64,000 nt of DNA, taken from assembly GCA_963664305.2 (NCBI GenBank), contig CAXXLV010000002.1:1536001-1600000 (forward strand), read 5' to 3'. The notes under the pieces were generated by a model. That model saw only the letters and a program-made list of their open reading frames with translations. It had not been told where the DNA came from and made no database searches. Shown here in pieces: positions 1 to 64,000 of this stretch (the first letter of the stretch is position 1; each line of letters opens with the position of its first letter). The position numbers and the translations under genes were made by a program. The DNA is from an uncultured Aliarcobacter sp. (GTDB taxonomy: Bacteria > Campylobacterota > Campylobacteria > Campylobacterales > Arcobacteraceae).

Positions 1-56
1 TTGGTTATATTCAAAAGCTTTAAAAGAAGATGATTTTATAAGTTTTGCAAAAAATT

Positions 57-1988
57 TTAAATAGTTTTTTCATCAACTAAAGAAAAAGAAACTTCAAAAA
101 GAGCTCCTTTATAACTCACTTTTTCATGAACAAACTCTTGATTTGATACGAAAATTTTTCCTTTCATATGTTTTTCAATAATCTCTTTAGACATGTATAA
201 CCCTATACCTGTTCCTTGAGATTTGAATTTTGTTGTGAAATATGGTTCAAAAATTTTATCCATAATTTTCTCATCAATTCCACCAGCGTTATCTTTTATT
301 AATATTTTAACTTCATTATTTTTTTCTTCAATTGATATAAAAATATATTTATTATCTAACTCTTTTCTCTCAAATTCATCTTTTGCATTGTTTAAAATAT
401 TTATTATTACTTGTAAAAATTCATTCTCAAAACCAAAAATATAAACATCATTTAAATTTTTAACAAATTTTATATTATTCAAATTAAATTGAACCTCTAA
501 TAATTCAAAAGCTTTATTAAATATATCTCTTATATTAAAATATGCTGCTTCTTTATGTGGATTAAAATAGTCTCTAAAATCATCTATTGTTTGTGATAAA
601 TATTTTGTTGTTGAAGTTATTGAATCCATCGCATGAAGTAATTCTTCTTTTTCTATTCCACCATATTCATATCTAATTTTAACTCCTGTTGAAAGAGTTG
701 AAATAGAACTTAAAGGTTGTCTCCATTGATGTGCAATATTTTCAAGCATTTCTCCCATGGCAGCCATTTTTGACTGTTGAGCTAACATACTATCTTTTTC
801 TTTACTTTTTTTAATATTACTTATTACTTGTTGTCTATATTTATAAAATCTTAATTCTAATCTTTTTGATATGTAAAAAGATAAAAATAAAAATAAAACT
901 GTTAATAATCCACTAGCTGTAAAAAGACTCAATAAATTATGCAAATAATTTTCTTTATACTCTTTCTCTTTTAATTTTATCTGCTGTTTTAGTTCATCTG
1001 TATAAAATCCAGTTGCTATTGCCCATTCCCAATCTTTAAAACCTTTTACATAAGTTATTTTTTCAGAAGGAAGATTTGTTTCTGGTTTTATGGTACTTAT
1101 ATATTTTAAAAAACCCTCACCTTGATTAGCTAAATTTATAATCTCTTGTGTAATCATAACGCCATTAGGGTCTTTCAAATTAATTCGATTAACACCAATA
1201 TAAGCCTTATTTAAATGTGATAAATAAACTCCAAATTTATCTATAACAAAAATAAAACCATTTGTTGAATATTTTATACTTGTTATATATTCTAAAATCT
1301 CTCTTTTTATTTTCTCTTCAAAATCACCAACATATTCACCTGTTCCAACAAACCAATTATATGGCTCAAATACTTTATTAAAAGTGATTTTTTTATATTG
1401 TTTTAGTTTTTCATCTGACTCAGGTTTTTTCCAATAATACTCATTGTAAGACTCTGTTTTATCTTTTAAACCATTTATAGTATTTTCTACAAATCTAAAA
1501 CCAAAATTATCTTCAAAATCTATAATTGTTTTATTTTCAAAATTCTGATTTAGAGGATATAATACAGATTTCCCCTCTAAGCTAACTATATAAAAATATC
1601 CTCTTCCATCATTAAATCTCAAAGCCCTAAGAGCATCTTTAATTCTCTCTTTTATTTTTTCTTCTGGTTCTGTATCTTTATATTTTTCATAAATAAAAGT
1701 CATGATATTATGTGCTTCATTTACTCTATTTTTAATATCTTGTTTTAGTTCTCTTTCACTATTTAATTTTTTATGAACAATATATTCATAAACTTTTTCA
1801 AGTTCATTTTTTATTATATTTTCATTTCTTTTTAAATATTCATTTTGTAATGTATTTAAATCTGCTTGTAATGTAATATTTTTATCAATGTACAATAAAA
1901 ACGTAACCATAATACATACTAAAGTAACAATAGCAACGGGTGTGAATTTTATTAATTTTATAAGTTTTTTTTCTTTTTTTGTCAACAT
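57..1988 (-). CDS. Sensor histidine kinase with periplasmic Cache domains
   Basis: Two TM segments flanking Cache-like repeats (GYFYIV/GFIFVID...W.IATG); H-box IAHQWRQPL; DNAGGI and GTGIGLYMS ATPase motifs. Confidence 0.9.
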   Translation of the reverse strand: MLTKKEKKLIKLIKFTPVAIVTLVCIMVTFLLYIDKNITLQADLNTLQNEYLKRNENIIKNELEKVYEYIVHKKLNSERELKQDIKNRVNEAHNIMTFIYEKYKDTEPEEKIKERIKDALRALRFNDGRGYFYIVSLEGKSVLYPLNQNFENKTIIDFEDNFGFRFVENTINGLKDKTESYNEYYWKKPESDEKLKQYKKITFNKVFEPYNWFVGTGEYVGDFEEKIKREILEYITSIKYSTNGFIFVIDKFGVYLSHLNKAYIGVNRINLKDPNGVMITQEIINLANQGEGFLKYISTIKPETNLPSEKITYVKGFKDWEWAIATGFYTDELKQQIKLKEKEYKENYLHNLLSLFTASGLLTVLFLFLSFYISKRLELRFYKYRQQVISNIKKSKEKDSMLAQQSKMAAMGEMLENIAHQWRQPLSSISTLSTGVKIRYEYGGIEKEELLHAMDSITSTTKYLSQTIDDFRDYFNPHKEAAYFNIRDIFNKAFELLEVQFNLNNIKFVKNLNDVYIFGFENEFLQVIINILNNAKDEFERKELDNKYIFISIEEKNNEVKILIKDNAGGIDEKIMDKIFEPYFTTKFKSQGTGIGLYMSKEIIEKHMKGKIFVSNQEFVHEKVSYKGALFEVSFSLVDEKTI

Positions 1989-2034
1989 CTGCGCAATATT
2001 ATCTTTTTTTTCATTAATTATAAAAAATTTTTAT

Positions 2035-2910
2035 TTATCGACCTAATTTATGTTCATATCTCTCTTTCATAGAGATATTTCCAAGAATACCACCTTGATG
2101 AATATATAAAAATTCATATTCATCATTTTTATCAAAATCTTTTACATATTGTTCAAAACAAAGCCAACCTAAACTATCATAAAGTAAATCAAATTCAATG
2201 TTTGTTTGATTTAATAATTCATTATGAATTTCATATAACTCTTTATAAAGCTTCCCAAAATGATATTTTTTCTCTTTTTTTAAAATTGTTGGAAAATTAG
2301 ATTTTTCAAGTTCTAAAAACTGTTTTTTTAAATATTCATCATCACCAACACAAGCACAAGTCAAAACTTCAAATGGAAGAAATTTTTGTAGATAAAGGGA
2401 TGTTGTTCCTGTACCACTTGGCAAAAAAACTTTTAGATTTTTTATTTGATTTTCTTTTGCCCACTCTTTTATCTCATTTGCTAAAATCTCTATTCCAAAA
2501 GAGGCTTCACTTACAGCTCCACCTTCACTAATAAAAAGTTCATCTTCTTTGAAACTTTTTGGAACTTCAGCTTCAATAATATTCATTCCAAATTCTTTTG
2601 CAAATTTATAATTTCCAACTGGATTTTCTTTTAAATATGAAGCAATATGGTCAACATAATAATCAAATTTCCAACCTTTGATTTTGCATAATACAGAAAG
2701 AGAATACATTGCATTTGATTGTGCAGAACCAAAAGATATAACTTTTTTTATTTTGGGAAAATCATTTTTCAAAAAATAATAAAACTTTCTAGCCTTATTT
2801 CCTGAAAAATCTTTGTGTAATAAATCATCTCTTTTTACAAAATATTTTTTATTATTAAAGATTATTTGTTGAATTAAAGAATTTGTATAGTTCATGAAAA
2901 ATTGTACCAT
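2035..2910 (-). CDS. PLP-dependent ACC deaminase/D-cysteine desulfhydrase family protein (start may be 2895)
   Basis: KRDDL...SGNKARK PLP-lysine motif, SFGSAQSNA, PSGTGTT. Confidence 0.85.
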   Translation of the reverse strand: MVQFFMNYTNSLIQQIIFNNKKYFVKRDDLLHKDFSGNKARKFYYFLKNDFPKIKKVISFGSAQSNAMYSLSVLCKIKGWKFDYYVDHIASYLKENPVGNYKFAKEFGMNIIEAEVPKSFKEDELFISEGGAVSEASFGIEILANEIKEWAKENQIKNLKVFLPSGTGTTSLYLQKFLPFEVLTCACVGDDEYLKKQFLELEKSNFPTILKKEKKYHFGKLYKELYEIHNELLNQTNIEFDLLYDSLGWLCFEQYVKDFDKNDEYEFLYIHQGGILGNISMKERYEHKLGR

Positions 2911-2932
2911 CTCTTAGCAAAATTTTTATACA

Positions 2933-3430
2933 ATGTCACAAAAAATTATTGGGGTCGTTATGGATTTAATGGGATACATTGATAAAGGTGGAGTTATTGT
3001 TTATATTTTAATATTTTTAAATGTAATAGGATTTACTATTATTTTATGGAAATTTTTTACACTTCCTAGAAAAAATACAATTATAAATCAAATAAAACAC
3101 AAAGTTACAAATAACGCTTCTATTACTTCTCAAATAGAATATGAAGTTAAAAAACTTGAATCTGGTCTTACTATTATAAAAAACATAGCAACAGTTGCAC
3201 CTCTTTTAGGATTATTAGGTACTGTTATTGGAGTTTATAAATCTTTTGAAGCAATTACTCAAAATGGTTTAGGTGACCCAACTATATTTTCAAATGGAAT
3301 TGGAATTGCTTTAATTACAACAATTGCTGGATTAATTGTTGCAATTCCTCACCAAATAGCTTATAACCATTTTATCTCTTTAATTGATTCTATTGAATTA
3401 AAAGCTAAAAAAGAGCTAGTGAGCGAATAA
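2933..3430 (+). CDS. exbB: MotA/TolQ/ExbB proton channel protein (start probably a later Met)
   Basis: APLLGLLGTVIG and ALITTIAGLIVAIP motifs; followed by exbD-like gene. Confidence 0.85.
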   Translation: MSQKIIGVVMDLMGYIDKGGVIVYILIFLNVIGFTIILWKFFTLPRKNTIINQIKHKVTNNASITSQIEYEVKKLESGLTIIKNIATVAPLLGLLGTVIGVYKSFEAITQNGLGDPTIFSNGIGIALITTIAGLIVAIPHQIAYNHFISLIDSIELKAKKELVSE

Positions 3431-3822
3431 TGAAAAGACGTGAAGCTCTAGGCTTAGATTTAACTCCTGTTATTGACGTTGTTTTTATTTTACTTATCTT
3501 TTTTATTGTTACTTCTGTATTCAAAAAAGAAGAACTTGCTTTAATGTTAGATTTACCTACATCAAATGCAAAAGAGATGGAAATAAAAGAGGAACAAGTC
3601 TTTATAGAATTAAATCAAAATAAGTTAGCTATCAAAGGAATTGAAGTATCTTTTGAATCTTTAGAAGATAACTTAAAAGCAATAAAAAATAAAAATAAAC
3701 CAGTTATTGTAAGAATTGATAAAAAAGTCGAGTATCAAAGAGTGGTTAAAGTTTTAGATTTACTTCAAAAATATGATTTAACAAATCTAGCTTTAGTTAC
3801 AAATGAAGAAGGGAAAAAGTAG
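3430..3822 (+). CDS. exbD: ExbD/TolR biopolymer transport protein
   Basis: LTPVIDVVFILLIFFIVT motif; start overlaps exbB stop. Confidence 0.85.
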   Translation: MKRREALGLDLTPVIDVVFILLIFFIVTSVFKKEELALMLDLPTSNAKEMEIKEEQVFIELNQNKLAIKGIEVSFESLEDNLKAIKNKNKPVIVRIDKKVEYQRVVKVLDLLQKYDLTNLALVTNEEGKK

Positions 3823-3842
3823 TTTTTCTTCTTCATTTTATA

Positions 3843-4655
3843 TTAGTCTTCTAATAAATTTGTATTATTAATTGCATAATTCAAATATTCTAAATCAAAA
3901 TTATACTCTTTTGCTTTTTCTAAAGCTTTTTGTTTATTTTCTTCACTCAATGGATTTCTTAAATCAAAAAGAGTTCTAACAATATCTAAAATCTGGCATT
4001 TTTCTCTATTATCTTTACTACAAGCATTTACGTCATCTACAAACTCTATAATTTCTATTAAATTATTATTGAACTTCCAATATCTAAAAATTTCAGCTGT
4101 AACTTTATGTGTTGTAATTTCAACTAACTCATTTTCAATAGTTGTTATATCTATTCCAGCATCTATTTTTTCTCTAAACTCTTCTAATAAACCTCTGTTT
4201 ATAATTGTTTCTGATAATAAGAATTTGCCAGTTTCATGTAACAAACATGCCAGAATTACTTCATCTTTAAAACTTCTATCCATTTTAGTTATCCATAAAT
4301 CAACAAAACGTAGAGAGCTATGTGTAATTTTTGTAAAATTTTCACAATTTATTCCATAAGGATGTAAATCAATTTTTAAAACACTATCTATAGCCTCTTT
4401 TATTGCAACGTATATTGTAAAATTTATACCTAAAAGATTTATTACTCTTTTTACTGTTTCAATTTTAGAATTAAATCCAAATAGTGATGAATTAGAAATT
4501 TTTAATAGTGTCGCTACACATAAAGGATCTTTTTCAACAATTTTTACTAATTCATCTGCATCTTGATTAGCTTGTTTTTTAAATGTTTCTATTTCTAAAA
4601 TTGTCTCTGGTAAAGGAGGTAATGTTTCAATTTTTTCTAATATATTTTCTAACAT
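3843..4655 (-). CDS. HDOD domain protein
   Basis: LPPLP...DPLCVATLLKISNS...LLHETGK pattern. Confidence 0.85.
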   Translation of the reverse strand: MLENILEKIETLPPLPETILEIETFKKQANQDADELVKIVEKDPLCVATLLKISNSSLFGFNSKIETVKRVINLLGINFTIYVAIKEAIDSVLKIDLHPYGINCENFTKITHSSLRFVDLWITKMDRSFKDEVILACLLHETGKFLLSETIINRGLLEEFREKIDAGIDITTIENELVEITTHKVTAEIFRYWKFNNNLIEIIEFVDDVNACSKDNREKCQILDIVRTLFDLRNPLSEENKQKALEKAKEYNFDLEYLNYAINNTNLLED

Positions 4656-4737
4656 AATTTACCCTTTTGTCTGTTCTTCTAGTCAAATTATATTTAGAAA
4701 TAATATCAAAGTAGTATCATTTTAAAAAGAAGAGAAA

Positions 4738-5112
4738 TTAATTTTTCTCTTCTTCTAAAAGTTGTTTATACTCTTCGTCAGTAAAAATTCTTGATTTTGT
4801 TATAAATTGATAACCTAAATCTATTTCAAGGGAAAATGAGTTTCCAAAGGCAGCTTTTTCTTCTCTTACATCTATTGTTATAAAAGAGTGTTTAAAATAT
4901 TCAAATTGTTGTGGATCAATAAAAAATTCACATCCACAAATTTCTCCCATTTTTACATTACGGCTAGGGACATAAAAATCACCTTTTTCATAACACATAG
5001 GAGCCGTACCATCACAACAACCACCACTTTGATTAAAAACTAATTCACCATGAAGTTCTTTTAGTTTTTCTATCACTTTTGCTGCTGCATCTGTAACATC
5101 TACTCTTTTCAT
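4738..5112 (-). CDS. DUF779 family protein (aldehyde dehydrogenase-associated)
   Basis: QSGGCCDGTAPMC and FSLE motifs; directly downstream of the ALDH. Confidence 0.85.
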   Translation of the reverse strand: MKRVDVTDAAAKVIEKLKELHGELVFNQSGGCCDGTAPMCYEKGDFYVPSRNVKMGEICGCEFFIDPQQFEYFKHSFITIDVREEKAAFGNSFSLEIDLGYQFITKSRIFTDEEYKQLLEEEKN

Positions 5113-5136
5113 TTTTTATCCTTTTGAATAAAAAAA

Positions 5137-5161
5137 CCCATAGAGGAGAACTTCTATGGGT
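5137..5161 (-). terminator. Hairpin/intrinsic terminator after the aldehyde dehydrogenase
   Basis: ACCCATAGAG...CTTCTATGGGT stem; T-run follows on the minus strand. Confidence 0.6.
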
Positions 5162-5189
5162 ATTTATGGATTTATTTTCGCGTTAAATC

Positions 5190-6695
5190 CTAGAAGAAAC
5201 CTAATTTATTTTTATTGTATGAAGTTAAAATATTTTTTGTATGTCTATATGAATTTAACATCATCATATGAGTTTCTCTTCCGATTCCTGATTTTTTATA
5301 TCCTCCGAATGATGCATGAGATGGATACATGTGGTAGCAGTTAACCCATACTCTTCCAGCTTCTATACCTCTACTCATTCTATGTAATTGGTGAGCATCT
5401 CTTGACCATACACCTGAACCTAAACCATAGATTGTATCATTTGCAATTGCTAATGCTTCTGCTTCATCTTTGAAAGTTGTAACAGCAAGAACTGGTCCAA
5501 AAATCTCTTCTTGGAAGATTCTCATTTTGTTGTGACCTTTAAACAGTGTTGGTTGAATATAGAATCCATTTGGATTAGTTTCAGATTCAAATACATCTCC
5601 ACCAATTAACAGTTCAGCACCTTCTTCTTTACCAATATTGATGTATTCCATAATTTTTTCTTTTTGATTTAAAGAACATTGAGCACCCATCATATTTTCT
5701 GTATCTAAAGGATTTCCTAATTTAATTGCTTTAACTCTTTCAAGTACTCTTGCAATAAATGGCTCATAAATTGACTCTTGAATTAATGCTCTTGATGGAC
5801 AAGTACAAACTTCACCAGAGTTAAATGCGAATAATACTAAACCTTCGATTGCTTTATCAAAGAACTCATCATCAGCATCCATAATTGATTCAAAGAATAC
5901 ATTTGGAGATTTTCCACCTAACTCTAAAGTTGAAGGAATAATATTTTCTGTTGCATATTGCATAATTAATTGACCAGTTGTTGTTTCACCAGTAAATCCA
6001 ACTTTTTTAACTAATGGATGAGTAGATAAATATTTACCAATTTTTCCTCCAGCACCATTGATGATATTTACAACACCTTTTGGTAATACATCTTGAACTG
6101 CTTCCATTAATAATAAAATTGACATAGGTGTAGCAGATGCAGGTTTCATAACGATACAATTTCCAGCAGCAATAGCAGGAGCTAATTTCCAAGCAGCCAT
6201 TAATAATGGGAAATTCCAAGGAATAATTTGAGCAACAACACCATATGGCTCATAAATTTCTTGAGAAACTGTGTTTTCATCTAAATCTGAAACTGTTCCA
6301 GACTCAGCTCTAATTACAGATGCAAAATATCTAAAGTGGTCAACAACTAAAGGAACGTCTGCATTTAAAGTTTCTCTAATAGTTTTACCATTATCTAAAG
6401 TTTCAGCAATAGCTAATTTTTCTAAATTTGCTTCAATTGCATCAGCCATTTTATTTAATAAGTTACTTCTTTCAACAATTGATGTATGTTTAAAAGATTT
6501 GAATGCAGTATCAGCTGCAATAATTGCTGCTTCAACATCAGCTTCATTTGATCTTGGAATTCTTGTTAATAATGTTCCATCAACTGGAGAAATATTATCA
6601 AAGTACTCACCACTTTTTGGAGCAACCCATTCTCCACCTATAAAATTCTCATATTGAGCTTTGTATGTTGGTTTTGTATAAATCATTTTTTTCAT
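5190..6695 (-). CDS. NAD-dependent aldehyde dehydrogenase (AldB/ExaC/AcoD type)
   Basis: IIPWNFP, GFTGETTTG, LELGGKSP, GEVCTCPSR (catalytic Cys), EEIFGPV. Confidence 0.93.
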   Translation of the reverse strand: MKKMIYTKPTYKAQYENFIGGEWVAPKSGEYFDNISPVDGTLLTRIPRSNEADVEAAIIAADTAFKSFKHTSIVERSNLLNKMADAIEANLEKLAIAETLDNGKTIRETLNADVPLVVDHFRYFASVIRAESGTVSDLDENTVSQEIYEPYGVVAQIIPWNFPLLMAAWKLAPAIAAGNCIVMKPASATPMSILLLMEAVQDVLPKGVVNIINGAGGKIGKYLSTHPLVKKVGFTGETTTGQLIMQYATENIIPSTLELGGKSPNVFFESIMDADDEFFDKAIEGLVLFAFNSGEVCTCPSRALIQESIYEPFIARVLERVKAIKLGNPLDTENMMGAQCSLNQKEKIMEYINIGKEEGAELLIGGDVFESETNPNGFYIQPTLFKGHNKMRIFQEEIFGPVLAVTTFKDEAEALAIANDTIYGLGSGVWSRDAHQLHRMSRGIEAGRVWVNCYHMYPSHASFGGYKKSGIGRETHMMMLNSYRHTKNILTSYNKNKLGFF

Positions 6696-6762
6696 CCTTT
6701 TAAATTTAGAAATTGAAGAAAATATCTTTTAAAAAGAGTAATTTTTTTCTTCCATTGATGAA

Positions 6763-6816
6763 ATCTTACACCACATTTATAGCATAAATTTAGCGTAAGT
6801 ATAGCATGAGTATAGC
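6763..6816 (-). promoter_or_regulatory. ALDH promoter: four GCTA repeats (11-bp period) plus -10 TAAGAT
   Basis: TAGC on + strand at 6780, 6791, 6802, 6813; ATCTTA at 6763-6768. Confidence 0.75.
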
Positions 6817-6907
6817 AATGTAGTTTTTTGTTACAAATTACGATAAATTCGGCGTTTTTATCAATTTTTTTTCTTTGAAAATTTCAAAATATGTGTTACA
6901 ATTTTTT

Positions 6908-8815
6908 ATGAAAACTTTTACATATACAATAAATAATAAACCTTTAGAAAAGATAATTGATTTTTCAATGTTTGAAAACGAAAAAAATATTTTAATTCAA
7001 ATTTTTTGTGGTGAAACAAAAGAAAAATTAGAAAACATATTAGATGTTATTACAAAAAGATTAGCTCATGCTGTTTGTATAGGTTCTTCTACAGATGGAG
7101 AAATAAGTAATGATACTATTACAACAAATCAAACTATCATATCTATTTCTACTTTTGAAACAACAACAATTAAATATGCATATGTTGAAGAAGAAGACTC
7201 TTTTTCAAATGGTGTGGAACTTGCTACAAAACTTTGTACAGATACAACAAAAGCTATTATTGCTTTTAGTGATGGAGCTACTACAAATGGAGAAGAATTT
7301 TTAAATGGTATCAATTTTGTAAATAACAAAGTAATTGTAAGTGGTGGTATGGCTGCTGATAATGCAAACTTTACTCAGACATTTATCTCTTGTCAAAATA
7401 AAATATTAACAAAAGGTGCTGTTGGTATTTCTTTAAATTCTGAAGATTTAAAAGTATGTAATGCTTTTAATTTTAATTGGTCTCCAATAGGAATAGAGCA
7501 TGTTATTGAAGAAGTTGTTGGAAATAGAGTTTACAAAATCTCTGGCCTTACACCTTTAGATTTTTATGAAAAATATTTAGGAGAATATGTTGCTCGGTCA
7601 CTTCCAGCAACAGGAATAGAATTTCCTTTAATTGTACAAAAAAATAGAATTCCAATTGCAAGAGCTGTTATAGCAAAACATGAAGATGGAAGTTTGAGTT
7701 TTGCAGGGAATCTTCATAAAGGAGATGTTGTAAGACTTGGTTTTGGAAATGTTGAATTAATTCTAAGTAATCCTCTAAAATCTTTATTAGATAAATGTGC
7801 AATGAATGAAACTCAAAGTATTTTTATCTATACATGTATGGCAAGACGTAGATATATGCCAAGTTTAATTGATATAGAAATAAAACCTTTTTCAAAAATA
7901 GCACCAACTGTTGGTTTTTTTACTTATGGAGAGTTTTTTCATAATAAAGAGAATAATGAACTATTAAATCAAACACTAACGGTATTAGCTTTAACAGAAA
8001 AAACAAATTCAAATTTGGATTTGAAAGTTGAAATAAATAGTAATCAAGACAAACTTAGTGAGCATGCAAGAAGTCTGCAAGCTTTAACAAATCTAATTCA
8101 ACAATCTTCACGTGATTATAATGAACAATCAGAAAAATTAGAAAAAGGAAATAAATATGCACAAAATCTAATAGAATCTCAAAAACAGTTTTTAAAACAC
8201 GCAGTTCATGAAACAAATACTCCCTTATCAGTTATCATGGGAAATATTGAGATGTTTGAAATGGAAAATGGAAAAAACAAATACCTTTCAAATATTGAAG
8301 TTGCAATGAAAAATATCTTTAGTATTTATGATGATTTGAGTTATTTAATCAAAAAAGACCAAGTAAATTCTGCAATTCATAAAATAAATATAGTTGATTT
8401 TGTTAGAAGTAGAATTGATTTTTTTACATCTTCTGCTTTGAAATTTAAATCAAATTTTAAATTTCAATCATTAAAAGATGAAATAATTATGAATTTCAAT
8501 GAAATAAAACTTCAAAGAATAGTTGATAATAATCTTACAAATGCAATTAAATACACTCTTCCAAATGAAACAATATTTGTAAGGCTTTCTGAATTTAACT
8601 CTGAATGTCACTTTACAATTGAGAGTCGTTCAAAACAGATTTTAGACCCACAACAAATTTTTGAAGAATATTATAGAGAAGAGCTTTCAGAAGAAGGTTT
8701 TGGACTTGGACTAAATTTAGTAAAAAGAATTTGCAGTGAAGAAAATGTAGGAATTAGATTAGAATCTGGTGAAAACTTTGCTTCATTTACATATATTTTT
8801 AAAGGAGTACTATGA
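6908..8815 (+). CDS. Cytoplasmic FIST-domain sensor histidine kinase
   Basis: FIST N/C motifs (IGSSTDGEI, GGMAAD, CMARR, GFFTYGEF); H-box HETNTPL; GFGLGL; no TM segment seen; ATG at 6908 preferred over TTG 6875. Confidence 0.85.
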   Translation: MKTFTYTINNKPLEKIIDFSMFENEKNILIQIFCGETKEKLENILDVITKRLAHAVCIGSSTDGEISNDTITTNQTIISISTFETTTIKYAYVEEEDSFSNGVELATKLCTDTTKAIIAFSDGATTNGEEFLNGINFVNNKVIVSGGMAADNANFTQTFISCQNKILTKGAVGISLNSEDLKVCNAFNFNWSPIGIEHVIEEVVGNRVYKISGLTPLDFYEKYLGEYVARSLPATGIEFPLIVQKNRIPIARAVIAKHEDGSLSFAGNLHKGDVVRLGFGNVELILSNPLKSLLDKCAMNETQSIFIYTCMARRRYMPSLIDIEIKPFSKIAPTVGFFTYGEFFHNKENNELLNQTLTVLALTEKTNSNLDLKVEINSNQDKLSEHARSLQALTNLIQQSSRDYNEQSEKLEKGNKYAQNLIESQKQFLKHAVHETNTPLSVIMGNIEMFEMENGKNKYLSNIEVAMKNIFSIYDDLSYLIKKDQVNSAIHKINIVDFVRSRIDFFTSSALKFKSNFKFQSLKDEIIMNFNEIKLQRIVDNNLTNAIKYTLPNETIFVRLSEFNSECHFTIESRSKQILDPQQIFEEYYREELSEEGFGLGLNLVKRICSEENVGIRLESGENFASFTYIFKGVL

Positions 8816-9471
8816 AAATTTTATTAGTAGAAGATGATGAAATGTTAAATGAAATGATTACTGAATATATAAATTCAACTGGTCATGTAATAATAAGTAC
8901 AAAAACAGGTCAAGAATCTTTAGAAATCTTAGACTCCCAAAAATTTGATTTATTGATTTTAGATATTTCACTTCCAGATATAGATGGTTTTACGATTTTA
9001 GAAAAATTGCATGAACAAAAAAGAATGGTTCCAACTATTTATATTTCTGCATTAATTGATATAGAAGATATATCTAGAGCTTTTGATTTAGGTTGTTTTG
9101 ATTATCTAAAAAAACCTTTTCATCTAAAAGAACTGACTCTAAGAATAAATAAAATTCTAAAAACAAGATTGGTTCCTCAAAGACATAAAAGACTTTCAAA
9201 ACATTATAGTTTTGATGCAGAAACTATGACTTTATATTTTAATAATGAACCACATATTCTTCCAAGACGACAACTTCAAATTATTGAACTTTTAGCACAA
9301 AATAGAAGTTTAGTTGTAAACTATGATATGTTTAGAACTTATGTTTGGAATGATGATTATATAGATAATGCAACTATTAGAGCAGAAGTAAATAGAGTAA
9401 AAACTGTATTAAGAGAAGATTTTATTAAAAATATAAGAGGAAGCGGTTATATGGTTGAAAGACCTGATTAA
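8812..9471 (+). CDS. OmpR/PhoB-family response regulator
   Basis: Receiver (VEDD, LDISLP, KPF) plus winged helix ending IRGSGY; ATGA overlap with the kinase. Confidence 0.9.
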   Translation: MKILLVEDDEMLNEMITEYINSTGHVIISTKTGQESLEILDSQKFDLLILDISLPDIDGFTILEKLHEQKRMVPTIYISALIDIEDISRAFDLGCFDYLKKPFHLKELTLRINKILKTRLVPQRHKRLSKHYSFDAETMTLYFNNEPHILPRRQLQIIELLAQNRSLVVNYDMFRTYVWNDDYIDNATIRAEVNRVKTVLREDFIKNIRGSGYMVERPD

Positions 9472-9487
9472 GGTCTTTCTTTTTATA

Positions 9488-10588
9488 TTAAATAAAAGTC
9501 AAAGAATTTAATCTATTTCTATATATGATTTTATCATCTGCATAAATCATACTATCTTCAATTTTTTTATTTATTATTCCATGGTCTGGTGATTTTATAC
9601 AAACAGGGTCAGTTGCATTCATATCTTTTGTTAATGCAAATGCTTGACATCTGCATCCTCCAAAATCTTTCTCTTTTTCATCACAAGTACGACATGGTTC
9701 TTTCATCCATTTATCACCTCTAAAATAGTTAAAGGCTTCAGATTCATACCAAATATGTTCTACTGAACTCTCTTTTACATTTGGAAAAGTTAAAGGTAAA
9801 GTATTTGCTGTATTACAAGGAAGTGCTAAACCATCTGGATTAATAGTTAAAAATGTTGTTCCCCATCCATTCATACAAGCTTTTGGTCTTGTTGCAAAAT
9901 AATCAGGAACAACAAAAAATACTTTCATATCTGTTCTTTGTGTTCTATAATAATTTGTAACTTTTCTTGCTTCACTAATTTGTTCTTGAGATGGTAAAAG
10001 TGCATTTATATTTTTTAAAGCCCACCCATAATATTGGATATTTGCGATTTCTAAATAATTTGCACCTAATTTTTCAGCAAACTCTATGATATCTCCAACT
10101 TGATGAATATTTTGTCGAGTAATACAAGTATTAATAATAAGTTGAAGACCTGCATCTTTTACCTCTTTTGCAAATGCAATTTTTTCATCATAAGAGTTTT
10201 TATTGTTTGTTATTAAAGTCATAGTATTTTTATCATGTGATTGAATACCAAGTTGAACTGTTTTAAGTCCTGCTTCTTTTAATTTTGGAACAATTCCTTT
10301 TGGAGCACCAACTCCTGAAGTTATAAGATTTGTATAAAATTTTAAATCATTTGCTTTTTTTACAATCTCTAAAACATCTTTATTTAATAAAGGCTCTCCT
10401 CCACTAATTCCAAGTTGAACAGCACCTAATTCTCTTGCTTGTTCCATCACTCTAAACCAATCTTCTTTGCTCATAGCGTCTTTTGTTTTTGCAAAATCAA
10501 GTTGGTTATAACAATATGCACACTCTAAAGGACATTTATGAGTTAATTCTAAAAGAATCCATAATGGTGGTTTTATTTCATTGTTCAT
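9488..10588 (-). CDS. pqqE: PQQ biosynthesis radical SAM enzyme
   Basis: ELTHKCPLECAYCYN; SPASM motifs KACMNGWG and CRTC...GGCRCQA. Confidence 0.95.
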   Translation of the reverse strand: MNNEIKPPLWILLELTHKCPLECAYCYNQLDFAKTKDAMSKEDWFRVMEQARELGAVQLGISGGEPLLNKDVLEIVKKANDLKFYTNLITSGVGAPKGIVPKLKEAGLKTVQLGIQSHDKNTMTLITNNKNSYDEKIAFAKEVKDAGLQLIINTCITRQNIHQVGDIIEFAEKLGANYLEIANIQYYGWALKNINALLPSQEQISEARKVTNYYRTQRTDMKVFFVVPDYFATRPKACMNGWGTTFLTINPDGLALPCNTANTLPLTFPNVKESSVEHIWYESEAFNYFRGDKWMKEPCRTCDEKEKDFGGCRCQAFALTKDMNATDPVCIKSPDHGIINKKIEDSMIYADDKIIYRNRLNSLTFI

Positions 10589-10838
10589 ATTTAATCCAGT
10601 TTCTATTTTTTGCTTCTGCTAAAAAAGCATTTATATCTTGTGTTAAATCTTCCATTTCAAATTTTTCACATAAAATTTTATTTATATCTTTTACGCTGTT
10701 TTTTCCGTCACAAAGATTTAGAATTTCTCCTGCACTTTGATTTAATTGAACCATACCTTCTGGGTATAAAAGTACATAACAGTTTTGTTTTTCTTCCCAT
10801 TGAAATTGAAAATTCGGATTTACACTTATATTTTTCAT
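10578..10838 (-). CDS. pqqD: PQQ precursor peptide chaperone
   Basis: VLLYPEGMVQLNQSAGEIL..CDG motif; operon position. Confidence 0.93.
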   Translation of the reverse strand: MKNISVNPNFQFQWEEKQNCYVLLYPEGMVQLNQSAGEILNLCDGKNSVKDINKILCEKFEMEDLTQDINAFLAEAKNRNWIKYEQ

Positions 10839-10839
10839 T

Positions 10840-11550
10840 TTATCTTTCCACGTTAAAGTAAGGAGGTCTTTTTAATTCATAAGCTAAATATAAAGCATCA
10901 CAAATTGTCCATAAAATATCTAGTTTAAATTGTAAAATTGTAAAAGCTTTTTCTTGTAATTCTCTTGTATTAAACTCTTCAAGAGTAATTGCAAGTCCAT
11001 GTTGAACATCTCGTCTAGCTTCACTTAATCTTTTTTGGAAATATCTTAAACCCTTTTGTTCAATCCAAGGATAATTATCTGGCCAAGTATTTAATCTTTG
11101 TTGATGAATTTGTGGAGCAAACATCTCAGTTAAAGATGACATTGCAGCCTCTTTCCAAGGTCTTTGACGTGCAAAATTAACATAAGCATCAACTGCAAAT
11201 TTAACGCTAGGTAATAAAAATTTATGATTTATTAAATCCTCTTTTTTAAGTCCAACTGCTTCACCTAGTTCCAACCAAGCCTCTATTCCACCACCAACAC
11301 TATCATGGTCATTAATTCTATCTATCCATTTTCTTCTATCAACTAAACTATCACAGTTTGACATAATTGCAGCATCTTTAATAGGAATCATACATTGATA
11401 ATAAAATCTATTTGCAACCCAACCTTGAATCTCCTCTTTTGTACACTTACCTTCATACATTCTTATATGAAAAGGATGATGAATATGGTACATTTTTCCC
11501 ATATCTCTTAGTTTTGTTTCAAATTCTTCTTTACTAAAAACTTCTTGCAT
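10840..11550 (-). CDS. pqqC: Pyrroloquinoline-quinone synthase
   Basis: [26 protein letters not shown]. Confidence 0.95.
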
Positions 11551-11560
11551 TTTCTCTCCT

Positions 11561-12475
11561 TTAAATTTCTATACTCATACCATCATAAGATACTTCAATA
11601 CCATGGGATATAAGTTCTTTATACTCAGGGCTCTCTTCATCTAAGATAGGATTTGTATTATTTATATGAATTAATATCTTTCTTGGTTTTGTTAAGGTAT
11701 CTAATAAATCAATCAATCCACCCTTATCTCTTAGGGGTAAATGTCCCATATCAGTTCCAAGTTTTGAAGAAAATCCATTTTTTATCATCTCATCATTTGT
11801 CCAAACTGTTCCATCTACAAGTAAAATATCAGCTTGACTCATCTCTTCAATTATATGTTTTTCTAAAACACCAAGTCCTGGAAGATAAAACAATCTTTTC
11901 CCTGTTTTTTTATTTAAAACAACAACTCCAATATTATCACCAACTCTTGGTCTATCTCTATATTTTGAATATGGAGGTGCATTTGAAATTAGTGGAACGG
12001 CATAAAACTCACAATTTGGCATAACTGGTATAAAAAATGGTTGTTTATTAAAAGCTATTTCATTATAAACAACTCCTCCACCATCCCAGTGTTGAAGCAT
12101 TTTAAATAAAGGAAAAGAAGTATTTAACTCTTCATGAACTTCTTTTGTACAATAAACTTGATGAGGGCATCCTTCCCTTAACATCAAAAGTCCAGTTGTA
12201 TGGTCGATTTGAGCATCAATAAAAATAATAGCTTTTATTTTTGTTTCACGTCTTTGTTGTGGATGTAAAAATGGTGAATTATGAATTTGTTCTAAAATAT
12301 CAGGACTTGTATTAAATAAAACCCAATTCTCACCGTCTTCACTAATTGTAATAGAACTTTGTGTTCTTCTTTTTATAGATTTTTTTCCTTCTCTATAACC
12401 TTTACAATTATCGCAATTACAATTAAATTGAGGAAGTCCACCACCAGCAGATGAACCTAAAACTTCTATTCTCAT
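11561..12475 (-). CDS. pqqB: PQQ biosynthesis protein (MBL fold)
   Basis: [36 protein letters not shown]. Confidence 0.95.
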
Positions 12476-12530
12476 AACCTACCTTTATTTTCATAACTAA
12501 ATCTACAAAATTATAGATTTGGATATAAAA

Positions 12531-12558
12531 ATACAAGCTAGAAATTTCTAGCTTGTAT
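12531..12558 (-). terminator. Perfect 28-bp palindrome between pqqA and pqqB (stability or attenuation hairpin)
   Basis: ATACAAGCTAGAAATTTCTAGCTTGTAT. Confidence 0.7.
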
Positions 12559-12603
12559 CCAAGAACAAAATTTAATTTACAAACAGGATTTTTAATTTAT
12601 TTA

Positions 12604-12678
12604 TTATTCATGACAAATATACATTGTCACTTCAAAACCAAATCTATTGTCAACAAACATAGGTTTTTCCCATTTCAT
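12604..12678 (-). CDS. pqqA: PQQ precursor peptide, 24 aa (MKWEKPMFVDNRFGFEVTMYICHE); not in ORF track
   Basis: Translated by hand; RFGFEVTMY with E-x3-Y core; SD GGAGG upstream; lies just before pqqB. Confidence 0.95.
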   Translation of the reverse strand: MKWEKPMFVDNRFGFEVTMYICHE

Positions 12679-12704
12679 TTTTATTCCCTCCTTTATAAGA
12701 TTTT

Positions 12705-14495
12705 TTATTTGTGTAATTTAAACACGTGAACAGAGCCACCTTGGTTGATGTTTTTAACTGCTTTTGCAACTTCACCACCCCATAAAGGAACAGCTCCACC
12801 CCAACCAGAAACAACAGCTACATATTGCTCACCATTTTGTTCCCAAGTAATTGGAGAACCAACGATTCCTGAACCTACGTTAAATGAGTATAAAACTTTT
12901 CCATTTTGGTCATCTAAAGCTAATAATTTACCTTCAGGAGTTCCAGTAAATACTAAACCACCAGCTGTACTTAACACTCCTCCCCATAATGGAGCTTTAT
13001 TTTTGTAAACCCATTTAATTTGTCCAGTTACAGGATCAACCGCTTTTAAAGCACCAATGTGGTCTTCAAAAATTGGTTTAATTGTAAACCCTGCTCCTAA
13101 ATATGCTGCACCTTTTTTGTACGATACTGGTTGATTCCAAATATCCATTCCCCACTCATTTGTTGGAACATAGAATAATCCAGTGTTTTGAGAATATGAA
13201 ATTGGCATCCAGTTTTTAGCACCTAAGAATGAAGGAACTGTAAATACTGATGTTCCTTTTCCACCATCAACTGCTGCACCTGGTCTATTATCTTCATTTA
13301 CAATTGGTCTTCCATTTTCATCAATTCCTTTTGCCCAAGTAATATTCTCAGCAAAAGCAACTGATCTAATATATTTACCAGTTGTTCTATCTAAAACGTA
13401 GAAGAATCCATTTTTGTCAGCTGTTGCTCCAGCTTGAACTTTTTTACCATCTTTATCTTTGTAATCAAATGGAATAAACTCTGACATACCATCAAAATCC
13501 CATCCATCATGTGGAGTTGTTTGGAAATGCCATACAATTTTTCCAGTATCTGGATTAACTGCAACTCTTGAAGCAGAATATAAGTTATCCCCTTTTCTTA
13601 AGTGTGAATTCCATGGTGCTGGATTTCCAGTTGGAACGAAAATTAAATCTGTATCAGGGTCATATGTAACACCATTCCAAGGAGCAGCTCCACCTGATTG
13701 CCACATGTCACCTTCCCAAGTAGCGTTTAATGTACCACTAATTCCATTTTCTTTACCATTTAAGTATCCCATATGACCTTCAACCATTGGTCTCATCCAT
13801 ATAAGTTCACCAGTTTTTGGATCTCTAGCTTCTACTTTACCAACAACACCAAACTCACCACCTGAAATACCTGTGATAACTTTGTCTTTTACAATTAGTG
13901 GAGCAGCAGTTATAGAATAACCATCTTTATATTCAGAAACTTTTTTCTTCCAAACAACTTTTCCAGTTTTTCTGTCAAGTGCAACTAATTTTGCATCTAA
14001 AGTTCCAAAAATAATTAGATTATCATAAATAGCAGCACCTCTATTTATAACGTCACAACATGGTAAAATTGCATCTGGTAAGTTTGCATCATATTGCCAA
14101 ATTTCTTCACCCGTTGCTATATCAATAGCAAAAACTCTTGAATAAGAAGCTGTAACATACATTACACCATCTTTAACGATTGGTTGAGATTCTTGACCTC
14201 TTTGTTTTTCACCACCAAAACTAAAGTTCCAAACAGGAACTAAATCTTTAACACTATCTTTATTAATTTGTGTTAAAGATGAAAATCTTTGTCCTTGTTG
14301 TCCTAACCCATAAGTTAAAACATCATTTGTTGTTTTTGCATCATTTGCAATTTCTTTGTAAGTAACTGCATTATATGATGGTTCTGTAACATTAGTTGTG
14401 CTATTATTAGTAGCGTTGTTTGAAGCAACACAACCACTAATTAGTGCAGATAGTGTAACGGCAACTGCACTAGTTAGCAATTTATTTTTAATCAT
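12705..14495 (-). CDS. pedH: PQQ-dependent alcohol dehydrogenase, PedH/ExaF-like (lanthanide-type), predicted lipoprotein
   Basis: Vicinal CC (LPCCDV), [31 protein letters not shown]; lipobox LISG-C22. Confidence 0.85.
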
Positions 14496-14544
14496 ATTCT
14501 CTCCTTATATAATTTTAATAACAGACCAAATTTGTCTTATTGAA

Positions 14545-14576
14545 AGTATACATAACAAATATAGCCTAAGTTTAGC
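14545..14576 (-). promoter_or_regulatory. ADH-pqq operon promoter: two GCTA repeats plus -10 TATACT
   Basis: TAGC at 14562 and 14573; AGTATA at 14545-14550. Confidence 0.75.
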
Positions 14577-15354
14577 TATGGTTTATTTTTTTAGATTTAA
14601 ATCCAACAAACGCCATAAATAGGCTAATTACCAATGAAATTAGTAAGATAAAAAACACCTCAAAATCATATTTTCCATAAAGTGAAAAACGAATAGCCTC
14701 TACTATATAAGTAAAAGGATTAGATGATGAGATATTAAACAATAAAATAGACGAATCTTTTATCTTCCAAAGAGGATATAAAGCACTACTTAAAAAGAAC
14801 ATTGGGAAAATTACAAAGTTCATAACTGTTGCAAAATTCTCTAACTGTTTTATTACAGAAGAGATAAATAAAGCAAAAGCATTTAAGATTATTGATGAAA
14901 TTATGATTATTGGAACTGTTAGAAAAATATCTAAAACCGATAGTTCAACCCCATACCATTTAGCAATAAATAAAAAAGTTAAAGCTTGAAGAGTTGATAC
15001 GATTGCAGTTGCAAACATCTTACAAAAAAGTAGATAATTTCTATTTATATATGATGTTAAAAGTATTTTCATACTTCCCATCTCTCTATCAAAAATCATA
15101 GTTAAACTACTTTGCATTCCATTAAAAAGTAAAACCATTCCAACAAGCCCTGGAACTATATATGTTTCATAAGTAATATATGTTTCATAAGGTGGAATAA
15201 TTGCCAATCCAAGTGCTGTTTTAAATCCAACTGAAAAAATAAATAACCATAAAAGTGGTCTAACAAGTGCAGAAAAAAATCTACTTTTTTGTTTTAAAAA
15301 TCGTATTAACTCTTTATATACAATTCCATTCATGCAATAGATATATTTTTTCAT
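14572..15354 (-). CDS. ABC-2 permease of PQQ-ADH systems (PedC-like)
   Basis: LVRPLLWL, PPYETYITYETYIVPGL, DREMGSM, FFLSSALYPLWK. Confidence 0.85.
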   Translation of the reverse strand: MKKYIYCMNGIVYKELIRFLKQKSRFFSALVRPLLWLFIFSVGFKTALGLAIIPPYETYITYETYIVPGLVGMVLLFNGMQSSLTMIFDREMGSMKILLTSYINRNYLLFCKMFATAIVSTLQALTFLFIAKWYGVELSVLDIFLTVPIIIISSIILNAFALFISSVIKQLENFATVMNFVIFPMFFLSSALYPLWKIKDSSILLFNISSSNPFTYIVEAIRFSLYGKYDFEVFFILLISLVISLFMAFVGFKSKKINHS

Positions 15355-15358
15355 TTTT

Positions 15359-16078
15359 TCATCCTACAATTTGCTTGAATGTATCAACCAAATTCTCTTT
15401 TTCATATTTTTTAACAATATTTTTTACAATTCCAGTTTCTATTATTTCACCATTTTTTATTATTGAAATATTGTCATTTTCTTTTACCTCATCAAAAAGA
15501 TGTGTAATCCATAAAACAGAAATTTGTTTCTCTTCTACTAATTTTCTTACATAATCCAAAATATCAAATCTACTTTTTAAATCCAAACCAACAGTTGCTT
15601 CATCTAATAATAAAAGTTTTGGTTTATTTATCAATGCTCTTAAAATCTCTACTCGTCTTCTGTGTCCACCATTTAGTTTTCGCACTTGTGTATCCATAAC
15701 ATCTAAAAGTTCAAGTTTTTCTATTTCATCTTTTATTGAAAGAAGTGTCTCTTTAAAATTTAAACCTTTTAAAGAGCCATAGTAATAAAGATTTTGTTTT
15801 ACAGTTAAATCTAAATCCAAAGTTGGTTCTTGAAAAACAATCCCAATATCTTTTAAAGCATTTGAATAATCTTTTATTGAGTAGTTATTTATGAAGATTT
15901 CTCCAATTTGAAGAGATTGAAGTCTTGTAATCAAAGAAAAAATTGTAGATTTTCCTGCACCATTAAGTCCTAATAAAACAGAAAAAGCTCCCTCTTTTAT
16001 GGAAAAAGAGACATTATTTAATACTCTCTTTTTTCCATAATAAAAATCTATATCATTTAGTTCTAAAATATTTTTCAT
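15359..16078 (-). CDS. ABC transporter ATP-binding protein (PedB-like)
   Basis: GLNGAGKST, LNGGHRRRVE, LLLDEAT. Confidence 0.9.
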   Translation of the reverse strand: MKNILELNDIDFYYGKKRVLNNVSFSIKEGAFSVLLGLNGAGKSTIFSLITRLQSLQIGEIFINNYSIKDYSNALKDIGIVFQEPTLDLDLTVKQNLYYYGSLKGLNFKETLLSIKDEIEKLELLDVMDTQVRKLNGGHRRRVEILRALINKPKLLLLDEATVGLDLKSRFDILDYVRKLVEEKQISVLWITHLFDEVKENDNISIIKNGEIIETGIVKNIVKKYEKENLVDTFKQIVG

Positions 16079-16079
16079 T

Positions 16080-17039
16080 TTATTTATTTGGAATAACAGC
16101 TAATCCCCAAGGATATCTTCCTACAGGAATTGTTTTTTCAACTTTTAATGACTCAACATCAATTATTGAAACATCACCACTTACACCATTTGTTGTATAA
16201 AGTTTTTTCTCTCCATCTACAAAATGTAACTGCCAAACTCTTTTTCCTACAAGTAAATATTTAATTACTTTATATGTTTTTGCATCAATTACAGCAACAT
16301 GATTTGCAGGTCCTAAAGCAACAAAAGCATATTTTCCATCACTTGTAAGTTTAATTCCAACTGGTTGAATTAAATCTTTAAAAATTCCAGGAATTTTAAA
16401 TCCAATTTTTGCAACAGATGTTTTAGTTTTTGCATCAACTACCATAACTGTTCCACCAATTTCACTTGAAGCCCAAACCATACTTCCATCATGTGAAAAC
16501 TCAATATGTCTTGGTCTTTGATCAACCAATGTGTTATGAATAATCTTTTTTGTTTTTGTATCAATCCAGTGTAAAAAATTTGAAGTTTCTGTTGTATTAA
16601 TAGCAACACTTCCATCAGGACTTACAGCCATACCTTCTGGTTCAACACCTACATCGATTTGAGCTAATACAGATTTGTTTTGTGTATCAACAACAGTTAC
16701 AATTGCATCATCTTCATTTGAAATATATAACTCTTTTCCATCAGGAGTTAAAGCAAATTGTTCAGGGTCTTCACCTGAAGGTAAATCATATAAAATCTCA
16801 TTTGTTTTTGTATCCATTACTTGAACTGTATCATCATCACTTGCACAAATATAAAGTTTGCTATAGTCATTACTTAATAAAATTCCTCTTGGTCTTTGAC
16901 CTACTTTTACAGTTTTTACAACTTTATTTGTATCTGAATCTATTATGCTTAAAGTATTATCTTTTTCATTTGAAACATAAACTGTATCAGCCATAAGCAT
17001 ACTTGTTAAAATTGATATTGATAAAAAAGTCTTTTTCAT
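16080..17039 (-). CDS. YVTN beta-propeller protein of PQQ catabolism clusters (PedA2-like)
   Basis: Signal peptide; repeated YVSNE/VGxxP blades; SD GGAG before ATG 17039. Confidence 0.85.
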   Translation of the reverse strand: MKKTFLSISILTSMLMADTVYVSNEKDNTLSIIDSDTNKVVKTVKVGQRPRGILLSNDYSKLYICASDDDTVQVMDTKTNEILYDLPSGEDPEQFALTPDGKELYISNEDDAIVTVVDTQNKSVLAQIDVGVEPEGMAVSPDGSVAINTTETSNFLHWIDTKTKKIIHNTLVDQRPRHIEFSHDGSMVWASSEIGGTVMVVDAKTKTSVAKIGFKIPGIFKDLIQPVGIKLTSDGKYAFVALGPANHVAVIDAKTYKVIKYLLVGKRVWQLHFVDGEKKLYTTNGVSGDVSIIDVESLKVEKTIPVGRYPWGLAVIPNK

Positions 17040-17068
17040 ATTTTTATTCTCCATTTATTTTATGATGA

Positions 17069-17144
17069 ATTTTATATCATCTTTATAGCCTAAGTTTAGC
17101 GATTGTTTTATTGCTAAACTAAAGCTATAAATATCCATTATAAT
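17069..17144. promoter_or_regulatory. Divergent promoter pair, each with two GCTA repeats plus -10
   Basis: Minus: TAGC 17086/17097, -10 TAAAAT 17069-17074. Plus: GCTA 17113/17124, -10 TATAAT 17139-17144. Confidence 0.8.
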
Positions 17145-17167
17145 CAATGAACTAAAAAGGAGAAAAA

Positions 17168-18319
17168 ATGAAAATAATTTTATTTTTACTACTGCTATTA
17201 AATTTTATTTATGCAGATATCTTAAATACAAAAATTTTATATTTAGAACAAAAAATTGAAAAACCACCTGTTTTATCAAATATCATAGAAGAACCTGATG
17301 ATTTAGGTTTAAAAGGTGCCCAAATTGCTGTAATTGATAGTAATAAAAGTGCTAAATTTTTAAATCAAAACTTTGAACTTGAAACAAAAATATCTTATGA
17401 TGAAAATGAGTTAATAACTGCTTTTGAAGATTTTATAAAAGCAAATAACAGTTATGTGATTTTAAATGTTGAAACAACTCTTTTTGAAAAAATCGTTAAA
17501 AATCCACTTTCAAAAAATGCTTTATTAATAAACGCAAGCAATGAAAGCACACAAATTAGAAAAAATTATTGTGTTAAAAATCTAATCCACACAAGTGCAA
17601 GTAACGCAATGCTTTATGATGGATTAGTTCAATTTTTAGTAAAAAGAAATTTTAAAAATATTCTTTTAATAAGTGGAAAAAATCCAAAAGATATAGAAAT
17701 AGCAGATGATATAAAAAGAGCTGTTAAAAAATTTGGAGCAAAAATCGTTGCTGAAAAAACTTGGGAGAACAATAGTGATATCAGAAGAAAAGCTTCTGAT
17801 GAAATTCCTGTATTTACACAAGCAAAAGATTATGATGTAGTTTTAGTAGCAGATTATTATGGAGATTTTGGAGAGTTAATCTATTTTAACTCTTGGCTTC
17901 CAAGACCAGTTGCAGGAACTCAAGGATTAACTCCTGTTTTATGGCATAAAGTTATCGAAGCTTGGGGAGCTGCTCAAATGCAAAGTAGATTTGAAAAGTT
18001 CTCTTCAAGATGGATGCAATCGCGTGATTATTCAAATTGGCTTGCAGTTAGAACAATCATCACATCTATAGCAAAAACAAATACAAATGATTTAAAAACC
18101 AATCTTGATTTTATTTACTCTGATGAGTTTGATGTTGGTGCATATATGGGAAGAAAACTCTCTTTTAGAGATTATAATGGACAAGTTAGAATTCCTATTT
18201 CACTTGTTCAACCAAGAGCTTTGATTTCAACTTCACCACAAGTTGGTTTCTTACATCCAACAACAGATTTAGATACACTTGGAATTGCACCTTTTGAAAT
18301 GGAATGTAAAAATGAATAA
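17168..18319 (+). CDS. Substrate-binding protein of PQQ-ADH-associated ABC system (PedA1-like)
   Basis: Signal peptide; PRPVAGTQGL, EAWGAAQMQSRF, SFRDYNGQVRIP, LDTLG motifs. Confidence 0.8.
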   Translation: MKIILFLLLLLNFIYADILNTKILYLEQKIEKPPVLSNIIEEPDDLGLKGAQIAVIDSNKSAKFLNQNFELETKISYDENELITAFEDFIKANNSYVILNVETTLFEKIVKNPLSKNALLINASNESTQIRKNYCVKNLIHTSASNAMLYDGLVQFLVKRNFKNILLISGKNPKDIEIADDIKRAVKKFGAKIVAEKTWENNSDIRRKASDEIPVFTQAKDYDVVLVADYYGDFGELIYFNSWLPRPVAGTQGLTPVLWHKVIEAWGAAQMQSRFEKFSSRWMQSRDYSNWLAVRTIITSIAKTNTNDLKTNLDFIYSDEFDVGAYMGRKLSFRDYNGQVRIPISLVQPRALISTSPQVGFLHPTTDLDTLGIAPFEMECKNE

Positions 18320-18773
18320 AATCTTTTTATTCATTTTTCTTTTCTCTTCTTTTTTACACGCAAATTATGAAATCATAGAAAATGAAAACTTTTTTGTTGT
18401 AAAAACAGCAAACACAAATTTTCAAGAAAATCTTTTAAAACTAAAAGATGAGATAAACTTTCAAGGTTTTGTGATAGTTTATGAATTAAATCTAGCAAAA
18501 TCAACAAATGAAGTAGCAACTTTACTTGAAAAAAAATCTTATCTAAAAAATGGTACAAATCTAGGAATTTGTAAAGCAAGTTTTACGTATGAAATGGTAG
18601 AAGAAAATTTTAATAATATAAATTATTGCCCTCTTGGATTATCAATATATGAAGATTTTGATGGTTCTTTTTATATTTCATTTAAAAAATATAAACCCTT
18701 TAAAAATGAAGAAAAAATAGCAAATAAGATAAATGAAAAACTGAAAGATTTGATTTTTAAAAGTTTAGAGTAA
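18312..18773 (+). CDS. DUF302-like exported protein
   Basis: Signal peptide; IC...YCPLGLSIYE pattern; start overlaps upstream stop. Confidence 0.6.
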   Translation: MNKIFLFIFLFSSFLHANYEIIENENFFVVKTANTNFQENLLKLKDEINFQGFVIVYELNLAKSTNEVATLLEKKSYLKNGTNLGICKASFTYEMVEENFNNINYCPLGLSIYEDFDGSFYISFKKYKPFKNEEKIANKINEKLKDLIFKSLE

Positions 18774-18777
18774 AAAT

Positions 18778-19653
18778 TCAAACTTCTTTTAAGTACTCTA
18801 AAATTTTTAGATTTTTTATCTCAAACTTTGAAAAAGCGAACCATTTTTTCCCTAAATCTTTCAAACTTGCTCCTATATGAAAAACTTCTTTTTTATCGAT
18901 TATTAGAAATCTATCGTGAGAGCTTTTAAACTCATAAAGTTCTATATTTTTGTATTGTTTTTGGTACTTTTCAAAATCTAGTTTTAATGATTTTGAAATA
19001 GTATGAATATAAATTCTGGTTTTTATATTTGGATATTTAGAAAAAAGAGTAAAAACTGTTTCATCTATATAGTTATCGATTAAAGTTATTTCATTTGTTG
19101 CATTTTTTAATAAATCATTTATAAAAACATACGCATCAAAAATCTCTCCATTATAAAATATCCCTTGTTTTGGTTTTAGTTTTTTGTCTTCAAGCGAGTT
19201 TGAGATATTTTCTACTTTTGATTTTAGGATTATTACTTCTTTTTCCAGTTCTTTAAATCTTTGATTAGTAATTTTTTCACCATTAATAGCATAACCATTT
19301 TGAATATAATTTTTTAATATAGAAGTTGCCCATTGTCTAAATTTAACACCTTTTTGCGATTTCACACGATAACCAACAGAGATAATTACATCTAAATTAT
19401 AGTATTCAATATCTCTTCTTACTTCTCTTTCTCCTTCCTTTTGAAGTGTCGCAAATTTTGCGACAGTTGAATATATTTCTAATTCTTTATCTTTGAAAAC
19501 ATTACTAATATGTTTACCAATTGTTTTTATATCTCTACCAAAAAGTTCTGATATTTGGTTTCTATTTAGCCATACAGTTTCATTTTCAACCGAAACATTT
19601 AGTTCTAATTCACCATCATTATAAACTACTATATTTGATTTATTTTCTTCCAT
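18778..19653 (-). CDS. RhuM/virulence-protein family DNA-binding protein
   Basis: ETVWL, YYNLDVIISVGYRVKS, FRQWAT; C-terminal HDRFLIID...GASLKDLGKKWF domain. Confidence 0.8.
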   Translation of the reverse strand: MEENKSNIVVYNDGELELNVSVENETVWLNRNQISELFGRDIKTIGKHISNVFKDKELEIYSTVAKFATLQKEGEREVRRDIEYYNLDVIISVGYRVKSQKGVKFRQWATSILKNYIQNGYAINGEKITNQRFKELEKEVIILKSKVENISNSLEDKKLKPKQGIFYNGEIFDAYVFINDLLKNATNEITLIDNYIDETVFTLFSKYPNIKTRIYIHTISKSLKLDFEKYQKQYKNIELYEFKSSHDRFLIIDKKEVFHIGASLKDLGKKWFAFSKFEIKNLKILEYLKEV

Positions 19654-19761
19654 TTTTAGCCTTTTGGATTTATAGAAGTAATTATATGGATTTTGCTGAT
19701 TAATAATAAAAAATATTACAATTTGTTATTTTTTATTTCTTCAATTTTTTTAGGAAAAACA

Positions 19762-19781
19762 GCCATCTTAAAAAAGATGGC
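19762..19781 (-). terminator. Hairpin after the porin and small ORF
   Basis: GCCATCTT-AAAA-AAGATGGC followed by a T-rich tract on the minus strand. Confidence 0.6.
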
Positions 19782-19788
19782 ATATCTT

Positions 19789-19893
19789 TTAGTGAGTTAA
19801 AATATAATGAATTTGATAGAACATATTGATATAAATACCAATAAGTCCTATCATTCCTATCATACCCGCGCCATGTTCTTTTAGGAGTTTCAT
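19789..19893 (-). CDS. Putative 34-aa hydrophobic small protein (MKLLKEHGAGMIGMIGLIGIYINMFYQIHYILTH)
   Basis: Starts 6 nt after the porin stop and ends just before the hairpin; one hydrophobic segment; weak SD. Confidence 0.45.
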   Translation of the reverse strand: MKLLKEHGAGMIGMIGLIGIYINMFYQIHYILTH

Positions 19894-19899
19894 TTTATT

Positions 19900-21099
19900 T
19901 TAAAATTCGATATTAACTGCACCAACAACAGTATGCATATCTTCTAAACTGTTTTTATCAAAATCACCAAATGCATATCTTAAACCAAGAGTTGCACTTT
20001 TATTTAAAGCATAAGATAAACCTAAATCATATTCGTTGATTTTTAAATCTTCATTTAAACTTGAAAAAGTTGTATCTTTGATTTTATGTTGAGCTATATT
20101 TGACTCTAATGTTAAAGCTTGTGTTAAATCATATTCAAAATTTAAAGCAAAGATAGTTGTATCACCATATTTTCCAACTCTATTAAATGAATCCGTCCCT
20201 AAATCAGCATTTGTAAAATATGTTACAGGTAGATTTTCCCCTGATACATAACCATCTTTTGTATGAACTGCTGCTGCACCAATTTTAAAATCATTGATTT
20301 GTTTAGCAACTTTTAAATATGCTCCAAACATTTTTTCATCAACTTGTCCTGCTGTCGAATTACTTCTATCACCAGTTCTTTTTTCAACTTGTGTTTGTAA
20401 TTCTAATCCAGCAACTTCACCCATTGCAAAGGCATTGAACATATGACTTGTTGCATCATTATAAATTGCAGAATTTGTAGCTGTTTCAGTATTGTTTTGT
20501 AAGTAAACATATCTTCCACCAACAAGTAATTTATCAAGAATAACTTGTCCACCTAAACCATATGCATCAAAATCTCCAGTTCCAGTTCCTGATGAATTAG
20601 CACCTAAGAATGTATTTTGGTCATTATTTTTACCTTCAACTGCTTTAAAATCAAATGCATATAATAAAGTATTTTCAACTGGTGTATAACCTAAAAGAGC
20701 TAAATCAATTTTATCTCCATTAGAACCATAAAAAGGTGTTCCATATGTATCATTTATTCTTCCAGCAATTAGTAATTTATCTTGATTAAATGGAACTGTT
20801 ACATAAGCTTCTTCCCACTCAAAAGTATCGTTTGAGTTATCACCCCAAGCATCATTTTGTAATTTTATAGCTGTGTGAACTTTTATACCTTCAAGTGTAG
20901 TAAAGTCTAAATTTAGATTAACTTCTGAATCAATAATTTGTTTATCTTTTTTAACTGTTGCTGTATCACCTTTTACAGAAATTCCCCTAACTTCTGCATC
21001 ACCAGAGATTTTTAAATCTGATGCTATTTCTATAGTACCTGCCATTAATGAACTTACTACAACTGATGTTGCAAAACTGATTAATCCTAACTTTTTCAA
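19900..21099 (-). CDS. Outer membrane porin (Campylobacterota MOMP-like beta-barrel)
   Basis: Signal peptide, alternating beta-strand pattern, terminal Phe (VNIEF); TTG start with AGGA SD. Confidence 0.75.
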   Translation of the reverse strand: MKKLGLISFATSVVVSSLMAGTIEIASDLKISGDAEVRGISVKGDTATVKKDKQIIDSEVNLNLDFTTLEGIKVHTAIKLQNDAWGDNSNDTFEWEEAYVTVPFNQDKLLIAGRINDTYGTPFYGSNGDKIDLALLGYTPVENTLLYAFDFKAVEGKNNDQNTFLGANSSGTGTGDFDAYGLGGQVILDKLLVGGRYVYLQNNTETATNSAIYNDATSHMFNAFAMGEVAGLELQTQVEKRTGDRSNSTAGQVDEKMFGAYLKVAKQINDFKIGAAAVHTKDGYVSGENLPVTYFTNADLGTDSFNRVGKYGDTTIFALNFEYDLTQALTLESNIAQHKIKDTTFSSLNEDLKINEYDLGLSYALNKSATLGLRYAFGDFDKNSLEDMHTVVGAVNIEF

Positions 21100-21159
21100 A
21101 CTATTTCCTTTATAATTTTTTTTACATAAATTTATATGAAAATAAATTTTGTATTCGTT

Positions 21160-21235
21160 ATTATATCAAGGAGTTATAGCCTCAGAATAGCCCATAAATA
21201 GCCTATCTATAGCGTTTATATAGCTTAATTATAGC
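21160..21235 (-). promoter_or_regulatory. Porin promoter: six GCTA repeats at 11-bp period plus -10 TATAAT
   Basis: TAGC at 21177, 21188, 21199, 21210, 21221, 21232; ATTATA at 21160-21165. Confidence 0.85.
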
Positions 21236-21278
21236 ATTAATAAAAAATTATTTTTTTGTAATTTTAAGTACATTTTTT

Positions 21279-21683
21279 TTATTTGTATTTACCGTATTCC
21301 TTAAAAGTTTTATCTTCAAAAATAACAAAAACTGTTTTAGTTTCTTTATCATTTTCATAAGCTGGAAGAGATAATCCTATAGAATTTTTTACAGGATTTT
21401 TTAAAAAATCATTTATTGCTAGACTTGGAACATTTCCTTCAAATACAAAATCTTTATATATTGAAGTATTACAAGATTGTATCTCTTTTGGTATTCCAAC
21501 ATTTCTTTTTAATGCTTTCATATCAATCATTGATACAACATCCACACTTTCATTTACATCACTCTTGATTTTGTCTAACCAATCTTGGGGACAAGTGCTA
21601 CTAACTGGCTTAAATATTTGAATCTTTTCATCAAATGCAAATAGACTCAAAGCCAAAAACAAAATAAATACTAACTTTTTCAT
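21279..21683 (-). CDS. Exported DUF411-like protein with degenerate metal motifs
   Basis: GIPKEIQSCNT...FEGNVP...GLSLP resembles DUF411 SCHT...EGHVP...GLAVP. Confidence 0.55.
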   Translation of the reverse strand: MKKLVFILFLALSLFAFDEKIQIFKPVSSTCPQDWLDKIKSDVNESVDVVSMIDMKALKRNVGIPKEIQSCNTSIYKDFVFEGNVPSLAINDFLKNPVKNSIGLSLPAYENDKETKTVFVIFEDKTFKEYGKYK

Positions 21684-22381
21684 ATTTCTCCTTCTAATAT
21701 TTTGGGATAAGTTTTAAATAATCTATTTTTTATTTCATCAATTTTTTCCATATCAAACTCTTGATTATTTTCATTTTTATATTCATAGATTATTTTGGCT
21801 GGATTTTTACCAAAAAACAAAATCCTATTTGAAAGATATATCGCTTCACTTAAATCATGAGTAACTAAAATCACACTACTTTTAAACTCTTTGCAAAGAT
21901 TTAAAAAAAATCTTTTTAGATTTAGTGCAGTTGGAAAATCCAAAGATAAAAATGGTTCATCAAGAAGTACGATTTTTGGTTCATTGATAAAAGTTCTAAT
22001 CAAAGCAATTCGTCTTGCCATTCCACCAGAGATTTCATTTGGGTATTTTTCTAAAATATCTTTTTTTAATTCAACAAAAGATAAAAACTTTTCAATCTTT
22101 TTTATATCTTTATTTTTAGAAAATAAAAGCAAATTCTCTTTTATTGTAAGCCAAGGTAATAATAGATTTTCTTGAAACATATATCCGATATTTGAAGATT
22201 TTAAGTTTACATTTCCTATAAACTCTTTATCCAAAGAAGCAACTATTTTTAATAAAGTTGTTTTACCACAACCAGATGGTCCAATAATTGATAAAAATTC
22301 TGAATCTTTTATATTGATTTTTATATCTTCTAAAATTTTGTTTTTTTCATAATATTTTGTTTTGATTTCTATATTTATCAT
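21680..22381 (-). CDS. NitT/TauT-type ABC ATP-binding protein
   Basis: GPSGCGKTT, LLPWLT, ISGGMARR, LLDEPF. Confidence 0.88.
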   Translation of the reverse strand: MINIEIKTKYYEKNKILEDIKINIKDSEFLSIIGPSGCGKTTLLKIVASLDKEFIGNVNLKSSNIGYMFQENLLLPWLTIKENLLLFSKNKDIKKIEKFLSFVELKKDILEKYPNEISGGMARRIALIRTFINEPKIVLLDEPFLSLDFPTALNLKRFFLNLCKEFKSSVILVTHDLSEAIYLSNRILFFGKNPAKIIYEYKNENNQEFDMEKIDEIKNRLFKTYPKILEGEI

Positions 22382-22382
22382 T

Positions 22383-23117
22383 TTAAATCCATCTTCTATA
22401 TTTTTTTTCCATAGGAGTTAAAAACAATCTTTCAAACAAAAATATAATAAAAATAAAACAAAAAGTATAAGCAAATATTGATGTTATATCAAAGTATTGG
22501 AAAAACATAGAGATTTGAAAACCAACTCCATCACTTCTTCCTAAAAGTTCAACAACCAAAACCAATTTCCAAATCAAAGATATAGCAATTCTACTACTTG
22601 AAATCAAAGATGGATACAAATAAGGAATATAGATTTTAAATAGCGTCTCTTTAAAATTTAGGTTATATACTTTTACTAATTGTAAATATTTTTTATCCAA
22701 AGAACTAACTGCCTCTTTTATATTTACAATGATAATTGGAACTTTGTTTATAACAACAGCTAAAATCAAAGAAAAATCAGTTAATCCAAACCAAATATAA
22801 CAAATAACTATTGTTACAAGAGCTGGAATATTTAAAGCAATTAACAAAAAGATAGAAAAAAAGTTTTCAATTTTTGTTGAAATTCCCATCAAAAATCCCA
22901 AAAATATTCCAATAATCATAGTAATAACAAAAGCTAAAACAACTCGATATAAAGTAATACTAATATTTTCAATCAAATCTTTGTTTTTAAAATGTTCAAC
23001 AATAGAATAAAAAATATCAATCAAAGATGGAAAAAGTTCTGAATTTACTAAAAGTGAAATTGCTTGCCAAACAATACAAAAAAGAATTATTGAAAATATT
23101 TTTGTTTCATTAAACAT
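22383..23117 (-). CDS. NitT/TauT-type ABC permease
   Basis: Multiple TM segments; WKLVLVVELLG..DGVG motif. Confidence 0.85.
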   Translation of the reverse strand: MFNETKIFSIILFCIVWQAISLLVNSELFPSLIDIFYSIVEHFKNKDLIENISITLYRVVLAFVITMIIGIFLGFLMGISTKIENFFSIFLLIALNIPALVTIVICYIWFGLTDFSLILAVVINKVPIIIVNIKEAVSSLDKKYLQLVKVYNLNFKETLFKIYIPYLYPSLISSSRIAISLIWKLVLVVELLGRSDGVGFQISMFFQYFDITSIFAYTFCFIFIIFLFERLFLTPMEKKYRRWI

Positions 23118-24074
23118 TTATTGAACCTTATAAAAAATATCTTTTTCTAAAACTCTGCTCTCTTGTGATAAATCATCTTTTCCTTCATTTAATAAAAGTG
23201 AAAATATTTTTTCTATGTCTTTAATATTTTCATTTGTAAAATCTTTTATAATTGATTTTTTATATCCCTCTTTTAATGCTTCAAAATCATTTTCATTATC
23301 AACTTTCATTATATCTTTTAATCTATCCCACTCTTTTTCGCTACTATTTAAAATATCTTTTGCTTCAAAACTAGCCTTTAAAAAAGAGTTTATTAAATCA
23401 TGATTTTCAATTGAAAAATCTTTATAAAATGTCCAACCAACAAAAGGAATATCACTATTTACTCCAAATTCACTAAAAACATTTTCCATTAGAACTAAAG
23501 GTTTCATACCAAATTTTTCTAATTTTGCATTAAAATGCCAATAATTTATACTTGCATTCAAAGACTCATCTTCCATTTTTTTATATAAAATTGGTGCTGT
23601 TGCAAAAACTGGTTTTACTATATTTTTTAAATCTAAATTATATTTTTTCTTTGCATAAGCTCTTAAAATAATCCAAGTTTTATCATCAACTCCACCTGCA
23701 ATTCCCAATTCTTTATCTTTTAAATTTTCAAAAGTTTTTATTTCACTTTTAGGATTTATATAAAGAGTTCCTGTAGCTTTTGAATAAGGATAAAAAACAA
23801 ATTGTTTATTTTTATCTCTTTGTGTATTTACCCAAATCCAATCATTTACAATCATATCTACACTTTTTGATTGAAGTGCGATTAATTGGGCATTTTTTGA
23901 AGCTAATTGAGTAAGTTGTAAGTCAAATCCATACTTTTTATCAAGTTCATAATGTTTAATTACATCTAATTCCCAGTTTACTGTTCCATAATTTAAAACA
24001 CCTATTTTCAAAACATTTTGTGCATACAAATTTGATATTATTAAAGCTACTATAAATAGGACTTTTTTACTCAT
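23118..24074 (-). CDS. NitT/TauT-type ABC substrate-binding protein
   Basis: Signal peptide; GTVNWEL, DWIWV, GIAGGVDDKTW; SD GGGAG before ATG 24074. Confidence 0.8.
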   Translation of the reverse strand: MSKKVLFIVALIISNLYAQNVLKIGVLNYGTVNWELDVIKHYELDKKYGFDLQLTQLASKNAQLIALQSKSVDMIVNDWIWVNTQRDKNKQFVFYPYSKATGTLYINPKSEIKTFENLKDKELGIAGGVDDKTWIILRAYAKKKYNLDLKNIVKPVFATAPILYKKMEDESLNASINYWHFNAKLEKFGMKPLVLMENVFSEFGVNSDIPFVGWTFYKDFSIENHDLINSFLKASFEAKDILNSSEKEWDRLKDIMKVDNENDFEALKEGYKKSIIKDFTNENIKDIEKIFSLLLNEGKDDLSQESRVLEKDIFYKVQ

Positions 24075-24103
24075 AATTACTCCCAATTTTTATTAATTTT
24101 GCA

Positions 24104-24188
24104 ATTGTATATAAATTTTATAGCGTGAATTTAGCAATGAAAAGAATTTTTCCATCGCTATAATTAGGCTATAAAGAGGGTTTATAAT
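24104..24188. promoter_or_regulatory. Second divergent promoter pair with GCTA repeats
   Basis: Minus: TAGC 24121/24132, -10 TACAAT 24104-24109. Plus: GCTA 24157/24168, -10 TATAAT 24183-24188. Confidence 0.8.
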
Positions 24189-24221
24189 TCCACTAATCAA
24201 AAAAAATTGAAAAGGAAAATT

Positions 24222-24626
24222 ATGAAAAAAATAAGTTTAGCGGTTTTAGCAACTGCAGTTTTTGCTTTTGGACATGGAAGTGTTACACCTCAAGCAATTG
24301 ATACAAAATCATTAAAACAACTTGGAAAAGAGTGGTTAGGTGAGAATCCTTATAAAGGTGACAAAAAAGCTGAAGAGTTAGGAAAATATGCATATAGCGA
24401 AAACTGTGCTAGATGTCATGGTTTAGATGCAATTTCTGGTGGGGTTGCTCCTGATTTAAGAGCATTAGATGAAGGGATTGATGGTGATGAGTGGTTCTTA
24501 GAAAGAATCAGAGGTGGTGCTGTTAGAAATGGAAATGTTTATATGCCTCCATTTGAAGGTGTATTAACACAAGAAGCTATGTGGGCTATTAGAGCTTACT
24601 TAATTACATTACCAAAGCCTGAATAA
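24222..24626 (+). CDS. pedF: Cytochrome c-550 (PedF/ExaB-like)
   Basis: HGSVTPQAID, CARCHGL.AISGG.APDLR, YMPPF, QEAMWAIR. Confidence 0.88.
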   Translation: MKKISLAVLATAVFAFGHGSVTPQAIDTKSLKQLGKEWLGENPYKGDKKAEELGKYAYSENCARCHGLDAISGGVAPDLRALDEGIDGDEWFLERIRGGAVRNGNVYMPPFEGVLTQEAMWAIRAYLITLPKPE

Positions 24627-25486
24627 TGTTTTTCAAACTTTTTGTAATTCTATTCTTATCTGTTCTAGCAATTGCAAGAAGCATTGACCAAATAAAAGAG
24701 AGTGGAGAAATCATCATAGCAGTTTATGAGGATTTTCCTCCTTACTCTTTTAAAGAAAATGGTGTTGCAAAAGGTATAGATGTAGAAGTTGGAAAACTAA
24801 TCGCTAAATCTTTAAATGTAAAACCAGTATGGTATTTTACGGGTTTTGATGAAAATTTATCTGCAGATTTAAGAAATACAATTTGGAGAGGAAATCTTAT
24901 TCACAAAACAAAAGCTGATGTAATGCTTAGAATTCCTTATGATTACGATTATCTAAGAATGACTGATAAATACACTGGTGAATTAGAAAATGAAAAAGTA
25001 TCAATAAAAGCTCCATATCAAAGTGATAAATGGATTATTGCAACACATAAAAAAGTAATTCCAGAGATAAAAACACTTGGTATTTTTGCATATAACACTA
25101 TTGGTGTTGAAGTAGATACGCTTCCTGATTTTCATCTAATGAGTATTAGAACTATTGGTAAAAATGTAAAACACTACACAAAATTTGAAGATGCTTTTAA
25201 AGATTTTAAAGATGGGAAAATTGATGCAATTGCAGGTTTAAAAACTCAACTTCAATATCTTTTAAATTATAAAAAGAATAAAGATTTATACTATCTTACA
25301 GATGGTATTCCTATGCTTCCAACTAATCATTGGGATTTAGCAACTGCTGTTTCTAGTAGTTATAAAGACCTTAGTTATCATATTGATAATGTTGTAGAAG
25401 ATGCTTACAAAGATGGAAAAATTAAAAAAATCTTTGAAAAATTTAATGTGGAGTATCAAGAGCCGATTTCAAAAACACAAAAATAG
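24626..25486 (+). CDS. Periplasmic binding-fold protein of quinoprotein dehydrogenase clusters (PedG-like)
   Basis: VYEDFPPYSF, GIDVE, DENLSADLRN.IWRG, ADVMLRIPYD. Confidence 0.75.
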   Translation: MFFKLFVILFLSVLAIARSIDQIKESGEIIIAVYEDFPPYSFKENGVAKGIDVEVGKLIAKSLNVKPVWYFTGFDENLSADLRNTIWRGNLIHKTKADVMLRIPYDYDYLRMTDKYTGELENEKVSIKAPYQSDKWIIATHKKVIPEIKTLGIFAYNTIGVEVDTLPDFHLMSIRTIGKNVKHYTKFEDAFKDFKDGKIDAIAGLKTQLQYLLNYKKNKDLYYLTDGIPMLPTNHWDLATAVSSSYKDLSYHIDNVVEDAYKDGKIKKIFEKFNVEYQEPISKTQK

Positions 25487-25495
25487 GAGATTTAT

Positions 25496-26245
25496 ATGAA
25501 AAAAATATTTTTACTGGTTTTATCTTTTTTGATAATTCAAAATTTATACGCCAATAATCCAGTAGCTTCTCCTACTTTTGACTCACTATTAAGTGAATTT
25601 ATCAAAAATGACAAATATATTTTTGATGATAAAAATATAACTATCAAAGTACCAAGTTTTGCTGACAATCCAATCCAAGTGCCAATCTTCGTAGATGCTA
25701 AAAAAATAAAAAATGCAAAAAGAGTTATTGTTTTTGCAGATTTAAATCCAATCCCAAAAATCATTGATATGAATTTAGAAAATGGTCTTTTACCTATTAT
25801 TTCTGTAAATATAAAAGTAGCACAAGAGACACCTCTACGAGCATTAGTTTTAGATGATAAAAATATTTGGCATATTGGAAGTAAAAATATAAAAAGTTTT
25901 GGTGGAGGTTGTTCTGTTTCAAGTGCAGCTTCAGGAGATTCTGATTATGACAAACTTTTAGGTAAAGGTAAAGCTGAAATTTTTAAAAATGAAAATAGTT
26001 TTAGAATAAAAAGTTCAATATTTCATCCTATGGAAACAGGTTTAATATTTGGAAATACTGAATTTTATATAAATAAAATAGTTCTAAAAGCTAACAATAA
26101 AGAGTTTGGAGAAGTTTTAGTTTATTCTGCTGTTAGTGAAAATCCAAGATTTATTTTTGAAACAAATATAGATGAAAAAGAGTACAAACTTGAATTTATG
26201 GATACAGATTCAAATAAATTTATTCAAACAATAACTAAGGAATAA
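25496..26245 (+). CDS. Quinoprotein dehydrogenase-associated SoxYZ-like carrier (fused)
   Basis: DLNPIP, GGGCS swinging-arm Cys, HPMETG, SENP. Confidence 0.85.
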   Translation: MKKIFLLVLSFLIIQNLYANNPVASPTFDSLLSEFIKNDKYIFDDKNITIKVPSFADNPIQVPIFVDAKKIKNAKRVIVFADLNPIPKIIDMNLENGLLPIISVNIKVAQETPLRALVLDDKNIWHIGSKNIKSFGGGCSVSSAASGDSDYDKLLGKGKAEIFKNENSFRIKSSIFHPMETGLIFGNTEFYINKIVLKANNKEFGEVLVYSAVSENPRFIFETNIDEKEYKLEFMDTDSNKFIQTITKE

Positions 26246-26247
26246 AA

Positions 26248-27150
26248 ATGAGATTTTTAATTCTTTTTTATTGTACATTTTTATTTTCTGCCCAGTTTGA
26301 TTATAAGTTAAAACCTATAAAATTAAATGAAAATAGCTACTATTTTTATGGAAAAGAAGAATACTTTTCAACAAAAAATGGTGGAGATATAGCAAACACT
26401 TCATTTATAATCACAAAAAACAGTGTTATTTTAATAGATACCGGAAGTTCAGAACTTTATGGTGAGCAGATTAAAAAGGCTATTTCTAAAATCACTTCAA
26501 AACCTATAAAATATATCATAAACACGCACCATCATCCTGACCATTTTTTAGGAAATAGTGCTTTTATAAATAGCAATATTTATGCTTCAAAATTTACAAA
26601 AGAAGAGATAGAAAACAATGGAGAATTGTATATTACAAATCTAACAAATTTAGTTAATGAAGCAATATCAAATACTAAAGTAAAAGCTCCAAATCAAATA
26701 TTAAATTCAAAAGAATTAGATTTTGATGGTTACAAGTTGAAAGTTTTATATTTTGATGGACATACAAAAAGTGATGTTGCTATTTATGATGAAAAAACAA
26801 AAATTCTTTATGCCTCTGATTTAATTTTTAATAAAAGAACAATGGCTACACCACATGCAAATATAAATAAGTGGATAGCCTCTTTAAAAGAGTTAAAAAA
26901 TATAGATTTTAAACTCACAGTGCCAGGACATGGAATTGCTTTTGAAAATAAAAGTGTAATTGATGAAAATATTAATTATTTAAAATATTTGGATAATACT
27001 CTAAAAAATAGTGCAAAAAAAGGACTTGATATATTTGAAATTTTAAATCTTCCTATTCCAAAAGAGTTCAATAACTTTACAATGTTTAAAGAAGAGTTTG
27101 AAAGAAGTGTTATAAATCTTTATCCAACTTATGAAAAAGAGTTAAATTAA
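26248..27150 (+). CDS. Quinoprotein relay system zinc metallohydrolase (SoxH-like MBL fold)
   Basis: NGGDIAN, IDTG, THHHPDHFLGN, GHT..D, VPGHG. Confidence 0.85.
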   Translation: MRFLILFYCTFLFSAQFDYKLKPIKLNENSYYFYGKEEYFSTKNGGDIANTSFIITKNSVILIDTGSSELYGEQIKKAISKITSKPIKYIINTHHHPDHFLGNSAFINSNIYASKFTKEEIENNGELYITNLTNLVNEAISNTKVKAPNQILNSKELDFDGYKLKVLYFDGHTKSDVAIYDEKTKILYASDLIFNKRTMATPHANINKWIASLKELKNIDFKLTVPGHGIAFENKSVIDENINYLKYLDNTLKNSAKKGLDIFEILNLPIPKEFNNFTMFKEEFERSVINLYPTYEKELN

Positions 27151-27157
27151 AATTAAT

Positions 27158-28603
27158 TTAACTCTTTTTCTTTGAAACTTTTTCCATAAATCTAAAAAGT
27201 AATCTAACACCTGCACCAGTTGCTCCATAAGGATTACAATCCCACTCTTCTTGTCTATACGAAGGTCCAGCCAAATCAAAATGTAGCCATTTATTTTTAT
27301 TTTCTTCTTTGATAAATTTACTTAAAAATATCGCTGCTGTTATTGCTCCACCATTTTTGTTTGAACTTGTATTTATCATATCTGCAACTTCACTTTTTAA
27401 TCTTTTTTCTAAAAATTGATTAAAAGGTAAGAAACCTACTAATTCACCTGATTTCATTGAAGCTTTTTGGATTTTTGATTTTAACTTATCATTATAACCC
27501 ATAATTGCATGAGTATAACCACCAAATGCCATAATACTAGCTCCCGTTAAAGTTGCTAAATCAAAAATATAATCTATCTCTTTTATTTCATCTTGTGCGT
27601 AACATAAACAATCAGCAAGTACTAGTCTTCCTTCAGCATCAGTGTTTGTAACTTCTATTGATTTTCCATTTTTTGCAATCAAAACATCATCTGGTTTATA
27701 TGCATCTCCACCTATCATATTTTCAACTGCACCAATTATTCCATGAACTTCTAAAGGCAAATTATATTTTGATAAAACATCAAATATTCCCAAAATTGCA
27801 CTTGCTCCTGCTTTATCACATTTCATTGATACCATTCCATCACCTCTTTTAAGGCTTAATCCACCAGTATCATAAGTTACGCCTTTTCCAACAATTACAA
27901 TCTTTGCTTTAGCTTCTTTTGCTTTATATGATAGATGTACTAATTGACTCTCATTTACAGAAGCTTTTCCAACACTAAACATTGCATTCATACCATTTTT
28001 TAAAAGATAATCTTCTCCAAAAACTTTACATTTTATATTTTTATTTTTTGCAAGTTCTAAAGCTTTTTGAGAAAAACTTTTTGGAACAAATTCAAATGGA
28101 GGAGTATTAACTATATCTCTTGTATAGTTTACTCCTTGTGTTAATAATAGAGTTTTATTTAACTCATCTTCTAACTTTTCTTTACTTTTAGAACTTGATT
28201 TGATTGAAATCTTTATCTCATTTATATTTAAAATATTTTTTGAATTTTTATATCTATCAAAACTATAACTTCCAAGCATTAAACCTTCAACAATATCTTT
28301 TATTTTTAATTCTAATCCATTTTGATTTATGTCTAATTTGATAGTTTCAATTTTTTTATTTTTTAAAAAATTTATAGTTTTAAATATTGCTATTTTTATA
28401 TTTTCAGATTTAAAATCCAAACAAGAGATATAAAGTATTTTTGATTCATAATCCAAATGGATATTATAAGAATCTTTAAAAAAATTTATTTTTTCTAATG
28501 TTTCAATAAGTTTTGTAGATAATTTTTCACTTTTTTGAATAATTTTCAGTTCAAAAAAAGCATCAATTTTATTTATATTTTTTTCATAAAGATTTATTTG
28601 CAT
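27158..28603 (-). CDS. pepA: M17 leucyl aminopeptidase
   Basis: GKGVTYDTGG, MKCDKAG, NTDAEGRLVLAD, ATLTGA, WLHFDLAG. Confidence 0.88.
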   Translation of the reverse strand: MQINLYEKNINKIDAFFELKIIQKSEKLSTKLIETLEKINFFKDSYNIHLDYESKILYISCLDFKSENIKIAIFKTINFLKNKKIETIKLDINQNGLELKIKDIVEGLMLGSYSFDRYKNSKNILNINEIKISIKSSSKSKEKLEDELNKTLLLTQGVNYTRDIVNTPPFEFVPKSFSQKALELAKNKNIKCKVFGEDYLLKNGMNAMFSVGKASVNESQLVHLSYKAKEAKAKIVIVGKGVTYDTGGLSLKRGDGMVSMKCDKAGASAILGIFDVLSKYNLPLEVHGIIGAVENMIGGDAYKPDDVLIAKNGKSIEVTNTDAEGRLVLADCLCYAQDEIKEIDYIFDLATLTGASIMAFGGYTHAIMGYNDKLKSKIQKASMKSGELVGFLPFNQFLEKRLKSEVADMINTSSNKNGGAITAAIFLSKFIKEENKNKWLHFDLAGPSYRQEEWDCNPYGATGAGVRLLFRFMEKVSKKKS

Positions 28604-28673
28604 AATTATTCCTTTGGTTTTAATTATATATTTTTAATACCAAAAAAAGGATTTTATTTAGAAGAAAGAGTAG

Positions 28674-28702
28674 ATATTTTAGAGGAATTTCCTCTAAAAT
28701 AT
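28674..28702 (-). terminator. Hairpin after fba
   Basis: ATATTTTAGAGGA-ATT-TCCTCTAAAATAT inverted repeat. Confidence 0.6.
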
Positions 28703-29769
28703 TAGTTTTTATTTAAAGCACAAAGATCAGAGAAAGCAACTTCAAGTCTAGCTATCATTGTTTCTTGACCAGCTCTTAAGAATTTTCTTGGGTCATAGTA
28801 GTTTTTATTTGGTTTATCTTCACCTTCTGGGTTACCGATTTGTCCTTGTAAATAATCATGGTATTTAGCTTCGTAAGCTCTTACACCATCCCACATTGCC
28901 CATTGAGTATCAGTATCAATGTTCATTTTAATAACACCATAAGAGATAGCTTCTCTAATTTCACTTAAAAGTGAACCTGAACCACCATGGAAAACAAAGT
29001 CAACTGGTTTATCAGAAGTTTTTAATTTATCTTGAATATATTTTTGTGAATTATCTAAGATTTTTGGACTTAAAACAACATTTCCTGGTTTATATACACC
29101 ATGAACATTTCCAAAAGATGCAGCAATTGTAAAATTCTCTCCAACTTCTTTTAATTTTTCATAAGCATAACAAACTTCTTCTGGTTGTGTATAAAGTAAA
29201 GCATTATCAACATCACTGTTATCAACACCATCTTCTTCACCACCAGTAATTCCAAGTTCAATTTCAATCATCATATCTAATGCATTCATTTTTTTGAAAT
29301 ACTCAACACAAATTTCAATATTTTCTTCTAAACTCTCTTCACTTAAATCAAGCATATGAGAAGTAAATAAAGGTCTTCCTGTTTGTTCAAAATGTTTTTT
29401 ACCTGCATCTAATAATCCATCAATCCAAGGTAAAAGTTTTTTTGCTGCATGGTCAGTATGTAAAATAACTGGAATACCATAAGCTTTTGCCATTGTATGA
29501 ACATGGTTTGCACCACTAATTCCACCAAGAACTGCTGCATCTGAAGTTTTTAAACCTTTTCCAGCATAAAACCCAGCTCCACCATTTGAAAATTGGATAA
29601 TAACTGGCGAATTAACTTTTGCCGCTGCTTCTAAAACAGCATTAACTGAATCAGTTCCTACAACATTAACTGCAGGAATTGCAAAATTGTTCTCTTTTGC
29701 ATAATTAAAAAGTTTTTTTGCTTCACTACCAGTTAAAACACCTGGTTTTACTACATCTAATACACCCAA
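28702..29769 (-). CDS. fba: Fructose-bisphosphate aldolase class II
   Basis: LHTDH, SHMLDLSE, GGEEDG, FGNVHGVYKPG, YYDPR. Confidence 0.95.
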   Translation of the reverse strand: MGVLDVVKPGVLTGSEAKKLFNYAKENNFAIPAVNVVGTDSVNAVLEAAAKVNSPVIIQFSNGGAGFYAGKGLKTSDAAVLGGISGANHVHTMAKAYGIPVILHTDHAAKKLLPWIDGLLDAGKKHFEQTGRPLFTSHMLDLSEESLEENIEICVEYFKKMNALDMMIEIELGITGGEEDGVDNSDVDNALLYTQPEEVCYAYEKLKEVGENFTIAASFGNVHGVYKPGNVVLSPKILDNSQKYIQDKLKTSDKPVDFVFHGGSGSLLSEIREAISYGVIKMNIDTDTQWAMWDGVRAYEAKYHDYLQGQIGNPEGEDKPNKNYYDPRKFLRAGQETMIARLEVAFSDLCALNKN

Positions 29770-29779
29770 TTTAATCTCC

Positions 29780-30589
29780 TTATTTAATTACTATTTTTGC
29801 GTCTTTTCTTAATTCGTCTGTTAATTCTTTTACTTTTTTATTATACGTATTTCCTAATAAAATTTGAGAAATATTTCCTTCTACTTCATTGAAAGTTAAA
29901 GATTTTGCAGGAATTTTATCTTTTAAATAAATAATATGATAACCAAATTGTGTTTTTGTTGGAACTTTAGAATATGCACCTTTTGCTAATGCTTTTGCTG
30001 CAGTTGAAAATTCTGGAACCATTTGATCTGCTGCAAATTTACCTAAATATCCACCATTTTTTTTACCAGTTGGGTCTTCAGTTTTAGCTAAAGCTAATTC
30101 TTTAAATTTTTCTTCTTTGTTTGTAGCTTTATCTAATTGTTTGATGATATCAAAAGCTTCTTTTTCAGTTTTTACTAAAATGTGACTAGCTTCTAAAGTT
30201 TCTGGCATAACAAATTTTTCTTTGTTTTTTTCATAGAAATCTTTTTTTTCTGCATCTGTAAATTTGATTTTTTCAATTTGATTTTTTTGCCATACTTGGA
30301 AAGCTAAATCTTCTTTGATTTTTGTAATTGTTTCAACATATTGAGGATCTTTTTCAATTCCTTCTTCAATTGCTTTTTTAGCTAATAATTTTCTATTGAT
30401 TATTTGCTCTAAAACTTGTTTTTTTGCATTCTCTGGTAATTTATCAAAATCGATTCTTGGATCTTGTAAAGCCATTGAGATATCTTGTTTAGTGATTTGC
30501 TCACCATCAACTGTAGCATAAAAATCAGCTGCATTTAAAGTTGTAATTAAAGCAACTGAAGCAACGAAACTAGACACTATTTTTTTCAT
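29780..30589 (-). CDS. Periplasmic parvulin PPIase (Peb4/Cbf2/PrsA-like)
   Basis: ASHILV, GGYLG, MVPEF, TQFGYHII; signal peptide; upstream of fba. Confidence 0.9.
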   Translation of the reverse strand: MKKIVSSFVASVALITTLNAADFYATVDGEQITKQDISMALQDPRIDFDKLPENAKKQVLEQIINRKLLAKKAIEEGIEKDPQYVETITKIKEDLAFQVWQKNQIEKIKFTDAEKKDFYEKNKEKFVMPETLEASHILVKTEKEAFDIIKQLDKATNKEEKFKELALAKTEDPTGKKNGGYLGKFAADQMVPEFSTAAKALAKGAYSKVPTKTQFGYHIIYLKDKIPAKSLTFNEVEGNISQILLGNTYNKKVKELTDELRKDAKIVIK

Positions 30590-30630
30590 TTTATTCCTTG
30601 AAATTATATTTGGCGTATTTTATCTTTTCA

Positions 30631-30648
30631 TAGTTAATAAATAGTTGA
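30631..30648 (+). repeat. attL core TAGTTAATAAATAGTTGA
   Basis: Exact copy at 40015-40032; flanking sequences differ. Confidence 0.88.
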
Positions 30649-30784
30649 AAAAATTACTTTTTCTTTGTAATTATTTTGTATTCAAATTATAGATAAATTC
30701 GCACTTTCTACACATTTTCTAAAAAGCCTTACATATCTTTTAAATATAAAGATTATGTAAATATTTTTCACAAAAATTGCACAC

Positions 30785-31042
30785 CTATTTTATCTTTTCT
30801 TCTAGAAGTTTTATTTTTTCTTCTAAAGCTTTAATTGTTGGAATCATTTTACCAACTACTTCATCTAAATTCGTATATCCTTCTAGATTACCTTTGATTT
30901 CATTTTCTTTTTGTAAGCCCAATTCAATCAATTTAATTAATTCAGGTTTTGTATCTATCCAGTTATAAATTGTTCCAACAGATATATTAATTCTATCTGC
31001 AATTAATTCTTTTTCTTTTCTCGTTAGTTCTTTAATATACAT
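30785..31042 (-). CDS. Phage repressor-like HTH protein with C-terminal coiled coil
   Basis: ELIADRINISVGTIYNW HTH; divergent from structural operon; SD GGAG before ATG 31042. Confidence 0.7.
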   Translation of the reverse strand: MYIKELTRKEKELIADRINISVGTIYNWIDTKPELIKLIELGLQKENEIKGNLEGYTNLDEVVGKMIPTIKALEEKIKLLEEKIK

Positions 31043-31354
31043 TTTTCTCTCCTTTCCGTACAAATATTAAATTATATACAAATATTAAGCTTAATTTAAT
31101 TATTAAACTATTACAATTCATTAATTTAAATATTGAATTTTATTCAACTATTGAATTACTGTTTATAATTTAGATTAAAAGATTTAAATGCAAACTACAT
31201 GCAAATTCTATCAAAAATCTAATTATTGTACAAATTCTAATTATTTTAATATTGAATTTACTCCCTCTGTAAGTTCAGTTAGTCAAATGAGGGGAAAGAC
31301 ATTTTAGTCGTAGCCGATTGGTATTAAATCGATTAAATAATAAAAGGAAAAAAT

Positions 31355-31735
31355 ATGTCAACTGAAAAAACTACAAACAACTTAGTAAAACCAATTCAAT
31401 TAACTGAACATGGTTGTTATTTATATGGTACTTTAGATGGTATCGACTTTACTGCTTCTGGTGTATTCCCTGAAACTAAAAAACCTTATGGTGCTAGTGT
31501 TAAACTTAAATTTATTATGAAAACATTAAGTCATAAAGAATTAAATGGTGTAAAAATTCCAGTTCAAAATGCTAGGTCTGTAATTGTTAAATTAAATACA
31601 ACAGATGACAAATTACCTGCTTTAGTTCAAAAATATAATGAATTAGTAAGTAAAAACTTATTTGTAAATTATATTCCTAAAGATGGAGATGTTTTAAATA
31701 TTGATGATGAAAATGAGATTATTGAAATAAAGTAA
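31355..31735 (+). CDS. Putative phage ssDNA-binding protein (pV-like)
   Basis: Size and position as first gene before the coat genes; beta-rich; strong SD; no motif proof. Confidence 0.5.
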   Translation: MSTEKTTNNLVKPIQLTEHGCYLYGTLDGIDFTASGVFPETKKPYGASVKLKFIMKTLSHKELNGVKIPVQNARSVIVKLNTTDDKLPALVQKYNELVSKNLFVNYIPKDGDVLNIDDENEIIEIK

Positions 31736-32056
31736 TTTCTTAATGTTGGGGCATTGAGTTTTAATTCCGTACACTCTTGTAAGTCCCCCTCCATTATATA
31801 AGACTCGATTTTTAAAAATACAGAAGATATCTCGGCTCGTTAGATATGTAAGACTGTAATTTTTAAAAATGAGTAAACAAACGAAGTGCGTTAGGCTTCA
31901 AATGATGACTATGAAAAGTCTAGCTATTTGCTACTAGATGGCTCTTTGCACGAATAGAAAAAAATATAAATATTGTTGAGTACATATTTTTTGTGTATTC
32001 AATTTTCTTTATATATGTGTTTGTAGCACATAACTTTAATTTTACGGAGTCACGTT

Positions 32057-32173
32057 ATGGATTTAACAGGTTTAGTTTTTAATACTTCTGATGCTATGGA
32101 AGTTGGGGTTTTAGTTTTAATTGGTACTGGAGTAATCTGGGGTATTAGAAAAGCTATTGGTATGGCTAAGTAA
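32057..32173 (+). CDS. Major coat protein candidate (pVIII-like), 38 aa, no signal peptide: MDLTGLVFNTSDAMEVGVLVLIGTGVIWGIRKAIGMAK
   Basis: SD GGAG; acidic N-terminus, hydrophobic core, basic C-terminus; followed by a hairpin; not in ORF track. Confidence 0.75.
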   Translation: MDLTGLVFNTSDAMEVGVLVLIGTGVIWGIRKAIGMAK

Positions 32174-32190
32174 GGGGGATTTTCTCCCTT
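32172..32190 (+). terminator. Hairpin after the major coat gene
   Basis: AAGGGGGA-TTT-TCTCCCTT then T-rich tail; Ff phages have a terminator after gene VIII. Confidence 0.6.
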
Positions 32191-32226
32191 ATTTCTATTT
32201 CTAAATTTTTTTATAAAGGTTTACAA

Positions 32227-32349
32227 GTGGAAATATTACAAACTTTTACTATCTCTTTCTCTAACTTATCAATTCTTGGAACTGCTCTAATTTTATATCT
32301 AGCTGTTCTTTGGTCTGTAAAAAAAACAATTGAAATAATCTGGGCTTAA
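32227..32349 (+). CDS. Small single-TM virion protein candidate, 40 aa (pVII/pIX-like)
   Basis: GTG start, SD AAGG; MEILQTFTISFSNLSILGTALILYLAVLWSVKKTIEIIWA. Confidence 0.6.
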   Translation: MEILQTFTISFSNLSILGTALILYLAVLWSVKKTIEIIWA

Positions 32350-32350
32350 T

Positions 32351-32494
32351 ATGTATTCATCTACTGATATCGCAACTTATTTAAATCTTTCTTTACAAGA
32401 TTATAGTTTTTTAATGGCTTTAACTGGTTCTTTGTGTGGTTTTACTTTTTTGTTCTTTGCTTGTTATTTAGCTATTGAAATTGGGAGAAAATAA
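32351..32494 (+). CDS. Small single-TM virion protein candidate, 47 aa
   Basis: MYSSTDIATYLNLSLQDYSFLMALTGSLCGFTFLFFACYLAIEIGRK; 1-nt gaps to both neighbouring ORFs. Confidence 0.6.
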   Translation: MYSSTDIATYLNLSLQDYSFLMALTGSLCGFTFLFFACYLAIEIGRK

Positions 32495-32495
32495 T

Positions 32496-32666
32496 ATGAA
32501 ATTAGTTCTATTACTTTTAGTTTTTATTGTTCCATCTTTTGCAAATGATTTAATTATTGTTGCAATAACTCCAGATGATACTTTTAATTTTTTCTTTTCA
32601 ATTTATGTAAATATATCTTTAGTTCTAGCTACTCTTTTTGGTGCTATGGCTCTTATTAGGTCTTAA
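32496..32666 (+). CDS. Small phage membrane protein, 56 aa, with signal peptide
   Basis: MKLVLLLLVFIVPSFA-ND..., C-terminal TM segment; SD GGAG. Confidence 0.6.
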   Translation: MKLVLLLLVFIVPSFANDLIIVAITPDDTFNFFFSIYVNISLVLATLFGAMALIRS

Positions 32667-32668
32667 TT

Positions 32669-34125
<1,457 letters not shown>

Positions 34126-34129
<4 letters not shown>

Positions 34130-34539
34130 TTAATTTAATTTATGCTATTGGTACATATTTAATTACTAAGTTTGGAAAGACTGTTGCTCTTTCTATTATG
34201 TTTGCAACTAATAAAGCTTTGTTGTTTTCTTTAATAGTTTTGTTTATAACAACTCTTTTTAACCTTTTAATGACTACTTATGAAACTGTACAATCAATCT
34301 TCACTAAAATTGAATCTCTTGCTAATGGTTCTTCTATATCTGGATTATCTGATTGTTTTAATATTATTGTTTCATCAACAATCAATGCAACTGGTTTCTT
34401 TGAAGCTTTTAATGTTGTGGGTCCTACATTGTTTTTAGTTTACTTTACTTACTTCAATGTTTTTCTACTAGGTTTTTCTATTGATATCTATAGATTTATA
34501 GATAAATCTGTTACAGAATTTGCTCTTATTGTGAAGTAG
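34126..34539 (+). CDS. Hydrophobic virion protein (pVI-like)
   Basis: Multi-TM; lies between pIII and pI; TTGA overlap. Confidence 0.65.
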
Positions 34540-34545
34540 TTTAAC

Positions 34546-35637
34546 ATGATTCAATTTTGTACGGGAATACCAGGAAGTGGAAAAAGCTATTATGGAATTT
34601 TTAATATAGCTATTCACTTTGCTAAAGATTTAAAAGATAATAAAAAATTTAAATCTTTTGCTCTTAGTGATACTAAATATAAAACTTGTTTAACTAACTT
34701 GAATGAGTTTAAATTTGAAAAATTTGATAATGTTAAAGAATTAGATTTTACTCAATTCAAAGTTATATTAACTAGATTACATAATCTTTATAAAATAGGT
34801 AAATCAGATACAGAATTACAAGAATATGTAAAAGATGAAGATTTCTTTAATACTTTGATTGTTTTTGATGAATGTCAAAATTTCTTAAATAAAGATGATG
34901 AAGTTCTAGTGTGGTGGCTTTCATATCATAGACATTTCCATCAAGATATTATATTAATTACTCAAGATTTACCTTTAGTTCATAAAAAATATAAATCTTT
35001 TACAGAGTTTTATTATAAAGCAATTCCAAGCTCTAGAAAACTTTTTAATTCTCACATGATTTACCATCAATTTACAGGACACCAATTATTCCAAACTCAA
35101 AAAGCTAATACTAAAAAATTACCTATTGTAAAAGAAATGTTTTCTTTATATGGTTCTGGAGAAAACAATAAACAAAAATCTCTTGTAGTTCACTTCTTAG
35201 TTTTTTCATTCTTCTTATTAATTCTTTTATTTATTTTTGCATATTTTTTTGTTTCTTCAATGACTAAAGATGAACCTAAAAAAGATAATAAACCTTTACC
35301 AGTTCAAACACATAATATTAATTCTATTCCAACACCAGTAAAAAAAATTGATGAATTTGAAAGTGCAACTTACTATGAAATATTTTGTAATAAAAATCTT
35401 TGTTTTGTAAATAACAATGTTTTTACTAGAGAATATTTATTAAATATCTTGAGTAAAGAATATAAAACAAGATTTATTCAAATTACTAAAAATAAATATT
35501 ATCTAGTGACTACCGATAAATATAACCTATTTGAAAAAAAGGAGAAAATTAAAGATGAAAATAGTATTAATTCTGGGTTTGATTTTAAGTTGTTTAATAG
35601 CCAACCCCAACCAACAACAGAACCTAAATCAAAATAA
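34546..35637 (+). CDS. Morphogenesis ATPase pI / Zot-like
   Basis: GIPGSGKS Walker A, IVFDECQ Walker B, HRH...ILITQ, TM segment after the ATPase. Confidence 0.9.
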   Translation: MIQFCTGIPGSGKSYYGIFNIAIHFAKDLKDNKKFKSFALSDTKYKTCLTNLNEFKFEKFDNVKELDFTQFKVILTRLHNLYKIGKSDTELQEYVKDEDFFNTLIVFDECQNFLNKDDEVLVWWLSYHRHFHQDIILITQDLPLVHKKYKSFTEFYYKAIPSSRKLFNSHMIYHQFTGHQLFQTQKANTKKLPIVKEMFSLYGSGENNKQKSLVVHFLVFSFFLLILLFIFAYFFVSSMTKDEPKKDNKPLPVQTHNINSIPTPVKKIDEFESATYYEIFCNKNLCFVNNNVFTREYLLNILSKEYKTRFIQITKNKYYLVTTDKYNLFEKKEKIKDENSINSGFDFKLFNSQPQPTTEPKSK

Positions 35638-36826
35638 TTTAGAGTATGTAGAAACTGATTTAAAATCTTTTTCTATTGAAGTATTATCTAGTTTAGATAA
35701 AACATTCATCATTCAAGATGATTTGCTAAAAGATATAGTTGTTTACTATAAACCAGAACAAAATAATCTTAACTTCTTAATTCAAGTTTTAAATAACAAT
35801 GATTATGAAATTAAGATATCTAATAATGTTTACTATATTTTAAAAAAGAAAGAGTTAGAAGTTCTAAAAGAGGATTTAGTTGTTAATACTATCCAACTTC
35901 ATAAAATAGATTTTGAATATATAAAAACTCTTTTTGCAGTTTATAAAGATATAGAATATACTTTTATTCCATCTTCTAAACTTTTAATTTTAAAATCTAC
36001 TCAAGCTGATTATGAAAATATTAAAAAGATTGTTTCTTATGTTGATAACACTCCAAAACAATTAAAAGTTAAAATCACTATTCTTGATACAAACCTAAAC
36101 AAAATAAAAGAGTATGGAACAGAATTAACTCAAAATATAAATCAATCATCTAATTTTTTCTTTAATCTTTTAGCATATCCTTTTCAAGTATCTAGTAATA
36201 TAAACTCTACTCAAAAAGATAATTTTACTTCATTTGTTAAACTTCTTAATCAAAATAAAATTACTGAACTTGTTGCAAGTCCAACTTTAACACTTTCAGA
36301 TAATGAAGCAGTTGCTTTTAATCTTGTAAAAAATATTCCTTATCTTTCAGGCTCTACAACTGTTGATGATAATAACACTAAAACAACAAATACATACACT
36401 TACAAAGATATAGGTTTAAAAATCTCAATTACACCTAAAATTTATAATGATGAAGTTCAAATTAACTTAGAACTTACAAGTGAGTCAATCTTGGATAGTT
36501 CAAACACTCCTAAAACTTCAAAATCATTTATTAAACAAGTTTTTTCATTAGCTAAAAATAGATTATTTGTTTTAACTGGTATCAATCAAACTCAAAAATA
36601 TGAAGATACTCAAAAGACTACTTTTTTAGGAGATATTCCTTTTTTAGGTTGGTTATTTAAAACAGATACAAATGATACAACTTCTTCAAATTTAACTATT
36701 TTACTTGAACTAATAAATGAAGATGATTACTCAACAAATGACTTTAATGTGATAGTTCCAAATAAAAAAATTCAATCTTTGGAACATGAAAAAAGAGTTA
36801 ATGAAATCTTAGGTTTGAAAAATTAA
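35555..36826 (+). CDS. Secretin (pIV-like phage extrusion channel)
   Basis: SPTLTL.DN, YKDIGLKISITPKI, LGDIPFLGWLFK secretin motifs; signal peptide from ATG 35555. Confidence 0.88.
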   Translation: MKIVLILGLILSCLIANPNQQQNLNQNNLEYVETDLKSFSIEVLSSLDKTFIIQDDLLKDIVVYYKPEQNNLNFLIQVLNNNDYEIKISNNVYYILKKKELEVLKEDLVVNTIQLHKIDFEYIKTLFAVYKDIEYTFIPSSKLLILKSTQADYENIKKIVSYVDNTPKQLKVKITILDTNLNKIKEYGTELTQNINQSSNFFFNLLAYPFQVSSNINSTQKDNFTSFVKLLNQNKITELVASPTLTLSDNEAVAFNLVKNIPYLSGSTTVDDNNTKTTNTYTYKDIGLKISITPKIYNDEVQINLELTSESILDSSNTPKTSKSFIKQVFSLAKNRLFVLTGINQTQKYEDTQKTTFLGDIPFLGWLFKTDTNDTTSSNLTILLELINEDDYSTNDFNVIVPNKKIQSLEHEKRVNEILGLKN

Positions 36827-36841
36827 TTTAAAGGTTAAAAA

Positions 36842-37045
36842 ATGAAACAATCAAGAATACTAAAAATGAAAATTCTTATTTTAAAAACAAATATTTTTAA
36901 AACTATTAAAGATTATGATTTAAAACCTTCTTTTATTTATCATCCTTTTACAAAACAGTTTATTGGAAAGTGTATTTTAGATTGCAAATTATTAGAATTA
37001 AAAAAATTAGAAAATGAATTAAAAAATTTAGCCACGACTTTTTAA
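36842..37045 (+). CDS. Hypothetical 67-aa basic phage protein
   Basis: SD AAGG; co-oriented after pIV; no recognised motif. Confidence 0.5.
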   Translation: MKQSRILKMKILILKTNIFKTIKDYDLKPSFIYHPFTKQFIGKCILDCKLLELKKLENELKNLATTF

Positions 37046-37179
37046 ATCATAAAATTTAAAAAGTGTGGGAACTATTGGAAGATATCTAACCTATTAATGA
37101 ATATTTACCCAATAGTTTAACGAGCAAATGGTTTACCTTTTATAGGTTTTAAATTGAGTGGAGTAACAAAAACAACTTT

Positions 37180-37224
37180 CTCACAAGTGGCAGCTTGTCT
37201 GCCACTGTGAGGAAGTCTTGATTA
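37180..37224 (+). other. Candidate rolling-circle origin (GC-rich hairpin plus TCTTGATTA)
   Basis: CTCAC-A-AGTGGCAG/CTGCCACT-GTGAG stem at 37180-37211, directly upstream of rep. Confidence 0.55.
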
Positions 37225-37264
37225 CTTTTAAAAAAGTTACTACACCTAAATAGGAGAAATAGAA

Positions 37265-38578
37265 ATGTACGGAATTACTAAAGAAGATATCCAAGTTATT
37301 GATATAAAACTAGAAGAACAAAGAAAATATATTACAAGTAGATTTTTTGATTTTGGGGACGAGTCAAAGTCAGCTTTAGAGTTCACATACTCTGCAAACT
37401 TAAATCCTAAAAAGTATTTCGCAGAAATGAATAACAGAATTAACAGTATCTTTGATTATGCAAGGGAATTAAATTTAAAACCAGTATTTTGCACAATTAC
37501 AGCACCCTCAAAATATCACAAATGTAATGTAAATGGAGAGTTAAAAATCAATCCAAATGAAACAGCAAAAGAACTAACACAAATATTTAATAAATTTACA
37601 AATCTAAGGATTTTCCAAAAGATGAAAAAACAATTAGGACATGGGCTTATTTACTTTAGAGTTTATGAACCTCATAAATCAGGAGTTCCACATTTACACG
37701 CTATGTTATTTGTTCCAACTGATTATATACTAGATATAAAAAAGAAATTCTATGAATATTTTACAAATAAAGTAAAATGGGGAAATAATAGAAAATCTTT
37801 AGATTTTAAATATACTTGGTATAACTCTGCAGGTGGTGCAATAGCTTATATTATGAAGTATGTAACTAAGACTTTTAAAAATGAAAGTGATAAATCAACT
37901 CAATATGCTTCATATTGGTATATTAAACATAACATTAGAAGATTTCTTTGTTCAAGGACTTTAGCACCTCTTACAATTTATAGAAAAATTAGATACTTCT
38001 TTAAAAACCAAAAAAACGATTATCTAAAAGTTACTGAACTAATTAAGAATAATCAAATACATAGATTATTTGAAAATACAACTTACTCATATATGCGATT
38101 TAACTATGAAACTGGAGAAATTGAAGATATCACAGTTTGGCAAAAAAATACAGATTTAATTCTAAGAAGTAGAATAAAACTAAATGAAACTTTCAAACTA
38201 GAATATAAGAAAAAAGAACATAAAAAGGCTCTTTCTGTATTTGTAAATGACTTTGTAAAATATGTACATAGTGAAACTTTAAATAAATTTGTTTTACTTC
38301 CAGTAATACCAAGTAAACTAAAAGATTACCAACTAAATAACTATTACCATATTTTAGAAAATACAGATATTGATTCCCTTGATTTAGTACATTTTGAATT
38401 AGTTAAAAATGAAATGATTAAAAGAGGATTCCTAAATCAAACACCAACCAATATGAATGAATTTATAAAAGATTTTAATTTTAATCCCTTTATGAGTTCA
38501 ATCGAAAAAGTTAAATTTTCTAGAGTATTTGAACATGATTTAAACATTCCGTTTGTATCACATCAAAATTTATTTTAA
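37265..38578 (+). CDS. HUH rolling-circle replication initiator (gpA-like, two Tyr)
   Basis: FCTITAPSKYH (motif I), EPHKSGVPHLH (HUH), AYIMKYVTKT (YxxKY). Confidence 0.88.
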   Translation: MYGITKEDIQVIDIKLEEQRKYITSRFFDFGDESKSALEFTYSANLNPKKYFAEMNNRINSIFDYARELNLKPVFCTITAPSKYHKCNVNGELKINPNETAKELTQIFNKFTNLRIFQKMKKQLGHGLIYFRVYEPHKSGVPHLHAMLFVPTDYILDIKKKFYEYFTNKVKWGNNRKSLDFKYTWYNSAGGAIAYIMKYVTKTFKNESDKSTQYASYWYIKHNIRRFLCSRTLAPLTIYRKIRYFFKNQKNDYLKVTELIKNNQIHRLFENTTYSYMRFNYETGEIEDITVWQKNTDLILRSRIKLNETFKLEYKKKEHKKALSVFVNDFVKYVHSETLNKFVLLPVIPSKLKDYQLNNYYHILENTDIDSLDLVHFELVKNEMIKRGFLNQTPTNMNEFIKDFNFNPFMSSIEKVKFSRVFEHDLNIPFVSHQNLF

Positions 38579-38667
38579 GGATTAAAAAAAGACAAAAAAG
38601 AGTTATTTTCTTGTTATTTTATTTTCAATAGTTATTTACTATTATAAATTAATATAAAGGAAAATTT

Positions 38668-38951
38668 ATGTCGTATGATTCTTTTAAAAATTTGGATTTA
38701 ATTCCAACTTTGTTAGAGAAACTTTTTTTTTAGAGGAAAAAATAAAATTATTGGAAAATAATCTTATTCAAACTCCTGATTTAACAAAAAGAAAAAATGT
38801 GAGAGAATATCTTGATATCTCTGAATCAACTTTAAATAATATGTTTAAAGATGGAAGATTAAAACAAGGTTATCACTATCATAAATCTTTTAAGAATAAT
38901 AGGATTAAGATTGTATTTGTAGAAAGTGCGATTAAGGAGTTGAAAAAATGA
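38668..38951 (+). pseudogene. Excisionase-like HTH gene interrupted by a T9 tract (frameshifted or phase-variable)
   Basis: SD AAGGA plus ATG 38668; stop at codon 22 (TAG 38731); -1 frame continues LEEKIKLLENN...VREYLDISESTL (HTH) and overlaps the integrase start. Confidence 0.7.
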
Positions 38952-39964
38952 CTTTTTCTAATCGTAATGGAAAATTATATGTTTCGATAAATGGTGTAAG
39001 AAAATCAACTAAATTAAAATATTCAAAAGAGAATATTAAAAAGTTTAAATCTTATTATCAAGATGAAGAGTTCTTTAACAAATTTAATATTAATAAATCT
39101 GTTCCAACTATTGTAGATTTATGTTATGAAGTTCTTGAGATAAAAGAAAAGCATTTAAAACGAAATTCTTATAGGTGTTATCTTGCTTTAATTGAAAGTA
39201 GAATAGTTCCATATTTTAAAAAAATGTATGTTACTGAATTAAAACCTATAGATGTTTATAACTGGTTTAATACTTTTAGTTCTTCTCAAACTTTAAATAT
39301 CTGCTATACAATCCTAAAAAGTGCTTTTGAAAGAGCTATTATAAAAAACTATATTTCTTCAAGTCCTTTTATAATTAAAAGACCTAAAATAAAAACAAAT
39401 TATAAAATTAATCCTTTCACTTTTGATGAAGCTAAAAAAATTATTGAATTTGCTCCACATAATTTAAAAAACTTTTTTGGTTTTGCTTTCTTTACTGGGG
39501 CAAGAACTGGAGAAATATTTGGTTTAAAGTGGAATAATGTAGATTTTGAAAACTTCAATATAAAAATTGATTCTCAAATTACAATGGGTTGTATAGATAC
39601 TCCTAAAACTTTATCTAGTGAAAGAGTTATTGATATGCTGCCACAATGTGAATATTACTTAAAAGAACAATTTAAAATTACTGGAGCTTATGAATTTGTT
39701 TTTTTAAATGAGCATAATAATTACTATACTTCGACTTCTGTTTTTAAACATATTTGGGTTCAGCTCCTTAAAGATTTAAAATTAGAATATAGAAGTGTTT
39801 ATCAAACAAGACACACTTTTGCTAGTAATATGATTTCAGGTGGAGAGAATCCTCTTTGGGTTTCACAAATGTTAGGACATAAATCTCTAAATACTACTTT
39901 AACTAAGTATTCAAGATATATAAAAAGAAATGAAATAAGAAAATATACATTTTTAGATTCTTAA
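38948..39964 (+). CDS. Tyrosine recombinase / phage integrase
   Basis: TGARTGE (R), PKT (K), YQTRHTFAS, LGH, Y. Confidence 0.93.
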   Translation: MTFSNRNGKLYVSINGVRKSTKLKYSKENIKKFKSYYQDEEFFNKFNINKSVPTIVDLCYEVLEIKEKHLKRNSYRCYLALIESRIVPYFKKMYVTELKPIDVYNWFNTFSSSQTLNICYTILKSAFERAIIKNYISSSPFIIKRPKIKTNYKINPFTFDEAKKIIEFAPHNLKNFFGFAFFTGARTGEIFGLKWNNVDFENFNIKIDSQITMGCIDTPKTLSSERVIDMLPQCEYYLKEQFKITGAYEFVFLNEHNNYYTSTSVFKHIWVQLLKDLKLEYRSVYQTRHTFASNMISGGENPLWVSQMLGHKSLNTTLTKYSRYIKRNEIRKYTFLDS

Positions 39965-40014
39965 ATCCAATTTTTTAACAGTTTAAAATTAGGGATTGTT
40001 TTTTGGGGATTTTG

Positions 40015-40032
40015 TAGTTAATAAATAGTTGA
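40015..40032 (+). repeat. attR core TAGTTAATAAATAGTTGA
   Basis: 50 nt after the integrase stop; exact copy of 30631-30648. Confidence 0.88.
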
Positions 40033-40189
40033 TTTTTTGTAAATAAATTGCAAGTTTGTAAAATAATTTTTAGAAAATTTTTTTATATTTTATAAATTTA
40101 AAAATTTAGCTTAAAAAAGCTTTAAATTTTCTATTTTTTATGATACAATTCCGACCAAATTTAAATTTAACTTAAATTTAAGGAAAAAT

Positions 40190-40879
40190 ATGAGAATTTT
40201 GATTATTGAAGACGAAATTACACTAAACAGAACATTACAAGAAGGTCTAACTGACTTTGGATATCAAGTTGATACTGCAGAAAACTATAAAGATGCAGAA
40301 TATTTCATTGATATTAGAAACTATGACTTAGTATTAACAGATTGGATGTTACCAGATGGTGATGGTATTGAACTTTGCAAAATTGTAAAAAATAGAAGTT
40401 CAAGAACAGCTGTTGTTATAATCTCAGCTAGAGACGATAAAGAATCAGAAATTGAAGCATTAAAATCTGGTGCAGATGATTTTATTAAAAAACCATTTGA
40501 TTTTGACATTTTACTTGCAAGAATTGAAGCAAGATTAAGATTTGGTGGAACAAACGTAATCGAAATTGATGATTTAGTAATTAATCCTGATGAAGAAAAA
40601 ATTGAATATGCTGGTGAAGAGATTGAATTAAAAGGTAAACCTTTTGAAGTTTTAACTCACTTAGCAAGACACAGAGACCAAATTGTTTCTAAAGAGCAAT
40701 TATTAGATGCAATCTGGGAAGAACCAGAATTAGTTACTCCAAACGTTATTGAAGTTGCGATTAACCAAATTAGACAAAAAATGGATAAACCATTAAATAT
40801 CTCTACTATTGAAACTATCAGAAGAAGAGGATATAGATTCTGTTATCCAAATGCTGCGGAAGAAACTAAATTAAAATAA
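40190..40879 (+). CDS. OmpR-family regulator, HsrA(HP1043)/CosR type
   Basis: IRNYDLV, KGKPFEVLTHLARHRDQIVSKEQLLDAIWEEPE, VIEVAINQIRQKMDKPL. Confidence 0.9.
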   Translation: MRILIIEDEITLNRTLQEGLTDFGYQVDTAENYKDAEYFIDIRNYDLVLTDWMLPDGDGIELCKIVKNRSSRTAVVIISARDDKESEIEALKSGADDFIKKPFDFDILLARIEARLRFGGTNVIEIDDLVINPDEEKIEYAGEEIELKGKPFEVLTHLARHRDQIVSKEQLLDAIWEEPELVTPNVIEVAINQIRQKMDKPLNISTIETIRRRGYRFCYPNAAEETKLK

Positions 40880-40901
40880 TTTCTCTGTACGGTATTTAAA
40901 A

Positions 40902-42179
40902 ATGGAAAGCAAAAGTATTTATAGACAATTTTATAATAAATTGATTATAGCTACTTCGCTTTTTATTATTGCTCTCTCTTTTATTTTTTATGAATACGCA
41001 AGAAGCACTGTTTATGATGACATCCAAGAAAATATGATTGGACAAGCAAAACAAATCCAAAAAAACTACATTTCTCCTGATAAATTTACTTCTGTAAAAA
41101 CACAATTTCAAAGTATTGATATAGTTAAAAATGTTGAACTTCAAGATATTAAATTTTTTAATTATCAAATGGGTGGAAAATATTATATAAAACTACTATA
41201 TCCATTTAATCTAGAAAATGGAGAATTTTTACAAATTATAAAAAATATCAGTTTAGAAAGAGAACTTTTATACTCTGTTATTTTTAAAAATCTTTTTATT
41301 TTGGCAATTCCTGGTTTTATTTTAATGCTTTTATACTCTTTAGTGGTTTCTAAATCACTTTTAAAACCAATTATGCAAATAAATAAAAAACTTGCAAATA
41401 TGGATGAACACTCTTTATCTCAAATTGATACAAAAGATTTACCTATTGAATTTCACTCTTTAGCAAACTCTATTAACTCTTTAACAAATAGAATAGGTAC
41501 TTATGTAAAATTTAAAAAAGAGTTATTTATAGGTGCTGCACATGAGCTTAAAACACCACTTGCAGTTATGAAATTAAAAAATGAAGTTACATTAAAGAAA
41601 AAAAGAGAAATTGAACAATACGAAGAGACTTTAAGACTTACGATAAAATCAATTGATGATATGAATATTATGATTTCATCTATTTTAGATATAGGAAGAA
41701 CAGAAGGTGCTCAGTTTGAACAAACGACAGAAATAGACTTAGTTGAGTATATCAAGAAAAAAGCAAATGACTATAGAATGTTAAGTGCTCAAAAAAATAT
41801 TATAATCACATTTTTTTCAAATATAAACCATCTAAATACTTCTATTCAAGTAACACTATTTAATCAAATATTACAAAATTTTGTACAAAATGCTATTAAG
41901 TTTACTCCAAATGAAAAAACAATAGATATTAGACTTAGAAAAACAAAAAAAGAAATTATCATTACTGTAACTGATGAAGGTATTGGAATTGATGAGAATA
42001 TTGATTTGTTTGCACCATTTAAAAGAGTTGGAAATCAAAGTGGTGTTGGATTAGGATTATTTCTTGCTAAAAATGCAGCTGATGCATTAAGAGCAAATAT
42101 TAGTATAAAAAATAGAGAAGATGGAAAATCAGGATGTGTTGCTAAACTTGTACTTAACAACACATCAAAAAATGATTAA
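40902..42179 (+). CDS. Membrane sensor histidine kinase (HAMP-HisKA-HATPase)
   Basis: AHELKTPL, QNAIKF, DEGIGI, GVGLGL. Confidence 0.9.
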   Translation: MESKSIYRQFYNKLIIATSLFIIALSFIFYEYARSTVYDDIQENMIGQAKQIQKNYISPDKFTSVKTQFQSIDIVKNVELQDIKFFNYQMGGKYYIKLLYPFNLENGEFLQIIKNISLERELLYSVIFKNLFILAIPGFILMLLYSLVVSKSLLKPIMQINKKLANMDEHSLSQIDTKDLPIEFHSLANSINSLTNRIGTYVKFKKELFIGAAHELKTPLAVMKLKNEVTLKKKREIEQYEETLRLTIKSIDDMNIMISSILDIGRTEGAQFEQTTEIDLVEYIKKKANDYRMLSAQKNIIITFFSNINHLNTSIQVTLFNQILQNFVQNAIKFTPNEKTIDIRLRKTKKEIIITVTDEGIGIDENIDLFAPFKRVGNQSGVGLGLFLAKNAADALRANISIKNREDGKSGCVAKLVLNNTSKND

Positions 42180-42608
42180 CTAAAATAACTCTCTATGTTC
42201 TATCTTTGTACATTTATTTTGTACAACTTTTAAACCAGCCTCTTTTGCTTTTAAAGCTGCTTCATTATTCACAAGTCCCAATTGGAACCAAACTGTATCA
42301 ACATCACCTCTTTTTATTGCTTCATCAACGATTTCTGCAATTGCATCTGGTTTTCTAAAAATATCAACCATATCAATTTTAAAAGGTATTTCACTAATTG
42401 TTCTATAAACTTTTTCACCTAAAATAGTATCTTCTTTAGGATAAACTGGAACTATTTTAAATCCAGCATTTTGTAAATAAACTGCAACCATATTTGATGC
42501 TTTTGTTGAATCTGGTGAAAGTCCAGCTATTGCGATTGTTTTTGTATTTTTAAAAATTTCTAATATTTCTTCATTTTTTGAATTTACAGTTGGGAATTCA
42601 CATTCCAT
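42180..42608 (-). CDS. CoA-binding protein (YccU-like)
   Basis: TIAIAGLS, DMVDIFR, VWFQLG, CTKIEH. Confidence 0.88.
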   Translation of the reverse strand: MECEFPTVNSKNEEILEIFKNTKTIAIAGLSPDSTKASNMVAVYLQNAGFKIVPVYPKEDTILGEKVYRTISEIPFKIDMVDIFRKPDAIAEIVDEAIKRGDVDTVWFQLGLVNNEAALKAKEAGLKVVQNKCTKIEHRELF

Positions 42609-42677
42609 TTTATATCCTTTATAATAAATTGTTCTATTATAAAGAAAATATATTTAAAAGAATGCTAAAAAGATAAA

Positions 42678-43724
42678 TTAGATATTATCTAATTTATTTT
42701 GAATGTAGTTTCTTACTTCTTGGAAATCTATTGTTTCTTTGAAATCTTCAAATTTACCACCACTTGCATTTACGTGTCCACCACCATTTGCAAGCTTAGT
42801 TGCTAACATAGAAACATCAAGTTTTCCATCTGCTCTAAAAGAGGCATTTCCTTTTTTATTTATATCAATAAAAAAATCATAATCAGGATTTGCTTTTAAA
42901 AATGCATTTGCAGGAATTGAAATTGAACCTAAACAGTATGTTAATAATCCTTTTTGATTATTATAAACAACAGTTAACTCTTCTTTTATATCATCTAGAG
43001 TCTTAACTAAATATGTTGCACTTAAATTATCTAAAGTATCATCTTTATCATGTAGTTTTAAAAACTCTTTTTTAATAAAATGAACTTCATTGTCAAGTTT
43101 TATATAACCATCAATTTCATCTAAAAATTTTGAAGCTTCTTTTAAAAGATAAAATTTAAATTCTCTATTTAAATCTGCAAACAAAATATTATTAATCTCT
43201 TTTACTTTTGTTATCATTGACATTAAAACTTTTCCAAATTCAAAGTTTTTAATCTCATTTTCAAGCCAAATATCAACAGCATTGATAGCATCAACTAAAG
43301 GTTTTAGCCAAGTACTTGTTTGACAATCAAAACCTTCATACTCTTCAAACATATAATCATAAACTATTTTTGTAGCACATCTTTTATCATCTAAAAAATA
43401 CCAATAAAACTTTTCAGCACTTTTCTTTCCACTTATATGATGGTCTAATAATTGAAGTTTGATTTTATATCCATCTTCTATCATTTTATTGATATCATTA
43501 TCTAAATCTACAGATTCTTGGAAAGTTAGATTTAAATCACTAATTAAAAAAACTATCTCTTCGTCTTTATATTTTGATATATCTTCTAAAGCTTTTTTAA
43601 TAGTTAACTTTACTTCTAATCCATAGTTTGCATTATAAAAAAATCCTTCTTTAAAGAACTCTTTTGTAATTAATTGACATCCATATCCATCTAAATCAGT
43701 ATGGGAAATATGAAAAAGTTTCAT
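42678..43724 (-). CDS. DHH/DHHA1 family phosphoesterase
   Basis: SHTDLDG, ISDL, LDHH, GGGHVNASGG. Confidence 0.88.
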   Translation of the reverse strand: MKLFHISHTDLDGYGCQLITKEFFKEGFFYNANYGLEVKLTIKKALEDISKYKDEEIVFLISDLNLTFQESVDLDNDINKMIEDGYKIKLQLLDHHISGKKSAEKFYWYFLDDKRCATKIVYDYMFEEYEGFDCQTSTWLKPLVDAINAVDIWLENEIKNFEFGKVLMSMITKVKEINNILFADLNREFKFYLLKEASKFLDEIDGYIKLDNEVHFIKKEFLKLHDKDDTLDNLSATYLVKTLDDIKEELTVVYNNQKGLLTYCLGSISIPANAFLKANPDYDFFIDINKKGNASFRADGKLDVSMLATKLANGGGHVNASGGKFEDFKETIDFQEVRNYIQNKLDNI

Positions 43725-44122
43725 TAAGCAATATCTTTTAAAGTTAATTTAGCTAAAAAATCATTCACTTTGAATTGAAGATTATTTAATAATGGCCAAA
43801 TTGTACAAGACATAGCTTTATGGTTTGGACAACTTTGAAGTGAAGGAGCACACTCAAATACCATAGGCATTCTCTCTTCTGCTGCTTCAACAATTTCAAG
43901 TATTGTTATCTCTTCCCAAGATTTTTTTAGTGCAAATCCACCATTTACACCTCTATGAGAAACTACTAATTCATGTTTTGCTAAATTTTGCATGATTTTT
44001 GCTAAAAATGATTTTGATATATCTAACTCTTTTGATAAAACATCTACATTCATTGGTTCATCACTTTTAGCAATGCAAATTAATGAAAGTAATGCATATT
44101 CACTTTTTTTTGTTAATAACAT
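43724..44122 (-). CDS. Rrf2 family transcriptional regulator
   Basis: SEYAL, FLAKIMQ.L, RGVNGGF; three C-terminal Cys. Confidence 0.88.
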   Translation of the reverse strand: MLLTKKSEYALLSLICIAKSDEPMNVDVLSKELDISKSFLAKIMQNLAKHELVVSHRGVNGGFALKKSWEEITILEIVEAAEERMPMVFECAPSLQSCPNHKAMSCTIWPLLNNLQFKVNDFLAKLTLKDIA

Positions 44123-44224
44123 ATTATAATTTTCCAATTTTTTTATATTTTGTATATATTTTACAAGAAGTATTATTAAGATTCGTTATTAAAATCAATT
44201 AAATGAAATTTTTAATTAAAAAAA

Positions 44225-44253
44225 AAGGGTTGCAGTTAAAAACTACAACCCTT
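44225..44253 (-). terminator. Intrinsic terminator after rpsO
   Basis: AAGGGTTGCAGTT/AACTACAACCCTT stem with T-run on the minus strand. Confidence 0.7.
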
Positions 44254-44276
44254 CCAAACTTAATAATTTGAACAAA

Positions 44277-44549
44277 TTATTTAGCTCTGATTCCTAAAGA
44301 AGCTACTAATTCTACGAATCCAGCGTAGTTTGTTCTTCTTAAATATGTTAATAATCTTTTTCTTTTACCAACCATTTTTAAAAGACCTAATCTTGAAGAG
44401 TGATCTTTTTTGAAAACTTTTAAGTGTTCAGTTAAAATTTTAATTTGCTCTGTTAATAAAGCAATTTGAACTTCTGATGAACCAGTATCACCATCTTTTT
44501 TTCCGTATTTTGCAATTATAGCTGCTTTTACTTCCTGATCTAAAGCCAT
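44277..44549 (-). CDS. rpsO: 30S ribosomal protein S15
   Basis: [33 protein letters not shown]. Confidence 0.97.
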
Positions 44550-44648
44550 GTTGACCTCCTAATAGGTATATGTTAATTTTTTCATTTTCAAAATGAGTCG
44601 CAATTTTATATAAAAAATACTTTAACTTTACTTTAACTAAAATATTTC

Positions 44649-45620
44649 TTAACCACCAGTTTGATAAAAAGCTCTTGATGAAATTTCATTATCATCTTTT
44701 ACTGACCATTTATTTTTTTCTGGTTTGTTTTGTAAAACTTTTTTTAATATCTCAACAGCTTCATCAATTCTATTATTTTGCACTGCATCTTTTATGCTCA
44801 TTGCATCTTCAAAATATAAACAAGGTATTAAATACCCTTCTGCTGTTAATCTAATTCTATTACATGCAGCACAAAAGTCATCTTTATGTGGTTCAATTAT
44901 TCCGAATTCATATCCATCTTCAAATCTATAATATTGTGCAGGAGAGCTTGTATCTCTTGGAACCATTTCAAAATCTGGATATTTTGAAGAAATAATTGCT
45001 TTTAATTCATCCGAGTTTAATCCCTTGATACTCTCTTTTGCATGATGGTTTTCCATAAATTCAATAAATCTTACAACATAACCTTTTTGCCTACAAAATT
45101 CTAAAACATCAAGAACATCACTATCATTTATTCCTTTTACAGGAACACAATTTATTTTTATTTTTAAGCCTGCATCATCAGCTGCTTGAATTCCTTCTAA
45201 AACTGTTGCTAAAACATCTTTTTGAGCCATTTTAGCAGCTGTTGCATGATTTAAAGTATCAAGTGAAATATTTATTCTTTTTAATCCAGCATCTTTTAGT
45301 TTTTGAGCAACTCTTGGAAGTAAAAATCCATTTGTTGTTAGAGCTAAATCAATATCATTTTTATAATCAAATACCATTTTTATAAAAATATCTAAACCTT
45401 CTCTTAAAAGTGGTTCTCCACCAGTTATTCTTACTTTTTTTATTCCTTCATCTATTGAAACTTTGATAAATTTAAATAAATCTTCATAAGAAAGAAGATT
45501 TTCTCTAGGAACCCAAGAAAAAGGTTTTTCTGGCATACAGTATTGACATCTAAAATTACATCTTTCTGTTACAGAAACCCTTAGATAATCAACCTTTCTT
45601 CCAAATCCGTCTATTAACAT
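44649..45620 (-). CDS. moaA: GTP 3',8-cyclase (molybdenum cofactor biosynthesis)
   Basis: [30 protein letters not shown]-terminal GG. Confidence 0.95.
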
Positions 45621-45640
45621 TTTTTACCTTTTTATATCTA

Positions 45641-46558
45641 TTAATTTAATCTTTGCCATGCTTCATCTAATGAAGTAACTCTGTTAGAAAATAAAAGATA
45701 TAAAGCCACATTAAATTTTGCAAGTTTTAAAATCTCATCATCAGGATTTTTTACAATATTTAAAGCTTCTTCAAGAGTTATATTTTCAAACTCTTTAGAG
45801 TAATTAACTCCAAAATCTTTTAAAGAGAAGCTCTCTTCTACTATTTGCTCATCTTTCATTTTCCAATATTTACCATCTTTAAATACCTCAGGACTTCCTT
45901 CACTTGCCTTTACAACAACAACTTCTTTAAAATATGGTGCAAAAATTTCTAAATATTTTTGTACATAAGGTTTATGGAATGCTGTTGTTACACCAAATTC
46001 ACTTAAAGCAGGATTTAAAAGTTTTTCAACTGTGTTAAATGCTGTTCTTAAACCTAATTCATGTCGTAAAGGAGTAAGGTCACTTAATTCCTTCAAGTAT
46101 TCTACCCTATCAAAAAAATGTATGTATTGACCTTTGTCAATATTTTGATAAATCTCTTTTGTTGTAAGTCCAGCTTTTGCAGGTTGTAAATAATCTCCTG
46201 AAATTACTAAATTCAATCTTTTTACATCTGTATTCTTTTTATAAAACTCTTCTAAAATATTTTCAAATAAAGGAAATAAAAAAGGATTTTCACATCTTCC
46301 ATCAAATGAATATCCAAGTTCAATTGAATCTTCTACTTTTTTAAATTTTATATATTTTCTTAAAGCTTCAATTGCTCCGCTTAATTCTTCATTTGTTTCA
46401 AGTTTAGTTCTCCAACCAATAAGAAAAGCTCCTATTTGGGCTGGTGTGGCTTTATTTAATAAAATGTGTTCAGTTGCATCAAAAATTTCATCTTTTGATA
46501 AATCTCTATTACCTTTTAAACCTGTTCCAACAGCTTTTATATATTTTTTAAAATTCAT
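45641..46558 (-). CDS. Glycosyltransferase family 3 / YbiB-like protein
   Basis: YIKAVGTG, AQIGAFL, RHELGLRT, EGSPE. Confidence 0.7.
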   Translation of the reverse strand: MNFKKYIKAVGTGLKGNRDLSKDEIFDATEHILLNKATPAQIGAFLIGWRTKLETNEELSGAIEALRKYIKFKKVEDSIELGYSFDGRCENPFLFPLFENILEEFYKKNTDVKRLNLVISGDYLQPAKAGLTTKEIYQNIDKGQYIHFFDRVEYLKELSDLTPLRHELGLRTAFNTVEKLLNPALSEFGVTTAFHKPYVQKYLEIFAPYFKEVVVVKASEGSPEVFKDGKYWKMKDEQIVEESFSLKDFGVNYSKEFENITLEEALNIVKNPDDEILKLAKFNVALYLLFSNRVTSLDEAWQRLN

Positions 46559-46645
46559 TAATTTGCCTAATTTTTTATTTTTTAATTTATATTTTTACAA
46601 GGATAATATACAATTGCTTAAATAAAACAATCAGCAAAGGTTAGT

Positions 46646-47311
46646 GTGAATTTACTTGAAACCATCAGAAAAATAAGTTTTTTTAATAGTTTAACGGAAG
46701 AACAAATAGGAATGATTTCTTCCATATCAACTGTTTCTAAATTTGAAAGTAACTCTATATTATTTTATGAAAGTGATAGAAAAAACAACCTTCTTTTTTT
46801 AGTTGATGGTTTAATTAAAATTTACAAATATGATAAATTTGGGAATGAAATCTTTTTATATCATATTTATAAAAACTCAATGATTAGTGAACTCTCTTCT
46901 TTAAAATCTACTGATATTTATTGTTTTTCAAATGCAGAATTTATTGAAGATTCTGTTATTTTATCTGTAAATTTTGAAAAACTTCATGAATACTTTTTAT
47001 CTAAAAATATTTTACTAACTGAATTAATGGAAATACTTCTTGATAAAACTCATCAATTACAATGTATTGTAAATAGAGAATTGGTATTTGATGCTACGGC
47101 AAAAGTTGCGTTTATGTTAAAAAATGATTTAAAAATGTTTAATAAATTAAAAAGGCAAGAAGTCTCTTTTATGTTACATATTCAGCCAGAAACTCTATCT
47201 AGAGTTTTAAAAAGATTATCAAGAGATAATATAATTTCTGTTGAAAATGGTGATATTGTAATAAATGATGAAGAGAGTTTAATTTCAATCTTCAAAGGAG
47301 TTGGAGTATGA
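46646..47311 (+). CDS. Crp/Fnr family regulator (NssR/DNR-like)
   Basis: cNMP-binding-like N domain; HTH with PETLSR. Confidence 0.88.
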   Translation: MNLLETIRKISFFNSLTEEQIGMISSISTVSKFESNSILFYESDRKNNLLFLVDGLIKIYKYDKFGNEIFLYHIYKNSMISELSSLKSTDIYCFSNAEFIEDSVILSVNFEKLHEYFLSKNILLTELMEILLDKTHQLQCIVNRELVFDATAKVAFMLKNDLKMFNKLKRQEVSFMLHIQPETLSRVLKRLSRDNIISVENGDIVINDEESLISIFKGVGV

Positions 47312-48321
47312 ATAAAAATAAAATTAGTACAAAAATAAAATCTTTAGGAATTTTGTTTTTTGTTCTTATGATAAGTGTAATTGCAACTACTATTTATCTA
47401 AATAATAAAAGTAAAAAAGATGCTTTAATTATAAATATTGCGGGAAAACAAAGAATGTTAACTCAAAATATTTCTAAAAATGTCTTTTATTTATCTCAAC
47501 ATAAAGATTCATCTTTCGTTGAACTTGAAAATTCAATTACTGAATTTATTTATAATCTAAATTCTTTAAGAGATGGAAATCAATTATCAGGTATACAAAA
47601 AGCTCCAACGACAGAAATCGCAAATCAACTTGTAAAAATAGAAATTTTATGGAAAAGTTTTTTTCAAAATATTGTTAATTTTAAAGAATTAATAAATAAA
47701 AATGATTTTGCATCTGAAAACTCATTAAAAAATATTATTGATTTAATTTATACGACAAATCCTGTTTTATTAGAAGAAGTTGATAAATTAGTTTCAATGT
47801 ATACTCTTTACAGTGAAGAAAAAAGTAATGATGTTAGATATATGCAATATTTCTTTGCCCTTTTGATTTTATTATTAATTATTTATAGTTTTTCACAATT
47901 AAAATCTATGGAAGAAAATGCCAAAAAATTTTTAGAAGAATCTAAAAAAATAGTAGAACAAAATCCAACAAAACCTCTAACTCCAATAAAAATAGAGGGA
48001 GAAAATGAGATTATTGAAGCAACGCAAACAATAAACTGTTTTATTGAAAAAATAAATTCAGTTATGAATTATTCAGCAAGTGCCATTGAACAATCAAAAA
48101 ATGCTTCTTTAAAACTTGAAGAATTAACTGATGAATTTGACAAAATCATTTATGATTTAACTAATTCAGCTGATATTTCAAAGCAACTAAATAGAAGTGA
48201 AGATATTGCCATTCAATCTCAAGAATATTTAATTAACTCGACAAAAAGACTTCAAGAATTAAAAAAAGAGTTAGATAAAATCTTAAAATCTTGTAATAAT
48301 TCAGTATCTTCTGAAGCTTAA
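47308..48321 (+). CDS. Membrane protein with NarX/PilJ-like periplasmic sensor domain and coiled-coil tail
   Basis: IINIAGKQRMLTQ (P-box-like), two TM segments; no kinase or MCP tip motif. Confidence 0.7.
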   Translation: MNKNKISTKIKSLGILFFVLMISVIATTIYLNNKSKKDALIINIAGKQRMLTQNISKNVFYLSQHKDSSFVELENSITEFIYNLNSLRDGNQLSGIQKAPTTEIANQLVKIEILWKSFFQNIVNFKELINKNDFASENSLKNIIDLIYTTNPVLLEEVDKLVSMYTLYSEEKSNDVRYMQYFFALLILLLIIYSFSQLKSMEENAKKFLEESKKIVEQNPTKPLTPIKIEGENEIIEATQTINCFIEKINSVMNYSASAIEQSKNASLKLEELTDEFDKIIYDLTNSADISKQLNRSEDIAIQSQEYLINSTKRLQELKKELDKILKSCNNSVSSEA

Positions 48322-48375
48322 AAAAGTTTTAGATATAATTTATCTAAATAATATATATAAGGGATATTAATTATT

Positions 48376-49110
48376 ATGCCAAAAGTTTATCTAACTGGAG
48401 CAGGTCCAGGAGATGTAGAACTACTTACATTAAAAGCTGTAAGAGTTATTGAAAATGCTGATGTTTTAATTTATGATAGATTAGTTAATCCAGAAATTCT
48501 TAAAATGGTAAAAAGTTCTTGTGAATTAATTTATGTGGGAAAAGAAGATAAAAAACATACTCTTCCTCAAGAAGATATAAATGAATTAATTTATCAAGCT
48601 TCTCTTAAATATGAAAATGTTGTAAGATTAAAAGGTGGTGACCCTTTTGTTTTCGGTCGAGGTGCAGAAGAAGCTCTTTACTTACAAGAAAGAGGAATTA
48701 AATTTGAAATAATTCCTGGAATCACTTCAGCTATTGCAGTTCCAGCATATGCTGGAATTCCTGTAACTCATAGAGGAATTACAACTTCATTTAGAGTTGT
48801 AACTGGTCATGAAAATCCAAAGAAAAAAATCTCTCAAATAGAATGGGAAACTTTTTTAAATGATGAAACAATAGTTTTTTTGATGGGATATCATAATATT
48901 GAATTAATCTCTTCAAAATTAATAACTTTAGGAAAAAGAAAAGATTACCCATGTGCAGTAATATCAAAAGGAACAACTAAAGAACAAAAAGTAGTTGTTG
49001 GAACTTTAGAGAATATTGTTGAAAAATCAAAAGGTTTAGAAACTCCTGCCATGATTGTTATTGGTGAAGTTGTAAATTTGAAAGAAAAAATCAATTGGTT
49101 TAATATTTAG
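48376..49110 (+). CDS. cobA: Uroporphyrinogen-III C-methyltransferase
   Basis: GAGPGD..LLT, RLKGGDPFVFGRG.EE, PGITSA, GIPVTHRG. Confidence 0.93.
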   Translation: MPKVYLTGAGPGDVELLTLKAVRVIENADVLIYDRLVNPEILKMVKSSCELIYVGKEDKKHTLPQEDINELIYQASLKYENVVRLKGGDPFVFGRGAEEALYLQERGIKFEIIPGITSAIAVPAYAGIPVTHRGITTSFRVVTGHENPKKKISQIEWETFLNDETIVFLMGYHNIELISSKLITLGKRKDYPCAVISKGTTKEQKVVVGTLENIVEKSKGLETPAMIVIGEVVNLKEKINWFNI

Positions 49111-49162
49111 TCAAAATCTTTGATAGAATAATAAAATAATTTTTTTAGGCAAGGAAACAGTT

Positions 49163-50785
49163 ATGAATAATTCTCTTCAAACAGAAAATTTTCTTAAATT
49201 AATCTCAAAACATCTACCTGATATGTTATGGGCAAAAGATTTAGAGGGGAATTACTTATATGCAAATGAATCTATTTGCAAAAATCTATTAATGGCCACA
49301 CCCGAAGAGGTTCCTGGAAAAAATGATATCTACTTTGCAAAAAGAGAAAGAGAAAGACATCCTCAAAATAAACAATGGCATACTTTTGGAGAATTATGTG
49401 CAAACTCTGATTTATTAGTTCTTGAAAGTATGAAACCTATGATATTCCAAGAGTATGGAAATATCAAAGGAAAACTTGTTTATTTAGAAGTTAATAAAGC
49501 TCCTTTACATGATGAGAAAGGAAAACTAATTGGTACAATTGGAAGTGGAAGAGATATTACTGAACAAGTAAAACTTGAAGAAAAAGCAGAAAAACTTGCA
49601 TATTATGACCAATTAACAGCTTTACCAAATAGACAAAAAATTCTTTTAGATATCTCAGAAAAATCCCCAACTGCTTGTGCTATTTTTAATATAGATGAAT
49701 TTAAAGAGATAAATGATTTTTTTGGAACAGATAATGGAGATAAAATTCTTCAAGAAATTGCGAATTGGTTTTTAGAACTAGATTTTACAACTTATAGAAT
49801 TGACGGGGATGAATTTGCAATTTTATTTTATGATGAACATCCAATAGAAGTTTTAAAACATAATGTTGAAAATATTTTATCTCTATTTGAAGAAGAGATG
49901 TTTCATATTGAAGAAGAACATATTCATATTAGATTTTCTGTAGGTATTGCAAAAGAAAAACAAAACTTACTAACAAAAGCAGATATTGCTGTTCATTATG
50001 CAAAAGAAAACAAAGAAAAAGTTGCAATTTATGAAGAAAAAGCAAATATCGAACAAACTTACAAAAAGAATATTGCAATAGCATCTTCTATTAGAGAAGC
50101 CTTACTAGATAATAGAATCGTTTGTTATTATCAACCAATTATGGATTTAGCTACAGGAGAAATTAAAAAATATGAAACCTTAGTTAGAATGGTTGATACG
50201 GAGAATAAAATTATTCTTCCTTTAGATTTTTTAAATATTGCAAAAAAGACAAAACTATATTCTCATTTAACAAAAGAGATTATCCATCAAGCGTGCAATA
50301 CTTTCAAAGATAGAGATGAAACTTTTTCAATAAATTTATCAATAGATGACATCAAAGATTTAACTACACTTCAAGAAATTATTCAAACAATAATAAAAAC
50401 AAAAACTTCAGATAGAATCATTTTTGAAATTTTAGAATCAGAAGGAATTGAGAATTATGATGAAATTACAAATTTTATCACTCAAGTAAAAGCTCTTGGT
50501 GCAAAAATTGCAATTGATGATTTTGGTACAGGATATTCTAACTTTGAACATATTTTACGGTTACATGTTGATTACATAAAAATTGATGGTTCATTAATAA
50601 AAAATATTGACAAAAATGATAGACATAAAATTATTGTTGAAACAATTGTAGAGTTTTCAAAAAAAATTGGAGCTAAAACTATCGCTGAATTCGTTGCTGA
50701 TGAAAATGTTTTTAATATTATAAAAAACATTGGTGTTGATTTTTCACAGGGATATTACACAGGAAAACCAACAACTCTTATATAA
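49163..50785 (+). CDS. PAS-GGDEF(degenerate)-EAL protein, probable c-di-GMP phosphodiesterase
   Basis: PAS/PAC; RIDGDEF; YQPI, ETLVR, IDDFGTGYS, KIDGS. Confidence 0.88.
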   Translation: MNNSLQTENFLKLISKHLPDMLWAKDLEGNYLYANESICKNLLMATPEEVPGKNDIYFAKRERERHPQNKQWHTFGELCANSDLLVLESMKPMIFQEYGNIKGKLVYLEVNKAPLHDEKGKLIGTIGSGRDITEQVKLEEKAEKLAYYDQLTALPNRQKILLDISEKSPTACAIFNIDEFKEINDFFGTDNGDKILQEIANWFLELDFTTYRIDGDEFAILFYDEHPIEVLKHNVENILSLFEEEMFHIEEEHIHIRFSVGIAKEKQNLLTKADIAVHYAKENKEKVAIYEEKANIEQTYKKNIAIASSIREALLDNRIVCYYQPIMDLATGEIKKYETLVRMVDTENKIILPLDFLNIAKKTKLYSHLTKEIIHQACNTFKDRDETFSINLSIDDIKDLTTLQEIIQTIIKTKTSDRIIFEILESEGIENYDEITNFITQVKALGAKIAIDDFGTGYSNFEHILRLHVDYIKIDGSLIKNIDKNDRHKIIVETIVEFSKKIGAKTIAEFVADENVFNIIKNIGVDFSQGYYTGKPTTLI

Positions 50786-50822
50786 TTAAGACTATTTTAG
50801 TCTTAATTTATTCTTAAACAAA

Positions 50823-50864
50823 TTGATATAAGTCAATTCTATTTCATTATTTTATAGTTACAAT
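50823..50864 (+). promoter_or_regulatory. Crp/Fnr (Nss-box-like) site plus -10 for napA
   Basis: TTGATATAAGTCAA at 50823-50836; TACAAT at 50859-50864. Confidence 0.75.
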
Positions 50865-50899
50865 TCATTGTTAAGAATTTATTTCATAAAGGAGAAATC

Positions 50900-53710
50900 A
50901 TGTCGCTTTCAAGAAGAGACTTCCTAAAAAGCTCAGCAGCAGCAAGTGCAGCAGCAGCTATTGGTATGACTGTACCAGCTGATTTAAAAGCACAGGCTAA
51001 TGTAGCAGAAGGTGGATGGAGATGGGACAAGGCAGCTTGTAGATTCTGTGGAACTGGTTGTGGAATTATGCTTGCAACAAAAGAGGGAAAAATTGTTGCA
51101 GTAAAAGGAGATCCAGCAGCGCCAGTTAATAGAGGACTTAACTGTATCAAAGGTTATTTTAATGCTAAAATCATGTATGGTGCAGATAGATTAAAACAAC
51201 CTTTACTTAGAGTAAATGCAAAAGGTGAATTTGACAAGAAAGGTGATTTTGCACCAGTTTCTTGGAAAAGAGCATTTGATGAGATGGAAAAACATATCAG
51301 AATTGCATTGAAAGAAAAAGGTCCAGAAGGTGTAGGAATTTTTGCTTCAGGGCAATATACAATCATGGAAGGTTATGCTGCTCAAAAATTGATGAAAGCT
51401 GGATTTAGATCAAATGCAATTGATCCAAATGCAAGACATTGTATGGCATCAGCGGTTGTTGGTTTTTATCAAACTTTTGGAATTGATGAACCTTCAGGTT
51501 GTTATGATGATATTGAACTTACAGATACAGTTGTAACTTGGGGTTCAAATATGGCAGAAATGCACCCTATTTTATGGTCAAGGGTAACGGATAGAAAATT
51601 AAGTGCACCAGATAAAGTAAAAGTTGTAAATATTTCTACATACAGACATAGAACTTCTGATTTAGCTGATATTGAAATTATCTTTACTCCAAATACAGAT
51701 TTAGCTTTATGGAATTATATTGCAAGAGAAATTGTATACAACCATCCAGAAGCAATTGATTGGGATTTCGTAAAAGAACATATTGTATTTGCTGCAAGTC
51801 CAGTAAATATGGGTTATGGTATGAGACGATCTGATGAAAAATCAATAAAAGATGGAAAATATTCTGAAAAAGAGATGGAAACAATCTCTAAAGAGATGGA
51901 AAAAATAGTTTCTGAAACGGAAGCTCCGGCACTTGCTCCTTATGGATATAAAGCTGGTGATAAAATGGTAAATAAAAATGCGGGATTAGACCACTGGGAA
52001 ATCTCTTTTGAAGAGTATAAAAAATTCCTAGAACCTTATACTTTAGATTATGTTGCAAAAATTTCTAAAGGAAATCCTGATGAAAGTATAGAAGAGTTTA
52101 AAAACAAACTTCAAGCTTTAGCAGATTTATATATTGAAAAAGAAAGAAAAGTTGTATCTTTCTGGACAATGGGTATGAATCAACACACAAGAGGAACATG
52201 GGTTAATACTTTAGCTTATAACGTTCACTTCTTATTAAATAAACAAGCAAAACCAGGTTCTGGAGCATTCTCATTAACAGGACAACCAAGTGCTTGTGGA
52301 ACAGCAAGAGAAGTTGGAACTTTCGCACATAGATTACCTGCTGATATGATGGTTGCAAATCCAAAACATAGAGAAATCACTGAAAAAGCTTGGAAAGTAC
52401 CTGCTGGAACATTAAATCCAAAAGGTCATCAACATATTATGAAAATTCATAGAGATATTGAAGATGGAAATATTAAATTTGCTTGGGTAAATGTTTGTAA
52501 TCCATATCAAGATACAGCAAGTGCAACACACTGGATTAAAGCAGCAAGAGAGATGGATAACTTCATCGTAACTTCAGATGGATATCCTGGAATTTCTGCA
52601 AAAGTATCTGACTTAATCTTACCATCTGCTATGATTTATGAAAAATGGGGTGGTTATGGAAATGCTGAGAGAAGAACTCAACTTTGGAGACAACAAGTAG
52701 TTCCAGTTGGTGATTCAATGAGTGATACATGGCAATGGGTTGAACTTTCAAAAAGATTTACTGTAAAAGATTTATGGGGTGAACAAACACTTGCAAGTAC
52801 AAAAGGAGAAACTAAACTTCCTGATATAATTGAAGCTGCAAAAGCACTAGGATATAATGAAAATACAACAATGTATGAAATTTTATTCGCAAATGAAAGA
52901 GCAAAATCTTATAAATTAGACCCTAAAGACCCTGTTCAAGCTGGTTTTGATAATACAGACGGTTTTGGAGATTCAAGAAATGTTATAGGAAGTGATGGAA
53001 AACCATGGAAAGGTTATGGATTCTTCATCCAAAAATATCTATTTGAAGAGTACGCAGATTTTGGAAGAGGTCATGGACACGATTTAGCTGATTTTGACAC
53101 TTATCACAAAGTAAGAGGATTAAAATGGCCAGTTGTTGATGGTAAAGAGACTCAATGGAGATTTAATACAAAATATGACCCTTATGCAAAAAAAGCAAAT
53201 CCAGATAGTGATTTTGCATTCTATGGAACATTAGCAAAAGAGTTAGCACAAGGTGATTTACTTGGAGTTAAAGACCAAACAAAAAAATCATTAAAAAATA
53301 AAGCAAAAATCTTTGCAAGACCTTATATGGATCCACCAGAAGTTCCAAATGAAGAGTATCCAGTTTGGTTATCAACAGGAAGGGTTTTAGAACATTGGCA
53401 TAGTGGAACTATGACGATGAGAGTTCCAGAACTTTATAGAGCAGTTCCAGAAGCACTTTGTTATATGCACCCAGAAGATGCTAAAAAATATGGTGTTCAA
53501 CAAGGTGGATTATGCTGGGTTGAAAGTAGAAGAGGAAAAGTAAAAGCTAGAGTTGAAACAAGAGGAAGAAATAGACCTAGTCGTGGTTTAGTATTTGTTC
53601 CATGGTTTGATGAAAAAGTATTTATTAATAAAGTTTGTTTAGATGCAACTTGTCCACAATCAGCGCAAACAGATTTCAAAAAATGTGCAGTTAAAATCTA
53701 TCAAGCATAA
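50900..53710 (+). CDS. napA: Periplasmic nitrate reductase catalytic subunit
   Basis: Tat [35 protein letters not shown]. Confidence 0.97.
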
Positions 53711-53731
53711 AGTTAAAAAAAAGAGAAAAAA

Positions 53732-54538
53732 ATGAATTTAAAGCAAAACCAACCCATAACAGAAAGAAGAAGATTTTTTCTTACAGTTGCAAGGGCTGCT
53801 GGATTAGCAATTCTTGGTGGGTTAACTTGGAGTGCCTATGTAGATGAAGTAAAAGCTACTTCATTAATATTAAGACCTCCTGCTGCTTTAGATGAAGAAG
53901 ATTTTTTAGCTACTTGTATCAAATGTGGTATGTGTGTAGAAGCGTGTCCTTTTGATACATTAAAATTGGCAAAACCAGGGGATAATAAACCATTAGGGAC
54001 ACCTTTTTTTGAACCAAGAAAGATTCCTTGTCATATGTGTATAGATATTCCTTGTGTTCCAGTTTGTCCAACTGATGCTTTAAATATTAGATTAGTTCAA
54101 GATTCACAAAAAAATCTTGATATAAATAAAGCCCAAATGGGAGTTGCTGTTATTGATGATAGTTCATGTATAGCATTTTGGGGTATTCAATGTGATGCTT
54201 GTTATAGAGCTTGTCCTCTTTTAGGAAAAGCAATTTCTATTGAATATTCAAAAAATGAAAGAACAGGAAAACATGCATTTTTAAAACCTATTGTAAATCC
54301 TGATATTTGTACAGGTTGTGGATTATGTGAAAAAGCATGTGTTACAGAAAAAGCAGCAATTTTTATTCTTCCTAGAAAAGTAGCTTTAGGAAAAGTTGGT
54401 GATTATTATGTTAGAGGTTGGGATAAACAAGACGAACAAAGAGTTCAAAATGCAACAAGTGAAATTAATAAAACACAAATAAACAAAAAAAGTGCAATTG
54501 ATTCTTTAAATAGTGGAATGGAGGATTTATTAAAATGA
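53732..54538 (+). CDS. napG: Ferredoxin-type protein NapG
   Basis: Tat-like RRRFF, LRPP, four Cys clusters. Confidence 0.93.
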   Translation: MNLKQNQPITERRRFFLTVARAAGLAILGGLTWSAYVDEVKATSLILRPPAALDEEDFLATCIKCGMCVEACPFDTLKLAKPGDNKPLGTPFFEPRKIPCHMCIDIPCVPVCPTDALNIRLVQDSQKNLDINKAQMGVAVIDDSSCIAFWGIQCDACYRACPLLGKAISIEYSKNERTGKHAFLKPIVNPDICTGCGLCEKACVTEKAAIFILPRKVALGKVGDYYVRGWDKQDEQRVQNATSEINKTQINKKSAIDSLNSGMEDLLK

Positions 54539-55356
54539 TAAAAAAATATAGATTTTTAATATCAAGAAGAATCACTCAAATTTCACTAATGGTTTTATAT
54601 ATCATTGCAAATATATATGGAATTGAAATATTAATGGGAAATTTAAGTTCATCACTTATTTTTAAAACTGTTCCCTTAAGTGACCCATATGCTGTTAGTC
54701 AAATGCTGTTTGCTGGTGCAATTTTATCTTTTGATGTTGTACTTGGAGCGTTGATTATCACACTATTTTATATGTTTATTGGTGGACGTTCATTTTGTTC
54801 TTGGGTTTGTCCTGTAAATATCATAACTGATTTTGCAAATTATTTGAGAAGAAAATTAGGATTTAACCAAATAGAAAAAAAACAACCTGCATCTAGAAAA
54901 ATTAGATATGTAGTAATTATTCTTAGTTTTATAATCTCTTTTTTTATGGGAGTAACAGCTTTTGAATTAATTTCACCAGTATCTATGGTTCAAAGGGGAA
55001 TTATCTTTGGTCTTGGATTTGGTTGGGCAACAATTCTTGTAATTTTTCTTTTTGATTTGTTTGTTTTAAAAAATGGTTGGTGTGGACATATTTGTCCCCT
55101 TGGTGGATTTTATTCACTAATTGGAAGATTTAGTTTAATTAGAGTTCATCATAATGCACAAAAATGTACAGCTTGTATGAAATGTAAAGAAGTTTGCCCT
55201 GAGAATCAAGTTCTTCATATGGTAACAAAAACTTCTATGCCTGTTTTAAATGGTGAATGTACAAATTGTGGAAGATGTATTGAAGTGTGTGAAGATGATG
55301 CACTTAATTTTTCAATAAAAAATTTAAAAAAGGAAAAAGAAAATGAAGTTAGATAA
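54535..55356 (+). CDS. napH: Quinol dehydrogenase membrane subunit NapH
   Basis: CSWVCP, CGHICPLG, two 4Fe-4S motifs. Confidence 0.93.
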   Translation: MIKKYRFLISRRITQISLMVLYIIANIYGIEILMGNLSSSLIFKTVPLSDPYAVSQMLFAGAILSFDVVLGALIITLFYMFIGGRSFCSWVCPVNIITDFANYLRRKLGFNQIEKKQPASRKIRYVVIILSFIISFFMGVTAFELISPVSMVQRGIIFGLGFGWATILVIFLFDLFVLKNGWCGHICPLGGFYSLIGRFSLIRVHHNAQKCTACMKCKEVCPENQVLHMVTKTSMPVLNGECTNCGRCIEVCEDDALNFSIKNLKKEKENEVR

Positions 55357-55948
55357 ATTAACTTTAGGAATAATAGCTTCAGCTGTACTTTTTGCTGCTA
55401 GTACATTTGCAGCAAATAGTACTGTAAAAGAAGAATCTTTAGGTCTTAGAAAAACTTCAGTATATTCTGAAGACAAAACGACAGGTGATAAAACTCAGTA
55501 TGGAACTGATGCAGCAGGAACAAGTAAAAAGTTTGATAGAGCTTTTGAAAATGCTCCACCTATGATTCCTCATGATGTTGAAGGAATGCTTCCTATTACA
55601 ATTGATAATAATCAATGTATTATGTGTCATGATCCAGCTGTTGCTGAATCAATGGGTGCTATTCCATTCCCAAAATCTCATCTTACAAACTTTAGACCAG
55701 AAACTAAGTTAGATAAAGATGGAAATATTGAGAAAGAAGGAAAAGTTATAACAAATACAAGTGATATAAAAGTTGTTGAGAAACCTCTTGAAAAACTTGC
55801 AGGAGCTAGATTTAATTGTTCTCAATGTCATGCGCCACAATCAAATGCAACAGAAGCTCCAAAAAACAACTTCAAACCTGATTTTAGAGGAGTAGGATTA
55901 AATAGTAAATCAAACTTAATTGATAATATCGATGAGGGTGTAAAATAA
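55343..55948 (+). CDS. napB: Diheme cytochrome c NapB
   Basis: APPMIPH, CIMCH, RFNCSQCHAPQ. Confidence 0.93.
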   Translation: MKLDKLTLGIIASAVLFAASTFAANSTVKEESLGLRKTSVYSEDKTTGDKTQYGTDAAGTSKKFDRAFENAPPMIPHDVEGMLPITIDNNQCIMCHDPAVAESMGAIPFPKSHLTNFRPETKLDKDGNIEKEGKVITNTSDIKVVEKPLEKLAGARFNCSQCHAPQSNATEAPKNNFKPDFRGVGLNSKSNLIDNIDEGVK

Positions 55949-55950
55949 AG

Positions 55951-56436
55951 ATGGAAAGAAGAGAACTTTTTAGTTCTCTTGCTTCATCTTTTTCAAAAAA
56001 AGAGAAACAAGAGAAAATCCTAAGACCTCCTTATTTTAATGAAAAAGATGAATCTCTTTTTTTTACAAACTGTATCAATTGTGAAGGTTTATGCAGTACA
56101 GTTTGTGGAGAAAATATAATTATTATTCAAGAAGATTTAACACCTAAACTTGATTTTTCAAATAGTGGTTGCACTTACTGTGACAAATGTGCAGAAGTTT
56201 GTCCAACAAATGTTTTACAAATTGAGAATAAAAGATATATTGATGCTAAAATAGAAATAGATGTTCTATCTTGTTTATCATGGAATCAAACAATGTGTTT
56301 TTCATGTAAAGACCCTTGCTTTTATGATGCAATAGATTTTTTAGCAATGTTTAGACCAAGTATAAATGATAAGTGTGTTTCATGTGGACTTTGTGTTAGA
56401 ACTTGTCCAACAAATGCTATAAAAATAATCAGTTAA
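55951..56436 (+). CDS. napF: Ferredoxin-type protein NapF
   Basis: RRELF, LRPP, multiple CxxCxxC motifs. Confidence 0.88.
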   Translation: MERRELFSSLASSFSKKEKQEKILRPPYFNEKDESLFFTNCINCEGLCSTVCGENIIIIQEDLTPKLDFSNSGCTYCDKCAEVCPTNVLQIENKRYIDAKIEIDVLSCLSWNQTMCFSCKDPCFYDAIDFLAMFRPSINDKCVSCGLCVRTCPTNAIKIIS

Positions 56437-56447
56437 AAGGAAAAAGT

Positions 56448-57413
56448 ATGAAAATATTAAAAAGTTTTATTATTTTAATGATATTTTTTTTAAATATAAA
56501 TGCTAAAGAATTAACTCCCAACTTTTTTTTAACAGCAAGTGGTGGAGTAACTGATTTAATTTTAAAAGACAATAAACTTTATGCCTCAACAACAGCCTCT
56601 TTTATTGATATTTTTGATGTAAATTCTAAAGAAAAAATTGAATCTATTAAAATTCCAAAAATAAAAGATTTTTTAGGAGATATAATTGATTCAAAGATTT
56701 ATAGTATTGATGCACTTGAAAATAAACTTCTTATTCTTTCTCAAGGAGAAAAAGGTGGAAGAAATATTTTTTTATATGAAAACAATCAATTAACAAATCT
56801 AATAGAAGATAAAGAAAGACTATTTATTGGACGAGCTAAATTTTTAGATGAAAATCACATAATTTATGCCTTACTTTCAAATCAAATATTTTTATATGAT
56901 ATTAAAAATAAGAAAATTATAAATGAAATACAAATCTCTCAATCTAAATTTTCAAATTTTAGATTATCAGCTGATAAAAGTAAACTTATTGTTTGTGATG
57001 AAAGTGGTGTTCTAACCATGATTGATTCAAAAACTTTTAAAGTAATCAAAACTTTTAGAAATCAAAATTTAGATAATGTTTTCCAAGTTGATTATAAAAA
57101 TAATATTATTCTAACAGCAGGACAAGATAGAAGAAGTGCAGTTTATAGTGATGATGGAAGAATTTCTTATTATAAAGAATTTAGTTTTTTAATATATAGT
57201 GCAGGATTAAGTCCAAACGGTAATTTAGCAGCAGTTGCTAGTGATGAAGAGAATAATGTAACAGTTTTTAATACAACTAGTAAAGAAGAACTATTTTTAT
57301 TAACACAAAATAAAACAACTTTAACAAATATATTATTTAAAAATGAAAATGAGATTTTTATCTCAAGTGATGATAATAAAATTAACTATTATAAACTTAA
57401 CTCAAAGGATTAA
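56448..57413 (+). CDS. napL: WD40-like periplasmic protein NapL
   Basis: Between napF and napD; signal peptide; beta-propeller pattern; SD AAGGA. Confidence 0.8.
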   Translation: MKILKSFIILMIFFLNINAKELTPNFFLTASGGVTDLILKDNKLYASTTASFIDIFDVNSKEKIESIKIPKIKDFLGDIIDSKIYSIDALENKLLILSQGEKGGRNIFLYENNQLTNLIEDKERLFIGRAKFLDENHIIYALLSNQIFLYDIKNKKIINEIQISQSKFSNFRLSADKSKLIVCDESGVLTMIDSKTFKVIKTFRNQNLDNVFQVDYKNNIILTAGQDRRSAVYSDDGRISYYKEFSFLIYSAGLSPNGNLAAVASDEENNVTVFNTTSKEELFLLTQNKTTLTNILFKNENEIFISSDDNKINYYKLNSKD

Positions 57414-57414
57414 A

Positions 57415-57801
57415 ATGAATATTTCAAGTATCGTAGTACAAACTACTCCAAAATATCTAGATGAAGTTGTTGAAACTTTAAAAAAATCAGATGTTTGTGA
57501 CTATCATATGCATGATGAATTAGGAAGAATAATTATTACAATTGAAGGTGATGGAGTACAAGAAGAGTTAAAAAAACTAAAAGTAATTGAAGCTATTCCC
57601 CATGTAATTAGTGCAGATATGCAAATGGCATATAGTGAAGAAGAATTAAGTTCACATATGGATGTTTTAGAAAATTCTGATGTTGTTCCTAAAGTTTTAA
57701 ATGATAATGATATTAAACCTTATGAAATTGTTTATAATGGTGATTTAAAGAAAAAAGATTTAGAAGGTTTTGCAAAACAATTTGATAATACAGGAAAATA
57801 A
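57415..57801 (+). CDS. napD: NapA chaperone NapD
   Basis: MNISSIVV, GRIIITIEG. Confidence 0.9.
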   Translation: MNISSIVVQTTPKYLDEVVETLKKSDVCDYHMHDELGRIIITIEGDGVQEELKKLKVIEAIPHVISADMQMAYSEEELSSHMDVLENSDVVPKVLNDNDIKPYEIVYNGDLKKKDLEGFAKQFDNTGK

Positions 57802-57802
57802 C

Positions 57803-58246
57803 ATGGAATATTTATCAGGAAATTTTTTATGTGAAACGATTGTCCCAAATGGAGAACTAATCGTTTCAAGAACTGACTTAAAAGGTATAATTACTTATGC
57901 AAATGAAACTTTTGCAGAAATTTCTGGTTATAGTGTTGAAGAGTTAGTTGGAAAACCTCATAATATTGTAAGACATCCTGATATGCCCAAAGAGATATTT
58001 TCAGATTTATGGAAGAAATTGGAAACAAGAGGTCATTGGAGTGGCTATATAAAAAATCTTAGAAAAGATGAAGGCTTTTATTGGGTTTATGCAGAGATAT
58101 CAGGTGTGTTTAAAGATGGGAATTTGGTTGAATATAAATCATTAAGAACACCTATCTCTTTTGAAAATAAAGTAAAATATCAGTTATACTACGACCAATT
58201 AAAAAAAGAAAATAATGAACCAATAAGAAAAGTAATTTATCAATAA
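57803..58246 (+). CDS. Stand-alone Aer/CetB-like PAS protein
   Basis: IVSRTDLKGIITYAN, GKPHNIVRHPDMP, YWV. Confidence 0.85.
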   Translation: MEYLSGNFLCETIVPNGELIVSRTDLKGIITYANETFAEISGYSVEELVGKPHNIVRHPDMPKEIFSDLWKKLETRGHWSGYIKNLRKDEGFYWVYAEISGVFKDGNLVEYKSLRTPISFENKVKYQLYYDQLKKENNEPIRKVIYQ

Positions 58247-58248
58247 AA

Positions 58249-58638
58249 ATGTTTTTAAAAAAATTTATCTTAGTTTTACATTTATTTATTTCATCTGTTT
58301 TTGCATTTGACTCCGATATTCAAGCTTCATATGCAATTGGAGTTTTCCATGAAAATGGAATGGGTGAAAATGTTCAACATAAAAAAATCACTGACCAAGA
58401 CTATAATGGAACTTGTTTCTCAAAAATTGTAATATTTGGAAATTATAGCAATCACTCAAAAATTGAAGTTAAGATTGGAAACTCATTAGGATATTACAAA
58501 AGTAAAATACCTATATTTAATGATTTTAAAATAAAAATTGGAGATGAACTAACTTTTGAACATTATAATGTTTCAAAGGGTTATTTTCAAGTTAAAATCA
58601 ACAATAAACTTTATGATACAAAAGTTTTTGTAAAATAA
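58249..58638 (+). CDS. Hypothetical exported protein
   Basis: Signal peptide (SVFA-FD); starts 2 nt after the PAS gene. Confidence 0.6.
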   Translation: MFLKKFILVLHLFISSVFAFDSDIQASYAIGVFHENGMGENVQHKKITDQDYNGTCFSKIVIFGNYSNHSKIEVKIGNSLGYYKSKIPIFNDFKIKIGDELTFEHYNVSKGYFQVKINNKLYDTKVFVK

Positions 58639-58830
58639 TTTTTCTAATTTTTCATTATTTATTATTTTTTTTACATATAAGCAAGCCTTATCTTTTTAGT
58701 AAAAGCAATCCTCCTAAAACACCTATTTTATGGTAAAATTTATTTTACTAAAAAATCGGATACTTTTTATCTGATTCCTAAATATCGTAATAACTTCAAA
58801 TAATACAAGATGAACAGTTATTCATTTTTC

Positions 58831-58872
58831 TTGACTTAGGTCAATTAAATTAAACTTTTAACTACCTATACT
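58831..58872 (+). promoter_or_regulatory. Crp/Fnr (Nss-box-like) site plus -10 for nrfH
   Basis: TTGACTTAGGTCAA at 58831-58844; TATACT at 58867-58872. Confidence 0.75.
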
Positions 58873-58898
58873 TTCACTATGTCTTACAAGGATATACA

Positions 58899-59438
58899 AT
58901 GGAAAAAAATAAGAAAATAATCGTTTATGGAACATTTCTTAGTATTCTAATTGCTGCTGGATTATTTATTTACACTGTGTATGCATCTCAAATGTTGTCT
59001 TATCTTTCTAGTGACCCTAAAGCTTGTATTAACTGCCATGTTATGGATTCAGCTTATTCAACTTGGGAAAAAAGTTCACATAAAAATGTGGCAACATGTA
59101 TAGAATGTCATCTTCCTGTTGGAGATGAAATCGCAAAATATGAAGCAAAAGCAAGAGATGGATGGAACCATTCTGTTGCCTTTACTTTAAACACTTATAA
59201 AAATAATATTCGTATAAGTGAAGATGGTGCTAATCGTGTTCAAGCAAATTGTATTAGATGTCACTCAAGTATAAATGAGACATTAAAAGCAAATGCAGAT
59301 AAATATCACAACGCACACAATGGAAATATTGATAATGAGCGTAAATGTTGGGAGTGTCACAAATATGTGCCACATGGAAAAGTTAGAAGTTTAACTTCAA
59401 CCCCATATAATTTGGGAATAAAAGAAAACTTAAAATAG
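58899..59438 (+). CDS. nrfH: Cytochrome c nitrite reductase small subunit (tetraheme)
   Basis: N-terminal TM; CINCH, CIECH, CIRCH, CWECH. Confidence 0.93.
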   Translation: MEKNKKIIVYGTFLSILIAAGLFIYTVYASQMLSYLSSDPKACINCHVMDSAYSTWEKSSHKNVATCIECHLPVGDEIAKYEAKARDGWNHSVAFTLNTYKNNIRISEDGANRVQANCIRCHSSINETLKANADKYHNAHNGNIDNERKCWECHKYVPHGKVRSLTSTPYNLGIKENLK

Positions 59439-59447
59439 AGGTTCATC

Positions 59448-60938
59448 ATGGGAAAATATAAATTATTGTTTGCAATTTCAATCATTGCAATAGGATTAAT
59501 GACTGCGTTATTAGCTTCAATAAATGAAAAAAAAGAAGAAAAAGAACAACTACAACAAGTTCCTCATATTGAAAGATGGGAAACTAAAAATGAAGAGTTT
59601 AGAAAATTTTATCCAAGGGAGTATGATTCTTGGAAACAAACAAAAAACTCTGATAATATAGAAGATATGTTAAAAAAATATCCTGAATTAGTAGTACTTT
59701 GGGCTGGATATGGTTTTGCAAAAGATTATAATGCACCAAGAGGTCACTTCTATGCAGTTGAAGATAATAGAAATACTTTAAGAACTGGTGGACCAACTGA
59801 TGATAAAACAGGTCCTATGCCAACTGCATGTTGGACTTGTAAATCTCCTGATGTACCAAGAATAATGAAAAAAGATGGAGATGATGAATACTATACAGGA
59901 AAATGGGCTAAATATGGTTCAGATATAATTAATCCTATTGGTTGTGTTGATTGTCATAATCCAGAAACGATGGAACTTCAAGTTAATAGAAACTATTTAA
60001 ATGAAGCTTTAAAAGCTGAAGGTAATAGTGTTACACTTGAAAATGCGACTCAACAAGATATGAGAACAATGGTTTGTGCTCAATGTCACGTTGAATACTA
60101 TTTCAAAAAAACACCTTTAACAAATGGTAAAACAGCTGCTGTTGTAACTCTTCCTTGGGCAGAAGGTACAAAAGTTGAAGATATGGAAAAATATTATGAC
60201 AACATAAATTTTAACGATTGGGTACATCCAATTTCTAAAACTCCTATGTTAAAAGCTCAACACCCAGGTTATGAAATGTGGAAAACAGGGGCTCATGGTA
60301 AAAACAATGTATCTTGTGTAGATTGTCACATGCCATATACGCAAGAAGGTGGGGTTAAATATACAGACCATAAAATTGGTAATCCATTAGAAAGTATGGA
60401 TAAAACTTGTATGAATTGTCATAGAGTTAGTGAAAAATCTCTACTTGATAATATAAATGAGAAAAAAGCTAGAAGAGATGAACTTCAAACTAAAGCTATT
60501 AAACAACTTGCAGCTGCGCATTTTGAAGCTGGAAAAGCTTGGGAAGTTGGAGCAACTGAAGAAGAAATGAAAGCAATTTTAACAGATATTAGACATGCTC
60601 AATGGAGATGGGATTATGCTGTTGCATCACATCCTGCATTCTTCCATGCACCAGAAGAGACATTAAGAATTTTAGGAACAGCTTTAGAAAAAGCTGGAAA
60701 TGCAAGAATTGCTCTTGCTAAAGTTTTAGCTAAACATGGAGCAGGAGATTATAAAGCACCTGAAATAACTGATAAAAAACAAGCTCAAGAGTTAACAGGA
60801 TTACCTTTTGAAAAAATTGTTGAAGAGAAAAAGAAATTCCAAAATGGTTTAATGCAAGATTGGAAAAAAGAGGCTCAAGAAAAAGGATTATACAATCCTG
60901 AATCTACAAAAGGTATTGAAACTAAAACTTCATACTAA
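59448..60938 (+). CDS. nrfA: Ammonia-forming cytochrome c nitrite reductase
   Basis: CWTCK Lys-ligated heme plus four CxxCH; KAQHP; QWRWDY. Confidence 0.97.
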   Translation: MGKYKLLFAISIIAIGLMTALLASINEKKEEKEQLQQVPHIERWETKNEEFRKFYPREYDSWKQTKNSDNIEDMLKKYPELVVLWAGYGFAKDYNAPRGHFYAVEDNRNTLRTGGPTDDKTGPMPTACWTCKSPDVPRIMKKDGDDEYYTGKWAKYGSDIINPIGCVDCHNPETMELQVNRNYLNEALKAEGNSVTLENATQQDMRTMVCAQCHVEYYFKKTPLTNGKTAAVVTLPWAEGTKVEDMEKYYDNINFNDWVHPISKTPMLKAQHPGYEMWKTGAHGKNNVSCVDCHMPYTQEGGVKYTDHKIGNPLESMDKTCMNCHRVSEKSLLDNINEKKARRDELQTKAIKQLAAAHFEAGKAWEVGATEEEMKAILTDIRHAQWRWDYAVASHPAFFHAPEETLRILGTALEKAGNARIALAKVLAKHGAGDYKAPEITDKKQAQELTGLPFEKIVEEKKKFQNGLMQDWKKEAQEKGLYNPESTKGIETKTSY

Positions 60939-60940
60939 TA

Positions 60941-60969
60941 TTTTAAGAAGAGATTTTCTCTTCTTAAAA
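60941..60969 (+). terminator. Hairpin after nrfA
   Basis: TTTTAAGAAGAGA-TTT-TCTCTTCTTAAAA. Confidence 0.6.
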
Positions 60970-61060
60970 ATTCTAACATTTCTAAATAACACTCCTTTAA
61001 TTTATATTTTTTATTTCGATTTGATATAGTGTTATTTATAAATTTTATAAAAGAGTAAAT

Positions 61061-64000
61061 ATGAATAAATTATTAAAAAATATTTTCAGTATGGAAGTAA
61101 TGACTGTTTTTTTGATATTTTTAGCTTTATCATGTGCAGTTGCAACATTTATTGAAAATGATTTTGGACCACTTGGTTCTAAATCTTTTGTATATGGACA
61201 AACTTGGTTTGAAGCAATTATGTTAATCCTTACAATTGGAATATCTTTTAATATTTTATGGTTCAAAATGTACAAAAAAGAAAAATTCTTTATTTTTATG
61301 ATTCATATCTCTTTAATTTTTATTTTCGTAGGTTCAGCACTTACTAGATATTTAGGTTACGAAGCTATTATGACTATTCCTGAAGGTGCTATGGAAAATC
61401 GAATTTATTCAACTGATGAATACATTCAAATAAAAATAGATGATAAAATTTTTGATAAAAAAGTTTTAATGACACCATTAAATCAAACATATTTTGAATA
61501 TCAAACAACATTAAATAATAAACCACTAACTATAAAATTTGATAATTTTATTCAAAATGGTGTTGAAAAAGTTGTTCCTAGTTCAAATGGAAAAATTATT
61601 ATGGATATTTTAGTTTCTGAAATGATGGGAGCTAAAAATATAAATTTAGAAAACAATCAAGAGATAGAAACAAACTTTTTAGTATTTACACTAAATAAAA
61701 AAATAGATACAAATAAACCAACTGTAAATTTTGAAACAATAAATGGTGATTTTTTTATTAGTTCAAATATTCAACTTACTTTATATTCAAATGATTTACA
61801 AAAAGAGTTATCAATTGATGCAAATACAAAAACAAAAATAGAACAAAATAAAATCTATAAAATTGGACAAACTCAATTTAAAATTTCAACTGCTTTATTA
61901 AATGGAGAATTAAAAGTTGTGAGTGTTAATCCATCAGAAATTCCAAAAGAACAACAACTGAATGTTGTGATGGTAAATTTAAACTATGACAATAAAAATA
62001 TAAAAATTCCGCTTTATGGGAAAGGTGGTTCAAATAAAGGAATTATAAAAAAAGTAACACTTGAAAATAGTGAAATTGAACTACAATGGGGAAGTAAAGA
62101 GTTTTTATTACCTTTTTCAATTTTATTAAATGATTTTGTACTTGAAAGATATCCTGGGTCTAATGCTCCATCAGCTTATTCAAGTGATGTAAAAGTTTAT
62201 GATAAACAAAACAATAATTCATTTGAGTATAAAATTTTTATGAACAATGTTTTGGATTATAAAGGATATAGATTTTTCCAATCATCTTATAAAATGGACG
62301 AAAGTGCAACTATTTTATCTGTAAATAAAGACCCAGGGAAAATCCCAACATATATTGGATATTTTTTACTTTTTAGTGGACTTTTTTTAACTTTTTTTGT
62401 AAAAAATAGTAGATTCAAAAAACTTAGCTCTAAAAAATATACTATTGAAGATATTAAAAAAAGCTATTATCTAAAAAAATCATTAGCTACTCTTTTATTT
62501 ATTTCATTATTTCTATTTGCTCCTCAAAAAGCTATTTGTGAAGATAATGATTTTATCTTTAATATAAATAAACAACATAGTGAAAAATTAGGAAGTTTGA
62601 TAATTCAAGATTATCAAGGAAGATTAAAACCATTAAATTCCCTTGCTATTGAAATCATAAATAAGATTTCTAGAAAAAATGAGATAAAAGGTTTAGATGC
62701 AAATCAATTTTTTATTAGTATGATGTTATATCCTGAAATTTGGAAAACTCTACCAATTTATAATGTAAAAGATGAAAATATTAAAGAATTACTAAAAATA
62801 AAATCTTCAGAATCATTTTTTAAATTCAATGACATCTACTCAATTTATGGCGGAGGATATAAACTTGAAAATTCTTTGGAAATTTCAAACAATAAACCAA
62901 GTTCAACTAGAGACAATTTCGATAAAGAATTAATCAAAATTGATGAGAGATTAAATATCTCTTACTCATTATTTAATGGAGATTTTTTTAAAGTTTTTCC
63001 TTTAAAAGATGATTTAAATAACAAATGGTTAAATATAAATGAAGCCTCTTCTTTACAAAACGAACAATCAAAAATCATAAAAGAATTAATCAAAAACTAC
63101 TATTTTGCACTTTTAGAGGCAACAAAATCAAATGATTGGGAAAAAGCAGATATCTATTTAGAACAAATCAAAACTTATCAACATAGTTTTAATTTAGATA
63201 TTATGCCTAGTGAATTAAAAGTAAATATTGAACTTTTATTTAATAAATTTAATATCTTTGAAAGACTTACACCTTTTTACTTAATCTTAGGTTTTATACT
63301 AATTATTTTAGTATTTATAAATATCTTTAATCCAAATATCAAAATTGAAAAAGTTAAAAAAATCACTTTATATTTGTTGATTATTGGTTTCTTCTTTCAT
63401 ACATTTGGATTAGGTTTAAGATGGTATATTTCAGGTCACGCACCTTGGTCAAATGGATATGAATCTATGATTTATATTGCTTGGGCAATTGTACTTTCGG
63501 GAATATATTTTTCAAAACAATCACATCTAGCACTTGCTGTTACTTCAATTTTAAGTGGAATTACACTTTTTGTAGCACACTTAAGTTGGATGGAACCACA
63601 AATAACAACATTAACTCCTGTTCTAAAATCATATTGGCTTACTATTCATGTAAGTGTTATTACTGCTAGTTATGGTTTTTTAGCACTTAGTTGTTTACTT
63701 GGATTTATTTCTCTTTGCTTATTTATATTCCTTAATCCAAAAAAAGAAGATGAAAAGTTTTTTAGAATACTACTAAGTATAAAAGAATCAAATAGAATAA
63801 ATGAAATGTCTATTTTAATAGGTTTAGTTTTTCTTGTTATTGGAAATTTCTTAGGTGGAATTTGGGCAAATGAATCATGGGGAAGATATTGGGGTTGGGA
63901 TCCTAAAGAGACATGGACACTAATTTCAATAATTATTTATGCAATTATTATTCATTTAAAATATATAAAAGGCGTTTTAAATGACTATTTATTTAGTTTA
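61061..64000 (+). CDS. nrfI: System II cytochrome c synthase, CcsBA fusion (NrfI-type); runs off window end; not in ORF track
   Basis: ATG 61061; ATFIENDFG, HISLIFI; same-frame WWD domain WANESWGRYWGWDPKETW near 63860-63915; directly after nrfA. Confidence 0.85.
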   Translation, partial: MNKLLKNIFSMEVMTVFLIFLALSCAVATFIENDFGPLGSKSFVYGQTWFEAIMLILTIGISFNILWFKMYKKEKFFIFMIHISLIFIFVGSALTRYLGYEAIMTIPEGAMENRIYSTDEYIQIKIDDKIFDKKVLMTPLNQTYFEYQTTLNNKPLTIKFDNFIQNGVEKVVPSSNGKIIMDILVSEMMGAKNINLENNQEIETNFLVFTLNKKIDTNKPTVNFETINGDFFISSNIQLTLYSNDLQKELSIDANTKTKIEQNKIYKIGQTQFKISTALLNGELKVVSVNPSEIPKEQQLNVVMVNLNYDNKNIKIPLYGKGGSNKGIIKKVTLENSEIELQWGSKEFLLPFSILLNDFVLERYPGSNAPSAYSSDVKVYDKQNNNSFEYKIFMNNVLDYKGYRFFQSSYKMDESATILSVNKDPGKIPTYIGYFLLFSGLFLTFFVKNSRFKKLSSKKYTIEDIKKSYYLKKSLATLLFISLFLFAPQKAICEDNDFIFNINKQHSEKLGSLIIQDYQGRLKPLNSLAIEIINKISRKNEIKGLDANQFFISMMLYPEIWKTLPIYNVKDENIKELLKIKSSESFFKFNDIYSIYGGGYKLENSLEISNNKPSSTRDNFDKELIKIDERLNISYSLFNGDFFKVFPLKDDLNNKWLNINEASSLQNEQSKIIKELIKNYYFALLEATKSNDWEKADIYLEQIKTYQHSFNLDIMPSELKVNIELLFNKFNIFERLTPFYLILGFILIILVFINIFNPNIKIEKVKKITLYLLIIGFFFHTFGLGLRWYISGHAPWSNGYESMIYIAWAIVLSGIYFSKQSHLALAVTSILSGITLFVAHLSWMEPQITTLTPVLKSYWLTIHVSVITASYGFLALSCLLGFISLCLFIFLNPKKEDEKFFRILLSIKESNRINEMSILIGLVFLVIGNFLGGIWANESWGRYWGWDPKETWTLISIIIYAIIIHLKYIKGVLNDYLFSL

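What the first reader, a model, noticed from the sequence alone, without database searches (positions are those of the whole stretch)
38668..38951. Excisionase-like gene switched off by a T9 homopolymer
Seen: a good SD and ATG at 38668 read MSYDSFKNLDLIPTLLEKLFF then TAG (38731), at the end of a T9 run (38723-38731). One extra T (or a -1 shift) gives a 94-aa protein continuing LEEKIKLLENN into the HTH ORF that overlaps the integrase start. Inference: slipped-strand phase variation, transcriptional or ribosomal slippage, or a domestication mutation could lock the prophage in place or make excision stochastic. A homopolymer sequencing error is a real alternative.
Basis: partly seen in the sequence, partly recalled or inferred. 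Interest (0 to 1): 0.75.

Follow-up and report, generated by a model that had tools for sequence, protein, structure and literature searches.

The report
Frameshifted excisionase in a filamentous prophage
A filamentous virus lodged in this bacterium's chromosome has a one-base frameshift at a run of nine T's in its predicted excision gene, which likely keeps the virus in place; its relatives lack the run, so this looks like an ordinary private mutation rather than an evolved on/off switch.

Summary
In detail: ATG 38668, T9 at 38723-38731, TAG after 21 codons. The gene lies in a 9.4-kb inovirus-type prophage whose att site is empty in 11 of 12 related loci. 91 of 100 collected homologs are 93 aa or longer, so the long protein is the real gene; it folds like winged-helix excisionases. 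An error is unlikely: contigs from two runs of one sample carry T9, and no other 9-mer in the genome looks like a broken gene. But the tract is not conserved: 38 of 38 other loci are in frame with T-runs of 5 or less, and 0 of 85 homologs carry the Phe that T10 would encode. The break sits where a head from one lineage joins a body from another. Best reading: a recent, private loss-of-function that likely grounds the prophage. It may be leaky or revertible (no MutL found; the same T9/+1 geometry as Shigella mxiE) or rescued by an intact paralog on a 5.2-kb element in the same genome. It is not an evolved switch on present evidence.

The parts
30631..30648 (+). attL core, 18-nt direct repeat; prophage inserted between a PPIase (PrsA/SurA-like) gene and a response-regulator gene
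   Evidence: repeat; single copy joining both flanks in 11 of 12 related loci; flanking genes
30785..31063 (-). divergent HTH regulator, likely the prophage repressor (92 aa)
   Evidence: weak HTH / regulator hits; 64% identical to the gene in the same place in inovirus L032
31355..31735 (+). 126-aa ORF, by position likely the ssDNA-binding protein
   Evidence: no family hit; 72% and 53% identical in viral contigs L080, L081; role inferred from gene order
31793..31902 (+). non-coding hairpin-forming stretch shared with the second element of this genome (75%) and with L080 (93%); candidate origin or packaging signal
   Evidence: function inferred
32057..32666 (+). four small hydrophobic ORFs (38, 40, 47, 56 aa), likely major and minor coat proteins
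   Evidence: no Pfam hit for the three scanned; role inferred from size, hydrophobicity and order
32669..34539 (+). pIII-like Gly/Ser-rich attachment protein (486 aa) and pVI-like membrane protein (137 aa)
   Evidence: weak tail-fibre PHROG hit for the first; roles inferred
34546..35637 (+). Zot/pI-family morphogenesis ATPase, intact, Walker A at residues 7-14
   Evidence: PF05707 1e-16; phrog_197, phrog_1675
35531..36826 (+). pIV secretin
   Evidence: PF00263 4e-27; phrog_1012 1e-42
37265..38578 (+). rolling-circle replication initiator (HUH motif, YxxKYxxK), intact
   Evidence: PF05840 1e-20, PF23343; in a cluster of 20 mostly 433-437-aa members
38656..38661 (+). Shine-Dalgarno sequence of the xis-like gene, 6 nt before the ATG
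38668..38733 (+). head of the xis-like gene: 21 codons, then premature TAG; encodes the first part of the predicted N-terminal helix
38723..38731 (+). T9 run at the frameshift; the gene is one base short of its relatives here; also the head/body mosaic joint
38727..38951 (+). body of the xis-like gene in the shifted frame (residues 21-94), holding the whole winged-helix domain; includes the 66-aa TTG ORF 38751-38951
38948..39964 (+). tyrosine integrase, intact, with its own strong SD
   Evidence: PF00589 4e-21, PF14659; phrog_1; same length as 3 of 3 other cluster members
40015..40032 (+). attR core, identical to attL core

Best explanation
The excisionase-like gene of an otherwise intact 9.4-kb filamentous prophage carries a one-base frameshift at a T9 run that none of its relatives share, which likely removes the full-length protein and so likely holds the prophage in the chromosome while the integrase stays intact. 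Shown: the frameshift, the intact att cores, Rep, integrase and morphogenesis genes, the lack of the tract in relatives, and a change of nearest relative exactly at the tract. Inferred: the 94-aa protein is the recombination directionality factor for the adjacent integrase; ribosomes stop after 21 codons; the internal TTG start is weak and its product lacks most of a family-wide N-terminal helix; excision therefore falls. Inferred origin: a Leu-X-Phe-Leu stretch of the head lineage (X = Val or Leu in the closest heads) lost one base, either through a substitution that made a longer T run which then contracted, through loss of the single non-T base, or through an off-register recombination join. 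The lock is probably not absolute: a T9 run can slip in DNA, in transcription or on the ribosome, and an intact paralog exists in the genome.
For: Break and tract. Full-length form is the norm: 91 of 100 collected proteins are 93 aa or longer; the 66-aa form is on one contig only, this genome's. Tract private: 38 of 38 other distinct loci in frame, T-runs at most 5 in the head; residue 20 is L36, S24, T10, V9, E5, Q1 and F in 0 of 85; three contigs in runs X4 and X5 have one more base and non-T letters here, as does X3; no second carrier in 183 family genomes. Mosaic joint: 6-7 of 19 head differences against 1-3 of 74 body differences to four body relatives (Fisher p 4e-5 to 2e-3), while eight members of that clade differ by at most 2 in the head. 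Excisionase-like: PHROG excisionase families hit 33-35 of 41 members; top three structural neighbours are excisionases, Z 6.4, 5.9, 5.4. TTG start poorly placed: SD spacer 13-14 nt, seen in 16 of 946 ORFs. Removing the N-terminal helix of the excisionase RdfS abolished excision in vivo (PMC11963761). Integrase has its own SD. Grounding by loss of excision factors is a described route (PMC6379469).
Against: No function was tested. The structural scores are below 8, the range the tool calls ambiguous, Foldseek gave no hit at E 0.001, and the PHROG hits are weak (best 1e-4). The 66-aa product keeps the whole winged-helix fold, and several excisionases of 52-57 residues are little more than that domain. 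In Pseudomonas Pf4 the integrase, when overproduced, excises without XisF4 (PMC7379572). The intact paralog shares the recognition helix and could act in trans. Only one sample holds this prophage, so variation within the species is unseen. The mosaic test was chosen after seeing the data.
Confidence: 0.66

Rival explanations
1. Incidental rescue: the break arose by accident, but RNA-polymerase slippage on U9, or a -1 ribosomal slip on U-UUU-UUU before the stop, makes enough full-length protein for near-normal excision.
For: Same geometry as Shigella mxiE (T9; one extra U joins two ORFs; PMC1088944, PMC6260861). E. coli RNAP slips on runs of 7 or more T (PMC6260861). A slippery heptamer is in frame. 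Small amounts of an excision activator can suffice (FseA, 4-13%, PMC4755241).
Against: No 3' stimulator beyond chance (z -0.97). Six other sense-strand T9 runs sit inside intact ORFs of this genome, so slippage there is tolerable and probably modest. The product would carry Phe20, seen in 0 of 85 homologs. No data on this host's polymerase.
Confidence: 0.12
2. Evolved phase-variable or programmed switch: the T tract is kept by selection to toggle or throttle prophage excision.
For: MutL not found in 44 of 44 genus genomes including this one, though found in 11 of 14 controls, so tract slippage would go unrepaired. Poly-A/T tracts are reported as candidate phase-variable sites in Arcobacter butzleri (10.1101/775932). 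T9 is the longest run in the prophage.
Against: No conservation: 0 of 38 loci, 0 of 85 proteins, non-T letters in the nearest relatives. Runs of 10 are nearly absent from the genome (3 in 2.78 Mb). No other tract length among the X1/X2 contigs (contigs drop rare variants). The same preprint notes most such tracts occur in single genomes.
Confidence: 0.07
3. The 66-aa protein from TTG 38751 is made, by re-initiation after the stop or from its own SD, and does the job alone.
For: It folds as a complete winged helix (pLDDT 84); an AGAGGA motif and the premature stop lie just upstream; solved excisionases of 52-57 residues exist. Four 45-50-aa forms are on record in a sister cluster.
Against: SD spacer 13-14 nt (16 of 946). 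The N-terminal helix is kept across the family (91 of 100 proteins at least 93 aa; most of 87 distant representatives align from the first 20 profile positions). RdfS lacking its N-terminal helix binds DNA but cannot excise.
Confidence: 0.07
4. Homopolymer sequencing or assembly error; the cell's gene is intact.
For: X1 and X2 are one sample, probably the source of the assembly, of unrecorded library type and depth about 9-12, so a shared systematic miscall is not excluded. All relatives are in frame.
Against: Two separately assembled runs give the same T9 on 38-kb contigs with no differences. No genome-wide pattern of broken 9-mers (the one 10-mer candidate is a gene junction). The error-free allele would need Phe20, unseen in 85 homologs.
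Confidence: 0.05
5. The gene is dead but dispensable: the intact 94-aa paralog on the 5.2-kb element at C2:1252709-1257948 supplies excisionase in trans (compatible with the best explanation as to origin, not as to outcome).
For: 77% identical to the intact relative P0047, same HTH recognition helix; the two integrases are 64% identical and the elements share a non-coding hairpin stretch.
Against: The wing and C-terminal residues differ at 19 of 74 body positions; att cores differ; expression of the paralog is unknown.
Confidence: 0.1

Closest known systems
Pseudomonas Pf4/Pf5 inoviruses with XisF4/XisF5 and IntF4/IntF5 (PMC7379572)
   Same: Integrated filamentous prophage with a tyrosine integrase, a small excisionase, a repressor and a rolling-circle initiator; loss of xis lowers excision below detection.
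   Different: Here xis lies between Rep and int and overlaps int, has a 30-residue N-terminal helix, and is broken by a natural frameshift; the host is an Arcobacter-type bacterium; no sequence link to XisF4 was tested.
Winged-helix excisionases: Pukovnik Xis (4J2N), KpR49 (2KVV), GIsul2 Xis (8C3T), RdfS (8DGL)
   Same: Predicted fold of residues 36-95 matches them best (Z 6.4-4.8); RdfS also has an extra N-terminal helix needed in vivo.
   Different: 10-19% identity, Z below 8; the helix here is much longer and coiled-coil-like; activity not shown.
Shigella mxiE transcriptional slippage (PMC1088944, PMC6260861)
   Same: T9 in the sense strand at the overlap of two frames; one added U would give the long product.
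   Different: mxiE slippage is shown by experiment and is the gene's normal mode of expression; here all relatives are single in-frame ORFs without the run.
FseA programmed frameshift controlling ICEMlSym R7A excision (PMC4755241)
   Same: A frameshift that throttles a factor upstream of excision.
   Different: FseA uses a conserved +1 ribosomal site in the activator of the excisionase; here the shift is in the excisionase-like gene itself, needs -1, and is not conserved.
Grounded (cryptic) prophages (PMC6379469)
   Same: Loss of an excision factor with the rest of the element in place.
   Different: An early stage: att cores identical, no other broken gene found, lesion possibly reversible.

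Membership tests
Inovirus-type integrated prophage | pI/Zot morphogenesis ATPase | tested here: met
   PF05707 1e-16 over cut-off; phrog_197, phrog_1675
Inovirus-type integrated prophage | rolling-circle initiator and (for diderm hosts) pIV secretin in a genome of about 5-15 kb | tested here: met
   9,384 bp between att cores; size range recalled
Inovirus-type integrated prophage | small single-helix coat proteins | tested here: inconclusive
   four small hydrophobic ORFs in the expected place, no family hit for the three scanned
Inovirus-type integrated prophage | releases filamentous virions | not testable with these tools
   needs culture
Winged-helix recombination directionality factor (Xis) | small basic protein encoded beside a tyrosine integrase | tested here: met
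   overlaps int start; same pairing in L032, L061, L075, L082
Winged-helix recombination directionality factor (Xis) | Xis/MerR-like winged-helix fold or excisionase profile match | tested here: met
   weakly: top three of 48,161 chains are excisionases, Z 5.4-6.4; PHROG excisionase hits in 33-35 of 41 members, best E 1e-4; HTH_17 below Pfam cut-off
Winged-helix recombination directionality factor (Xis) | binds attL/attR and stimulates excision | not testable with these tools
   needs a recombination assay
Phase-variable contingency locus (simple-sequence repeat) | slippage-prone run inside the coding sequence in a mismatch-repair-poor host | tested here: met
   T9; MutL family not found in 44 of 44 genus genomes, though a MutS_I domain is present
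Phase-variable contingency locus (simple-sequence repeat) | tract conserved among homologs with ON and OFF lengths | tested here: not met
   0 of 38 loci, 0 of 85 proteins with Phe20; non-T letters in relatives
Phase-variable contingency locus (simple-sequence repeat) | mixed tract lengths within one population | tested here: inconclusive
   only T9 in contigs of X1, X2; contigs drop rare variants, raw reads not held
Programmed transcriptional slippage gene (mxiE type) | 9 or more A/T at the overlap of two frames | tested here: met
Programmed transcriptional slippage gene (mxiE type) | split and run conserved in orthologs | tested here: not met
Programmed transcriptional slippage gene (mxiE type) | length-heterogeneous mRNA | not testable with these tools
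   no RNA holder listed
Programmed -1 ribosomal frameshift | in-frame slippery heptamer | tested here: met
   CUU UUU UUU before UAG
Programmed -1 ribosomal frameshift | 3' stimulatory structure and conservation of the site | tested here: not met
   -7.1 kcal/mol, z -0.97, 30 of 200 shuffles as good; site absent in relatives

The most novel reading that the evidence does not exclude
A filamentous prophage caught acquiring a slippage valve: in a host without MutL, a newly made T9 run turns its excisionase into a leaky, revertible gene, so that excision and virion release happen only in rare cells (by slippage) or when a co-resident 5.2-kb satellite-like element lends its own excisionase; this would be a direct view of how an mxiE- or FseA-like throttle on phage mobility is born from an accident.
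Probability: 0.13. Interest if true: 0.6.

Novelty: new member of a known kind. Interest (0 to 1): 0.24.

Why it matters
As it stands this is a clean, early example of a prophage being grounded by one base, in an Arcobacter-type inovirus family that has almost no annotation (no match in 50,697 phage or 72,556 plasmid records). It shows that a split gene at a T9 run can mimic the mxiE geometry without being a conserved switch. If slippage or the paralog does give low-level excision, the locus would be a natural test case for how frameshift throttles on mobile elements begin.

Tried and rejected
No RNA holder listed: nothing on expression. No attP or attB joint among X1/X2 contigs, which run unbroken through both att cores: uninformative, since wild-type Pf4 excises in about 1 of a million cells and contigs drop rare forms. 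Homodimer prediction for the intact relative gave no answer (score 0.03): not used either way. Protein atlas gave no result. Foldseek found nothing at E 0.001; the sequence search of PDB gave only weak coiled-coil hits for the N-terminal helix. Viral-contig, metagenome and genome scans returned few close loci; the two closest viral contigs by Rep (L080, L081) gave no match to this xis. DNA search of 184 family genomes with the head and tract gave only short AT-rich noise besides this genome. My first homopolymer census missed this very locus because of its thresholds and was redone; its ten A8 candidate rows were not followed up. The A10 at C1:146589 looked like a frameshift but is a junction of two genes. 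Promoter scan was at chance level (20 found, 23 expected); no Rfam match in 30000-41000. The protein tree placed the gene among the ITFL-type relatives without strong support (45 nearest full-length rows plus two outgroups, 40 further rows left out). The earlier-findings index returned nothing. Literature: searches for excisionase + frameshift + homopolymer + prophage excision (one unrelated work listed) and excisionase + phase variation + prophage + slipped-strand (none) found no report of a homopolymer-switched excisionase; the Arcobacter/prophage/zot/inovirus search (20 of 60 listed) showed no paper on an Arcobacter inovirus. The library lacks most subscription papers.

Full report
Observation. 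The coordinates are right. ATG 38668 reads 21 codons to a TAG whose first base ends a T9 run at 38723-38731. An AGGA core lies 6 nt before the ATG, the commonest spacing in this genome (774 of 946 SD-bearing long ORFs have 5-9 nt). The shifted frame continues to TGA 38951 and overlaps the integrase ATG. Head and body together make 94 codons.

Setting. The genome is 2.78 Mb and 27% G+C; named members of homolog clusters are Arcobacter and Aliarcobacter proteins, so the host is of that group. An 18-nt direct repeat at 30631 and 40015 bounds a 9,384-bp element. The same core is found with at most one mismatch in 15 of 43 other genus genomes, and in 11 of the 12 loci fetched it joins the two flanks directly, an empty attB. 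Inside lie a divergent regulator, an ssb-like ORF, four small hydrophobic ORFs, pIII- and pVI-like genes, a Zot/pI ATPase, a pIV secretin, a rolling-circle Rep, the xis-like gene and a tyrosine integrase: an inovirus-type prophage. I found no other broken gene; Rep and integrase have the length of most or all of their cluster members. The flanking genes scanned are housekeeping and metabolic (35 ORFs of 19903-54535).

What the gene is. Of 100 family proteins collected are 93 aa or longer; the 66-aa form is on record on one contig, this genome's. An intact relative folds (pLDDT 88) into a 30-residue N-terminal helix and a winged-helix domain. Against 48,161 solved chains the top three matches are excisionases (KpR49 Z 6.4, rmsd 5.3, 63 aligned; Pukovnik Xis Z 5.9, rmsd 1.9, 51; GIsul2 Xis Z 5.4, rmsd 2.8, 52). 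These scores are modest and Foldseek had no hit at E 0.001, but PHROG excisionase families match 33-35 of 41 members and the gene abuts an integrase in L032, L061, L075 and L082. 'Excisionase' is a good inference, not a tested function.

Is T9 an error? Probably not. Contigs from runs X1 and X2 span 30300-38861 with no other letters and no gaps. They are one sample, probably the assembly's source, with library type not on record, so this is a second assembly and not a second sample. As a control for systematic miscalls, of 104 exact A9/T9 runs 46 sit in intact ORFs, 54 in none, and 4 yield an ORF only after a shift; three of the four are 39-69 nt from an ORF end and were not checked further, and the fourth is this locus. 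The single 10-mer candidate is a gene junction.

Is it a switch? The test is conservation, and it fails. In 38 of 38 other distinct loci the gene is in frame and the longest T run in the head is 5 (A runs reach 8). Residue 20, which would be Phe in an in-frame longer T run, is Leu 36, Ser 24, Thr 10, Val 9, Glu 5, Gln 1 and never Phe in 85 full-length proteins. Three contigs from two environmental runs that cover the site have one more base and non-T letters there (X4, X5; X7 and X9 gave only short pieces), as does X3. No second carrier turned up in 183 family genomes. The downstream RNA folds no better than shuffles (z -0.97).

Origin. The gene is a mosaic. Residues 21-94 differ from four intact relatives at only 1-3 of 74 places, but residues 1-19 differ at 6-7 of 19 (Fisher p 4e-5 to 2e-3; eight members of that clade differ among themselves by at most 2 in the head; test chosen after seeing the data). 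The head is closest (16 of 19) to a lineage reading Leu-Val-Phe-Leu or Leu-Leu-Phe-Leu. One X5 contig has its ten listed differences and its extra base all at 38706-38725 and none listed beyond (13 differences in all). So the frameshift lies at the joint. A substitution that lengthened the run followed by contraction, loss of the one non-T base, or an off-register join would each give T9; I cannot separate them.

Likely consequence (inferred). Translation stops after 21 codons. The TTG at 38751 has its SD 13-14 nt away (16 of 946). Its product would still fold as a winged helix but lacks most of the family-wide helix; in RdfS, removal of the N-terminal helix left DNA binding but abolished excision (PMC11963761, passages). 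The integrase has its own SD. In the Pf inoviruses, loss of xis brings excision below detection, although overproduced IntF4 can excise alone (PMC7379572, abstract and one results section). So the prophage is likely grounded, a described state (PMC6379469, passages).

Why the lock may leak. The MutL family was not found in 44 of 44 genus genomes but in 11 of 14 controls. T9 needing one added U is the arrangement of Shigella mxiE (PMC1088944 and PMC6260861, passages), and a 4-13% frameshift suffices for ICE excision through FseA (PMC4755241, passages). Poly-A/T tracts are candidate phase-variable sites in A. butzleri, mostly in single genomes (10.1101/775932, passages; its supplementary table of tract-bearing genes could not be seen and might list phage genes). 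The genome also holds a 5.2-kb element with Rep, an intact paralog with the same recognition helix, and an integrase, which could act in trans. None of this was tested.

Verdict. A real frameshift in a probable excisionase of a previously unannotated Arcobacter-type inovirus; most likely a recent private mutation (0.66), not a conserved or programmed switch (0.07). My searches found no report of a homopolymer-switched excisionase, so the leaky-valve reading would be of interest if shown, but the evidence here points to an ordinary grounded prophage. Interest 0.24.

Noticed in passing
G000:C2:1252709-1257948 (L061:9710-14949): A second, 5.2-kb integrated element with its own 18-nt att repeat, empty in G027 and G019: regulator, small ssb-like ORF, rolling-circle Rep, intact xis paralog, integrase and three cargo ORFs (one DUF2513-like), but no coat or morphogenesis genes. 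It looks like a satellite that could use the inovirus as helper.
   Followed up: partly
window 31793-31902 and L061:12399-12508: A 110-nt non-coding, hairpin-forming stretch is shared (75%) by the inovirus and the satellite-like element in different gene contexts, and is 93% identical in viral contig L080; candidate packaging signal or replication origin.
   Followed up: partly
window 38579-38680: The Rep-xis gap is a variable slot: 89 nt here, replaced by 1,047 other letters in run X3, and holding three small ORFs in L032 and L082.
   Followed up: partly
proteins P0055, P0057, P0058, P0059 (cluster of P0002): Four 45-50-aa forms starting at the internal GTG occur in a sister cluster whose intact members read Leu-Ser-Phe-Leu at the tract position; they may be independent truncations of this gene or gene-calling artefacts. 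Their DNA could not be fetched.
   Followed up: no
L080:10054-11500: A viral contig with an 80% identical Rep has a different integrase (37%) and no match to this xis, showing swap of the integration module among these inoviruses.
   Followed up: no
G000:C2:1442271-1442600: A MutS_I domain in a 984-codon open frame although no MutL family match was found in this or 43 other genus genomes.
   Followed up: no
whole genome: No G or C run longer than 6, and a steep drop from 9-mers (104) to 10-mers (3); sense-strand A9 outnumbers T9 40 to 6 in intact ORFs.
   Followed up: partly
window 24207-27150: PQQ-dehydrogenase relay genes (cytochrome c550 PedF, SoxYZ-like carrier, metallohydrolase TIGR04558); the metallo-beta-lactamase-fold protein scores far below the beta-lactamase cut-offs.
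   Followed up: no
window 33350-33670: Gly/Ser/Thr repeats inside the pIII-like gene (self-matches).
   Followed up: no
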